A DNA stretch of 63,293 bases, filler included, from Stramenopiles sp. TOSAG23-3 (Eukaryota), in assembly GCA_900128585.1 (NCBI GenBank). It is 15 parts of 15 records of this genome, joined end to end, with 100 filler letters (N's around TTAATTAATTAA, not from the genome) between each part and the next. Parts side by side here need not be neighbours in the genome. Positions count along the whole stretch, not along the records: positions 37,611 to 42,858 come from LT643570.1; 14 more parts are not named here. The stretch is one strand, 5' to 3'. The notes below the pieces were generated by a model. That model saw only the letters and a program-made list of their open reading frames with translations, was not told the DNA's origin and made no database searches. Within the stretch, counting starts at the first letter, position 1, and every line of letters begins with the position of its first letter. Below are positions 1 through 63,293 of the stretch, piece by piece. The translations under genes and the position numbers were made by a program.

Positions 1-115
1 GACCAATCAATTGGAATCTTGACCAGAACTTGGGAAGGATCTGCAATAGGAGGAGATATTGTTCTTGAACTGACACCTTCTTTTTTCTTTTTAAATATTT
101 TAATTATCATACTCT

Positions 116-306
116 AAATAACAGCCAATTTTTTGTTTTAATATAATGGACAAAAGGAGCAGATTCATTTTCGCAGGTACATGAGGAACATAAATTTTAA
201 TTACTTACTTCGTAATCTTCATAGTACTAAAATAACGTGGCCAATTTTTTGTTTTATTATTTAGACATTTTATTACATATTAAAATAACAGCCAATTTTT
301 TGTTTT
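116..306 (+). repeat. Three copies of dispersed 3'-end motif AAATAACAGCCAATTTTTTGTTTT (116-139, variant 230-255, 283-306)
   Basis: Read directly; the same motif recurs at 13582, 13697, 34577 (rc), 46617 (rc) and 56928. Confidence 0.85.
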
Positions 307-391
307 TAATATTAATGTCGTGCGAAGCAAGTCGCGAGTATTTCAAGACAAGAGGAATCTTCATCAGATAAGAGCTTCCCTTAAAAAATTT

Positions 392-3300
392 TTACATGTT
401 CCAATCCTTCCAACCTAGATAAACGGATTGCTTCAAAACGCCGGCTTTGACCAATGCTTCTAGCATTTTGACAATGTCTTCATTCTTCAAACTGTTGCAC
501 AGGCCTATATTGTGGACAGCATCGCAGCACCCCTCGTTGCTTGTGTCCCCTTGTGCGTCAACGACGGTCTTCAATATTTCTATTGCGTCAGCAGAAATTT
601 CAGTTTTTGATTCGCTCCCGGCCAAGACGGCGGCAGTAACCCCAAACGCCACATCCCCTTGATCAAGCGACTTTTTGTTCAGCCCCGAGGTTGCCCCTCG
701 AAGCCAGTCGCATAGTTCAGCTGTGTCCGTGACCGTTGCTTTCTGCTTGGAAAAGTTTAGGGCTATTTCAAACCCTGGCATTGCGCCGGAGAATACCCCT
801 GGGGCTTCTCCGAGCATTCGTTCCGCAGCGGACATGCGGGCCATGCGCAACAGCCAGACCAAGCCCGATCGAAACATTTTATGGATTCCTTCGTCCGACA
901 AATCACCGCCTAGCGATTTTACAGTCGCAATGATTGTGAGGGAAAGGCGTGCGATAAGTTGGCCATTGAACACGTCCGCAAATACAGGCTTCAGAGACGA
1001 CATTACCTTCAGCCCGGTCACCGACTTCTCGGCGATCAGGGTACCGAACAAGGCACCAAACCATTCATCGCATTTTGGGGCATCAAACTTCAGGTCCGAC
1101 AACTCGGCGGCCAGCGTGTTAACACTGGCCAAAAACTCTTTTTGAGCCACGAGGGGATTCCCGTCTGCAGGCTTGAGCAACGTCGAAATCAGCTTGGTCA
1201 AACTTTCTCGGTCTTTGTCCTTCATGTCGAGGAACAGCGAGAAAATGCAAGCAACGAGCGATGCGTTGATTTTGGACGACCCGCTATTTTGCTTCGTTTC
1301 CAAAACATTCAGCTTCAGCTCCTCGAACTTCTGAATAGACAGGTATTCTTTCAAGGTCGCTTTTATATCCCGATCGACCTTTTCTTGCGGCCACTGCGCC
1401 GCCGTCACTGGCGCTTTGCGCGCCTCCTGGGTTGGTGTGTTTGATACCGACTTCTTCTTCAAGTTAAGCTTTGGCCGCTCTTTTGGAGCGTCTCTCGAGT
1501 TGTTGCTGCTGCTACTACCAGACGACCTTCTGCTGCCCCTGTTGTCCTGTTTCCCCTTATTGTCGCCGCCGCGCTTGTCCTGCTTCCCCCTGCTCCTAAT
1601 ATCGCCATTGCCCATTGAGCTGCGACCCTGTCTTCTATCATCGTTGTTTCGTCGGTTGTTGTAACCGCCCGAGCGGCGAGATTCCATCTCCTTTTGCCTT
1701 TCCTCGCGTTCAAACTCTTTCTTGATTTCGTCCTTCGTCTTGGCAACCACCTTCTTTCTTCGCTCCTTCCATCGCGAGTTCCGCAAATCGATGAGATCTA
1801 ATATCTGAAAATTGACTCGGGCTGGGAGAGTCTCGAGCTCCCGAATGGCCGTCAGCTTCTTGTAAAACGCGTCGACGTCTTCTCGTTGGATCGATGGTTT
1901 ATTCTTCTTCTTCCCGCTATCTTTCCCGTCTTTGCCCCGCTTGTTCCGTTTCCCCCCCTTTCCGCCCCCTTGGCGGTCCAAATTTTGGCCGACACTGGTA
2001 AGCAGCTTGCAGCACATTTCGATCGAGTCCTCTTCCGGGTCCTCCCCATCCTTCGGCAGCAATACGTCGATGCACCCGGTCAGAACAACTGGGGGAAGCA
2101 TCTCTTTCTTGTAAAGCTCGCCGATAAAGTTTATGTTACCCAGTTTGTTCTTCTTGTGACTTTTTCTATCTTGCTCCTGTTCCCGCGCGCGCGCCCTCTT
2201 CTCCGCCGCGGTCATGTCTTTTGCGTCATTGTCCTCTTGTGCGGCGGCAGCCTGGTACTTTTCCTCCGCTTCGAATTTAGTTTGGCATTTCTGAAGCAGC
2301 ATTCGCTGAAAATCTGTACGTTTCTTCCCTTGTTTCAGGGCCTTTTCTTTGGTGTCGTAGGGCCCCCCCTCGACGTTCGCTTCGAGCGTACCACTGTAAC
2401 CAGCATTGAAGTAGAACTTGCCGTCCTCTCGGGCTTCCGTTTTGATAATGTTTTGCTGCCATTCGCTGGTAGCGGTGGACAGGCGCACGGCAAAATCGGC
2501 GTAGACATCGCCCAAATACGCCTGGGTGATCGCCTTTTCAAAAACGAGACTCACTAACGCCTCAAGGCAAACCAGATCACTCACCTTCATTGCCAAAATA
2601 CTATCCAAAATTTTCTTTTCGTTTTCTCGAGTCAACTTGTTCAGCCCCGCGTTGACCTTCTTCTTCAGCACAGCCAGCGGGTCCTCGTCCGCGACCTTCT
2701 TCTTGCTGTTCGGTTTCCACGCATTTTCACTGCGAAGGAGCGGCTTGTTCATCAGCTGCTCCATGGCACGCTGCCGGTGGGAGGGCTTTCGCATTTGCCC
2801 CGTCGGGATAAAGTTAAGGCCCATCAGAAAGGCCGGCTTTTCCCGGCAAAATTTGGACTCCTCGCAGATAGCTTTCAGTTCGCTCACCGTTTTCACCCGG
2901 GACGTGTCGACCGCTTTCGGCACCCACGTGCCTATGGCCGGCGGCGGCAATTCCCAAACAATGCTGCTCATTGACGGCATGCTGTTCCTTCCGCCCTGGC
3001 CACCACCACCACCGCCGCGGTTGCCTTGGTGGTTCCGGTTGTTGTTGTTCCGGTTGTTGTTCCTGCCGAAGTTCCCATGCTGGTTGTTGGGCTGGGCCGG
3101 AACCCGAACGCGCCCTTGCCCGATTCTGGAGAGCAGCTGGGCGTTCGCAGGGCCAGCTTTGGCTTGCTGGTACGCCTCCTTCAGCGCATGAGGCTTGTTC
3201 AGCATGTCCATGACACGGGCGTAGCCCTGCTTCACCAACGACGTGCAGATGGATTTCGTTTTCAAGCCCCCCCCCAAGCCTTTCACCAGCGGCATCAGGT

Positions 3301-4492
3301 TCGCCGCCGCGGCCACTTCCCAGCCCGGCTTGTTGGGAATCGAGACGCCCTTCCGGCCTTCGCCGCTGTCCTTGGCAGTGCCCTGGGCGCCCGCGGTGGG
3401 TTTGCTGGCCGGGGAATCGACCCCCCGCCGCTGCGAAACGGGGGCGGGCGGTTTGCCGCCGGCCGCGTTCCTTCGCCCGAACCCTTCGGGCGCGCCGAAG
3501 CCTTGCTGCCGGCTGTTCACCTGGCCCTTGCCCTGGTCCCCGGCGGACCGCCTGCTCGCGACGACGGGGGTCGTGGCCGGCGCGCGTTGCAGGGGCATGC
3601 GCTTCCCGTTCCCCTTGGGAGCGCCGGCGGGAAGATCGCTCTTTTGGGAGAGTTCCAGCTTGGCCAACCCCTTCGCGGGCTTCTGGTTCGATTCGGCGAC
3701 CCGCATGCCCTGCATGCCGGAGACGAGTCCGTTGACACCGCCGCCCGAGGGCTTTGCGGCGGCCGCCTTCGCCACGCCCGCCTTCTCCACGCCCGCTTTC
3801 TTCGCGGCTTCGCTGGCGGCCCGCTTCGCCGCGGCGGCCTTATCGGCCTTCTCCTTCTTTTCGTCCTCCATCTTCTTCTCCCACTTCGTGCCGTCGCCAC
3901 CGGATTTTATGTCGTCCTTCTTCAGGTTCGCCAGCACCTCCGCCATGAAGTCAATCTTCGGCCCCGAGGCTTTGGCGGGAGCGGCGGCGGCGGCGGCGGC
4001 GGCCTTGGCCGGTTTCGCCTTGGGCGCGGGCGCCTTCTTCTGCACGGGCTTTGGCTTTGGTTTCTCCGCCACCGGGGCGCTGGCCTTCGTGGGCGCCGGC
4101 TTCCCCTGCGGGGCGCCGGCCTTCTTCTCCACGGGGCCTTTGTTCCCCTTCTTCTTCTCCTCCTCCTTCTCCTGGGCAAGCTTTGCCAGGAGCGCTTCCT
4201 TCATCAGGTTTCGCTTCGGCGCGGGGGCCTGCTGGGCCGGGGCGCGGCCCGCGCCCATGTGCTGGGCCATGGGGCCCCGCGCGGCGGCCTGCATCGCCGC
4301 CATGTTGTTGTACGCCCCCGGCATCCCGTACGGGGGGAACCGGTTGCCGATCATGGGGCCGCGGGCGCCCATTCCCATGGGGCCACGGGGCTGCCCGCCT
4401 CGGGGCGGCATGGCCATGGGCCTCTGGCTGGGCCCCCTCGGCTGCATCGCCTGGTGCTGCTTGGGCATCCCCGGCTGGCCCACGGGCGGCAT
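392..4492 (-). CDS. EIF4G: Eukaryotic translation initiation factor 4G (low-complexity N-terminus, MIF4G, MA3, W2-like C-terminus); 5' end uncertain
   Basis: MIF4G hallmarks (LNKLTREN, LVFEKAI, FQRMLLQKCQTKFE, KLGNINFIGELYK, SIEMCCKLLTSVG, PARVNFQILDLIDLRNSRW), then MA3-like (IKATLKEYL) and a Trp-containing C-terminus. First ATG is at 4492; the frame stays open to 4570. Confidence 0.92.
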   Translation of the reverse strand: MPPVGQPGMPKQHQAMQPRGPSQRPMAMPPRGGQPRGPMGMGARGPMIGNRFPPYGMPGAYNNMAAMQAAARGPMAQHMGAGRAPAQQAPAPKRNLMKEALLAKLAQEKEEEKKKGNKGPVEKKAGAPQGKPAPTKASAPVAEKPKPKPVQKKAPAPKAKPAKAAAAAAAAPAKASGPKIDFMAEVLANLKKDDIKSGGDGTKWEKKMEDEKKEKADKAAAAKRAASEAAKKAGVEKAGVAKAAAAKPSGGGVNGLVSGMQGMRVAESNQKPAKGLAKLELSQKSDLPAGAPKGNGKRMPLQRAPATTPVVASRRSAGDQGKGQVNSRQQGFGAPEGFGRRNAAGGKPPAPVSQRRGVDSPASKPTAGAQGTAKDSGEGRKGVSIPNKPGWEVAAAANLMPLVKGLGGGLKTKSICTSLVKQGYARVMDMLNKPHALKEAYQQAKAGPANAQLLSRIGQGRVRVPAQPNNQHGNFGRNNNRNNNNRNHQGNRGGGGGGQGGRNSMPSMSSIVWELPPPAIGTWVPKAVDTSRVKTVSELKAICEESKFCREKPAFLMGLNFIPTGQMRKPSHRQRAMEQLMNKPLLRSENAWKPNSKKKVADEDPLAVLKKKVNAGLNKLTRENEKKILDSILAMKVSDLVCLEALVSLVFEKAITQAYLGDVYADFAVRLSTATSEWQQNIIKTEAREDGKFYFNAGYSGTLEANVEGGPYDTKEKALKQGKKRTDFQRMLLQKCQTKFEAEEKYQAAAAQEDNDAKDMTAAEKRARAREQEQDRKSHKKNKLGNINFIGELYKKEMLPPVVLTGCIDVLLPKDGEDPEEDSIEMCCKLLTSVGQNLDRQGGGKGGKRNKRGKDGKDSGKKKNKPSIQREDVDAFYKKLTAIRELETLPARVNFQILDLIDLRNSRWKERRKKVVAKTKDEIKKEFEREERQKEMESRRSGGYNNRRNNDDRRQGRSSMGNGDIRSRGKQDKRGGDNKGKQDNRGSRRSSGSSSSNNSRDAPKERPKLNLKKKSVSNTPTQEARKAPVTAAQWPQEKVDRDIKATLKEYLSIQKFEELKLNVLETKQNSGSSKINASLVACIFSLFLDMKDKDRESLTKLISTLLKPADGNPLVAQKEFLASVNTLAAELSDLKFDAPKCDEWFGALFGTLIAEKSVTGLKVMSSLKPVFADVFNGQLIARLSLTIIATVKSLGGDLSDEGIHKMFRSGLVWLLRMARMSAAERMLGEAPGVFSGAMPGFEIALNFSKQKATVTDTAELCDWLRGATSGLNKKSLDQGDVAFGVTAAVLAGSESKTEISADAIEILKTVVDAQGDTSNEGCCDAVHNIGLCNSLKNEDIVKMLEALVKAGVLKQSVYLGWKDWNM

Positions 4493-4544
4493 GGCCCTTG
4501 GGCGCTGGCCGGGCCCACGCGCCGACGGGGCGCGCCCCGGCGAG

Positions 4545-5289
4545 GCCAGCGAGGAGTCCGTGGAGGACACCCCGGAAATGTTCTTTCAATCGATCGTTAT
4601 CTCCTCGGTGAAGTTGAAAATGGACTACCACCCGAAGCGGGTGGACTTGAATGGGCTGAGAGAGGGCAACTACGTCGAACTCTTGAACGTCCTTCCGATG
4701 GAAGGCCTCTGCCTCCTTCTCCCCAAGGTGGAATTGTACTCGCTCAACGGGTTTGGGGAGCTGGGCGAGAAAGTCACGGAAGTCTGGGCCAAGGAGATCG
4801 TGGAGAGGCAGCTCCACCACCTTGCTGCAGGGATAAACGTGCCCCCCGTGCGCTCGCTCGCTAACGTGTGCAACGGCGCGGCGGACGTCGTCCTGCTGCC
4901 CTTGCAGCAGTACAAAGAAGGCCACCTCCACCGCGTCGCCCCGGCCGTCGGGAAAGGCGCCTCCTCGTTCCTTCACACGATGACGCTGGAAGCGTTGAGC
5001 AACGCGTCGCGGCTGGCAGCGACCACCCAGAATGTCCTGGAGGCCGCCGACAGCTGGGTGCGCAGCGGACGGCAGGGCCGAGGGAAGAAAGGCCGACGGG
5101 ACCGTAAGCAGCCCGGGGCAGGCGGCGGGCGGCCCCGGTCGACGTCCAACCCATTCTCCGACCAGCCGGCGAACTTTACCGAAGCCCTGGCGCAGGCGGC
5201 CGACCGATTGTCCCGCCGCGCCAAGCAGGCCTCGCGCACCGTCGTGGCTGTCCCCGTGGGCCAGTACCGCCGCCGCGGGATCGGCGGGG
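4545..5289 (+). CDS. ATG2: Autophagy protein ATG2, C-terminal region only (fragment, open at contig end)
   Basis: KLKMDYHPKRVDLNGLREGNYVELLNVL...EVWAKEIVERQL..LAAGINVPPVRSLANVCNGAADVVLLPLQQY..GKGASSF, then SDQPANFTEAL, match remembered ATG2 C-terminal motifs. The long N-terminal part expected for ATG2 is absent. Confidence 0.82.
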
Positions 5290-5389
5290 NNNNNNNNNNN
5301 NNNNNNNNNNNNNNNNNNNNNNNNNNNNNNNNNTTAATTAATTAANNNNNNNNNNNNNNNNNNNNNNNNNNNNNNNNNNNNNNNNNNNN
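5290..5389. other. Artificial contig linker N44-TTAATTAATTAA-N44 (first of 14; others start at 10673, 16055, 21431, 26798, 32157, 37511, 42859, 48205, 53549, 58893, 59994, 61094, 62194)
   Basis: Identical 100-nt spacer with stops in all six frames; the flanked segments decrease monotonically in length. Confidence 0.99.
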
Positions 5390-5468
5390 AGAGAAGAAGA
5401 GAAGAAGAGAAGAAGAGAAGAAGAGAAGAAGAGAAGAAGAGAAGAAGAGAAGAAGAGAAGAAGAGAAG
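5390..5468 (+). repeat. Purine microsatellite, 8-nt unit GAGAAGAA
   Basis: Tandem array at contig start. Confidence 0.95.
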
Positions 5469-6327
5469 CAATCAATCAACAAAATACATATCAGCTAATC
5501 AGCTCTCAGCTCAGCATGAATGATTAAATAAATGTACTTATTTTATGTATTTGTATTCTAACATATAGGGGAAATACAGAAGAACATCCCAACCACAACT
5601 ATTAGCTCTGAACTCTGAACCAACCAACCTTGTCGTCTTCGTACCTCATCATCTCTTTTTCTCATTGGCCATTATTTCACCATCTTTCTTCATTTTATTA
5701 AAATTCGTTTTTGATAATGCTATCTTGATATTAATAGCTACGTTGGTCTTCTTTTTTTTTTTAGTATAATATTTTATAGACTTTATATAGAAGAAGAAGA
5801 ACTGATGCTGCACGCAACAAAAAAGAAGAAGAAAGAAGATATTTAAGCACAGTATGTAGAAGGCGGGCTGCCAGGCTGCAGGGCGCTTTTTTTTTTTTTT
5901 TTTTGTGTGTTGTTCCTTGTTGTTGGTTGTTTGGTTGTTGATGATTCTTCCTTCTTCTTCTTTTTTTTTTGTTTCTCTCTTCTTCGCCGCCGCTCTCCTC
6001 GCTGCTGCTGCTACCTACTTATTATTATTATTTNNNNNNNNNNNNCTTCTTCTTCTTCTCGCACTTTTTATTAATTATTTTTTTAATAATAATTTAGAAT
6101 AAGGGGGAGTATCAATCTACGATGTTAGTTCTAAACCACAATTAGATCAATGATAGATCCAAAATGGATTTCGCAAGTTAAGTTTGCAAAATGAAAGAAA
6201 TGCAAATGAAAACATAGAAAGTTTGTAGTGTTGGAAGGAACGTTTTACTTGCCCCGAAAGTACTGGAAGGGTGCGTGGAAAGTGAGAGAACGCTCCTCAC
6301 GGCGTATCCCAAAGTACCCCTCCATAA

Positions 6328-7976
<1,649 letters not shown>

Positions 7977-8098
7977 AGTAACGGGGTGGGTCAGGGACAT
8001 TATTTAGTTCTTTAAAACATTAAGTTTAACATTAATTTTAATGCACCACTCAGTGCCAAATCATTTCACGCGGCACTACCCGAAAACTTTCCCTTGCT

Positions 8099-9775
8099 TT
8101 ACTCGTACGCACTGATTTCTTCTCTCATCTCGCTAAGGAACATTTGAATTGCCTCTGTGTGGTTCGAATAAATGCTTCGAATGTCCATGACTGCATGGCG
8201 GTTGCGATTCCATTCCTCTTCCCTCGACTTTGCAAACAAAGATTTTGTCTGGTTCAGTGCCCTCTCACGCAATTCTTCTTCGACACCCAGCAGCTTGCTC
8301 AGGTGCGTATCGTGGGCAGTCGCAATGCTTGTGTTCAGCGTTTCTTTGTCGGCAAGTAACCCACGGCACTCGTCTGTGACATCTTCCAGCTCGTCGTTTG
8401 TTGCTTTCTCTAATAAGTCTGATACCAGGGCAGAGACCATTTCAAAGTAAGCGTTTTCGGAGTCCTCCGCCCCACGAAAATATCGCTCCATGACTTCGGC
8501 GCTCTTCTCCTTCATTTTTCCATAACGAACTTCAAACTCGCTGAGGATGAGTTCGCACTCTTCGGACAAAAGCAATTCGTTTTCCATGAGCGATTCTTTC
8601 AACCCGCTCAAATCCGACTTCAAACCATCAAAATCTTTTTCTGAAATTGGAGGTACTTCCTCGTCCTCGTCCATGGCGGTCTCTACACGGGTTCGAATCT
8701 CTTCAAATAACGTCTTCTCCTTCGCGCTGTACTCGGAAACAATCTGCACCGACTTCTTCTGACTCGCGTCTCTAGCACTCTTGGTAGCATCCTGAAAGTC
8801 CTTTAATTCTACCTTTTGGTCCTCGTACAGCTTTATACCATCGCCTTTGACGTCTTCGCCCAAACCAGAGAGCCTCTCTGCATAATCAGATTTTATCTCG
8901 TCCAAACCCTTCAGGGGCGCCTCTAGCAACTTCTGGGTTTCTGGGTCTTCGCGGAACATTACATCCATGAGTGTGGTGATTGGGTCGATGTTTGCATCTT
9001 GGTACTTCTTCAACGTGGTTTCTTTCTTCGACCTGGTCTGCTCCGACTCCTGCTGCATCTTTTCGTGCTCTGCGAGCTCCTGCAAATCATCCTGGTACTG
9101 CTCTTTGGCCAAGGTTACATCGGAAGCATCCACCAAAATGAAATCAAAGAACCGGATGCTGGACAAAAACGCCAGCACAATCATCTTGTACTCCGGGTCT
9201 TCACACACTGGATTCCCGTCCATACTGAGAACGTTCAATTTTTTGAATTCCCTCAACGTTTTGATTTCTTTGACATCGCTCAAATTATTGTTCCCGATTG
9301 ATAAAACGTTCAAGTTGACTAATTTCTCCAACCCTGCGAGCGATGATATGGAATTGTTGAACAATGTCAGGTCCGTTAATTTTGTCAACGATTGAAGCCC
9401 GCTGATCTCTTCGATGTTATTAAACGAAAGGTCCAGCCACGTCAAATTTGACAAATGCTCCAAATTTTCCATCACTTTAATTGTATTGTTGTCCAGTTTG
9501 AGCGTGTGCAAACTTTTTAAGCCGTCTAAATTTGAGATACGAGACACGTTATTGAACGACAAGGATAGTATTTCAATTTCTTCAAAGTCCACTTCCATTT
9601 GGTCGAACTTAATTTTCGTTTTCTTTTTTTCCTCCCCACGCTTTTTCTCCCGCTCCCTTCGAGCGGCGGCCTTTTCTTCGTAGTTTTGTTTGATCGCCGA
9701 TATAACCGATGCCCGTATCATCTTGTCATCGATGACTCCCTGCAAAGGGACAGTCAGCGCCATCTTTCGTGACAT
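8099..9775 (-). CDS. DRC3: Dynein regulatory complex subunit 3 (LRRC48)
   Basis: N-terminal SDS22-type LRRs (LSLSFNNVSRISNL, LKLDNNTI, LTWLDLSFNNIEEISGL, LTDLTLFNN, LSIGNN), LRR cap (GNPVCEDPEY), then long helical C-terminus with HDTHLSKL..EE and EEWNRNR. Confidence 0.88.
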   Translation of the reverse strand: MSRKMALTVPLQGVIDDKMIRASVISAIKQNYEEKAAARREREKKRGEEKKKTKIKFDQMEVDFEEIEILSLSFNNVSRISNLDGLKSLHTLKLDNNTIKVMENLEHLSNLTWLDLSFNNIEEISGLQSLTKLTDLTLFNNSISSLAGLEKLVNLNVLSIGNNNLSDVKEIKTLREFKKLNVLSMDGNPVCEDPEYKMIVLAFLSSIRFFDFILVDASDVTLAKEQYQDDLQELAEHEKMQQESEQTRSKKETTLKKYQDANIDPITTLMDVMFREDPETQKLLEAPLKGLDEIKSDYAERLSGLGEDVKGDGIKLYEDQKVELKDFQDATKSARDASQKKSVQIVSEYSAKEKTLFEEIRTRVETAMDEDEEVPPISEKDFDGLKSDLSGLKESLMENELLLSEECELILSEFEVRYGKMKEKSAEVMERYFRGAEDSENAYFEMVSALVSDLLEKATNDELEDVTDECRGLLADKETLNTSIATAHDTHLSKLLGVEEELRERALNQTKSLFAKSREEEWNRNRHAVMDIRSIYSNHTEAIQMFLSEMREEISAYE

Positions 9776-10772
9776 GATGGGTTTATTCGGTGCAAGACTA
9801 GGATCGCCTTAAACTTTGCAACAAAATGTATTTAATAATATTAAACCGCCTGCAATCCACTTGCACGTATAGAATGATATAAAAAAGGTCATAAATATTT
9901 TATTTCTGTCCATGAGTGTACAACAACTTCACTTATACTCATCGGTGTGGATGACACCAATCCAATTTTTATTTAAACAAACAAACGCCGCCCCCGCATC
10001 ATCATATTATAATATATTTTAATTTTTAAAAAACAGGCAGCAGCAACGATCCGACGTCCGTTGAGTTTGTTATTTTTTATAATATAATACTATTATTTAA
10101 CTTTTTTTTAAAACTATTTAATAAAAATTATATTTTACAGTGACACAGTACATAGTATATCTTCCTATGGAGGAGCCTAACCGTCAAAAAAGAATTGAAC
10201 CATATATTCGTAGCGTAGCAATATATAGATAGACAGTATTTGTATTCCTATGTATACTTTAAAATGAGAAAAGGAATTGTATTATAATTATATAAATATA
10301 AACAATACTAAAATTTAATAGAGGGAATTATGAATATCGGTAAAATAACACAGGTAAGAGAAGAGATGCAAAACCTTTTGCAAAACGGTTAGAGTCCATC
10401 ATAGCGAATAAATCACAAGTTGAAACGCTTTTTTTATCTGTAGTACCTGGTGTACCGTATTATATAAATACCTGGATTCCTACCTTACCGGTTCGCACAT
10501 TGTTCCAGAGTGGGTACGGTAGTAGAAATATTTTTTTTGTGTTATTTTTTTCCGAAATATAATTTAAGTATAATTATTAATATTTATGAAAAAATGCGAT
10601 GTGGAAAAAGTAGGAAGGGAAGAAGAAGAGGATCAGAGGATGATGCAAATTAAAATTATTATTTTTAGGTCTNNNNNNNNNNNNNNNNNNNNNNNNNNNN
10701 NNNNNNNNNNNNNNNNTTAATTAATTAANNNNNNNNNNNNNNNNNNNNNNNNNNNNNNNNNNNNNNNNNNNN

Positions 10773-10996
10773 AAGAAGAAGAAGAAGAAGAAGAAAAGAA
10801 GAAGAAGAAGAAGAAGAAGAAGAAGAAGAAGAAGAAGAAGAAGAAGAAGAAAGAAAGAAGAAGAAGAAAAGAAGAAGAAGAAAGAAGAAAGAAGAAAGAA
10901 GAAGAAAGAAGAAAGAAGAAAGAAGAAAGAAGAAAGAAGAAAGAAGAAAAAAGAAAAAAGAAGAAGAAGAAGAAGAAGAAAGAAGAAGACGAAGAT
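10773..10996 (+). repeat. (GAA)n-type microsatellite
   Basis: Read directly. Confidence 0.95.
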
Positions 10997-11830
10997 GTCG
11001 TATTATTTGTTGTATTTATAGACTTAATAAATCATAGGAACCTACCAAGCACTAGACTCTCCTAGTACTAGAATCTGTTTTCTAATTTAAGGATATGTAT
11101 GTATGTATGTATGTATATTATATTAATTATGTAGTATCTATACTTAAATCATAAATATATTGAATGACGAATAACATTACTGTACCTTAATTATAATACA
11201 GAGACAAACACAGGGGAAATAAAAACCGAGTTATTTCGATAGTAACTGAAAAAATTCGTTAAACGCTTATTGTTTGTAACAATTTTATATTGTTATTTCT
11301 TCCTCTTCTTTGCCTTTCTTAGCCCTGCTACGTACAGGCCGATTTCCGTGCCATTGTTTTTGCTGATACAGTTATGGTGCTACGGTACCGGAACTTCCTC
11401 ATAGTGTGCCGAGGGTTAGTTGATTATTAGTGAGGGGGTATTAATACGGAGGGGGAAATAGTACAGCAGTACACTAAAGTTAGCTTTTTATTATGGATGA
11501 TGATGTTTTTTCACCAAGATCATCATGAAGACTACGAGGACAGTACCTGTACCGTACCTGGTATAAACACCACATCATCACATCTCCTGACATAAATCGC
11601 CGTGGTGGTGCGATGCAAGACAGAAGTGGACCCTCCAGAGTCTTCTCCATTGGGAAAAAGTTCGTGAACTCTCTTCGCATATGGCCTACTCTTTTTGAAT
11701 TCGATCGAAGTCTGTAACCGAGCCTCGTTGGTGGATTAAATCCCTCCGCTTTTGGGACGTTCCTAGTCGCATCATTTGTTGCAGTATAAGAGGTTCGGAA
11801 TAGTTAGTCGATTAAGGGCACAACGAACGT

Positions 11831-21530: not shown

Positions 21531-24500
21531 ACCTACTCTTTGCCAAAGAAGTAGGGTTGTTGGCGACATTCATCGCTACGGGTAATGAAGTAAAAGCCGA
21601 AGAAGCGAACGATGCTTTGAATACCATGGCAAGTATCATTGAAACGTGCAAGTGTATACAAATACATTTACAGCATTTCGATGCAAGAGGCGTGAACACG
21701 ACTTTCAACGACGCTAAAACAAAATTAAAAAGTGTTTGTGATGATCTTCGACGTTTTTTAGAGGAATTTAAGTTACTGGATGCAAAGTATGGGCCAAAAA
21801 ATGCACAGGATGAAACGAAGAACCACACAGGATATTCCGAGGCAAAAGAAGGGGACCGTGCGAAACCTGATACAAGCGCCTCCGTCGCCGGTACAACCGT
21901 AGATACCATCGCAACAATTGGTGCGAACGCGGTATCCAACGAGGCGGAGAAAGAACTTGACAAAATCAGTGGGACAATATCATTGGCAGCAAACATAGCG
22001 ATGAAAATTCACATAGTCGCTCTTGAAATTGCAAGTCATTTACGAATCGTGGGCAACAGTATTGACATGGTCCTTGGAAAATTGCAATTAGCACACACAG
22101 GCGCGCAGGTGGCGCACGATCATTTGAACGATTCCATCTCGTTCGTTACAAAAGCTTCTACCCGCCTCGAAAATGTATTGAAACAAGGGGTGAAAGTAAA
22201 AGAGAGCAAACTTTCGAACTTGACCATTGCGTTGGAAGAATCGCAGGAAGAGGTACTCGAACACATTGAAATAGCATTCAAACAAATTGGCGTTTCAATA
22301 AATAAATTGGCTGAAGATACGGCAACTAGCTCAGTGGGACAATTTTATGGCATTTTAAATCAAGCCTCTAACATTTTAAACCCTTTGCTTGAAAAAGCTA
22401 AGGAATGGATGGAAAAGAAGGATGATGAAGAAGGGGTGGACAGAATCCTTGCAAGTTTAACCGACGCCTCTACTAACCAATTGGTGTCATTAAAAGAAGT
22501 GTGCAAAGCGTACGCAGAAACAAGTGCCAAGAAGCTGGAAGCCAATGCGATTCAGATGGCAGATGGTGCCGCAGCTGAAGCCATGGCATCCGCTGGAATA
22601 TCTAGTGAAACAGCGCATGCTGTGATTGATGAGGCAAAGAAAATGGCAACATTTGCGTTTCGCGGTGCAAAACAAATGCTTGACGGTGAAAAGTGGCGTT
22701 GTCGAGAACAGGCAGCATGGTTTACATTGCGTTTTCAAGAGCGCCTCCGTGACGAAAATCGAAAAGACGCAGCGGTAGTGGAAAATGATGTCCAGCAAAT
22801 GGTTGTGCGACGACGTGCTTTAGAATCTTCAAAAGGCATTCAAGCATTATTTAAAAACCCTGACGCTGCTATGCAAGTGCAAAAGGCCCTGGAAGCGAAG
22901 TGGGAAGACGAAAAAGATCGGGTGGAGCGTGAGTTGAAGGAATGCCAAAACGAATTAGATGCTATATTGGAGGAGTACCAAGAAGCTTTGAAAGATGAAG
23001 CTTTGAACGGAGGTGTTCGTGACGATAATATGCCGGAGGGGTTGGAGTTAGAAGAGGTCGACGATGACGACGGTGTAAGTACGGTTAACAATGGGAAAAA
23101 AACAGAATTAGCACAAAATGGAAAAATTCAAGGCAAGCATGCTGCAAAGAAAGCCCCAGCGTCAACGGGAACGGCTGTGGTGAGTGCTTTGCCTAGAACA
23201 AAAAAGAAAAAGCGAAAAAACAAACGATCCTCCGTTGAAATCAAAGCCGAATACGATGCAAAAAAAGGAAAATTGAAAGTCAAGTTAAACAATTGCGGGG
23301 ACGTGTCGTCGCAGTTAGGTGTTGTGCTCGACTTTTTAGACGGAATGCAAAATACACTGTACAAGATGGATGCCAAACTTGATAAAATACAAGACACATT
23401 AAACGATGTGCAAAGCGATGTAAAACGTTTGCTTGGACGTTCAATGAAGGAAGCGATAACGTACCATAAAACGCACGAAGCGAAGAGGCGCGAGACACTG
23501 CGGCGTGCAGTGTACGTCCCAATCAAGTGTTGGACGAAGGGCGATTGGGACCCTGACGGGTCGTTTCGTATTAAGTCCAGCAAGGACAAGGAAAAGGATA
23601 CGAAAGACTTGATGAAAGAGGTGGAAAACTTTTTGACAAATAGTGACAAATCTGTCATGTTAATTCACGGCTGGGCAGGGGCGGGAAAGTCAACGTTTGC
23701 TTCTCGTTTGATCAACAAATTATGGGAAAAGTACGAATCGAAAACAGACCAATCACAATTTCTCCCACTGCTTTGCAACCTCCCTGCGTTGAAAAACCCG
23801 CTCACATCGTTGGTGGACAACGTTCTGCAGCAAGTCTTTGGCAGAATTGGCGAGCCTCAAATGAGCAAGTTTCGAGAGGAGGTCCAAAGCGGCACACACT
23901 TGCCTCTGTTTGTGCTGGATGGTTACGATGAGCTCCGCCGAGAATTGTTCGGGTGCAATTTGTATGACACGAACGATTTGGAGCAGTATCGCAAGATGAC
24001 GGAAGATGATGCACAGACACCACATCTTCCCAAGGTGATATACTTATGTAGAACAGAGTTTATTGCGTCAAGTCCTAAAACTTACCATGATTGGTTTTCT
24101 CCAATCGTGACGGACGACTCTTCCGATGCAAAAAAGTGGTTGACGGAACGATTTATTGCACCGTTTGATACAAGCCAAAGAGAAGAATATTTCGCGTCAC
24201 GGGTGACGCGGAATTTCGCCAACATAGTGTGCGAGACATTGAGTTTGGATGTGAAACATTTGCAAATGGTGAACGGTGGAAGTGAACAGGAACAAGAAGA
24301 TGGCAGCAATGGCGATATCTCCGACTTCCAAGGAGGATATGAATCGCTTGAAGAACAAAATTTGCTGGAGTTTGTGGGGTGTTCAAATATCGAACGCGTC
24401 GAAAATATTCGAAACAAGTACGACCCGATCCCTAACGATACAAACGAGCCCTCCCCTGACGTCATAGACTTGCATACAAAACAAAGGGGATTCATTGTAT

Positions 24501-26797
24501 CGATTCTGTTTGCCACGTTACACATTAACGGCCTGAGTCAATCCCAAGAAGATCTGCATAAAGTATGGGCCCGAGTGAAAGACCTTGCGTTGAAAGGAGA
24601 AAGTTCGGTATGGCCTGTCATGGAATTTATCGAGGCGTTCAAGGACATGCCTGAATTAACGAACTTAACACATACCCCATTCATGCTGAAAATTTGCACC
24701 GATGTGATTGATCAGCTACGCGCCATGAAAACGACACCAGCGCTGATAAAAAAACGCGTGATTCTTGCGGATAAGGAGGGGTCTAAACCAGCAGCGATGG
24801 GGAATGGCAACCACAACGGTGGGACAACGATGCATCACGGGCCGGAAGACATTAAGACGCAGCAAACGTCGAATGATCTGTGGAAACGTATCAAAGATTC
24901 GGGAGTGCTCAAACTAGAAGTGTTGAAACGGGTTCAAGAATGGATTGAGAAGGGTTCCGACGATCGAGTTAAGCCTGTGCAATTGGATCCTGACATGATT
25001 CCCGTATTACGTCGTACGCCCATTGACCGTTACCATATTTACCAAACATTTATCCAGCACTATATTCTGAGCGAATGTAGTCGAAAACAGTCGGAGGCAA
25101 TATCTGCAATTGAGCTAGAGACGGAAGCACATGAATTTGCAACGCAAATGGCGCTAGAAATGACGATAGAGAATGTGTCAAAAGTGGAATACGAGCAAGG
25201 CATTCATCGTTTTCGGGGGGATACGCGGTGGGATAAGTTCTTGGGCAGTCATGACGTGGCGCTGGAAGATATTCGACGTGTTGCTCCCGTGCAAAGGAGC
25301 AACGGTGTGTATTCATTTATTCATAAAAGTGTTCAAGAATTTTTGACTGCATCTAAAGTGGTAAAAGAAGTCACATACGAATGTCGAGCTACGCTGATGG
25401 CAGTTGACCAACTCGAAACGTTTGTAAGATTAATTGGCGAAGCACGTCAGAAGGGGGTTTTCAATGCAAATGTTAAAGGCAAGACTCACGAGGAAGTTAT
25501 AGAGGAGATGGCGATAGTCTTGATCAAACTTAAAGCAAGTAAAACGATCAAACTCAAAGCAAGGGGTACACAAAAGAAGCTTCACGGAAGCACAGCGGCG
25601 GCAGATGTACGGAAATGCGAAATAGGTCGTGCATGGGAAGAAAAAATAGAGGAAGACAAAAAAACATCGTTTTTGAAAAGTGGGAAAGCAGAAGAAACCA
25701 TGTCAGGTCAATGCAAGCGAGTGTTTCAAGCGTATGAAGCGTTATCCCCTTCAGCACTCAATCACTTAAATTTGGGTGGTGAGGAAGCGACATCAGACTT
25801 TTTAATTGACTGTCTTTTAGGTGAGGACCAAACGTTTTCCCAAAGCTTGCACATTGCTTCTCAATTGGCATCGACATGTCGCCCTCTTGGGAAACCGAAG
25901 TTAGCAAAACTTCTTGCTAACGTGCGGGATTTGTATTTGACGCCGTTGCCTAAACGACCCGCAGGAGGCGCATTGTTGCATGAAGCAGCTAGACAAGGAA
26001 ATACAAGCATAATTTCAAGGGTCATTGAGTTTTTGAAGATAGATACTACAGGTGGAAATGTACAAGAAAAGGACGCTAAAATAACGGCTTTTTTGGATAT
26101 GCGGGATAATCAAGATCGAACGCCTTTATTCGTTGCAGCGCAAGAGGGGAATATCCAAGCGCTTATGTGCCTTCTGGATGCAGGCGCTAACCCTGATATT
26201 TATGCAACGGCGAAGAAATTGCACGTAGATGTTTGGGGGTCAATCTTAGACCCTAATATAAATGATGAGGACATTAAAAAAGAGAGTATGCATTTGTCGA
26301 AGGCGACCAGCAAGCGCTGGTTTAATTTGAATGATATGACATTTAAGATGCGCAAGAAAGATAGTACCGCAAACGCAGCATTTTGTGGCCTCATAATGGT
26401 TCCCGATCTAAAAGTAAGAATTAAGCAACAAGTAGATGGGCCCATATATCATTACGAAGCCGAAATTGAAGGCGATGCGGTCACTGTGATTGGATGGATG
26501 GAATGCACAGATGGATGGAAAGAGCACATACACAAAATTGCGACTAATAGGAAAAAGAAGGACGAGGCTTATTCATTTGTCGATGAAAATATTCATGGTG
26601 TTTGCTTGAACTTCCCCCCATGTATTAATAATTACAACTTCAAACACGTACATTATGGTACTAGAAAAGAATTTGATAGTTATAGCGAAACTTTCGAAAC
26701 TAAATGGAAAGTGCAGTGTTACATCAATTCCTCTTCTGGTGATTGCGGTTATTCTATATTTAAAAAGATACACAATTCTGAATTCTGGAGAGAGAGA
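21531..26797 (+). CDS. Large STAND/NACHT NTPase (NLR-like): helical/coiled-coil N-terminus, NACHT, winged helix, ankyrin repeats, possible SPRY-like C-terminus; partial at both ends
   Basis: Walker A HGWAGAGKSTF (~23669), Walker B LFVLDGYDE (~23909), KVIYLCRTEF, TPFML, YSFIHKSVQEFLTA (~25310), ankyrin LLHEAARQGN and RTPLFVAAQEGNIQALMCLLDAGANPD. Confidence 0.88.
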
Positions 26798-27034
26798 NNN
26801 NNNNNNNNNNNNNNNNNNNNNNNNNNNNNNNNNNNNNNNNNTTAATTAATTAANNNNNNNNNNNNNNNNNNNNNNNNNNNNNNNNNNNNNNNNNNNNTCT
26901 ATATAATTTGTTTTTTTATTATTGTTCTTATTATGAAAACAAATACATCGCACTCTTCAATTTTTCGTCTTTGCTCCCTCAGGGCTCTAGTTATATATTC
27001 TCTCTGCGTATAAGTTACCGATTGATTTCGTCTA

Positions 27035-27820
27035 TTAGTTAGTTTCTTTTTTTTGAAAATATCGAAGCGTTTCTTTGATGCATTGGAACGATTTCGTTAC
27101 GCTAAAAGTATCCACCCCATCAACGGTTGAACGCAAGCTGCTTTCCATGTCGATCCATACCATCCGATCTTTCGATCCAATTACTGCCATCACACCATTT
27201 AACACTTCGAATACATTCGTCGGTCCAATCCCGCCAGCATAACCACATGGGATGTTGTCTTCGGTGGGGGGCGGAAACGACGATGGCAGGACTCCTTTGC
27301 CGCAACTAGAATCAAACAAAAAGCTAACGTTTTCCGGAAGGTCCCCTTTCATCTGTTCGAGAGGCTCCCACAACGGACGAGTTTCTTCATTGCGCTGAAC
27401 AATCCATTCCACTTCTGGGGCATCCCTTATTGCCTTCAAAAATAATTCCACTGAACCCGACAGGTTCTCCGTATTTACTCCGTTTATTGCAGTGGCGTTT
27501 ACTTGAACTCTACCGAACCCCCTCGAGGCAATTTTTTTGACGAAACTAGCGTCTCCGGACAGGACTGTGTTCACGTGCGAACCGCACAAGTGCCCGGCAA
27601 GCTTCAACACCCCCCCACTGCGTTCCTTCGTTTGGAATAGGGTCTGCAGCCATTCTGGCGATGCATAGCGGGGTTGACCTACCAAGTCCGGGCGAAATAA
27701 AACGCCCCACTCAACGAAAGGGTAGCTGGACGACACCAAAGCCAAGAGTTCTGGATCCACTGAGTCATCAATACCGCAGAGCCCTAACGCTCGTAAATTC
27801 CCTATGGCGGAAGAAGACAT
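27035..27820 (-). CDS. TrpF (phosphoribosylanthranilate isomerase)-like TIM-barrel protein of unknown function
   Basis: CGIDD..FVEWGVLF..PRY, RVQVN, LFDSSCGKG, GYAGGIGPTNV, WIDMESSLR resemble the PRAI-fold phosphate-binding motifs but diverge from canonical TrpF. Confidence 0.7.
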   Translation of the reverse strand: MSSSAIGNLRALGLCGIDDSVDPELLALVSSSYPFVEWGVLFRPDLVGQPRYASPEWLQTLFQTKERSGGVLKLAGHLCGSHVNTVLSGDASFVKKIASRGFGRVQVNATAINGVNTENLSGSVELFLKAIRDAPEVEWIVQRNEETRPLWEPLEQMKGDLPENVSFLFDSSCGKGVLPSSFPPPTEDNIPCGYAGGIGPTNVFEVLNGVMAVIGSKDRMVWIDMESSLRSTVDGVDTFSVTKSFQCIKETLRYFQKKETN

Positions 27821-28318
27821 TCAGTTTTTCTTGCGTTGCGGGGTAAAAAATAAAGAACGTTTTCGTCTCGATTCAATTCGTGATAATCGCCAACACTATT
27901 CTTTCTTTATAATCGTATATTGTTAGTGTTATATACATAATAGTCAGGTTGAACATTGAAAAAGGATAATAAATAATTAATAATAATAATAATTTTTTTC
28001 ATTTTTTTTTTTTTTCTTCTTCTTCTTCTTTCTTCTCTCCCTCCTCTTCTCTTCTCCTCCTCCCCTCTCTTCTTTCTTCGTCCCATCTCCTCATCATCAT
28101 CATCCATCATCATCATCATCTTTTATAATCATCATCCCCCCCGTTTTCTCGATGAAAACCTATAAACAACAACATTAATTTAGCACAAATCGTAGTTGTT
28201 AATATATATTGCACAACAAAACAACTACGTTCCTGGAATACATTGATTGAGATAAATATAGGTACATCGATAGATAGATTAGAAAGTCGGTTTGCCCCAT
28301 TCCTTCGCGTACACCGGG

Positions 28319-29782
28319 ATGGCAACCAGGAGAAGAGTTGCTTCAGCAAGTAATGGGTCGTCTCGTCACGGAAGCGGCGGGTATGTTGAGAAGGAGGACA
28401 AGGGAAAACGTGGGTTCCTGGGCTCTCTGCGCCATCGTGTTTTTGGACGGGGTTATAGTAAAGGTTGGTGTTGTGGAATCTTTGTGCTGAGTGCATTGGT
28501 TTGGATACCTGTCGGGGTCTTGGTTCATATGTTAGGGGAGAGGCTGCCGCGCTCGGCTGGCGGTGGCGTCACGGGGCAAGAGCTGAGGTATTTGAAAACC
28601 GCCCGGGGGTGCACGTTGGACAACTGCATCGACTGGTCTAAATGCAGGAATTCAACGTCCTTTTACATATACGGGGAAAGCGAAGGAAACATAGAGTCGG
28701 CGGTGTCGCGACATTTTGGTAGCAGGCGGGAAATATACCGCTTCGTGAATAAAATCGAGCGCACGTTGCGCACGTCTCCTTTCATAAACGTGGTCGACGA
28801 CCCGGCGAAAGCTTGCTTTTTTGTACCCCGCCTGGCATGCCTTAGTGTGGGCAAGTGCGACCTTTACGAAGGGTTTGCGGAAGCACGCTTGAAGGCGCTG
28901 CCGCACTGGAACCAGGGGCGAAACCACGTGCTGGTCGATTACGCTGACGATAGGTTTGCAAAAATTTATGGAGCCGGTGCAGAAATTCACATTCGGAGCG
29001 CTAGCTCGGTCCAGTATTTTCGGGAGAACTTTGATGTGGGCGTCCCGCTGCGCGCGAAGATGTCACTGTACAGTCGGGTCGTTAAGAGCGAAGGGAAACC
29101 GTCAGGCGAGAGGCCGTACTTGCTATCGTTCCGGGGCTCGTTAACAGACGAGTCGACGTCGTTTATTAGTGGAACTGCCATGTTTACAAGGGGCGGGGCC
29201 GCGGCGTCGACGCACACCCATTTGAGGCGCCAGCTCGCGTCGTTGCACAATGGGGAGGACATCCTTATTCAGGTGAAGCACTTGGACCGTTCCCGGTTGA
29301 AGGACGACAACTACTGGCGCGACTACGGAACGCTTTTGCTAAATTCCAAGTTCCAGCTAGTGCCACGCGGGAAAGGGCTGCACTCGCACAGATTTTTGGA
29401 ATCATTGGCGGCCGGCTCCATCCCAGTCGTTCTTGCCGATGGGATCGTACTCCCGTTTGCAGGCATGATAGATTGGCGAAAGGCTGCAATTCAAATTCCA
29501 GAGGCGGAGTGGGAACGGATCCCGACCATTCTAAGGTCGTTGCCAGAACAGAAAGTGCAGGAAATGCAGTGCAACTGCCTGTTCATATACAGGAATTTCT
29601 TTATGCGGCCCGGGGGAAGTCTAGAGATAGCGTTCCGAACCCTGCAAAAGCGGATAGCCGAGCACCCCAATTTTGAAGGCAATGAGGCCATCCCTAGCGT
29701 GTTGCGGGACTGGCCGCCGGAAGAAGTGAACGGCGTGCCCCCCCCGGCGAAGATTGACTTTTGCGAGAATCGGGAACAGTAA
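28319..29782 (+). CDS. Exostosin family glycosyltransferase (GT47), type II membrane protein
   Basis: N-terminal TM anchor; DPAKACFFVP, LPHWNQGRNHV, YLLSFRG, SKFQLVPRG...HRFLESLAAGSIPVVL...LPF..IDW. Confidence 0.93.
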   Translation: MATRRRVASASNGSSRHGSGGYVEKEDKGKRGFLGSLRHRVFGRGYSKGWCCGIFVLSALVWIPVGVLVHMLGERLPRSAGGGVTGQELRYLKTARGCTLDNCIDWSKCRNSTSFYIYGESEGNIESAVSRHFGSRREIYRFVNKIERTLRTSPFINVVDDPAKACFFVPRLACLSVGKCDLYEGFAEARLKALPHWNQGRNHVLVDYADDRFAKIYGAGAEIHIRSASSVQYFRENFDVGVPLRAKMSLYSRVVKSEGKPSGERPYLLSFRGSLTDESTSFISGTAMFTRGGAAASTHTHLRRQLASLHNGEDILIQVKHLDRSRLKDDNYWRDYGTLLLNSKFQLVPRGKGLHSHRFLESLAAGSIPVVLADGIVLPFAGMIDWRKAAIQIPEAEWERIPTILRSLPEQKVQEMQCNCLFIYRNFFMRPGGSLEIAFRTLQKRIAEHPNFEGNEAIPSVLRDWPPEEVNGVPPPAKIDFCENREQ

Positions 29783-30195
29783 ATGGGGGATGGAAGTTGT
29801 TTTAAAAACAAATAATGGCTGTTCTTTAGAAAAAACAAATTATATAGTTCTTTAGATATTACCTAAAAAGTTATATGACTACTTCTCGTGATATTTCCAA
29901 TCCATCCCTCCTTGCCACATGTACTTTGTTTTTGTCCACAGTATAAAGTTTTACTTCCTTCCTATAAATTAACTTACTGTGATTTGTTTCTGCTCCTGTG
30001 TTTTTCTTGATTGTTTTGTTTTCAACCCCGGCTCTTGTTATTTTATCGTTCCTTTGCGCAGAATATGAGTTTAAATCACCCGCAAGAACTATTTGGTTTT
30101 CAAAAGGCTGGACTAGATGCACGCACCACACTGGCACTCTCGTTCCTCCTTTTACACTCTACACTCTTGCGTGGGCGCCACGTGGACCGGGTGTT

Positions 30196-31539
30196 TCACT
30201 GGAATTCTTGGTGCATTCTTCTGATCTGTTCGCCATCCCCGCTGGATGCGGCAACCATCAGCATAAAGTGCCCTGGCAGGTACTGGTCCTCCATGCCCTG
30301 AAATACAAAGGCTTGAAAAATATCCCCCGCTTCCGGTGTATCGAGGCATATATCTTCCAGCTCATCAAATATTCGGGCAAACCCAATGATGAATTGGTCT
30401 TCCGAAATGGCCCCCATGTCGCTCAAGTACTTGAACAGCTTCGATATCAAGTTTTGTTCGTATTTCGTCTTCGACATGGAGAAGATTACGGCACGCTTTA
30501 CTACTTCATGATAAAACCACTTTGCGTCCAGCGCCAGGATTGACTTTCCCGTCTCCACCACGTCCGACGCAGTAAAGTACTCGGAGAGTAGCATCTTGAT
30601 CTCCTTCTTCAGCTCATCGGATAACCGCCCATCGCCAGGGCCCCACCCCGTGCTAATCCTTGCAGACGCATGCTTGACGCTCAAGAGAACGCGCGCCTGG
30701 GTGATTATGTCCCCGCCTAGCTTCATTACATCCTTGTCGACCAGGAATTTTGGTGTTAAAATCTCATCCACGACGGCGCGCGCGACGAACGCGGCCAATA
30801 TTCTCTCCGCGTTTGGCACGTCGATGAGCAAATCGTCGCTCACTTCAAACAGGCGCTCAAACCCTTTCCCGATCTGGTCGGTGGTCAGCACCTGGTTGCC
30901 GTACAGGAACGACAACAGGCGCGACGCTGCTTCCTTGCCACGGTCCTTGAGGTCCATCGCCATGGTGATCGTCCGTTTCAAAAACTCGTAGTGGTATTGG
31001 GGAGCACTTGTTTCGAAAAGATGCCGCTCTACCTCTTCCATGTCCTGGCTTACGTAGTACTCGCGAAGGACGGGAATAATGATTTTCTTGAACTCTGGGA
31101 GCGTCAGCTCCGATGCGTTTTCACTGAACAGGTTGCGTTCCTTCAAGTAACTGGCGCGTGCAGGGGACGAGGACAGTTTCTTCGTCTTGTCCCGGCCGTA
31201 CCCGTGAGTCCCCAGATCCCCCGAACCAACGTAAAAACCGCCGTGTTCTTCCTCTTGGCTGTCGTAGTTTGGGTCCCCCTTGTCGAGCACGGTCGTGTAG
31301 TCCATCTCGTCGCCAGGTTTTCCCCATCGAACCTTATCGCCGCCGTAGGACTTCTTCTTCGAAGCCTTCGTGGACGGCTGGAACGACGCCAGCGGTTTCG
31401 AACGTTTTCCGACCCGGTCCTTTCGCAATATTTTGTTCGCCGTCGCCTTGGTCTTGTCCGCTGTAGACCATTTCTTCTTTCCAGCGTCGTCGGTCTTGGT
31501 CCATATGTTGTTGTAGGAACCGGTGGAAAGGGACGCCAT
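30196..31539 (-). CDS. PDCD4: Programmed cell death 4-like protein with two MA3 domains
   Basis: WGKPGDE..LDKGDPNYDS motif, then MA3 repeats (LREYYVSQD..LLIDVPNA..FVARAVVDEIL; LLSEYF..FYHEVVKRA..LDTPEA). Confidence 0.92.
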   Translation of the reverse strand: MASLSTGSYNNIWTKTDDAGKKKWSTADKTKATANKILRKDRVGKRSKPLASFQPSTKASKKKSYGGDKVRWGKPGDEMDYTTVLDKGDPNYDSQEEEHGGFYVGSGDLGTHGYGRDKTKKLSSSPARASYLKERNLFSENASELTLPEFKKIIIPVLREYYVSQDMEEVERHLFETSAPQYHYEFLKRTITMAMDLKDRGKEAASRLLSFLYGNQVLTTDQIGKGFERLFEVSDDLLIDVPNAERILAAFVARAVVDEILTPKFLVDKDVMKLGGDIITQARVLLSVKHASARISTGWGPGDGRLSDELKKEIKMLLSEYFTASDVVETGKSILALDAKWFYHEVVKRAVIFSMSKTKYEQNLISKLFKYLSDMGAISEDQFIIGFARIFDELEDICLDTPEAGDIFQAFVFQGMEDQYLPGHFMLMVAASSGDGEQIRRMHQEFQ

Positions 31540-32039
31540 CGGTGCAAGTATGGAAGGGAAGGAGGGAGGGAGGGAGGGCTGGCTTCCTGATTTGTTTATT
31601 GCACTTGAGTGGGTTCTCTTCCGAACGAGTAAAAGCACTGATTCTGATAAAACCTAAACGTATGTATGTAGAGAAATCGATGCAATAACTGGTTGGTAAT
31701 TAACTTACTGTTCAACTTTATGTCATTAGCAACTTTCTATTTTACATCTATTTTACCTTCTTTAGATAAAAAGTATAATAACGAACAATAATAATAATTT
31801 TTTACATTTGTTGAAGAATGATGATATTTTAATATAGTGAGAGTAGTACCAATTACCGGTAGTTAGTATATTATAACATTAAAATAATAATAAGAAAATA
31901 CCTCTTCTTCCTTCTCCTCTCTCTCCTTGTGCTTCCTATGAATTAAATCTTTTTTTTCTTTTTCTCATATCTTTTCCAAAGTTTTTTTTTTAACTGTGTT
32001 ATAATGGTGTCTTTTTGAGTTGCTTGTTGAAGAAAGAAC

Positions 32040-32156
32040 AAAAGACAAGAAGAAAAAAGAAAGAAGAAGAAGAAGAAGAAGAAGAAGAAGAAGAAGAAGA
32101 AGAAGAAAAAAGAAGAAGAAGAAAAAAGAAGAAGAAGAAAAAAGAAGAAGAAGAAA
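32040..32156 (+). repeat. (GAA)n microsatellite
   Basis: Read directly. Confidence 0.95.
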
Positions 32157-32340
32157 NNNNNNNNNNNNNNNNNNNNNNNNNNNNNNNNNNNNNNNNNNNN
32201 TTAATTAATTAANNNNNNNNNNNNNNNNNNNNNNNNNNNNNNNNNNNNNNNNNNNNTAATAATTGTTGAGAATTGAGATTATAAAAATAAAGTAAAATGA
32301 TGACTGAAAAAAATTACCAACGCCACCGGCGTACGGGAAA

Positions 32341-33210
32341 CTAAATGATAAATAATTCCTCCTCATCGTCTTCTTCAGCCTCTGCGGCCTTTCCTTTCCG
32401 TCCGACAATGCTTGCAAGGTGAACGTTCGGTTTGTCCACTAAACTGATCCCGGCGGCCTCGCTTGCGGCCCCGACGACATCGAGGACTTTGATGCGATCG
32501 ACGGTCTCCAAGTTAAGCAAGGAGACGACGAACTGGGATGGAATCGAATCGAAGTCGGACCCAACGATTTCGCATTTCACGAACCGTTTGTCTTGGTTCA
32601 AGTACCCCCCAAGTTTCAGCCCGGGGCAACGGTCTTCGTCAATGTACGAGACCGGGATGGCGATTTTCGGGGGTTTCACCGCACGGTCCAACCGCTGGTA
32701 ACTCAACGACATGATCTCCCGGTTGACCGGGTGGCGTTGGAAGGACCGGGGGAGCACTGGGATATATTCATCCTCGTCTTCCAGGTGCAACTGGTACGGT
32801 AAGCAAAAAAAGCTGTGGGAGCACAGCCGAAGCTCCTTCTCTATCGCTAAATTGTCTACGGCGTACACCAGCACGTGGTCGTTCTCGTCGCCACCCTCGC
32901 TTTTGCGAAACTTTTTCGGCCGGCGAGAGCCCCCGTACAACACCCCAGGGACTTCCCCGTTCCGGCGGTGCCGGCGGGCGGCGTACTTTCCATCCTCTGT
33001 CCGTCGCTTCACCCGAATGATGCGCTCAGCAAACGGTACGGAAGGGAACACGGCTTCCGAAGATAGCTTCGAATCGTTTTCTTCCCCAGACGTTGAAAAA
33101 AATTGGTGGAGTGGGACACTACTACTACTCTTCGGCCCCAACAAGGACGCCCTTCGAACGGCGAGACGGGCGAGCGAGGCAGACGGGCGAGCGCAAGATG
33201 TTAAAAACAT
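32341..33210 (-). CDS. rplY: Ribosomal protein bL25 (long Ctc/TL5 form) with mitochondrial-type presequence
   Basis: R..GKYAARRHRRNGEVPGVLYG, VLPRSFQRHPV, IPVSYIDEDRCPGLKLGG, IPSQFVVSL; R/S/L/A-rich, acid-free N-terminus. Confidence 0.88.
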   Translation of the reverse strand: MFLTSCARPSASLARLAVRRASLLGPKSSSSVPLHQFFSTSGEENDSKLSSEAVFPSVPFAERIIRVKRRTEDGKYAARRHRRNGEVPGVLYGGSRRPKKFRKSEGGDENDHVLVYAVDNLAIEKELRLCSHSFFCLPYQLHLEDEDEYIPVLPRSFQRHPVNREIMSLSYQRLDRAVKPPKIAIPVSYIDEDRCPGLKLGGYLNQDKRFVKCEIVGSDFDSIPSQFVVSLLNLETVDRIKVLDVVGAASEAAGISLVDKPNVHLASIVGRKGKAAEAEEDDEEELFII

Positions 33211-34044
33211 AGTTACTTTTCACTTGCTACAGAAACAACGACAGACGGAAGGATGGAACGATAAACTTCCTAATTTTAAAATAAATGTCTACTTTTGTTC
33301 CTTCTTCTGTCTGTTGGTACAACATGATATTTTAAATTGCAAAATGTAAAATACAAAATGCAAAATGTAAACTGTAAAATGCAAAAATTGATAATAAATC
33401 TGTAGTAGTATTAAATACTTTTATTTATTATTATTATTTAATTTTTTATTATTAATATTATTTTATTTTATTATTTAATTTATTTTTGATGACAACTGAT
33501 GACGGAGGAGGGAGGAGGACGGAGGAGGAAAAGGCGGAAGGAAGAAGAATAAAAAATAATCGACGGACGGTGATGACGATTGGTGTTGGGAGGCTGCTGT
33601 GTCAATGTGTATTATTGGAATTATGGATGGACGGAGAAAAGAAGAAGAAGAAAGCAAATTTAAAAAATTAAAAATAGGAATTAATAATAGTAATAATAAT
33701 ATATAAATACAATGAGAAGACCTTTTTTTGAAAGAGAAAAAAAAGGAAGAGAAAAGTACCTTCTCTTTCTTCTTTCTTTCTTTCTTTTAGACTAGTTATT
33801 ATTAGTCGTTCTATTACTATTATTTTACACTGTATACTATTAATTAATTAATACAAATAAAATTTCTTTAAAAAAAACCAAACGTTTTGTCTTTTTGTTT
33901 TTTGATGGTTGTTTTTTTCAATTTTATAGACATCGAAGTATAATATAAAGTTGATGAGAAGAGAAGACAATCATTTTTCTTCCTTAGAGCTGTGTATGCT
34001 TCAATAATATCGGTTCACTCATTTTACTTGCATCCGTTCCTAAA

Positions 34045-34491
34045 ATGAAATTCAATCATTGCTTTTGTTTTCTCTTGTTGGCTGTTCTTGGAACTGTACA
34101 GGGAGATGGTCCCCCGCCTGGACCTAAAAACCAAGCGAAATGCCCGGTTACTGGGGAAGACATAGCCATTGCGTCGAGCACTGCCAGTGTTCAATTCACC
34201 CATGGTCAAAAGCTATACTTTTCTTCGGAAAATGCAGCAAGCTTGTACCAGAAGAACCCACGAAACTTCTGGTTGTCTCCCCACGAGCTGCCTTTGAAAG
34301 GGCCGGACGGGAAAAGGGGACTGCCTGATATGCGCAACGCCACTGTTGTGTGTCCGTCTTCGGGTGAGAATTTTACTGTTACCATGTCGACTCCTCGAGT
34401 CATTCATAGGTACGGACAGAATGTATTCTTCTGTTGCTTTGGGTGTGTTAGCGAGTTCTGGACGAACCCAGAGTCCATGATTGAGTCCTAG
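34045..34491 (+). CDS. Small secreted protein with two YHS/TRASH-like repeats
   Basis: Signal peptide (MKFNHCFCFLLLAVLGTVQG); CPVTG..GQKLYFSS..A..YQKNP and CPSSG..GQNVFFCCFGCVSEFWTNP. Confidence 0.75.
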   Translation: MKFNHCFCFLLLAVLGTVQGDGPPPGPKNQAKCPVTGEDIAIASSTASVQFTHGQKLYFSSENAASLYQKNPRNFWLSPHELPLKGPDGKRGLPDMRNATVVCPSSGENFTVTMSTPRVIHRYGQNVFFCCFGCVSEFWTNPESMIES

Positions 34492-34731
34492 GCAGCAACG
34501 CCCTTCAAGTGCTCTATTTATCTTTAATAAATTATAAAGAAAAGGAGGCTTGGTATGCTAAATTTTGAGTAATTAAAAACAAGAAAATTGGCTGTTATTT
34601 GCTTTAAAAAATGTTTTGTAGCAAAAACAATCAAAATAAGAACGCGAGTGCTTCGTAAGATCGCCTTACTCTCAGGCCCTCCGAGCAGTACCACGCTCTA
34701 ACCGCACGCGCGGCACTTGGTCTTTCTTTTT

Positions 34732-37510
34732 TTACTTTCCCTCCGCCCTCGTGCCATTCCCAATCAACCCTTTCAAGTACTCGCTGGTCTTCTCGCCCGT
34801 CTCGTTTACTAAATCCAAGAACGACCCATCTTTCTTTATCAACTCTTGGGGCGAGCCGAATTGGTCGACCGTTCCTTCGTTGAGCACAAGAATGAGGTCA
34901 CACCCCACGACTGTGTGAAGCCGGTGCGCAATAATTATCATGGTACAGTTCTGAAACGCTTCCCGGATAGTTTCGCCTATCAACGCGTCGGTTGCCATGT
35001 CCACGGAGGCAGTCGCTTCGTCCAGGGCTATTATTTTTGTGCCTCGCAACAGCGCCCTTGCAAAGCAAACCAATTGGCACTGGCCCTGCGAAAAGTTTCC
35101 CCCACCCTCTTCCACCAGTGTTTCCAGCTGTTTTGGGAGCTCTTTGATGAATTCGGCCAGGTGAACTTTCGCAAGGACTCCCCAGATTTCAGCGTCCGTT
35201 TTTTCTTCGAACGGGTCCAGGTTTGAACGAAGGGTTCCGATGAACAGAATCGGGTCTTGCGGAATAATCGAAAGTTTGCTCCGCAGTTGGTGCAGCTCCA
35301 CTGCCGACGTCTCGACGCCGTCAATCTTTATGCTCCCCCTGATTTCGTCCAGCATCCGCCAGAGGCACAGCGTCAGGCTTGACTTCCCGCTCCCGGTCCT
35401 GCCACAGATTCCAAGCTTTTTCCCGCCGGGAAGGGCGAAGGAGACGCCCTTGAGCACCTCCGGCAGTCCTGCGCGGTAGCGAGCCCTGACGTTCTTGAAC
35501 AATATTTCCCCCTGCGCAGGCCAACTTTTGCTAGGAACGTCTTTGCTGGTGTTCTTGCCTTTTTCGTTCGCCTCCACTTTCACATTTTCCTCGAATGCCG
35601 TCAGCCTCTCCACCGACGTCATCAATGCCTCGCTCTCGGCAATCAGGCGGGTGCCGTACTGAAACACCCCGCCCATCTGCAAGGCGTACACAATGCAGAG
35701 GGCGGACAGGGAAGGCGAAATGCTGCTCCGCATGCAAGTGCAAATGAGTGCGGTGACCGTCACAATGCAGGTGGTGATGAGGTCCAGCCGAAAACCAATC
35801 CAGCGGTTCGCCATGCCAAAGGCCCAATTTGCCCTGCTTGCATTGTCACTGTAGGCTCTTTCCTGCTGCAAAAACCTTCCCATGTACTTGAACGCCCGAA
35901 TGGTGCACAGGCCCCTTGCTGTGGACCCAATGTGCCCAAACAGTGGGCCCTTGGACATGTTGTCCATCCGTTTCAGCTGTCGAACCACGTGACGAAAGTG
36001 AAGCGCCAAGTACGCGTACACGACGACGAGCGGGATCAGGGGAATCAAAAACCACGTTGTGATTATGGATATAAGAATCACGCTGGCAACGCACCGGCAG
36101 AGGAGTGTGTAGCACTGCTCGGTCGTCCCGGGCAGAAGGGTGTCGATGACGTCCAAGTCGGAGCTAAAGTTTGACAGGATGCGACCCATTGGCGTCACAT
36201 CGAAGAAGCTCATGGCGCCCTGCAAAACCCGTCGAAACACGCGGTCGTGCAGCCCTCGGCTCGCCACAAGGGCGTGAAGATGGTAAAATGCGGACGAGGC
36301 CATGAAAATGAGGCTCACGGCGCAGCCTAGACCAAAGTAAATGCCTGCGTACTTTGCCTGGGTTAGGCCGGCAAACGCCCGCTCGGTCCATTTGGCAAGG
36401 AACCAGTCGGTCGCGACAGTGGCAAACTGGTAGGAAAAGCTCAGCAAAATGTAGCAGATGAACACTGGCCTCCCCCCTGCGGCACGGATCCAATTTTTCA
36501 CGGTATCTATGGACACGCTCCCGCTCTTTCGCTTCTCTTCTTCTATCAGCTTGCCCTTTTCCAGCTTCGCGGACAGCGCGCTTTTGCTGTCACCCTCGTC
36601 CACGCTCAAGTTGATCCCTGCAGTGGTCAACTCCCCCGAAATGGACCGTGCCCTCAGCTGAGACTCCGAAATGGAGGAGGTGGACGACAAGGCTCGAAGG
36701 TCAGAATTTCTTCTCTCTTCCTCCTCGTTCTCGGATGTTTCGCCGTTGTCCATCAACGAATCGAACAGGGAATGGACCTCGTCGTACGTTCCCTCCTTAA
36801 CGATTTTCCCCTTCTCCAAAACTGCGATGGAATCGCACTCATGCAGGAACTGAGTCTGGTGCGTCACAAGAACGCGCGTTTTCCCATCCATCAAAGGCCC
36901 GCATATTGCTTGTTCCATTAGGTGTTTCCCGACATGGACGTCCACCGCAGACAATGGATCGTCCAGAAGAACAATGTCCGAGTCGGAATACACGGCCCGG
37001 GCCAGAGAAATCCTCGCCTTTTGCCCTCCGCTCAAGTTGACGCCCCTCTCCCCAATTTCTGTCAGGTCCCCGGCCGGGAGGGCGTCCAAGTCCGTGTCCA
37101 GGCAGCAGGCCGCAAGAACTTGGAGGTACCGCCCCTTGTCCATCTTCAAGCCGAACAGAATGTTTTCTTGAACGGTGCCGTTAAAAATCCAACTTTCTTG
37201 CATGCAAATCGCGACCGAACCCTTCATTTCGACGCCCTGGCCTGAAACCTGTTCCATGTGGCCAAGCATGCTGCCCACCAGGAGCGAGGATTTCCCAGAC
37301 CCGACCGGTCCGACGATTCCCACCAACGCCCCCGCTTTGACCGTCAAATCAATGTTCTCGAGCCGCCCGCTGTCGTTCGAATCGACCTGTTTCGGCTCTT
37401 CCTTCGTCTCTCTGCTCGCCGCCGCTTTCCCCTTTGCGTTCGTTCCCACGGCCGTTGCCGCGTTCGCGGAGACCAGAGACCACTCAAAGGTTCCCTTAAC
37501 CTTGATGGCG
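34732..37510 (-). CDS. ABC transporter, ABCC/MRP subfamily (NBD1-TMD2-NBD2; 5' truncated)
   Basis: GPVGSGKSS, EIGERGVNLSGGQKARISLARA, LLDDPLSAVD, FFDVTPMGRIL, CGRTGSGKSS, IIPQDP, NFSQGQ, LDEATASVD, IAHRL. Confidence 0.96.
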
Positions 37511-37630
37511 NNNNNNNNNNNNNNNNNNNNNNNNNNNNNNNNNNNNNNNNNNNNTTAATTAATTAANNNNNNNNNNNNNNNNNNNNNNNNNNNNNNNNNN
37601 NNNNNNNNNNTATTTTTTGGGTTAAAAGAA

Positions 37631-40600
37631 TTAGATTCCAAGGAACAACATTGACACCATCAACACTCCGCATAAGTACAGCTGTGGCCGGTAATGACTG
37701 GCAGCGCTCAATTCATTCGGCGCGGCAGTGGTCGAAGGGCTTCCGGCCGGTGACGGGCTATCACCAGATGGCGACGGGCTTCCTGCTGGAGATGGCGACG
37801 GGCTTCCAGAGGCCGCACACATTCTATCTGCTGTCGCAGAACCCGCGCTGCTTTCCACTTCGGTGGTAGTGTTGCATATGGTCCAATTCGTGCAGGTGTT
37901 CTGGTTGGACGCAGCAGAAAATTGCCCGCTGGGGCATGCTACGCAGGTACGGTCTGCGCTGCCTGTACCGTTGGCCGCTATCTTTTGGCCCGCGACGCAA
38001 GTTGTCCACGCGGTGCACGAACCTTCGTTAGCATCCGCAGAATATTTTCCAGCCGTACAACTACTGCAAACACGATTCGAGGTACTCGTTCCGTTTGTAG
38101 AGATGTGCTGTCCGGTGGTGCAATTTGTCCACGGTGTACATGAATCTTCGTTAGCACTCGCAGAAAATGTCTCGGCAGCGCAAGGCGTGCATACTCGGTC
38201 GGTGATATTGGTGGCATTTTGAGAAACATAGTACCCAACAGAACAATTTTTCCAAGCGTGACACGTTCTGCTAGAGGTGTTGCGATAGACATTAGCGTCA
38301 ATACATTTACATACTAGTGTGTTGAGGTGCGAAAGAGTACATCCTGCCTCGCCTGTTACACTGTTGGGTGGTGCAGCAGCCCCCGGATTGCATGTTTTGT
38401 TGCACACCAAATTGGCGTGGGTATTTTGGAATACATTTGTACCCATACTAGTCACAGATTCAGGGATATTGATAGATTTCAGGCTGGTGCATCCCAAGAA
38501 TGCTTCCTTGTTAATGCTGCTCACAGAATCCCCCAAATTCACAGATTTCAGGCTGGTGCAATCCTTGAATGCGTAATCACCCAGACTGCCTACAGAGTGT
38601 CCAATGACAATCGATGTCAAGCTGTTGCAACCCTTGAACGCATAGTCACCAATAGTCGTCACCGAATCTGAGATGTTCACCGAAGCAAGGCTGGTGCACC
38701 CAAGGAATGCCTGCTCACCGATCACAGTCACAGAATCCGGAATATTTATCGTTGTTAAGCCGGTTTCCCTGAATAATTGATAATTAATCGTGTTGATAGA
38801 GTCTGGGATGGTCACCGATGCCAAACTAGAGCAAAGCACAAATACACTATTCCCCATACTGGTCACCGAGTTCGGGATATTCACTGATGTCAAGTTACAA
38901 AAACAGAAGGCACCGGTACCAATGCTTGTCACAGAATCAGGGATACTCAACGAAGAAAGGCCGGTGCATCCGTAGAATGCTTCGTTGCTAATAGCACTGA
39001 CAGAGCCCGGGATTGCCACTGATTTTAGGCTGGTGCATCCCTTGAATGCTTGTGGTCCAATACTGGTATCCGTGATATTAATGTCTACGTGCCCACTGCC
39101 GTCTGGTGTATAGAGGCACCCAGCTGCGGCAGGTCGAAATAAAACGGCAACAACAAACGCACAGAATACAATTCGCACGTTATTCTTTAACAAGAAGAGA
39201 CGAAGCATACTAAATCGCAACCGACGCTCCATTCCAAACCATGTCGATGCCATCAACACTCCGTAGAGGTATATACTTGGCCCGGAACGACTGGCAGCGC
39301 TTAATTCATTAGGCACATCGGTGGTGGAAGCATTGGCTGCCGGGGATGGCGAGCTTCCTGCCGGCGATGGCGAACTTCCTGCCGGTGACGGGCTATCACC
39401 AGATGGCGAAGGACTTCCGGCCAAAGCGCATACTCTATCCGCGGTGGCAGAACCTGCGCTGCTTTCCACTTCGGTGGTAGCGTTGCATGCAGTCCAATTC
39501 GTGCAGGTGTTCTGGTTGGACGCGGTAGAGAATTTCCCAGTCGGGCAAGCTTCGCAGGTACGGTCGATGGATGCAGTCCCGTTCGCGGCTATCTTCTGGC
39601 CTGCTACGCACTGGGTCCACGCGGTGCAAGAGAAAGCGTTGGCGGTGGTGGAATACTTCCCGACAGTGCAGCTGCTGCATACACGGTCGGTGTTATTGGT
39701 TCCGTTGGCAGAGATGCGATAGCCGGCGGTGCAATTCGTCCAAGCGGTGCATGAATCTTCGTTGGCAGTCGCGGAATATGCTCCAGTACCGCAAGGTGCG
39801 CATACTCGGTCAGTGAAATTGGTTCCATTCGAGGAAACGTACTCTCCTGCTGTGCAAGAGGTCCATGGAGAACATGATAGAGGGGTGGGAGGGGGGGGCA
39901 AAAGAGCCTCGCTTACGTCTTCTCTAAATTCACCACTGGGGCAGTCATCACTTGTACCACACAAAACTCCATAATTTGTGTTTGCCCGAGCAGAGCATGT
40001 CCCAGCAAAAGGGGGGACGCTGCATGGTTTGGCGCCACATCCGCTGGGGGTTTCATATTTGTTGGTTCCGCCTGAACCATCGTACCCGTAGAAATTATTC
40101 GCCGTTTCATCTATATTTGTGAAGTTGGTATTGACCAGTGTGATGGATGGGGTACCATGAGATGAATGTTTCCGTGTCATAATCTGATGCCCATGATGGC
40201 TTGTATCTGCGTCGTTCTTAATAAATGTACATTCTCTAATGAACATAGTAGCATTCCAATAAAGATAAATTCCACCCCCACCATATTTAGCATCACTTCC
40301 CGTCGTTTGTTTATTATGTTCAAATAATGTTCGTGTCATTTTCAAAGTACTGCCCCGTTGACCAGCACCATATATTTCAATACCTCCTCCTACATTTACT
40401 GCTTCGTTCATAGTAAATAAATCATTGATCATTGTACTACCCTCCTTGAGATAGTATAAATTCATTGCACCCCCACTGTGACCTGCCGTGTTTTTAACGT
40501 ATTGGACATTATAGCTATTGAGTATTCCATCCCATAAGGAGAGAGCACCACCATAAAGAATAGCACTGTTCCTTATAAATTTTGTATTCGTCAAAGAGAC

Positions 40601-41017
40601 CAAAACATTTTTAGTGGTTTCATCATTAGCGTAGATAGCGCCTCCGTAGATAGCGCCACTGTTGTTATAAAACACACAATGGGTAATATTCAAATGGCCA
40701 GCGAAGTTATTAATATAAATAGAACCGCCATGGACATCACCAGTAGGGGCACCCGCTGTCATGTTCAACCATGTCAGTGTCAACGTATGCGCACCGTTCA
40801 CTTTAAAGTGCCGTGCGTCGCTTGCTGCAACCAACGTCGTGTACGTATTCTCGTTTCCCGTGATACTTAAATCACCGTCTACAAATACTTCACCCGACAT
40901 AGGCGCGCAGTCATTTGAAAGCGTAAACACCCCACTCGTATCGGCACAGTTCCACTCCCCCGCCAGTGCAACCCCAACGAAGCTGGCGACAAATAAAACA
41001 CGGGAAATGATTTCCAT
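37631..41017 (-). CDS. Cell-surface protein ORF made of two complete modules: [signal, PMP-like beta-helix, Cys-rich TNFR/GCC-like repeats, SP linker, GPI-like tail] then [signal, BspA/LRR_5 repeats, Cys-rich repeats, SP linker, GPI-like tail]
   Basis: ATG 41017 MEIISRVLFVASFVGVALA; FxxN/GGAI repeats; C..WT.C..G repeats; BspA repeats (IPDSVTSIG..AF..CTSL); two homologous tails NELSAAS..LY/CGVLM. Confidence 0.88.
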   Translation of the reverse strand: MEIISRVLFVASFVGVALAGEWNCADTSGVFTLSNDCAPMSGEVFVDGDLSITGNENTYTTLVAASDARHFKVNGAHTLTLTWLNMTAGAPTGDVHGGSIYINNFAGHLNITHCVFYNNSGAIYGGAIYANDETTKNVLVSLTNTKFIRNSAILYGGALSLWDGILNSYNVQYVKNTAGHSGGAMNLYYLKEGSTMINDLFTMNEAVNVGGGIEIYGAGQRGSTLKMTRTLFEHNKQTTGSDAKYGGGGIYLYWNATMFIRECTFIKNDADTSHHGHQIMTRKHSSHGTPSITLVNTNFTNIDETANNFYGYDGSGGTNKYETPSGCGAKPCSVPPFAGTCSARANTNYGVLCGTSDDCPSGEFREDVSEALLPPPPTPLSCSPWTSCTAGEYVSSNGTNFTDRVCAPCGTGAYSATANEDSCTAWTNCTAGYRISANGTNNTDRVCSSCTVGKYSTTANAFSCTAWTQCVAGQKIAANGTASIDRTCEACPTGKFSTASNQNTCTNWTACNATTEVESSAGSATADRVCALAGSPSPSGDSPSPAGSSPSPAGSSPSPAANASTTDVPNELSAASRSGPSIYLYGVLMASTWFGMERRLRFSMLRLFLLKNNVRIVFCAFVVAVLFRPAAAGCLYTPDGSGHVDINITDTSIGPQAFKGCTSLKSVAIPGSVSAISNEAFYGCTGLSSLSIPDSVTSIGTGAFCFCNLTSVNIPNSVTSMGNSVFVLCSSLASVTIPDSINTINYQLFRETGLTTINIPDSVTVIGEQAFLGCTSLASVNISDSVTTIGDYAFKGCNSLTSIVIGHSVGSLGDYAFKDCTSLKSVNLGDSVSSINKEAFLGCTSLKSINIPESVTSMGTNVFQNTHANLVCNKTCNPGAAAPPNSVTGEAGCTLSHLNTLVCKCIDANVYRNTSSRTCHAWKNCSVGYYVSQNATNITDRVCTPCAAETFSASANEDSCTPWTNCTTGQHISTNGTSTSNRVCSSCTAGKYSADANEGSCTAWTTCVAGQKIAANGTGSADRTCVACPSGQFSAASNQNTCTNWTICNTTTEVESSAGSATADRMCAASGSPSPSPAGSPSPSGDSPSPAGSPSTTAAPNELSAASHYRPQLYLCGVLMVSMLFLGI

Positions 41018-41084
41018 TTTTGAAAGCCTACGGGTACCCAACAGCAAAGTACGTCTTCTCGCTTTCTCTAACACCTGCAAGTAA

Positions 41085-41556
41085 GGCTGGTCTTAGAGCT
41101 GCGTGGGAGAGGGTTCTGTTGCAACGAACTCGACTTGCGTAAACTTCACGGGCGCTTATGCGAAGAACTGTCAGCGGCTGGTCTTAGAGCTGCGTGGTAA
41201 GAAGTCCGGTAAAGCGTTCGGTTGTTGCGTAAACTTCACGGGCGCTTATGCGAAAGTTACTAGGAGACTTAGAGAACTGTCAGCGGTTGCAGCGAACTCG
41301 AACAGCTACGCGAAAGTTTCTATAAAACTGTAGGCAAACGGTTGTTCTGCGAAAGTTTCTATAAAACTGGAACGGTGTTCTGCGAAAGCTTCTAAACACT
41401 GTAGGTAAACGGCGAGAAGACTTAAAGAACTGTCAGCGGCTTCGGTTGCAACGAACTCGAACAGGTACGCGAAAGTTTTTTATAAAACTGTAGGTAAACG
41501 TACTTCTGTGAAAGTTTCTATAAAACTGTAGGTAAACGGTGTTCTGTGAAAGTTCT
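41085..41556 (+). repeat. Complex mosaic tandem repeat (blocks GGCTGGTCTTAGAGCTGCGTGG, TTGCGTAAACTTCACGGGCGCTTATGCGAA, AGAACTGTCAGCGG, GCGAAAGTTTCTATAAAACTGTAGGTAAACG)
   Basis: Each block is read two or more times, in shuffled order. Confidence 0.88.
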
Positions 41557-42080
41557 GCGTTTCTCTTGTGAAGAAACTATTCTTTCATTGAAATGATAAC
41601 GGACTGCCCGAAAGGGATCTTATGCGCAAGTTGGAAAAAAAATGTTTGTCTATGATATAGCATCATGTCCGATAGGATCCGATCTGCGTGCATACTGTAC
41701 TTCATCGTAATTTTTACGCTCTATAGGATTAACGTCATCATAGCATGAACGGTCAATTAAATAAATGATGGGCGCCCTCTATTTCTATGTGCATACTATA
41801 CTTCATTGTATTCTAGGGAGATAACCTCCTGTTCCCCCACTATTACAGGCCTATAAGACCTTCTGTGTAAGCCTAGCTGATCTCGATTTAGAAATTTATT
41901 TTTTCATAATATACAAATACGTACATGGTCTTAATAATTAATTAAATAAATCATGAATTTCCCAGCGGAGTGCCTATTTTTTAAACATTAAAATAATTAG
42001 CATGCAGACAGCACTAAGTTTTGTAGTATTATAGCATATTCTCCTTTTACATGCTAAGTCGAGGAAAAGCGTCAAAGGTC

Positions 42081-42257
42081 GTCAAAGTTTTGTCAAAGTC
42101 ATTTAACATAGCCACAACAGGTTGTCAAAGATATCAAAGAGAAATTTATTGAGAAAACTTTTAACAAAAATAAACAAAAGAGTTTGCAGCATAGCAACCC
42201 TTTGATTTCTTTGACATAATGCTGTGGCCTGTTAAATGACTTTGACAAAACTTTGAC
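42081..42257. repeat. Imperfect inverted repeat, arms of about 58 bp (42081-42139 and 42200-42257), MITE-like
   Basis: GTCAAAGTTTTGTCAAAGTCATTTAACA..GCCACA..TGTCAAAGA.ATCAAAG pairs with its reverse complement across a 60-nt spacer. Confidence 0.88.
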
Positions 42258-42591
42258 AGCGTAAGTGGCCCGAAAACCTAGTGCCATACTCTTAAGAAAT
42301 TTACAGAAAAATAATACAAACCTTTTTGGAGTTAATCTCTATTTCATAGGCCGACATGAAAAAGTCGAGGAAAAGCGTCAAAGTTTTGTCAAAATTAGCA
42401 TCTTAGGCATTTTATTTCATCGCCCTATGAAATATGTTTTATTATACATTATAGTACAACAAACTGGCCCGACCGATGCCCATGGCGTGGCCCGATACTG
42501 CGCAGCAACCGTCCCTCTCTCGGTTTATATATTTTTTTACAAACCTTTGTTTTTTCGGACTATATATATAACCCAGATATCTTTATAAAAA

Positions 42592-42810
42592 ATGAGCATT
42601 TCATTCGAATTCACAGAAGACAAAATCCGAGACCCCGCAGAGCATGAGATCCGAATTCAAGCGGATAAACCGAATTCCTTCGGCAAAAAATTCGCCAACA
42701 CAACTTGGGAGGTCGTCTACAACGAAGTGAAGGAGGGGTACGACAAGGGCGAGTTCAAGGCGTACTACGAGGTACCTTATGCAGCGACGTATCCCACCGG
42801 CAGTGGCTGA
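42592..42810 (+). CDS. Small hypothetical protein, 72 aa
   Basis: ATG after AT-rich TATATATA..TTTATAAAAA; codon usage looks coding-like; no family recognised. Confidence 0.45.
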   Translation: MSISFEFTEDKIRDPAEHEIRIQADKPNSFGKKFANTTWEVVYNEVKEGYDKGEFKAYYEVPYAATYPTGSG

Positions 42811-42958
42811 ATCTGCTGGGGTGGCCGTGCATTCTGTTGTATGTGATTGGACTTCCCGNNNNNNNNNNNNNNNNNNNNNNNNNNNNNNNNNNNNNNNNNN
42901 NNTTAATTAATTAANNNNNNNNNNNNNNNNNNNNNNNNNNNNNNNNNNNNNNNNNNNN

Positions 42959-43037
42959 ATGGAATTCACATATTTAAAGAAACGAAAATATCAAGAAAAA
43001 AATACCTAGGAAATTTAAAATTAAATCACAAAAAGAC
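42959..43037 (+). repeat. Left arm of 79-bp perfect contig-terminal inverted repeat
   Basis: Exact reverse complement of 48126-48204. Confidence 0.96.
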
Positions 43038-43038
43038 G

Positions 43039-46000
43039 ATGCAAATCAAAAAAGTTCGATTAATTCGCCATATCGTCATGGCCGTTCTGACGATCCTCAT
43101 TGGCATCGTGGCTGCCGGTGCTTCCATACCTGGCAACGCAGAACAGGAAAACCGCTCTCAGACTGATAATCGACCGCTAATTGATCAAAGTGGGACTAAA
43201 GAGGATAAGACTGCTGTGATAATACCCATTCAAGACGGTAAGCACGTTGAAGAAGTCGATTTTAAAAATATTCGTTGCATCTTCATGTTCGAAAACCGAA
43301 GTTTGGGCTTTTTACCCGATCGAGGCATCTCAAATAAAACACACGTAACCTGTACAAAACCAGCAGGAATCGGCCCAGACAATATCAATATTACCACCGT
43401 AACAGTTCAAGTCAAAAACGAAGAAAAGCAAGAAATTATTGGCGAGGCACATTACACGTTTTATTCGTTTTGCAAGAACAAAGTGGACCTGGACGCTTGC
43501 GCCAAGGATGGGAGGTTTCTTTTCGCAGGAACGTGGAAAAAGGTGATGAAAGAAGGACATGTTCAACTACAAATTATTGGGGTCGGTTTGAACAAAGTCC
43601 CCAACTTAAAGGTTATTGCGACATCAAAGCGCACCCAAAAGAAATATACGTTTGAAGGCGACCAACTTAAACCATACGAATACGAAAACAACAGCGTCAT
43701 ATTGTACGTTGGCACCAACATTACAAATTTGGCGGATGTCATCAATGTAACATTGAAGAGTAATGGACTGAAGGAAGACTTGATTCCTGAGAATGGGAAT
43801 AAGGACGAACCCGTAATAGCTGTGATTCTTATGTTCGTTGTTGCGGCTTCTTTGCTAATGGTGCTGGAAGAGTACATCAAAGCAAAGCTTGAATTGACAT
43901 CAAGAGAAACGGCAAAAGTGTTGTCGTTCGCCTTGTTTGCTGTTGCTGCTGTGTGCTTTTATTTCTTGCCCATTTGGCTCAATCTTTATCTTTTTCCGCT
44001 ACTATTTTGCGTTTTGTCGTATCGTTCGGCAGCACCAAAGCAGCCGCTGAACGTGCGGCAAAATTCAAGGAAAGCTATTGGTTTCCGAATAGCTTTCCGA
44101 ATATCGCTTGTTCTTGCGCTGATGGCCGCTGATCTTCTAAGGCATTATTATGGTGGCCCGCACAGCTACGAAAAAAAACAACCATTCAATGGCGACGCCC
44201 AAGCTCCGACAACCAGATCACCGCCAAACCGGGAAGATAATACTGAGACGATTAACATGATTGTAGTCAGCAGGACACTGAAAGGCCAATCAACTGCCTA
44301 CGCAAGTAGCAGCAATATTAATGAAACTGCATCTCGATTATTTTCAACGGGCCACCCGCTACGGCCTTTGTCCGAAAATTATATAAGGAAATGGCTAAAA
44401 ACGCAAATAACTCTCAAGTCTTGTTTGGCTCACGTGGAGGTTAGCACTACAGTAGAGGGCGCTGCTATAGTTACAATTCAATCGTCTAGTCCACGCAAAT
44501 GTGTAGATAAATTCAATGCTACTGGTGAAACAGATCCAACTATTGCAGTACAGTCAATATTTTTATCTGATCCGGGGAAGGCAACTATTCTCGGGAAAAC
44601 TTTAAGTTATGAATTTCACACTGCACAAGATACCCCATCAGGAAATTGCAATATTACGGAAGGGAAGCCTTGTGTGAAGGAAGGCACGGTAAATGCACAG
44701 GTTATTTCGCTACCAAGTAGTAAGAAACGGATGATGATGGTAAAAATTATTCTTCGTCCGCCCGATGGTGCGCGTCATAACAATGACGTTCCCGACAAAT
44801 GGTTTGTCGTCCTAGACAGTGAATCAGGCAGCATACTTAAAGCTTGTAGCGATACGTATGGCAATGCTGCGGTGCTGGATCACTTCCGGTTTGGGAAGCA
44901 TGCGTACTCGTGCTCAACCGGTATAGGATCGGCTACCAACATACTTTCAAAATGCAGCGTAGGCATGAACTACGAAATGTCAGATAATACGACTGTTCGT
45001 TCTGTATTAAAGTATTTGCCCACTGATGCCGAAGACCGGCACAATAAATCAAACGAGTTACTATACTATTCAAGACTTGAAAATACCTCTGAACATAGCA
45101 CGACCCAAAATTTGACTTTGACCGCAGTTGCAAAGTTTGACGCAAAAATAATGGAGCTGGACTTACAGGGTAAATGCATGATGTTGGAGCCAGGGCGGCT
45201 CATTTCAACATCTCGCTCGACTTTAAACACTGACCCCACCTCCAAGAAGGATTATCAGGATTTAAAAAGTATTTTCGACGAGTTGATGGGCCCGCTCACA
45301 AACGAAACAAACGGACAAAAAAAGCAGGAAACAACAAGACGAAAAATGAATGAAGATGAAGATAGGGAGTTAAACGAAAAGGAGCAACAGACAGCACACT
45401 ATAAGATCATGGCCCACCCAAAGATATTTTCTGAACAGATTTTGAAAGCATTAAAAGCCTTCCACTATTACGAAACTTCCTATCCTCGTTATAAATGCAT
45501 CGAAAAGGGAAACCCGTCGTTGACGTTAGTTTATGGTACTGTCAATGAGCCGAAGTTTGAGATCAAATTTCAGCCTCCATCGAACTTGATTGTTAGCCTT
45601 TTCTTAGACGTAGCAAGCCTTCTTCAGCTCACAAAGGTCGACTGGTTTATCTTCAGATTTGAAGATCATATCAAGTTTTCTTTGCGGGCAAAGATTCAAT
45701 TAGATTTTAAACTAGAGCTTCGGGTTAACCGTACTACCGGGGGAGTTTTTGTCAAGACGCTTGATTTACTGAAAGAGACCATGTTCGATCTGCATACTCG
45801 TCTTGATATCGGGTTCCTTTTTAAACTGAAAGCCTTTCTTCTTGCGGCGTTTAAAGCAATATTAGTCGCACTCGTTGTTGCTTCCTCGCTTGCGTTAGGC
45901 GGTGCACTGTTAGGTGCAGTGGGTGGAGCTACATCTGCGGTTGGTGGGGCTATTTCTGGGGCCGCTGCTGGTTCCTCCATTGGTGTTGTCGCAGCCGCTG

Positions 46001-46389
46001 GGTCCGTTACAGGTGGGGTAATATCAGCGGCAGGGGCTGCACTGGCATGGACAGGCCAATTATACATTTTATCGGGGCATAAAGTTTTGACCCTTAGTGT
46101 GCCTATTGGAAAAATGTTCGGACAGTTCGTTGTAGCAGCATTAAACGTGATAGAGAGTGCGGTCGATTTGTTTACAATAACTTTCAATTCCAAGTTGATC
46201 AAGTTACTCTTGTTGACGCATTCAATGACATTGTTGAAAAGAGTGGCATACCTAATTGATATTGATCTGGTGAACTTTCAACACCTGCCCACTGTTACTC
46301 TTTGCCCTGGTGTACATCTGAAATTTGAAGCAACATACCTACAGAATAGGTTCTTTCAACTATTGCAAAACCCGCAAAACCTGACATGA
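43039..46389 (+). CDS. Hypothetical multi-pass membrane protein, 1116 aa, with IPT/TIG-like segment and Gly/Ala-zipper hydrophobic region; frame is open upstream to the contig start
   Basis: N-terminal hydrophobic helix, THVTCTKPAGIG..VTVQV, cluster of 3-4 TM helices around aa 258-370, GGALLGAVGGATSAVGGAISGAAAGSSIGVVAAAGSVTGG near the C-terminus. Confidence 0.7.
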   Translation: MQIKKVRLIRHIVMAVLTILIGIVAAGASIPGNAEQENRSQTDNRPLIDQSGTKEDKTAVIIPIQDGKHVEEVDFKNIRCIFMFENRSLGFLPDRGISNKTHVTCTKPAGIGPDNINITTVTVQVKNEEKQEIIGEAHYTFYSFCKNKVDLDACAKDGRFLFAGTWKKVMKEGHVQLQIIGVGLNKVPNLKVIATSKRTQKKYTFEGDQLKPYEYENNSVILYVGTNITNLADVINVTLKSNGLKEDLIPENGNKDEPVIAVILMFVVAASLLMVLEEYIKAKLELTSRETAKVLSFALFAVAAVCFYFLPIWLNLYLFPLLFCVLSYRSAAPKQPLNVRQNSRKAIGFRIAFRISLVLALMAADLLRHYYGGPHSYEKKQPFNGDAQAPTTRSPPNREDNTETINMIVVSRTLKGQSTAYASSSNINETASRLFSTGHPLRPLSENYIRKWLKTQITLKSCLAHVEVSTTVEGAAIVTIQSSSPRKCVDKFNATGETDPTIAVQSIFLSDPGKATILGKTLSYEFHTAQDTPSGNCNITEGKPCVKEGTVNAQVISLPSSKKRMMMVKIILRPPDGARHNNDVPDKWFVVLDSESGSILKACSDTYGNAAVLDHFRFGKHAYSCSTGIGSATNILSKCSVGMNYEMSDNTTVRSVLKYLPTDAEDRHNKSNELLYYSRLENTSEHSTTQNLTLTAVAKFDAKIMELDLQGKCMMLEPGRLISTSRSTLNTDPTSKKDYQDLKSIFDELMGPLTNETNGQKKQETTRRKMNEDEDRELNEKEQQTAHYKIMAHPKIFSEQILKALKAFHYYETSYPRYKCIEKGNPSLTLVYGTVNEPKFEIKFQPPSNLIVSLFLDVASLLQLTKVDWFIFRFEDHIKFSLRAKIQLDFKLELRVNRTTGGVFVKTLDLLKETMFDLHTRLDIGFLFKLKAFLLAAFKAILVALVVASSLALGGALLGAVGGATSAVGGAISGAAAGSSIGVVAAAGSVTGGVISAAGAALAWTGQLYILSGHKVLTLSVPIGKMFGQFVVAALNVIESAVDLFTITFNSKLIKLLLLTHSMTLLKRVAYLIDIDLVNFQHLPTVTLCPGVHLKFEATYLQNRFFQLLQNPQNLT

Positions 46390-46689
46390 CGTTCATGAGC
46401 GCTGCGAAGATTGGAAGAACGGGGGAAAATAGGCTCTTTTGGGAAGTGGGACAGTAAAAAGATCGACCAAGAGTTGGCCACCAACTCCTAAAAATTTCAT
46501 TTTTTTTAAAACTTAAAATATCGTAAGCTTTCTTCTTGTAATATGATATCTAACTTCCTATATTAACTTAGATAAAAACAAAACGTGAATTATCTAATGA
46601 TAGTTCTTTTTTTTAAAAACAAGAAAATTGGCTGTTATAATTAATTGGCTGTTATTTAAGTCTTTTTTTTTAAATAGGACTGATTCGGA

Positions 46690-48060
46690 TCATGCATGAA
46701 TGCTCCAGGTCGTGTCCTCTTCCAAACAATCGGCAGCATTTTCAACAAAAGTGTGTGTACAAAAATGATCTCCATAGTCCAAAAGATGGGGAAACATAGA
46801 CGTTATATACGACCGATTGAAAGCCAGTCCTGATCCACCAACTCCTAAAAATTTCATTTTTTTATATTGTGATGGTGTTAGTGACAAAGTGCCCGACAGA
46901 GAATTGTTCCGAAGCTCTACGATTTCCAAGTTTGTTAACTGTTCGATCCAAGGCAATCCGCCCTGAAACTGATTGTTTTTCAAGTTCATGCATTTAAGGT
47001 TTTTCAGTTTACTCAAACTGTGAGGAACAGAACCATTAAAACGGTTGTTGTCCAATCGTATATCTATTAAGTTGGTCAGGTTTCCTACATTAATATGTTG
47101 ATTCAAGTGGTTATTGTTGAGATATAAATATCTCAACTCTGTCAGTTTTATTTCATCAATGTTGGTCAGTCGATTAGACCCAAGATACATATATTGCAAA
47201 TTATTCAATGTGTCAAAATTGATAGATTTTAATGAATTCCGCTCAAGATGCAAATAGAGCAGCTTCGTCAGAGTACTAGTATCGAAGTCAACTGACGACC
47301 AGTTATAGCCTGCCAGAGATATGCTCTGTAAATTTATCAAACGGTTGATGCAACCGATTGATAAATTGTATGCGCCAAGTATTACTAAACCTGAGATTAC
47401 AGTTTTCAACTGGCACACTGGAAATCTTTCATGGTTGTCTCCGATGAACAATACGTTCATCAAATCGTTATGTTGAAAATACTGCCCTAACAATCGGGAG
47501 GGGAAATCCACCGACGCGTCTATGTCTTTCAAGTCGGAGGTGAAACCTTCTCCCCCTCCGCCATGCAATTCCTGTATAAAAACGTTGCCACGTTTTCGGA
47601 CATAATCCATATTGTACAAGTCTCCCAACCGAACAGATTGAACAGGATTTCGAGATACATCCAGCATGGTCAGTGGTATGTTTTTAAAATTAATACCAAA
47701 CGACAGATCTCCCAGCTTATTTTCAGAAACGTTGAGTCGTTTCAGATGTGGCAGTAGGTGCAGGACTGTGACCACATTGTTAGTATTGAAGAGGCCCGGC
47801 TTGCCTGGTATACCAGACAAGTCCAAGTCTCTCATCGTGCGGTTCATGAATCCTAGTATACGTAATGCCCCTAAAGGGTCGTTAGACCGCAAACGCAATG
47901 ACCTTGCTACTGGATTATATTCAACGCTGAATTGTTGAAGTTTTGACAGCAACGTTATTTCGTGTGGCAGATGGTGGATCGAATTATTTTGGAGCAAGAG
48001 CACATTCAACTTTCCAAGCCGGCTGATGGAGATAGGAATGCTTTTGATCTGATTGCCTTG
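46690..48060 (-). CDS. Leucine-rich repeat protein, apparently 5'-truncated (possible pseudogene or chimera)
   Basis: LxxLxLxxNxL repeats including plant-type NNRFNGSVP, NNQFQGGLP, NNSLSGTL. The LRR register continues upstream (QGNQIKSIPISISRLGKL) to an in-frame TAA near 48062 with no ATG. Confidence 0.78.
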   Translation of the reverse strand, partial: QGNQIKSIPISISRLGKLNVLLLQNNSIHHLPHEITLLSKLQQFSVEYNPVARSLRLRSNDPLGALRILGFMNRTMRDLDLSGIPGKPGLFNTNNVVTVLHLLPHLKRLNVSENKLGDLSFGINFKNIPLTMLDVSRNPVQSVRLGDLYNMDYVRKRGNVFIQELHGGGGEGFTSDLKDIDASVDFPSRLLGQYFQHNDLMNVLFIGDNHERFPVCQLKTVISGLVILGAYNLSIGCINRLINLQSISLAGYNWSSVDFDTSTLTKLLYLHLERNSLKSINFDTLNNLQYMYLGSNRLTNIDEIKLTELRYLYLNNNHLNQHINVGNLTNLIDIRLDNNRFNGSVPHSLSKLKNLKCMNLKNNQFQGGLPWIEQLTNLEIVELRNNSLSGTLSLTPSQYKKMKFLGVGGSGLAFNRSYITSMFPHLLDYGDHFCTHTFVENAADCLEEDTTWSIHA

Positions 48061-48125
48061 TTATTGATTGCCAAAGCCGTCGATCGCGGTTTGGACGACT
48101 TAAACAAAGGGTTCAGCGTTGCATT

Positions 48126-48204
48126 GTCTTTTTGTGATTTAATTTTAAATTTCCTAGGTATTTTTTTCTTGATATTTTCGTTTCTTTAAATATGTGAATT
48201 CCAT
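48126..48204 (-). repeat. Right arm of 79-bp perfect contig-terminal inverted repeat
   Basis: Exact reverse complement of 42959-43037. Confidence 0.96.
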
Positions 48205-48560
48205 NNNNNNNNNNNNNNNNNNNNNNNNNNNNNNNNNNNNNNNNNNNNTTAATTAATTAANNNNNNNNNNNNNNNNNNNNNNNNNNNNNNNNNNNNNNNN
48301 NNNNGAATGATCTTCTTCTTTCTTTTTATTATTACTACTATTATTATTGCCCATCTCTTTCTTAATTTCATTTCTCATGAAGGGAAGCATTTTTCGAATT
48401 ATGAATAAGTTTGCGCGTTGGTTGGTTGGTTTGTTCATTCGTTCGTTTGTTTGTCAGGGTGGCAAAGGACGGCGAGGGAGTGAGTGTATACGTACGCACT
48501 TGTACACTGCCTTGCTCTTACACGGGCAGCGCAGCAACTTGGGAAGGATAGCACGCGGCC

Positions 48561-51500
48561 ATGTCTGTTAACCAGAGCGAAGAAAAGCGCGTGACGTTTG
48601 AAGAGAAAGACGAATATTTTAGCGACGATGATTCCATGGAAGAATCTTCGGACGATGAATCGTCGGAGAATGAAGAAGAGGCAGAGAAGAAGCGGAGAAA
48701 CTTGGCCGTATGGGAACGCCCGACGGAGGTCTACGAAGTCCTCGAGTGTGGGGGCTACATGGTGCAGTACAAAACTTATATGCTCGAGCCCCCCCCCGAC
48801 TACTACGAGAGGCTGAGGGAGGAGTTCAGGATGTTTAGTTTAAGAAGTAGAGTTATCAAGTACAGGGAAGAAGTTCTGGGCCGCCTGATCGAAAGGCTGG
48901 AGGACAAGCTGAACGCACGAGAAGAAGAGTTAGAAGGCCTGGACACCCAGAAAGTCCTTGCGGGCGACCCCGCAAAGAAACTGTACGTGGTCCAAACCAA
49001 CATTTTTCACGAGCCGTACGAGATGACGTACGTTCCAGGGAAAGTGTGGAGAGAGGAAGAATGGCTGGAGCGGCACGAGCATAGTCAAAGTTTTCCACAG
49101 GCGCTAGAAGTCGAAAAGGCAAGGGTGTTGCTCTTGGAGCGTGTCATAGCGTATAGAAAAGAGGTCACTGCGGCTCGGAGGGAAAGCAATAGCATTGGAA
49201 AGTTTGCAGGGGACACTGCCGCAACCCACATACAAAAGATTTTTCGAGGGTACATGGGCAAGTTCAGGGCCGCGGAGAAGCGGCGGACGTACTTAATAGA
49301 CCGGCAGATTCGAGCGGTCGGGAAAATCCAGCGCGTGTGGCGGGGGTACATATCAAGGGTGAAGACGTGGGCAAGGTTTGAAGATTTGACCAGGAAGAAG
49401 AAGTGGAACATGGCGATTGAGATCCAGCGAATGTGGCGGGGCTGGATGGCCCGGCAATTGTTCAAGCGGCTAGAGTCTGAGTTTCGACGCAGGCGGGAGC
49501 ACAACTCCGCAGTGAAGATTCAGGCATGGATTCGGGGAACGAGGGGGAGAAAAATCGCGGAAATTAAGAAGAAAGTAGCGATCGTCGAGGACGTAGAAGA
49601 AGATTACTTGGACTCAACAGTACAGATCCAGCGTTTTGTCCGAGGGTGGTTGGGGAGAAAAAAAGTAGTGGCCAGAAAGGTGGAAGTCAAGCTGAACAAG
49701 CGCGTGAAAAAGCTCGCGTACGATTACATAAGCAAAGGCAGTTTTTGGGAATTTTTGGGGGCGGTGAACAACGATTACCAGCGGTACAACGACCAGCGCC
49801 AAAGGGAAGAGGAGCTGGCGGCAACGTTCATTCAGCAAGTTATGCAGCGGCGAGAGGAAGAGCAGAAAGCGGCGTGGAATTCATGGAAGACGCAGAAGAA
49901 GCGCTCCAAAAAGGGGAAAGGCAGCGGTGAGCGGATGAGCCGCAGGGCAATGAAAAAGTACCTGGGCTCCACGGACGAGAAATTTTTCAACGATACCATG
50001 CAATGGGCAAAGGGCAAGCAAAAAAAGTTGTCCTTCCGCAGCCAGCGCCCTCGGCTGTCCACCGAGGGGGGATCAAAAGTCCAACTGGAGCCGTTGCTCT
50101 CCACGACCATGACGTGGCAAAACTCGGTCTTGGGCCAACGCGAGCCTCACGCCTCCTCCGTTCAGCCCCAACATTCAGTTGAGAGGATGGGGGGAAGCGA
50201 AGTACTGTCGCCCAACAACGTAAGCAGCATGAGCCAACGGTCTGTCCCGGGCCCTGGGTTTGTCACCCCAGAGGCGAGCGAGATTGTGATTGGCGGCGTG
50301 TCTGTCCCGGCAGGGTTTAACGTTGGGGGCGTGTCGACCGCCTCGCCGTACAATATAGGAAGTGTTCACAAGTCCGTAGGGTTTGGGGATGGTCCAGGGG
50401 ACCCCAACAGCCCGCTTTCTAATCAAAACGGTATGAACGTAGACGCGTACTCGTCACTGACGACTGCGCTAGAGCAGGAGAGTAGCGTGTTCGAAGGGGC
50501 GTCCAAGTCCGACTTTGAGAGGTTCCCTGCGGACGTTCTGACTCGCGACATTACGAACGCGGACGATGACATCGACCGGCTGGTGCTTCACGCCGCACTC
50601 CGAACGTACATTCCACCAACATCAAGGGCAATGTCTGGCATGGACGCGTTCGAAGAATTTTTGCGCATGCCGCCGGGGCTTATGAAAGTGAAGCGAGAGG
50701 CCGAGGCATCCAGGTATTGCGCCCCTTACATAAAAATTTTGAAGTACAACGGTTTTAAATCGGTGAGGATGCTGAAACGCTGCAGTGCCACGCAGATGAC
50801 TGCGTTGGGCATCCCCGTTGCCCTGGCACAGATGCTTGGCCGGTTGATGCGGCAATTGTACCGCTCGTGGCAAAACGTGGACCCCCACTTTGTCGCCCAA
50901 CGGGCAATCTCCCCGGCGACTGGCGAAAACATGTTTCTGCAGGCCCCGGAGCCTTCTCAGACGTTTGAAGTCCCTGAAAACCTGAACACGCTAAAGGAAA
51001 GTGTTCTTTCGGACAACTATGGCTTCGTCATGGACGGCAGCCAAGAGCTACCGGGCGGACAGGGCGGGGCTGTCATCAAGCTTGGAGATGCTCGCGAGCT
51101 GCAAGATTTGTGGCCGTACGGGGACGATGCCAACAACCTGAAGAGTAGCCAAGACCCGACAAGCGGCTTTGAATCTGCTGCCAGGCTAGCGACGACGCCG
51201 CCGTCGAGGGACAGCATGAGCAGGCAGCTGCGACCGGACACAGCGCAGACAATCGATTATGGGGGGGAGAGCCGCCCCTCGACGGCGTTCTCCTCCGTGA
51301 GCAGACCGGGTACCCGCGGCAGTTTTGGTAGCAGGGGCAGTATGCTGAGACCGTCGACGGGCGATTTGTCCAAAACCCGAGAATCTACCCCGAACCCCCT
51401 CGGGGGAAGCACAAGGCCAAACACGAGGGGTATTCTTCGTGTGTCGTCTGCAAACAGTCGGCCGAAAACGGGGGATTCTATTTTGAAGACTCCGTCGTCG

Positions 51501-53063
51501 GCAGTGCCTTCTGAAAAAGAGCGCGCACGAATTCAGAGCCGCCCAGGAACAACAGGGAACACGAAATACGTTCCCGGTTCCCCAGTGCGCCCATCGATCG
51601 ATATCGTGTCTCCAGAAAATCGCACCCGGCCCGCAACCGTGGGAAATGTGCGAGAAAAGAAACAGCAGATGTTGCAAAGGCACGCGAGCCTTCAATTACC
51701 GCTGCAGCACCGCCCGCCATTTCCTGGGGGTTCTCGACCGGGGACTGCCAGCGACATGGTTTATAGACCGGGGACAGGGCAAAGCTTTGGCAGCAGGCCG
51801 TCGACTCGAGCCACAGTGGACTATGGGTTCGAGGTGAACGCTGACCCTGGGGATACCTTGGACTACGACGCCGCAATTGAGCACGCAGACGAAACGTTGC
51901 CCACGCCTCGTCATAGAGAAGGGGAGGGCGTTGGGGACGGCAATGACGACGAAGCTGCCCATCAGCAGTACGTTGAACAGGAGCGTCCGTCTACCGCCGA
52001 AAGATTGAGGGATAAGCTGAGTGCTCCCTTAACGATCGACACGCTGGAGACTCCGATTGAAAATTTGATAGTTAATGCGGCGTTGCACGTCTACAAACCT
52101 CCCGACTGCGAGTTTGAAACCGGAGCGGAGTCGTTTGATTACTTTATCGGGGAGCTGGTCAGCTTTCCCCCCGGGCCCGACGGGGAAAAGCGTCGTCGGG
52201 AAGTAGTCAGGAAGAGGACAAAGAATGCATTTCGATGGGCCCAAAAGTTTGTCAATACGTTCAAATCCTACAACTTATGGTCTATCAAAGATTTGGTGAG
52301 CTTGGGGCGGCCGCTGGAGGCTTTTGGGCTCCCGGAGGAGCTCGCCGAAAAGATTCAAAACGCGCTTCAAAAGCACTTGCCGCATGCAACAGTTGCAAGA
52401 GGCTTCGATAAAAGGTTCCAGCGGTCTGCACTGGACGCCCTGGGGCGTCCTCCCCCGCCTCTCCCAATAAAGAAGGGAGAAGAAGATGACCTGCGAGACA
52501 TGCTGCTGGATGCTGACAATTATTACAACAGCAGGACTTTAACAATGGGAAAATCGAAAAGCTACGACGAAAGAATTGAAAACGCCGGATTTATGGTCCC
52601 CCCGGAGTCCAGGAAATGGCCTGGTGCAAAGTTGCAGCCGTTTCCTATCCAATCCTTAGAGAGCGATTTCGGGGCCAGTCTCCCCCCGGCGCAACCCACG
52701 CCACCTCCAATGTCTTCTATTGCAGAACGGCACAAATACAAGTGTCGTTACCAAGGGTGCAATCAAATGTTTTCGCGACGGTATACGCTACAACTTCACG
52801 AGCGGACCCACCTCCACGCCCAAGACTATTATTTCTGGAAAAATGCTCCCAAAATTGGAAACGTTGGTCCTTCCCCCAGAAAACCTGTTCGGGCAGGGAT
52901 GAATGTGGGCGGTGCAAATTCATCCCTTGATGGGGCGTTTGGGCAGAATGGGACGTTCCGGATGTCGGACAAAACTGGCTTTGGCGTACAGCGAAACGCG
53001 GACGGCCGGTTGGGCGTCACCTACAAAAGGAAGGAGAAGCGGCGCACTCGCCGGAAGAAATGA
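48561..53063 (+). CDS. IQ-motif protein, 1500 aa, with duplicated helical (SAM-like?) domain, RPxT repeats and a C-terminal C2H2 zinc finger
   Basis: Five IQ motifs (IQKIFRGYMGK, IQRVWRGYISR, IQRMWRGWMAR, IQAWIRGTRGR, IQRFVRGWLGR); YKCRYQGCNQMFSRRYTLQLHERTH. Confidence 0.85.
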   Translation: MSVNQSEEKRVTFEEKDEYFSDDDSMEESSDDESSENEEEAEKKRRNLAVWERPTEVYEVLECGGYMVQYKTYMLEPPPDYYERLREEFRMFSLRSRVIKYREEVLGRLIERLEDKLNAREEELEGLDTQKVLAGDPAKKLYVVQTNIFHEPYEMTYVPGKVWREEEWLERHEHSQSFPQALEVEKARVLLLERVIAYRKEVTAARRESNSIGKFAGDTAATHIQKIFRGYMGKFRAAEKRRTYLIDRQIRAVGKIQRVWRGYISRVKTWARFEDLTRKKKWNMAIEIQRMWRGWMARQLFKRLESEFRRRREHNSAVKIQAWIRGTRGRKIAEIKKKVAIVEDVEEDYLDSTVQIQRFVRGWLGRKKVVARKVEVKLNKRVKKLAYDYISKGSFWEFLGAVNNDYQRYNDQRQREEELAATFIQQVMQRREEEQKAAWNSWKTQKKRSKKGKGSGERMSRRAMKKYLGSTDEKFFNDTMQWAKGKQKKLSFRSQRPRLSTEGGSKVQLEPLLSTTMTWQNSVLGQREPHASSVQPQHSVERMGGSEVLSPNNVSSMSQRSVPGPGFVTPEASEIVIGGVSVPAGFNVGGVSTASPYNIGSVHKSVGFGDGPGDPNSPLSNQNGMNVDAYSSLTTALEQESSVFEGASKSDFERFPADVLTRDITNADDDIDRLVLHAALRTYIPPTSRAMSGMDAFEEFLRMPPGLMKVKREAEASRYCAPYIKILKYNGFKSVRMLKRCSATQMTALGIPVALAQMLGRLMRQLYRSWQNVDPHFVAQRAISPATGENMFLQAPEPSQTFEVPENLNTLKESVLSDNYGFVMDGSQELPGGQGGAVIKLGDARELQDLWPYGDDANNLKSSQDPTSGFESAARLATTPPSRDSMSRQLRPDTAQTIDYGGESRPSTAFSSVSRPGTRGSFGSRGSMLRPSTGDLSKTRESTPNPLGGSTRPNTRGILRVSSANSRPKTGDSILKTPSSAVPSEKERARIQSRPGTTGNTKYVPGSPVRPSIDIVSPENRTRPATVGNVREKKQQMLQRHASLQLPLQHRPPFPGGSRPGTASDMVYRPGTGQSFGSRPSTRATVDYGFEVNADPGDTLDYDAAIEHADETLPTPRHREGEGVGDGNDDEAAHQQYVEQERPSTAERLRDKLSAPLTIDTLETPIENLIVNAALHVYKPPDCEFETGAESFDYFIGELVSFPPGPDGEKRRREVVRKRTKNAFRWAQKFVNTFKSYNLWSIKDLVSLGRPLEAFGLPEELAEKIQNALQKHLPHATVARGFDKRFQRSALDALGRPPPPLPIKKGEEDDLRDMLLDADNYYNSRTLTMGKSKSYDERIENAGFMVPPESRKWPGAKLQPFPIQSLESDFGASLPPAQPTPPPMSSIAERHKYKCRYQGCNQMFSRRYTLQLHERTHLHAQDYYFWKNAPKIGNVGPSPRKPVRAGMNVGGANSSLDGAFGQNGTFRMSDKTGFGVQRNADGRLGVTYKRKEKRRTRRKK

Positions 53064-53211
53064 TGGGGGGATATTTTATACACCGCACACACTCGTAAAG
53101 ATTTTTTTAAAGGTAAGCTCTTACGAGTATGATATATTACTGTGTCTGACATTTCAGAATTATGGTCTTTACCAAGTTAGGTCACTCCATCGTTGTGCTG
53201 CCATGCTTCTC

Positions 53212-53548
53212 TCAATGGCCGTTGTTAATCTCTGTCAACGAAGTATTCACTTTCAACGCCTCTGCAACATATTTTGCCCCTTCAGCACCAATAATGTTCA
53301 AGTTCAAAGTAATCTCTGTCAACGAAGTATTCACTTTCAACGCCTCTGCAACATATTTTGCCCCTTCAGCACCAATGTTCATACTGTACAAACTAATCTT
53401 TGTCAACGAAGTATTCACTTTCAACGCCTCTGCAACATATTTTGCCCCTTCATCACCAATTTCGTTACCGTCCAAATGAATCTCTGTCAACGAAGTATTC
53501 ACTTTCAACGCCTCTGCAACATATTTTGCCCCTTCAGCACCAATGTTG
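53212..53548 (-). CDS. 3' fragment of RNI-like (NLRC3-type) LRR protein built from 84-bp tandem repeats
   Basis: 28-aa unit IGAEGAKYVAEALKVNTSLTEIxLxxNx; DNA units start at 53227, 53311, 53395 and 53479. Confidence 0.85.
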
Positions 53549-53897
53549 NNNNNNNNNNNNNNNNNNNNNNNNNNNNNNNNNNNNNNNNNNNNTTAATTAA
53601 TTAANNNNNNNNNNNNNNNNNNNNNNNNNNNNNNNNNNNNNNNNNNNNAAAAAAATGATTATCAAAAAAATAGTAAGAGAGTGTGTTTGTTCTTTGTTTG
53701 TTCTTTATTTGTTCGACGATTAAAAATAGAAAGTGCATGTTTTCATTTTGTAAGAAAATAGGTTTTAACCGCTAATTTATCGCAACGCATTCATAATGTA
53801 TTAGAAAAAGAAAGATATGATTGAATAGATTGTTTTTGTATAGATCTGAAGCGAACAATAAAAAGCTGTCGTTGTAGAACAAACAATACAGTTGAAG

Positions 53898-54461
53898 ATG
53901 GAGGAGGGCAAGACGTGCGAGCTGCACTGCGAACCTGGTGACGGACTGTTTGAAAAGAGTGTACAGTCAAATTCCCTTGGTGGTGCAAATGTTTTGTCTC
54001 GTATGTCGTACGGGAAGAGTGCGTTGCCGAGCACAACGAGAGAATTACTATCGCTTCGGAGCGGCCACGACGCCATTGGGTTCCCTATTTTATCCCTTTT
54101 CAAGGACTTGCTGGGAGACATTTTGGGATTTTTGGATTACAAGTCGCTTGCTATTCTATTTGTCGTGTCCAAGAACATGTCGTTAGTCGCGCGCAGTAAC
54201 GAATTTTGGAAGGCCCTGAGCGTTCATTACTACAGTGATTCTATAGAGCCTGGGTTTTCAATCCAAAATTGGCTATTGGAATTCAAATACGTGAGGGAAA
54301 AAATGAAGCGAACCAGAGATTATCCACGATTGTTTTCGCAGGGCTTGTACGGGAGACTCCCGTCATTGGTGCGAATGTCTACGATCGAAAGCGGTGGGCC
54401 AGCAGGGCATTCCTTGTTTGATATTCCTGAAGTTGGAATACCGCACAATTCCCATGAATAG
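53898..54461 (+). CDS. F-box domain protein
   Basis: PILSLFKDLLGDILGFLDYKSLAILFVVSKNMSLVARSNEFWKAL fits the F-box consensus. Confidence 0.75.
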   Translation: MEEGKTCELHCEPGDGLFEKSVQSNSLGGANVLSRMSYGKSALPSTTRELLSLRSGHDAIGFPILSLFKDLLGDILGFLDYKSLAILFVVSKNMSLVARSNEFWKALSVHYYSDSIEPGFSIQNWLLEFKYVREKMKRTRDYPRLFSQGLYGRLPSLVRMSTIESGGPAGHSLFDIPEVGIPHNSHE

Positions 54462-55606
54462 TCACATCCAAAACGTTTGCATTTGCATTTGCATTTGCAT
54501 TTTCCTAGTCTGTCTGTACAAAAGAAAAAATAATCTATGGGAACATGTTCCCCCCCCCCCTAATTATTCATGGAATGGAAAGAATCGGTAATGAGATATT
54601 TTTATTGACACTGCTTTGTACTTGGTATGTGCCTATAATAGTATATAGATGTTCGATTTCATTCAAAAATAAAACCCTAATATTAACAACTGTCTTTGAG
54701 ATTAGATTATGACGTAAATGAGAGTTCTTATGACGTAGTACGTAAATATCAAGAAATTATAGTTTGTGAAATTCTTATTATTTTTTTAATGCGTCGTCAT
54801 CGATCATTACCATACGCACAGCATGCAGCCCAGATTTATAGTGCTGATTATTCATTGTTTTGTAGTCCTACGTCGTATTCAATAGTCGAGAAATATATAA
54901 ATAACAAGAAGGACAATTAATAAAGCATCTATGCTATCTACCTGTACCTGGTTCCGAACCTTTTTTATTGCTTGTAAAATAACCCATACTGTATCAATGT
55001 AACCCAATATTTCAGCAGCACAAACAACAACAAAAAAAAAAAGGAAGAAGGAAGAAGAAAAATAATACTGTAATTCTTTTTTTTTTTTATATTCTTTTTT
55101 TTCCGATATAATACATAATCACAGCAGCAGCATCAATAATAAAAATAATAATAAATAATAAAATGATGGTGGTGCGGCGGTGCGGCGGTGGCGAGGAGAG
55201 AAGAAGCAACAACAATAAGAATAAATAATAATAATTTTTTAATATCCAATTGGAAATGAAATTAGTTCATACATTTATGAAAAGAAAGAATGGGATATAT
55301 TCAAATGACATTTATAACGAGAAAGAAAGGTTTGTTTTCAATTAAATAATTCTTTTCTCTCATATTTTGATCACGGTTCTCTGACTAACTACATCGAATA
55401 CCTTCCAACTATGTCGAGGATTGAGGCGGACCCAGTCGGGTACCTTCGCTCGTCCAGTTTCAACGGGGCCGCACCGGGGACGGAGGACCTTGGAAAGCAG
55501 TAGAGAAAAGGAAAATTCGACCAAGATGGTAGGTACATATTAGTCATTGTAGCTTGGACCAATATTTGAAGCCTTTTCTTGCTTTTGTACTGGTATTGGT
55601 TGAAGG

Positions 55607-56737
55607 ATGAACCAGAATATTGTAGTTTTGAATAGGGTGGGGACGGTAGCTAAGCGGAAAGCCAGTTCTCCGTCGTGGCCGTCCTTGGCGAAGCGTGCAT
55701 TTGGGAACCAGGGCAGTGGCGGCGACGGTGCCGATCAACCGTGGGAAAGGGTGCTCCCCGCGCGCAATGTGTACGCGGGAGATTCACCTCTTGCCTCGCC
55801 AGCGTTCATTAGCAGCCCAAAGACCGTTAGGGTTGTTGGCGCACCGATGACTCTTGGCCAGCCCCTTGCTGGCACAGACTTCGGCCCGGAGCTGGTGCGA
55901 GAAAAAGGGCTTGTCGCTGGGCTGGCTGGGCTTGACTGGCGCGTGGACGACCACGGCAACTTAATCTTGCCTACCACAGCGCCGGGGAACGCTGGCTTAG
56001 ACGCATCACTGGGAAAAGCAAAAAATTGTGTCGCGGTCGGGGAAGGCAATAAAGTGATTTACGAGCATTGTTTGAAAAGCGCAAACGACAGCATGTTTAC
56101 CCTGGTCGTCGGGGGGGACCACAGCATTGCGGTTGGCACCGTCGCAGCTGCGTTAAAGGCGCGCCCTGACGTTGGCATTGTGTGGGTCGACGCGCATGCA
56201 GATATGAATACCCCGGAGATAAGCCCGTCTGGAAACATGCATGGGATGCCCTTGGGCCTCTTGATGCATCTTATGGATCCAACCCTAATCCCAGGGTTTG
56301 AGTGGCTGAAGGACGTTCCCAAACTGAACCCAGACCAAGTGTCGTTTATTGGGCTGAGGGACGTGGACGGCGGGGAAGCACGGGCAATACGGAGCATGGG
56401 CATCCAGGCTTTTACCATGCACCACATCGATAAGTACGGCATCGGCGCAGTCGTAGAGAAGTCGTTGGCGCACTTGGATGGCCGCCCAATTCACATGTCG
56501 TACGACATTGATGCGGTCGATCCAGTGGAGGCACCGTCAACTGGAACGGTCGTTCGCGGCGGATTGACATTTAGAGAGGCCCATTACGTCGCAGAAGCGG
56601 TAAGTGACAGCGGCAACTTGGTCTCTATGGATATCGTTGAAGTAAACCCCCAGCTCTCCCCTGGGGACGGTGCTGATATGACGGCAGAAATGGGCCTTCA
56701 ATTGACGCTCTCTGCGATGGGAACTAGGATTTTGTAA
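55607..56737 (+). CDS. ARG: Arginase, with probable mitochondrial presequence (exact start uncertain)
   Basis: GGDHSIAVG, WVDAHADMNTP, SGNMHGMP, SYDIDAVDP, TGTVVRGGLTFRE, DIVEVNP. Confidence 0.96.
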   Translation: MNQNIVVLNRVGTVAKRKASSPSWPSLAKRAFGNQGSGGDGADQPWERVLPARNVYAGDSPLASPAFISSPKTVRVVGAPMTLGQPLAGTDFGPELVREKGLVAGLAGLDWRVDDHGNLILPTTAPGNAGLDASLGKAKNCVAVGEGNKVIYEHCLKSANDSMFTLVVGGDHSIAVGTVAAALKARPDVGIVWVDAHADMNTPEISPSGNMHGMPLGLLMHLMDPTLIPGFEWLKDVPKLNPDQVSFIGLRDVDGGEARAIRSMGIQAFTMHHIDKYGIGAVVEKSLAHLDGRPIHMSYDIDAVDPVEAPSTGTVVRGGLTFREAHYVAEAVSDSGNLVSMDIVEVNPQLSPGDGADMTAEMGLQLTLSAMGTRIL

Positions 56738-56997
56738 TCACCTCGCCCTTAACTTAAAAATATCATGACTCAAATTGTTTTTATCATATCTTGCCGTATG
56801 ATATATATGTTTTTTTTTAAAATTATAAAAAACAATTTAAAAAAAAAACAAATTATATAGTTTATTTTTTTAACAAGTTTTGTATCATATGCATAAATCT
56901 TAAATTTGAAACCAAAAAATAAAACCAAAATAACAGCCATTATTTTGTTTGTAAAACCAAAATAATGTATATAAGAATTATGCAGGGTACTTCACAA

Positions 56998-58304
56998 TCA
57001 CGAAATAGAAAGAAGGCTCTCTTCCAACCATTGGCGGTACCTGTCTGATATCGTGTCGAGGGAAAATGATACGACTTCAGGGCTGTCGTACGGGTGAGCT
57101 TCTTCTACGCTCCACTGCACCAATTGGAAGAGTTCTTTCCTGCTTTTGATCACGAGCAAAAGCTCTTTGTCCACCTCCAATCGCTCTTCCCACTTGTAAA
57201 TGGACTGCAGCCCGGGAACAATGTTAACGCATGCGGCCAACCTCTCGCGGACCAACTTTTCTCCAATGTCCTTGCCGACCTTCTCGGTGGGCACGGTCAC
57301 ATAGACAATATTGAAGCAGGTGTCTTTCAAATCTGTTGGCGTTTCCTTCCCCGATTGATTACGAAGAAACAACGTTTGGCGGTGAAAGTTCAAAATTTCC
57401 GTTGCAGGGTAGCCCCCATATGTACAGTTCCTGGCCAGATCGTTCATAACACCGCTTTTCGCAGCAATGCGCACGTTGTCGCCGATGGAAAGGTGCTGGG
57501 CAATACCGACTTGTCCCCCAATCATGACCTTCTCCCCCACGGTCGTGCTTCCTGCAATCCCGCTTTGGGCGGCCATCAGGCAGCCTTTTCCCAGCACAAC
57601 GTTGTGGCCTATCTGTATCAAATTGTCTAGTTTGCACCCGGAATGGATCGCCGTGTTTCTCCAACTGCCTCTATCTATCGTCGTGTTGGCCCCGATCTCC
57701 ACGTCATCGCCTATCGTAGCGCGCAGTTCTTGAGGTTTTTTTACATGGTTGGCGCTTCCGACTTCTTTATCTACGACAAAGCCAAACCCATCCTGCATTT
57801 ATGAAAGAACAACCGGGAAGGGAAAATCAAGTTAGTCACTCCGGAAACAGTGGCGGTGGAGAAACGAAGTAAGAGCAAACGAACGGTGCTCAGAGGGCAA
57901 AAAGCACGAGGTTTATTTCATCGTCCAAAAAGGCTCGTAAGTCTAGCATGGATACTAAGATGCGTTCATCATAGCGACCATCGTTGTGCACTGGGAGAGA
58001 GAGAGAAAGAAGGGAGCTTCTAAACACTTACCTGGCCAACTCGAACTCCAGAGTTGATGACCACCCGATGCCCCACGTCACAGTGCAAAAGTGTAGTATG
58101 GGGCGCTACTACACAATCGTCTCCTATAGTAACGCCGTCGCCCACGTACGCAAACGCACCAATACTACACCCCGCTCCAACCGAAGACGACTTACTAACG
58201 TACGCAGTGGGGTTTATGGTAGTTGTGGAAAGGCAGGCCCTGGCCACGGCCCCAAGCTTGAGGGCGGACCACTCACTCCCACTGAGAAACGCACGGAGCG
58301 CCAT
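56998..58304 (-). CDS. lpxD: LpxD-like hexapeptide acyltransferase fused to CutA1 domain; two exons 58304-58032 and 57792-56998 (about 355 aa)
   Basis: Presequence-like N-terminus, hexapeptide repeats, spliced [55 protein letters not shown]; then CutA motifs [50 protein letters not shown]. Confidence 0.92.
57793..58031 (-). other. Spliceosomal intron in lpxD-cutA (239 nt)
   Basis: CAG|GTAAGT donor, GACTAAC branch site (~57831-57837), TGCAG acceptor; phase 0; restores the conserved GQDGFG motif. Confidence 0.92.
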
Positions 58305-58544
58305 CTCTGGTTCAGTTTAAACAATCAACACAAGCTCATTCACAACCAATGCAATATCATATTCTAAAACATGGGATGGTATCAAATGACCATGCCCTTG
58401 AAACGCCTGGCAAGGGAGGAGTGGGCCTATTTCTATAGAGACATTATTTACTACACCTCCATCCCGTCGTACGTATATTTAGATAATAATAGGAGGAAGG
58501 AAGGGGATGGATGGGCTACGGTACGGTACTAAAATTTCTTCTAT

Positions 58545-58690
58545 TCTTCTTCCTTCTTCCTTCTTCTTCTTTCTTCTTCTTCTTCTTCTTCTTCTCTTTC
58601 TTCTTCTTCTTTTTCTTCTTCTTCTTCTTCTTCTTCTTTTTCTTCTTCTTTTTTCTTCTTCTTCTTTCTTCTTCTTCTTTTTCTTCTTCT
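58545..58690 (+). repeat. (TTC)n microsatellite
   Basis: Read directly. Confidence 0.95.
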
Positions 58691-58992
58691 AGACGAACTA
58701 TAGAGACTACTATAATAGATAGTGGTATTAAATTAAGTACAAAATGACCGGAGTGGTGCGCGAATGGACACAGCGTAACTAATAATGCTGTGTCTATAAC
58801 AAAATGATTGGGTGGTGGTACGGTAGGACTGGACAAAATAATCCACCTATAATTAAGGATATGTATCTATACGAATTATTTATGCTGTGTATNNNNNNNN
58901 NNNNNNNNNNNNNNNNNNNNNNNNNNNNNNNNNNNNTTAATTAATTAANNNNNNNNNNNNNNNNNNNNNNNNNNNNNNNNNNNNNNNNNNNN

Positions 58993-59993
58993 ATCGACCT
59001 GGCCGCTTTCCAAGTCCGACTGAGCTTCCGTCAAGCGTTCTTTTGCGGACACCTCTGATTGTAACGATTGGTCCCTTTTCAAGTTTGCAAGTCTCGATAG
59101 GGCTTTCTTCTTGATGCTGTCGGTGGAAGCGTCGTCTACTTCATCGGCATTCTTTCGGACTTCGTCCACCATCGGGTCCTTGGTGGCTGCTTGCTGTTTC
59201 TTCGGGTTTTTCATGTCGTCCAACATCTTCAACTGGGAGTCTAGGCCTCCGGCCGCCTCGACCGCGTGCTCTTCGCGAAGAAGGGGGTCCTCGCTGACCT
59301 GCAAAAAGATCGGCGTTTCCATAAGCGTCTTTTGGTTGTCTTTCAAGGTCTGCTTGGCACCCTTCTCTCCTTCGGCGGCGTCTTTGGCATCCCCTTCGGC
59401 TTTCCCTGCGTTCACGTCTTCCGCTTGGGCTTTGCCCGTCGCTGCGTCCATCTCGTGCTTGGCCTTGGCAATGTCGGCCTTGGCGGCACCGATGGCGCCC
59501 CGCGCTTCCTGAACCTGGGCTTCTATCGCCGACAGCCGAGACTTTTCCGCGTCAAGGCGTTCCTGGGCTTTATCCACCCTGTCTTGGGCAGCGCGTTTTT
59601 TAGACGAAACCCGATCCTCTTCGACGGCAACTTTCGCTTCGTAGCGGTCTTCGTACTTTTGCGCCGTCATGTTGAGGTCTTTTGAGACTTTATTGTACTG
59701 TTCCACCTTCTGTTTCTGCTTGTCAAAGTAGATGGAGTAACCCTGATGTTTCACATTAATTTCGTCGTACTTTCTCTTCTCCATGACGTACTCGCTCAGA
59801 ACGAGTGCAAGGTGTCCCTCTGCGCCCTTCAAGTTTTTGCTCGCCTTGGCATAGTTGTCGGTGGCCCTGTTGCGCGCAGCCACAGATGCGTTCCACGTCT
59901 CGTACGCTAGGTCAACGTCTTGGCGCTCCAACGCTTTCAGCTCTGCAACCCGGGTGATGTCTGCTGTGGACACTTCCGCGGGGTCAGCGCTGG
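58993..59993 (-). CDS. Internal fragment of an Ala/Glu/Lys-rich coiled-coil protein
   Basis: Frame open across essentially the whole 1-kb contig; heptad pattern. Confidence 0.7.
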
Positions 59994-60093
59994 NNNNNNN
60001 NNNNNNNNNNNNNNNNNNNNNNNNNNNNNNNNNNNNNTTAATTAATTAANNNNNNNNNNNNNNNNNNNNNNNNNNNNNNNNNNNNNNNNNNNN

Positions 60094-60365
60094 GCAGAAC
60101 CTGCCATGGCTGGGACACGATCCTCACGCACGAAGCTGCATACCTCAATGCTGGCCGGATTTGACTTAACAAGGCCTTCTATTAAATTTAATTTTTGATC
60201 CACGGTAAGCACAGCTTTCTCGTTCTGTAAACCGTCGCGAGGCGTAACCTCGTGAATGAAAAATTCCTGCATGCCACCAGACAACGATCGTCTAAAACTC
60301 GTTGGGGCACGCGAATTTTTGTACAACATTCTGGCCAATGGGTACATCTTCTCCGGCGTGTACAA
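60094..60365 (-). CDS. HMGCL: Hydroxymethylglutaryl-CoA lyase, 5' fragment with presequence
   Basis: IHEVTPRDGLQNEK..K..LI..L...IEVCSFV...VPAMA. Confidence 0.88.
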
Positions 60366-61193
60366 TGTACAGCAATAGTGACGTGTGCTGTTTGGATAAA
60401 GGAGGGCGTGGGAAATTTTGTATACATGAACCGATGGGGGGTAAAGAAAAGACCAGAAAATAAAGGAAGGTATACATTTGTATGCATGATGACATAATCT
60501 TTTTATTATTATTATATTATTTTTTTTTTCTAATAATAATAATAATTATTATTATTATTTTTTTTTATTTTATATTATTTTTTTATTAATAATAATAATA
60601 ATAATGACGCTCCCGCCTGTGCTGTTTCCTGTTCCTCTCTCGGCTGGCTTGTTTTGAATTAGTTGTTCGTTGTTTTTTGGACTTTTTCTTTTCTTCTTCC
60701 CCGCCGTCTTCTTCTTCTTCTTCTTCGCCTTTTTTTGAATTTGAAAATAATATTAGTCTACTACCTTGGTATTATAATATGATATAAATAATAAAGCTCT
60801 ATCTAAAAAAATTATTAATTATTCGTAACACACATCACCACCAGTATTTATGTAACGGTATAAACAGACGACGACTTAAATTTGGTAAAATAACTTTAAT
60901 ATAAATGTTTCTTGCATATTTTTCTAAACAAGCATATTCATTTGAAGGATTTCAAAACGCTTGGGTCTGCCATTGTGAGCCTAGAGGTTATTGGTGCGCT
61001 CGGTCAGTCGGTCTTGAATTTATGGCCAACGCAACCTTTTTAACATGTCACTTCTTGATAAAGCGATGGGCGCGAAAAAAAAGGAATATATCCNNNNNNN
61101 NNNNNNNNNNNNNNNNNNNNNNNNNNNNNNNNNNNNNTTAATTAATTAANNNNNNNNNNNNNNNNNNNNNNNNNNNNNNNNNNNNNNNNNNNN

Positions 61194-61658
61194 ATGAGCA
61201 ACCAGGTCGACGGGAAGGTAACGTTCGATGAGTTCAGGGCGTTTTGCAACGCGGTCGTCGAGGAGGCCGACGAGCGGAGCAGCTCCCGCGGCGGGAGCGT
61301 AGACGGCGACGAGCCATTGGACAGTTCCAGGATCAGCGCCCGCGCAGAATTCGATATGTCCAGGGACAAGACCCTGCGCTCGCTGTTCCGCACCCTTGGC
61401 GGTGGCGCCGAGGCCCCGATGACGAAGCGCCATGTGCTGAAATCGTTGCAAGCGGACCCGGCCGTTGGAAGCATGCTGTCGAAAGAGCCGTCGCTCGCCG
61501 CACTTGCCCGCCCGCAAACGTTCGGCGCGACGTTCGATTCTTTGGCAGTCTCTGGGAAGGACGGGGTCAGTGTGAACTGGTTGGAATTTCGCGCCTTCTG
61601 CACGAGTGTGGTGGACGAGGAGGACAGTGCCGCGGCGGTCACCAGCTACATGGTGTGA
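61194..61658 (+). CDS. 3' fragment of EF-hand-like repeat protein
   Basis: DGKVTFDEFRAFC and a repeated VNWLEFRAFC; LRSLFRTL helix. Confidence 0.65.
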   Translation: MSNQVDGKVTFDEFRAFCNAVVEEADERSSSRGGSVDGDEPLDSSRISARAEFDMSRDKTLRSLFRTLGGGAEAPMTKRHVLKSLQADPAVGSMLSKEPSLAALARPQTFGATFDSLAVSGKDGVSVNWLEFRAFCTSVVDEEDSAAAVTSYMV

Positions 61659-62293
61659 GAGGGAAAAAAACCAAAATGCGCAATATGATGTATCCGTAGG
61701 GTGTGTGTTTAATTAAAAAAACCCAACAAATGTAAGTTTCTGTTAAAAAATAAATCTCTCTAAAAATTAAAATTTACAACACAGGGGTACTCTTTTGTAG
61801 TGTTTAAGATAAATTATTGTAGGGTGTTCACACTTAAAACTTTTACGTGTATGTGAAACAAATTATATATGTGTTTCATATGTGAAAAAACAAATTATAT
61901 ACGTGTGTATGTGAAAAACAAATTATAGTATGTTTATGTGAGTATCATATGATATGATATGTGATATTTTGAAAACATTTTTAAAGAACTTTTAAAACTT
62001 TTAACCTCATCCAAACCTACACGGCTTGGCCCAACCGCTACCCTCGGATCCCCGATCCTACCAATGTCAATCCTCGAGCGAAGTGAAAGGGGGGTGGGAG
62101 GGAGGGGCCGCTGCTTGGCAAATCACACAAGGACTGCTTCATTTACGAGTTACGAGTGGGACACCGGATAAGAAAGCTGTGTAAAACGTCTTCNNNNNNN
62201 NNNNNNNNNNNNNNNNNNNNNNNNNNNNNNNNNNNNNTTAATTAATTAANNNNNNNNNNNNNNNNNNNNNNNNNNNNNNNNNNNNNNNNNNNN

Positions 62294-62474
62294 GAAGAGG
62301 AAATTTTCCATCTGGGAGCAGCAGTTTGAACAGCTCTTCTTCCGACATGTCTTCTTTCGACGCAGTGTCCCGTTCGTAGTCATCTATGCCACCCCGGGGG
62401 CCATCCTTAACATTAGTAAGAATCTTCTCCTGAGGCAACTCGCTGCCCCCGTCAGTTGCAGACACGATCTCCAT
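62294..62474 (-). CDS. 5' fragment of hypothetical protein
   Basis: ATG-initiated GC-richer ORF after AT-rich upstream DNA, running off the contig end. Confidence 0.5.
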
Positions 62475-63293
62475 TCCGTACTTTGTCCTGAAACACTAAA
62501 TCCAATCCCTCTTTTTATTCCCAAACGATAGATTAACAATCGACTTATTGCGCAATTACTTATTTTGACTAAAATTCCGTTTCCATCCCTAATTGATTCA
62601 TGTATGTTTATTTACAAAATGTACGTGTAGCTATTGTCTCCTTTAATACTGACTGTAGTACACTTTTTCTTTTGAAATACTCGTAATAAAAAGAAGTCGT
62701 CTGTTCTTTCTATCTTTTATTACTACATCTTAATTATTATGTAGTAAATAGTATTATAATACCAGGTAAGTAATGAGGAGGAGACGACGAAGTTCTCCAA
62801 TAATTAATAATAACCGTCGTCCATTGTTTTGTTATTTTTATTTATATGTTGTGTTCCTGTTAATTATTTTTATAATTCTTCTTCAATATTTATATTTCAT
62901 TTTTTTTAATTTTATTATTTATTATTTTTTTTTAACGTCTTAGCTGTAGTTATTACGAAGTACATAGTGTGTCCATATTATTGTTCATTATTATATTATA
63001 ATAATTTTTTGGTTTATTATTTTCTCTTCTTCTTCCTCCCTCCAGTAGTCTCCCGTGTCTTCCTCTGCCCTGATTTTGTAATTTGGATGGATTGAAGAAT
63101 AAAAATGATGATGAATCCACAATTCAACAACAATGATGAAGAAAAGAATGAGATTGAGAAGATGATGGTTTCTGTCGCTCTCCTCTCTCCTCCGCCCTCC
63201 GCTACCGGTACGGTATTAATACGGTACAGGTACCAGTAGCCCCTCTCCTCTGTCCCTCTGTCAAAAAATTATAATAGACTAAATAAATCTATT

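Follow-up and report, generated by a model that had tools for sequence, protein, structure and literature searches.

A single open reading frame in Stramenopiles sp. TOSAG23-3, a unicellular eukaryote of marine origin, encodes two complete surface-protein units head to tail, as an earlier note on this DNA had claimed. It runs on the minus strand from an ATG at 41017 to a TAA at 37633-37631, specifying 1128 residues without an internal stop (the frame is open over 37631..41080). The peptide connecting the units is conserved in related genes, the junction diverges in the manner of translated sequence, and the promoter-like region of the family is absent before the second unit. As read from sequence, members of this family begin with a signal peptide and a variable head, continue through a TNFR-like Cys-rich stalk and a Ser/Pro linker, and end in a tail resembling a GPI-attachment signal. 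The reading we favor, to which we give a probability of about 0.47, is that of a retained in-frame fusion of two family members whose chain would be cut into two anchored proteins. One promoter and one chain could thus yield, through putative cleavage and anchoring, two separately anchored surface proteins, and it is because the same connector recurs in related genes that we consider such cutting possible. We hold somewhat more tentatively the wider proposal that a marine protist lineage makes surface-protein polyproteins, using a portable connector that would be cut by signal peptidase and GPI transamidase. The interpretation put forward in the earlier note is, as a whole, partly supported.

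Architecture of the two-unit gene

The window, by which we mean the whole 63,293-nucleotide stretch of DNA analyzed, is a concatenation of unrelated contigs in order of descending length, joined by N44-TTAATTAATTAA-N44 spacers. The contig that carries the gene (5.2 kb) stops 20 nt past the ORF stop codon, and an ABC transporter at 34732-37449 is on a different contig; the assembly is highly fragmented. Each unit has the full set of family parts, from signal peptide and head through the Cys-rich TNFR-like stalk and Ser/Pro linker to a GPI-signal-like tail (Table 1). The peptides quoted earlier are all present as given: the N-terminal MEIISRVLFVASFVGVALAG, tail 1 NELSAASRSGPSIYLYGVLMASTWFG, MERRLRFSMLRLFLLKNNVRIVFCAFVVAVLFRPAAA followed by GCLYTPDG, and tail 2 NELSAASHYRPQLYLCGVLMVSMLFLGI before the stop. 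At the homologous position the codon contrast can be read directly, with GGA ATC TAA in unit 2 and GGA ATG GAG in unit 1. Kyte-Doolittle hydrophobic peaks in the 1128-residue protein fall at residues 1-19, 613-634, and 1114-1128.

Table 1. Features of the two-unit gene and its contig, in window coordinates
Feature	Position	Strand	Basis or remark
Contig holding the two-unit gene	37611..42858		N-run table; bounded by N44-TTAATTAATTAA-N44 spacers, sequence outside unlinked
Family-typical upstream region (promoter or 5'UTR-like), nested direct repeats D6, D8, D9	41018..41655	-	blastn
Unit 1 N-terminal signal peptide MEIISRVLFVASFVGVALA	40961..41017	-	translation; hydrophobic peak, residues 1-19
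Unit 1 head, right-handed parallel beta-helix (modeled), residues 20-380	39878..40960	-	AlphaFold model and Foldseek
Unit 1 stalk, TNFR/NGFR-type Cys-rich repeats, residues 381-530	39428..39877	-	Pfam TNFR_c6
Unit 1 Ser/Pro linker, (SPSPxG)n	39311..39427	-	translation
Unit 1 GPI-signal-like tail NELSAASRSGPSIYLYGVLMASTWFGM, internal in the chain	39230..39310	-	translation; comparison with L002
Connector ERRLRFS	39209..39229	-	first codon GAG (39229-39227) at the position of the L002 stop TAG
Internal signal peptide MLRLFLLKNNVRIVFCAFVVAVLFRPAAA	39122..39208	-	predicted signal-peptidase site A632/G633, by the -3/-1 rule only
Unit 2 head, BspA-type leucine-rich repeats, about residues 633-900	38318..39121	-	Pfam; 69-nt repeat families D1, D3
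Unit 2 stalk, TNFR/NGFR-type Cys-rich repeats	37817..38266	-	Pfam TNFR_c6
Unit 2 Ser/Pro linker	37718..37816	-	translation
Unit 2 C-terminal GPI-signal-like tail NELSAASHYRPQLYLCGVLMVSMLFLGI and TAA stop	37631..37717	-	rule-based reading; peak residues 1114-1128

The region upstream of unit 1 aligns in blastn with that of L014 at 82%, 79%, and 85% identity over 244, 233, and 155 nt, and with that of L010 at 85% identity over 59 nt. Cleavage of the unit 1 signal peptide is likely to follow ALA by the -3/-1 rule, an established guide to signal-peptidase sites: a rule-based reading places A-L-A before G at a hydrophobic N-terminus, and the same signal occurs in P0002 and L014. The head had been described as a beta-helix of PMP type, a description of which the fold stands and the repeat family does not. 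An AlphaFold model in which the strands follow one another regularly (block pLDDT mostly 81-97 for residues 21-270, about 61-88 for 271-320, and below 50 for 324-380), together with Foldseek matches in the PDB that among those listed were all beta-helix proteins (best E 3.6e-4, with low TM of 0.27-0.40), confirms at the level of modeling that the head is a right-handed parallel beta-helix by fold. The Pfam Beta_helix profile scores a sub-threshold 18.7 bits (E 0.0015), and Chlam_PMP (PF02415) reaches 15.4 bits (E 0.022) against a gathering threshold of 20.6 bits, which the relatives L008 (38.6 bits) and P0180 (25 bits) pass, unlike the unit 1 head. A Pfam scan of unit 1 at E <= 0.01 returned no head family. 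In the stalk, TNFR_c6 (PF00020, cut-off 29.4 bits) scores 58.2 bits (E 1.1e-15) in four stretches. Because tail 1 is only moderately hydrophobic, at about 14 residues with a Kyte-Doolittle mean below 1.6 in an 11-residue window, its role as a stop-transfer segment is doubtful.

Nowhere in the protein is hydrophobicity higher than in the internal signal (residues 616-626, KD 3.35). Beyond it, the BspA LRR head attributed to unit 2 is clearly recognized by LRR_5 (PF13306, gathering threshold 27.7 bits) at 227.6 bits (E 4e-68) in two stretches, and also by LRR_8 (5.6e-14). The unit 2 stalk matches TNFR_c6 (PF00020, cut-off 29.4 bits) at 63.7 bits (E 2e-17), again in four stretches, and its tail, by a rule-based reading, passes from small S-A-A through a 6-residue polar spacer, SHYRPQ, and 16 hydrophobic residues to the stop. 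The homology proposed for the two stalks is borne out by 137 identical residues in 214 (64%, E 1e-78) across stalk, linker, and tail. In the family, this stalk-plus-tail cassette is indeed reused under different heads: beta-helix, BspA-LRR, Kelch, and Asp-box-like repeat.

The junction and its relatives

The pattern at the junction, a tail ending ...STWFGM followed by ERRL[RQ][FL][STN] and the next signal peptide, occurs in frame in the metagenome loci L003 and L005, and the connector is also conserved in the predicted proteins P0180, P0181, and P0182. In L002, the closest single-unit relative, the tail likewise ends ...STWFGM, with the codons GGA ATG TAG against GGA ATG GAG in the window, L003, and L005. 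When tail ends were inspected at 12 loci, the frame of nine stopped no more than four residues past the hydrophobic segment; in two (L003 and L005) the frame continues as ...STWFG-MERRL...-signal into a further head, and L007 has no tail in that frame. Further multi-unit ORFs, which the earlier note had proposed to count, thus exist with the same connector and different heads. L005 pairs an Asp-box-like head unit with a beta-helix unit, and in L003 a unit is joined to an LRR stub of ~50 residues and a stop, with unrelated low-complexity DNA beyond. A search with the 80-residue junction peptide listed three proteins at E <= 10 among 67 candidates, namely P0180-P0182, which all begin MASTWFGMERRLRFTMLRLFLFAS..., continue into a beta-helix head, and start at a Met inside the tail.

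The sequence around the connector has the layout that had been likened to a viral polyprotein, with a hydrophobic tail, a basic loop ERRLRFSMLR...K..R, a core IVFCAFVVAVLF, and A-A-A before G; in terms of anchor, basic loop, and internal signal, these are IYLYGVLMASTWFGM, ERRLRFSMLRLFLLKNNVR, and IVFCAFVVAVLF RP A-A-A before G. The same logic is seen in L003, L005, and P0180-P0182. Tail, connector, and signal would probably form a membrane hairpin, a predicted target of signal peptidase. Under the favored reading of a retained fusion, the stop of the upstream member (TAG in the closest single-unit relative) would have become GAG, with ERRLRFS leading into the signal peptide of the downstream member. 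The N-terminal signal would bring unit 1 into the ER, translocation would be halted by tail 1 and the basic connector, and the internal signal would re-insert with its C-end lumenal, allowing signal peptidase to cleave after A-A-A. Unit 2, with its LRR head, would then be translocated and receive a GPI anchor at its own tail, and unit 1, with its beta-helix head, might be GPI-anchored via its now-internal signal or retained by the remaining hairpin. The conserved stalk, tail, and signal sequences flanking the connector would also allow head swaps by recombination. On the wider polyprotein proposal, each chain would supply at least two separately lipid-anchored receptors or adhesins, and recombination could stack or swap beta-helix, LRR, Kelch, and Asp-box-like heads.

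Alternative accounts of the fusion

An unlikely alternative is that the chain stays whole as a two-headed membrane protein, with tail 1 and the internal signal forming a permanent hairpin or both lying in the lumen. The weak hydrophobicity of tail 1 favors this idea, as do the relatives P0009 and L004, which carry two beta-helix heads in a single ORF, and the Trypanosoma cruzi protein GP82, in which a signal peptide relocated to the interior of the chain, without a preceding translocated domain, was not recognized by signal peptidase and remained uncut in the experiments described in PMC6513831. However, neither P0009 nor L004 has a tail or signal inside the chain, which means that two-headed proteins are made in this family without the connector, and all six junction sequences keep both a cleavage-type end (A-x-A or A-L-A/G-G) and an S-A-A omega-like motif.

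Slightly less probable is that unit 2 is made mainly alone, from a transcript that arises in the 3' part of unit 1 and is translated from a Met at MASTWFG..., MERR..., or MLRL..., the open frame across the junction being a tolerated by-product. This would fit the three predicted proteins (P0180-P0182) that start exactly at MASTWFGMERRL, the near invariance of 36 nt, ATGGCATCGAC[A/G]TGGTTTGGAATGGAGCGTCGGTTG, across the window, L003, and L005, and the tolerance of GP82 for N-terminal extensions before its signal peptide, as described in PMC6513831. Yet those protein starts are gene-caller choices on short contigs (the longest being 792 and 871 nt, with none recorded for P0180), and by blastn the ~0.6-kb upstream region common to L014 and L010 lies before unit 1 only, no part of it preceding unit 2. 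An mRNA from the unit 1 start would moreover encode the fusion because unit 1 has no stop.

We consider it rather improbable that the fusion has no role in processing and arose, neutrally or on its way to decay, from frequent ectopic recombination among the members of a fast-evolving multigene family. The heads differ on either side of a near-identical connector, as recombination between flanks would produce; the internal signal of the window and L003 looks composite, beginning MLRLFL as in the beta-helix type and continuing LKNNVRIVF...; and the truncation of L003 unit 2 to a stub points the same way, implying that the second unit is dispensable in at least one copy. Against this account stands the pattern of divergence. 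Over the 64 codons of tail, connector, and signal, the window and L003 differ at 13.5 of 45.5 synonymous and 9.5 of 146.5 nonsynonymous sites (Fisher p 1.0e-4 on rounded counts), giving a pN/pS of 0.22, although a value below 1 would also be expected if tail and signal each serve separate products. Synonymous divergence is about 0.3, the frame is unbroken at the junction in all three loci (window, L003, and L005), and unit 2 of the window, 533 codons long, is intact and gives the strong LRR_5 match noted above. For linker and internal signal alone the pN/pS against L003 is 0.28; the eight codons of MERRLRFS alone (Sd 1, Nd 2) are without statistical power, and the junction comparison with L005 gives p = 0.07. 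Selection need not have spread the connector; ectopic recombination acting on its conserved flanks could have done so.

It is very improbable that an intron removes the internal tail and signal to leave a two-headed protein resembling P0009. A GT...AG pair does span 168 nt in frame, from just after NELSAA to AAA before G, with a T-rich tract before the AG, and is common to the window and L003. In L005, however, the GT is missing (AGT is CAT), the divergence within the supposed intron is biased toward synonymous sites, and an RNA-library contig (X15 record 4, covering 39153-39301) runs unspliced through the putative donor; long ORFs without introns are the rule in this assembly. Contigs from X16, a poly(A) RNA library, show no difference from the window within the LRR head of unit 2 (38685-38834 and 38874-39096) and the stalk of unit 1 (39571-39721), and across the junction itself the RNA runs yielded no contigs of this organism's own sequence.

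Finally, despite the fragmented assembly and a contig that ends so close to the stop codon, it is highly unlikely that the junction is a chimera produced in assembly or amplification or reflects collapsed paralogues, since it recurs in diverged form in L003, L005, three database proteins, and contigs of three other runs from two studies, and the cassette DNA of the two units, 72-75% identical, is too diverged for collapse to be tenable. The question of continuity raised earlier is answered by independent contigs that bridge position 39232 without gaps, with at least 79 letters below it and at least 40 above: two from DNA of one study (X2 record 22 and X3 record 28) and X15 record 4 from the RNA library of another. 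The differences from the window listed for these contigs, at 39200, 39210, 39212, and 39215, match the L003 variant exactly and leave the frame intact. Judged by this recurrence in frame in other loci and independent contigs, the junction is natural rather than an assembly artefact.

Implications and comparison with known systems

If the retained fusion is processed as we suggest, it would represent a natural cellular gene family that combines internal signal cleavage with an internal GPI signal, so that cells would be using a viral trick. Two surface proteins would be co-expressed from one promoter at fixed 1:1 amounts, and recognition heads could be shuffled on a constant stalk and anchor by a simple genetic route. 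Such genes would also offer natural test substrates for the handling of non-terminal signals by GPI transamidase and for weakly hydrophobic tails as stop-transfer segments, as well as a test case for automatic annotation, which splits or truncates such genes (P0180-P0182). Full-text keyword searching confined to open-access papers and bioRxiv, a weak guide to absence, brought up no natural precedent in a eukaryote.

Within the family, the single-unit members P0002, L014, L010, L008, L002, and L001 and the two-headed P0009 and L004 share with unit 1 the signal M[EK]IISRVLF.ASFVGVALAG followed by EWNC, and with the two-unit gene the TNFR-like stalk, SPSP linker, and N-x-L-S-A-A-S tail. Unlike the window gene, these relatives lack the connector and terminate no more than four residues beyond the hydrophobic segment; in P0009 and L004 the first stalk is followed at once by EWNC, where the mature second head starts, and neither a tail nor a signal intervenes. 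BspA-like LRR surface proteins, which carry LRR_5 as the unit 2 head does, are known from Trichomonas, Entamoeba, and many bacteria. What sets the unit 2 head apart from these is its TNFR-type stalk with a GPI-like tail and its second place in a fusion; TNFR_c6 was found in none of the best 120 LRR_5 relatives listed.

Cutting one chain at an internal signal peptide into several membrane proteins is textbook biology for enveloped RNA viruses, and in the envelope-glycoprotein polyproteins of flaviviruses and bunyaviruses, such as the Gn-Gc precursor, host signal peptidase cuts at internal signals. The order of elements is shared with the window gene: a lumenal ectodomain, a hydrophobic anchor, a basic cytosolic loop, an internal signal with small -3/-1 residues, and a further ectodomain. 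Here, by contrast, the gene is cellular and belongs to a protist, its units are paralogues that each make up a complete secretory protein, a GPI-attachment-like tail stands upstream in place of a true transmembrane anchor, and cleavage is a sequence-based prediction.

Anchoring of unit 1 through an internal GPI signal has a precedent in an engineered DAF-hGH chimera, in which DAF was still GPI-anchored (Caras 1991, PMC2288913). As in the window gene, the GPI signal of that chimera lies mid-chain and is followed by another secretory protein; the chimera is artificial, and its downstream part, in the constructs as described there, has no signal peptide (first construct) and no GPI tail, whereas the layout in the window occurs naturally and is found repeatedly within a gene family. 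A prokaryotic parallel is MXAN_5598 of Myxococcus xanthus, in which a C-terminal-type sorting tag lies mid-protein after an apparent fusion of two genes; processing and anchoring of its N-terminal part have been proposed (Guo, Haft & Wall 2025, PMC11980579). Like the window gene, it carries an end-of-protein sorting tag made internal by fusion; the available text of that paper does not mention an internal signal peptide. Such prokaryotic tag fusions depend on myxosortase or sortase rather than GPI transamidase and belong to another domain of life. If our proposal holds, the two-unit gene would be a eukaryotic, GPI-based counterpart both of viral glycoprotein polyproteins and of these prokaryotic fusions with internal sorting tags.

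The gene and its domains

The gene is a minus-strand open reading frame (ORF) whose contig ends shortly beyond its stop codon (see the table), and all the peptides quoted in the earlier note were found in its translation. Blocks of the window are divided by paired 44-N runs around TTAATTAATTAA and descend in size from about 5.3 kb to 5.24 kb, followed by four of 1.0 kb. Because these are separate contigs joined together, genes lying on opposite sides of a spacer are not genomic neighbours, and the ABC transporter to the right of the gene (in gene orientation) lies on another contig. The remaining blocks carry ordinary eukaryotic genes in long intron-free ORFs (MIF4G, RIO2, MA3, exostosin, NACHT, ABCC, arginase), the tail motif is confined within the window to the fusion ORF, and an Rfam scan of the window gave 0 matches. 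The stretch is detected chiefly in seawater metagenomes and metatranscriptomes.

In Pfam, the second half of the ORF (unit 2) matches BspA-type LRR_5 (E 4e-68) and TNFR_c6 (2e-17), and the first half (unit 1) matches TNFR_c6 (1.1e-15) and lacks a match to any head family at E <= 0.01. Across stalk, Ser/Pro linker and tail, 137 of 214 residues are identical between the halves (64%, E 1e-78), in agreement with the proposal that unit 2 sets a BspA LRR head on a stalk and linker homologous to those of unit 1. The DNA of the two halves is only 72-75% identical, so collapse of near-identical paralogues is no concern. Hydrophobicity peaks at both termini and, most strongly in the whole protein, at residues 613-634; the unit 1 tail, IYLYGVLMASTWFG, is weaker than all three peaks. 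The predicted structure of the unit 1 head is a confident parallel beta-helix (pLDDT blocks mostly 81-97 over residues 21-270) above a poorly modelled stalk, and the top PDB matches of the head are all beta-helix proteins, with modest scores. Of the PMP-like beta-helix head ascribed to unit 1, the fold is thus supported; the match to the PMP-repeat profile, like that to Beta_helix, falls under the Pfam threshold.

Coordinates of features in the window and in related metagenome loci
Feature	Sequence	Coordinates	Strand	Remarks
ORF of the gene	window	41080-37631	-	first ATG at 41017, 1128 residues, TAA stop
Contig of the gene	window	37611-42858		ends 20 nt beyond the stop codon
Example of paired 44-N runs	window	37511-37554 and 37567-37610
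Unit 1 head	window	39878-41017	-	GC3 0.40
Unit 1 stalk and tail	window	39233-39877	-	GC3 0.55
Nested direct repeats upstream of the gene	window	41085-41560	-	22-nt and 30-nt units, 90-91-nt spacing; ~144-nt unit repeated at 83% identity
Pile-up of metagenome contigs	window	41075-41197
Zero cover in poly(A) RNA library X16	window	39107-39352		junction included
ORF with NACHT/AAA NTPase domain (E 8.9e-9)	window	21533-26797	+	1755 codons, open at both contig ends
End of second-unit stub	L003	6596-6760		ends ATG TAA, then purine-rich (GAA/GAAA)n microsatellite and unrelated small gene
Head of SxNSGxxW repeats	L005	1-560		P0179 residues 1-185
Two beta-helix heads in one ORF	L004	3-3209
Distant relative	L017	2-2203		TNFR_c6 and ephrin-receptor-like Cys-rich repeats, then FGE-sulfatase (SUMF1-like), no tail
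Distant relative	L018	1-2748		as L017

The junction in diverged sequences

Scanning metagenomes with the stalk-plus-tail cassette as query gave 20 loci, and tail ends were inspected in 12. Nine of these have a stop at most 4 residues past the hydrophobic stretch (after ...WFCL, ...LFLGS, ...WCLGI or ...WFGM, for example), one (L007) has no tail in that frame, and two (L003 and L005) run on in frame past the tail. The junction of L003 reads ...STWFG-MERRLRLN-MLRPFLLKNNMRIVFFAFVVAVLFKPAAA-ACAYTPDNSGHVDIN..., and that of L005, whose ORF reaches both ends of its contig without closing and comprises an Asp-box-like repeat head, stalk, junction, beta-helix head and second stalk, reads ...STWFG-MERRLQFT-MLRLFLFASFIGFALAG-EWNC.... 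With an 80-residue junction peptide as query, 3 proteins were found at E <= 10 among 67 candidates; these (P0180-P0182), one of them from a EukProt gene set, all start MASTWFGMERRLRFTMLRLFLFAS... and continue into beta-helix heads.

The earlier reading of the two units as continuous is borne out by three public contig records that span 39232 gap-free at ~90% identity, two of them derived from DNA runs within a single study and the third from an RNA library in a different study. The differences listed for them (39200 A>G, 39210 C>T, 39212 A>T, 39215 T>A) coincide exactly with the L003 variant, and none disturbs the frame. A loose end at 39189 in the RNA library X15, joined in frame by hand, gives ...LFLFASFIGVALAG, of the L005/P0182 type, and was left out of the bridging count. 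Joints such as 37737 -> 39358 are not deletions; they come from paralogue contigs that fit the cassette of one unit and then that of the other at the 90% threshold. At least six diverged sequences across several data sources contain the junction, which effectively excludes chimera and collapse and makes an artefact extremely improbable.

Searches with other parts of the protein were less informative. Residues 520-680 found the family members P0002, P0009 and P0028, with no junction-bearing protein among the matches (lengths 620-1974). The best 150 of 370,077 matches to the whole 1128-aa query were 1,998-7,983-aa proteins aligned via the LRR part and thus teach nothing about two-unit relatives. 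For unit 2, TNFR_c6 occurred in 0 of the 120 matches listed, all of them LRR_5 proteins, so a stand-alone LRR-headed family member is neither supported nor contradicted.

Compared with L003 across the tail, connector and internal signal (64 codons), the window differs mostly at synonymous sites (Sd 13.5/45.5, Nd 9.5/146.5; pN/pS 0.22), an excess with a Fisher p of 1.0e-4 on rounded counts. The comparison with L005 over 40 codons gave a pN/pS of 0.34 (p = 0.07), and the connector MERRLRFS alone, at 8 codons, has too few sites for such a test. The frame is unbroken by indel or stop in the window, L003 and L005 (3/3 loci). Furthermore, the RR-containing loop and the cleavage-type end of the internal signal are kept in 6/6 junction sequences, and a small S-A-A/S-type motif is kept in the 3/3 that show it. 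We consider a real, retained fusion very probable.

Family design and origin of the fusion

The family follows a clear design of variable head on constant stalk and anchor. Reuse of the stalk-plus-tail cassette under different heads, as first suggested, is seen with LRR_5, beta-helix and Kelch heads, which are folds already known, as is the TNFR_c6 stalk. The L005 head lacks a Pfam match at E <= 1 and is built of repeats of about 35-40 residues that carry the motif SxNSGxxW; we take these repeats to resemble Asp-box/BNR repeats, and the head is a further type on the same stalk. P0009 (1158 aa) and L004 hold two beta-helix heads in one ORF and no connector. Unlike in the fusion, neither tail nor signal intervenes, and the first stalk runs straight into the mature EWNC that begins the second head; this is a second, connector-free way to stack heads. 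The 9-11 kb loci L002, L003, L009 and L014 contain one family gene apiece, so two-unit genes are not simply neighbours from dense tandem arrays.

The single-unit relative L002, whose head is of the Kelch type and whose tail belongs to the same subtype as that of unit 1, ends ...ACA TGG TTT GGA ATG TAG; the window, L003 and L005 have ...GGA ATG GAG CGT CGG TTG... instead. The E of MERRL thus sits at the former stop position, and unit 1 indeed lacks a stop at the homologous point of its tail. The flank past the L002 TAG is unlike the connector, which argues against an origin in the 3' flank of the upstream gene and puts the left breakpoint at the stop codon, with seven connector residues from elsewhere. 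The sequence immediately before a family start codon may be their source: there, the last ~20 nt of the 5'UTR give TRRLSK-M against ERRLRFS-M in the connector, a weak likeness only. Homology to the family N-terminal signal, M[EK]IISRVLF[VI]ASFVGVALAG↓EW, is plain for the internal signal of L005 and P0180-P0182, MLRLFLFASF[IV]G[VF]AL[AG]G↓EW. The internal signal of the window and L003 also opens with the six residues MLRLFL but then changes to a different signal, LKNNVRIVFCAFVVAVLFRPAAA, as though recombination within the signal had put an LRR-type unit in place of a beta-helix unit. GC3 differs between the unit 1 head and its stalk and tail and is 0.51 in each of the unit 2 head and stalk; this contrast may reflect gene conversion among conserved cassettes.

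Expression and proposed processing of the chain

The ~640 nt preceding unit 1 show 79-85% identity to the sequence ahead of the single-unit gene L014, and L010 is partly alike there. Unit 2 lacks such a region and, as had been claimed, is separated from unit 1 by no intergenic DNA (0 nt); unit 2 therefore appears to rely on the promoter of unit 1. The repeat-bearing upstream region may be a family promoter/5'UTR module or a small repeat element. Contigs from the poly(A) RNA library X16 match the window exactly in the unit 2 head and unit 1 stalk, possibly through DNA carry-over.

Along the chain, the order of elements is a lumenal domain, a moderately hydrophobic tail, a basic loop (E-R-R-L-R-F-S-M-L-R, with added K and R in the window), a strongly hydrophobic core, a helix-breaking R-P and A-A-A↓G. 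The same order lets host signal peptidase split the glycoprotein precursors of flaviviruses and bunyaviruses into their separate ectodomains. In the fusion, signal peptidase would cut after the A-A-A of the internal signal, separating the units; unit 2, which has a GPI-type tail itself, would then be an ordinary member of the family, and unit 1 could be GPI-anchored via its mid-chain signal. In one engineered chimera, as described by Caras (1991, PMC2288913), a GPI signal placed mid-chain still directs anchoring. We put the probability of such processing into two proteins at about 0.47.

Several observations weigh against processing. Tail 1 makes a weak candidate for a stop-transfer segment, P0180-P0182 begin within the tail, and the second unit of L003 is a stub of ~50 LRR residues, either a truncation through rearrangement or a chimeric metagenome contig. 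In work on T. cruzi GP82, a signal peptide shifted to an internal site is described as unrecognised (PMC6513831). The chain could instead stay whole as one two-headed protein, which we think unlikely. That unit 2 is made mostly from an internal start seems slightly less likely again; the same GP82 work describes tolerance of N-terminal extensions ahead of the signal peptide, in keeping with such a start. Recombination in conserved flanks can explain one connector among varied heads without selection for processing, a further point against processing. A neutral by-product seems less likely still. An intron is very unlikely: for a 168-nt in-frame candidate, L005 does not share the GT-AG pair and a contig from an RNA library is continuous through the donor, and for a 26-nt candidate (GTATGC at 39210 to TTAAAG, giving TTT AAA TAA), the GT is AT in L003 and the bridging contigs.

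The importance of the fusion hinges on the putative cleavage at the internal signal. Among prokaryotes, MXAN_5598 is described as bearing an internal MYXO-CTERM tag proposed to be processed (PMC11980579), and for eukaryotes, open-access papers and preprints yielded no natural gene in which a GPI-type tail leads into a further signal peptide. On this comparison, we rate the fusion as akin to known signal-peptidase polyproteins and to internal sorting signals, with a cleavage that is here putative.
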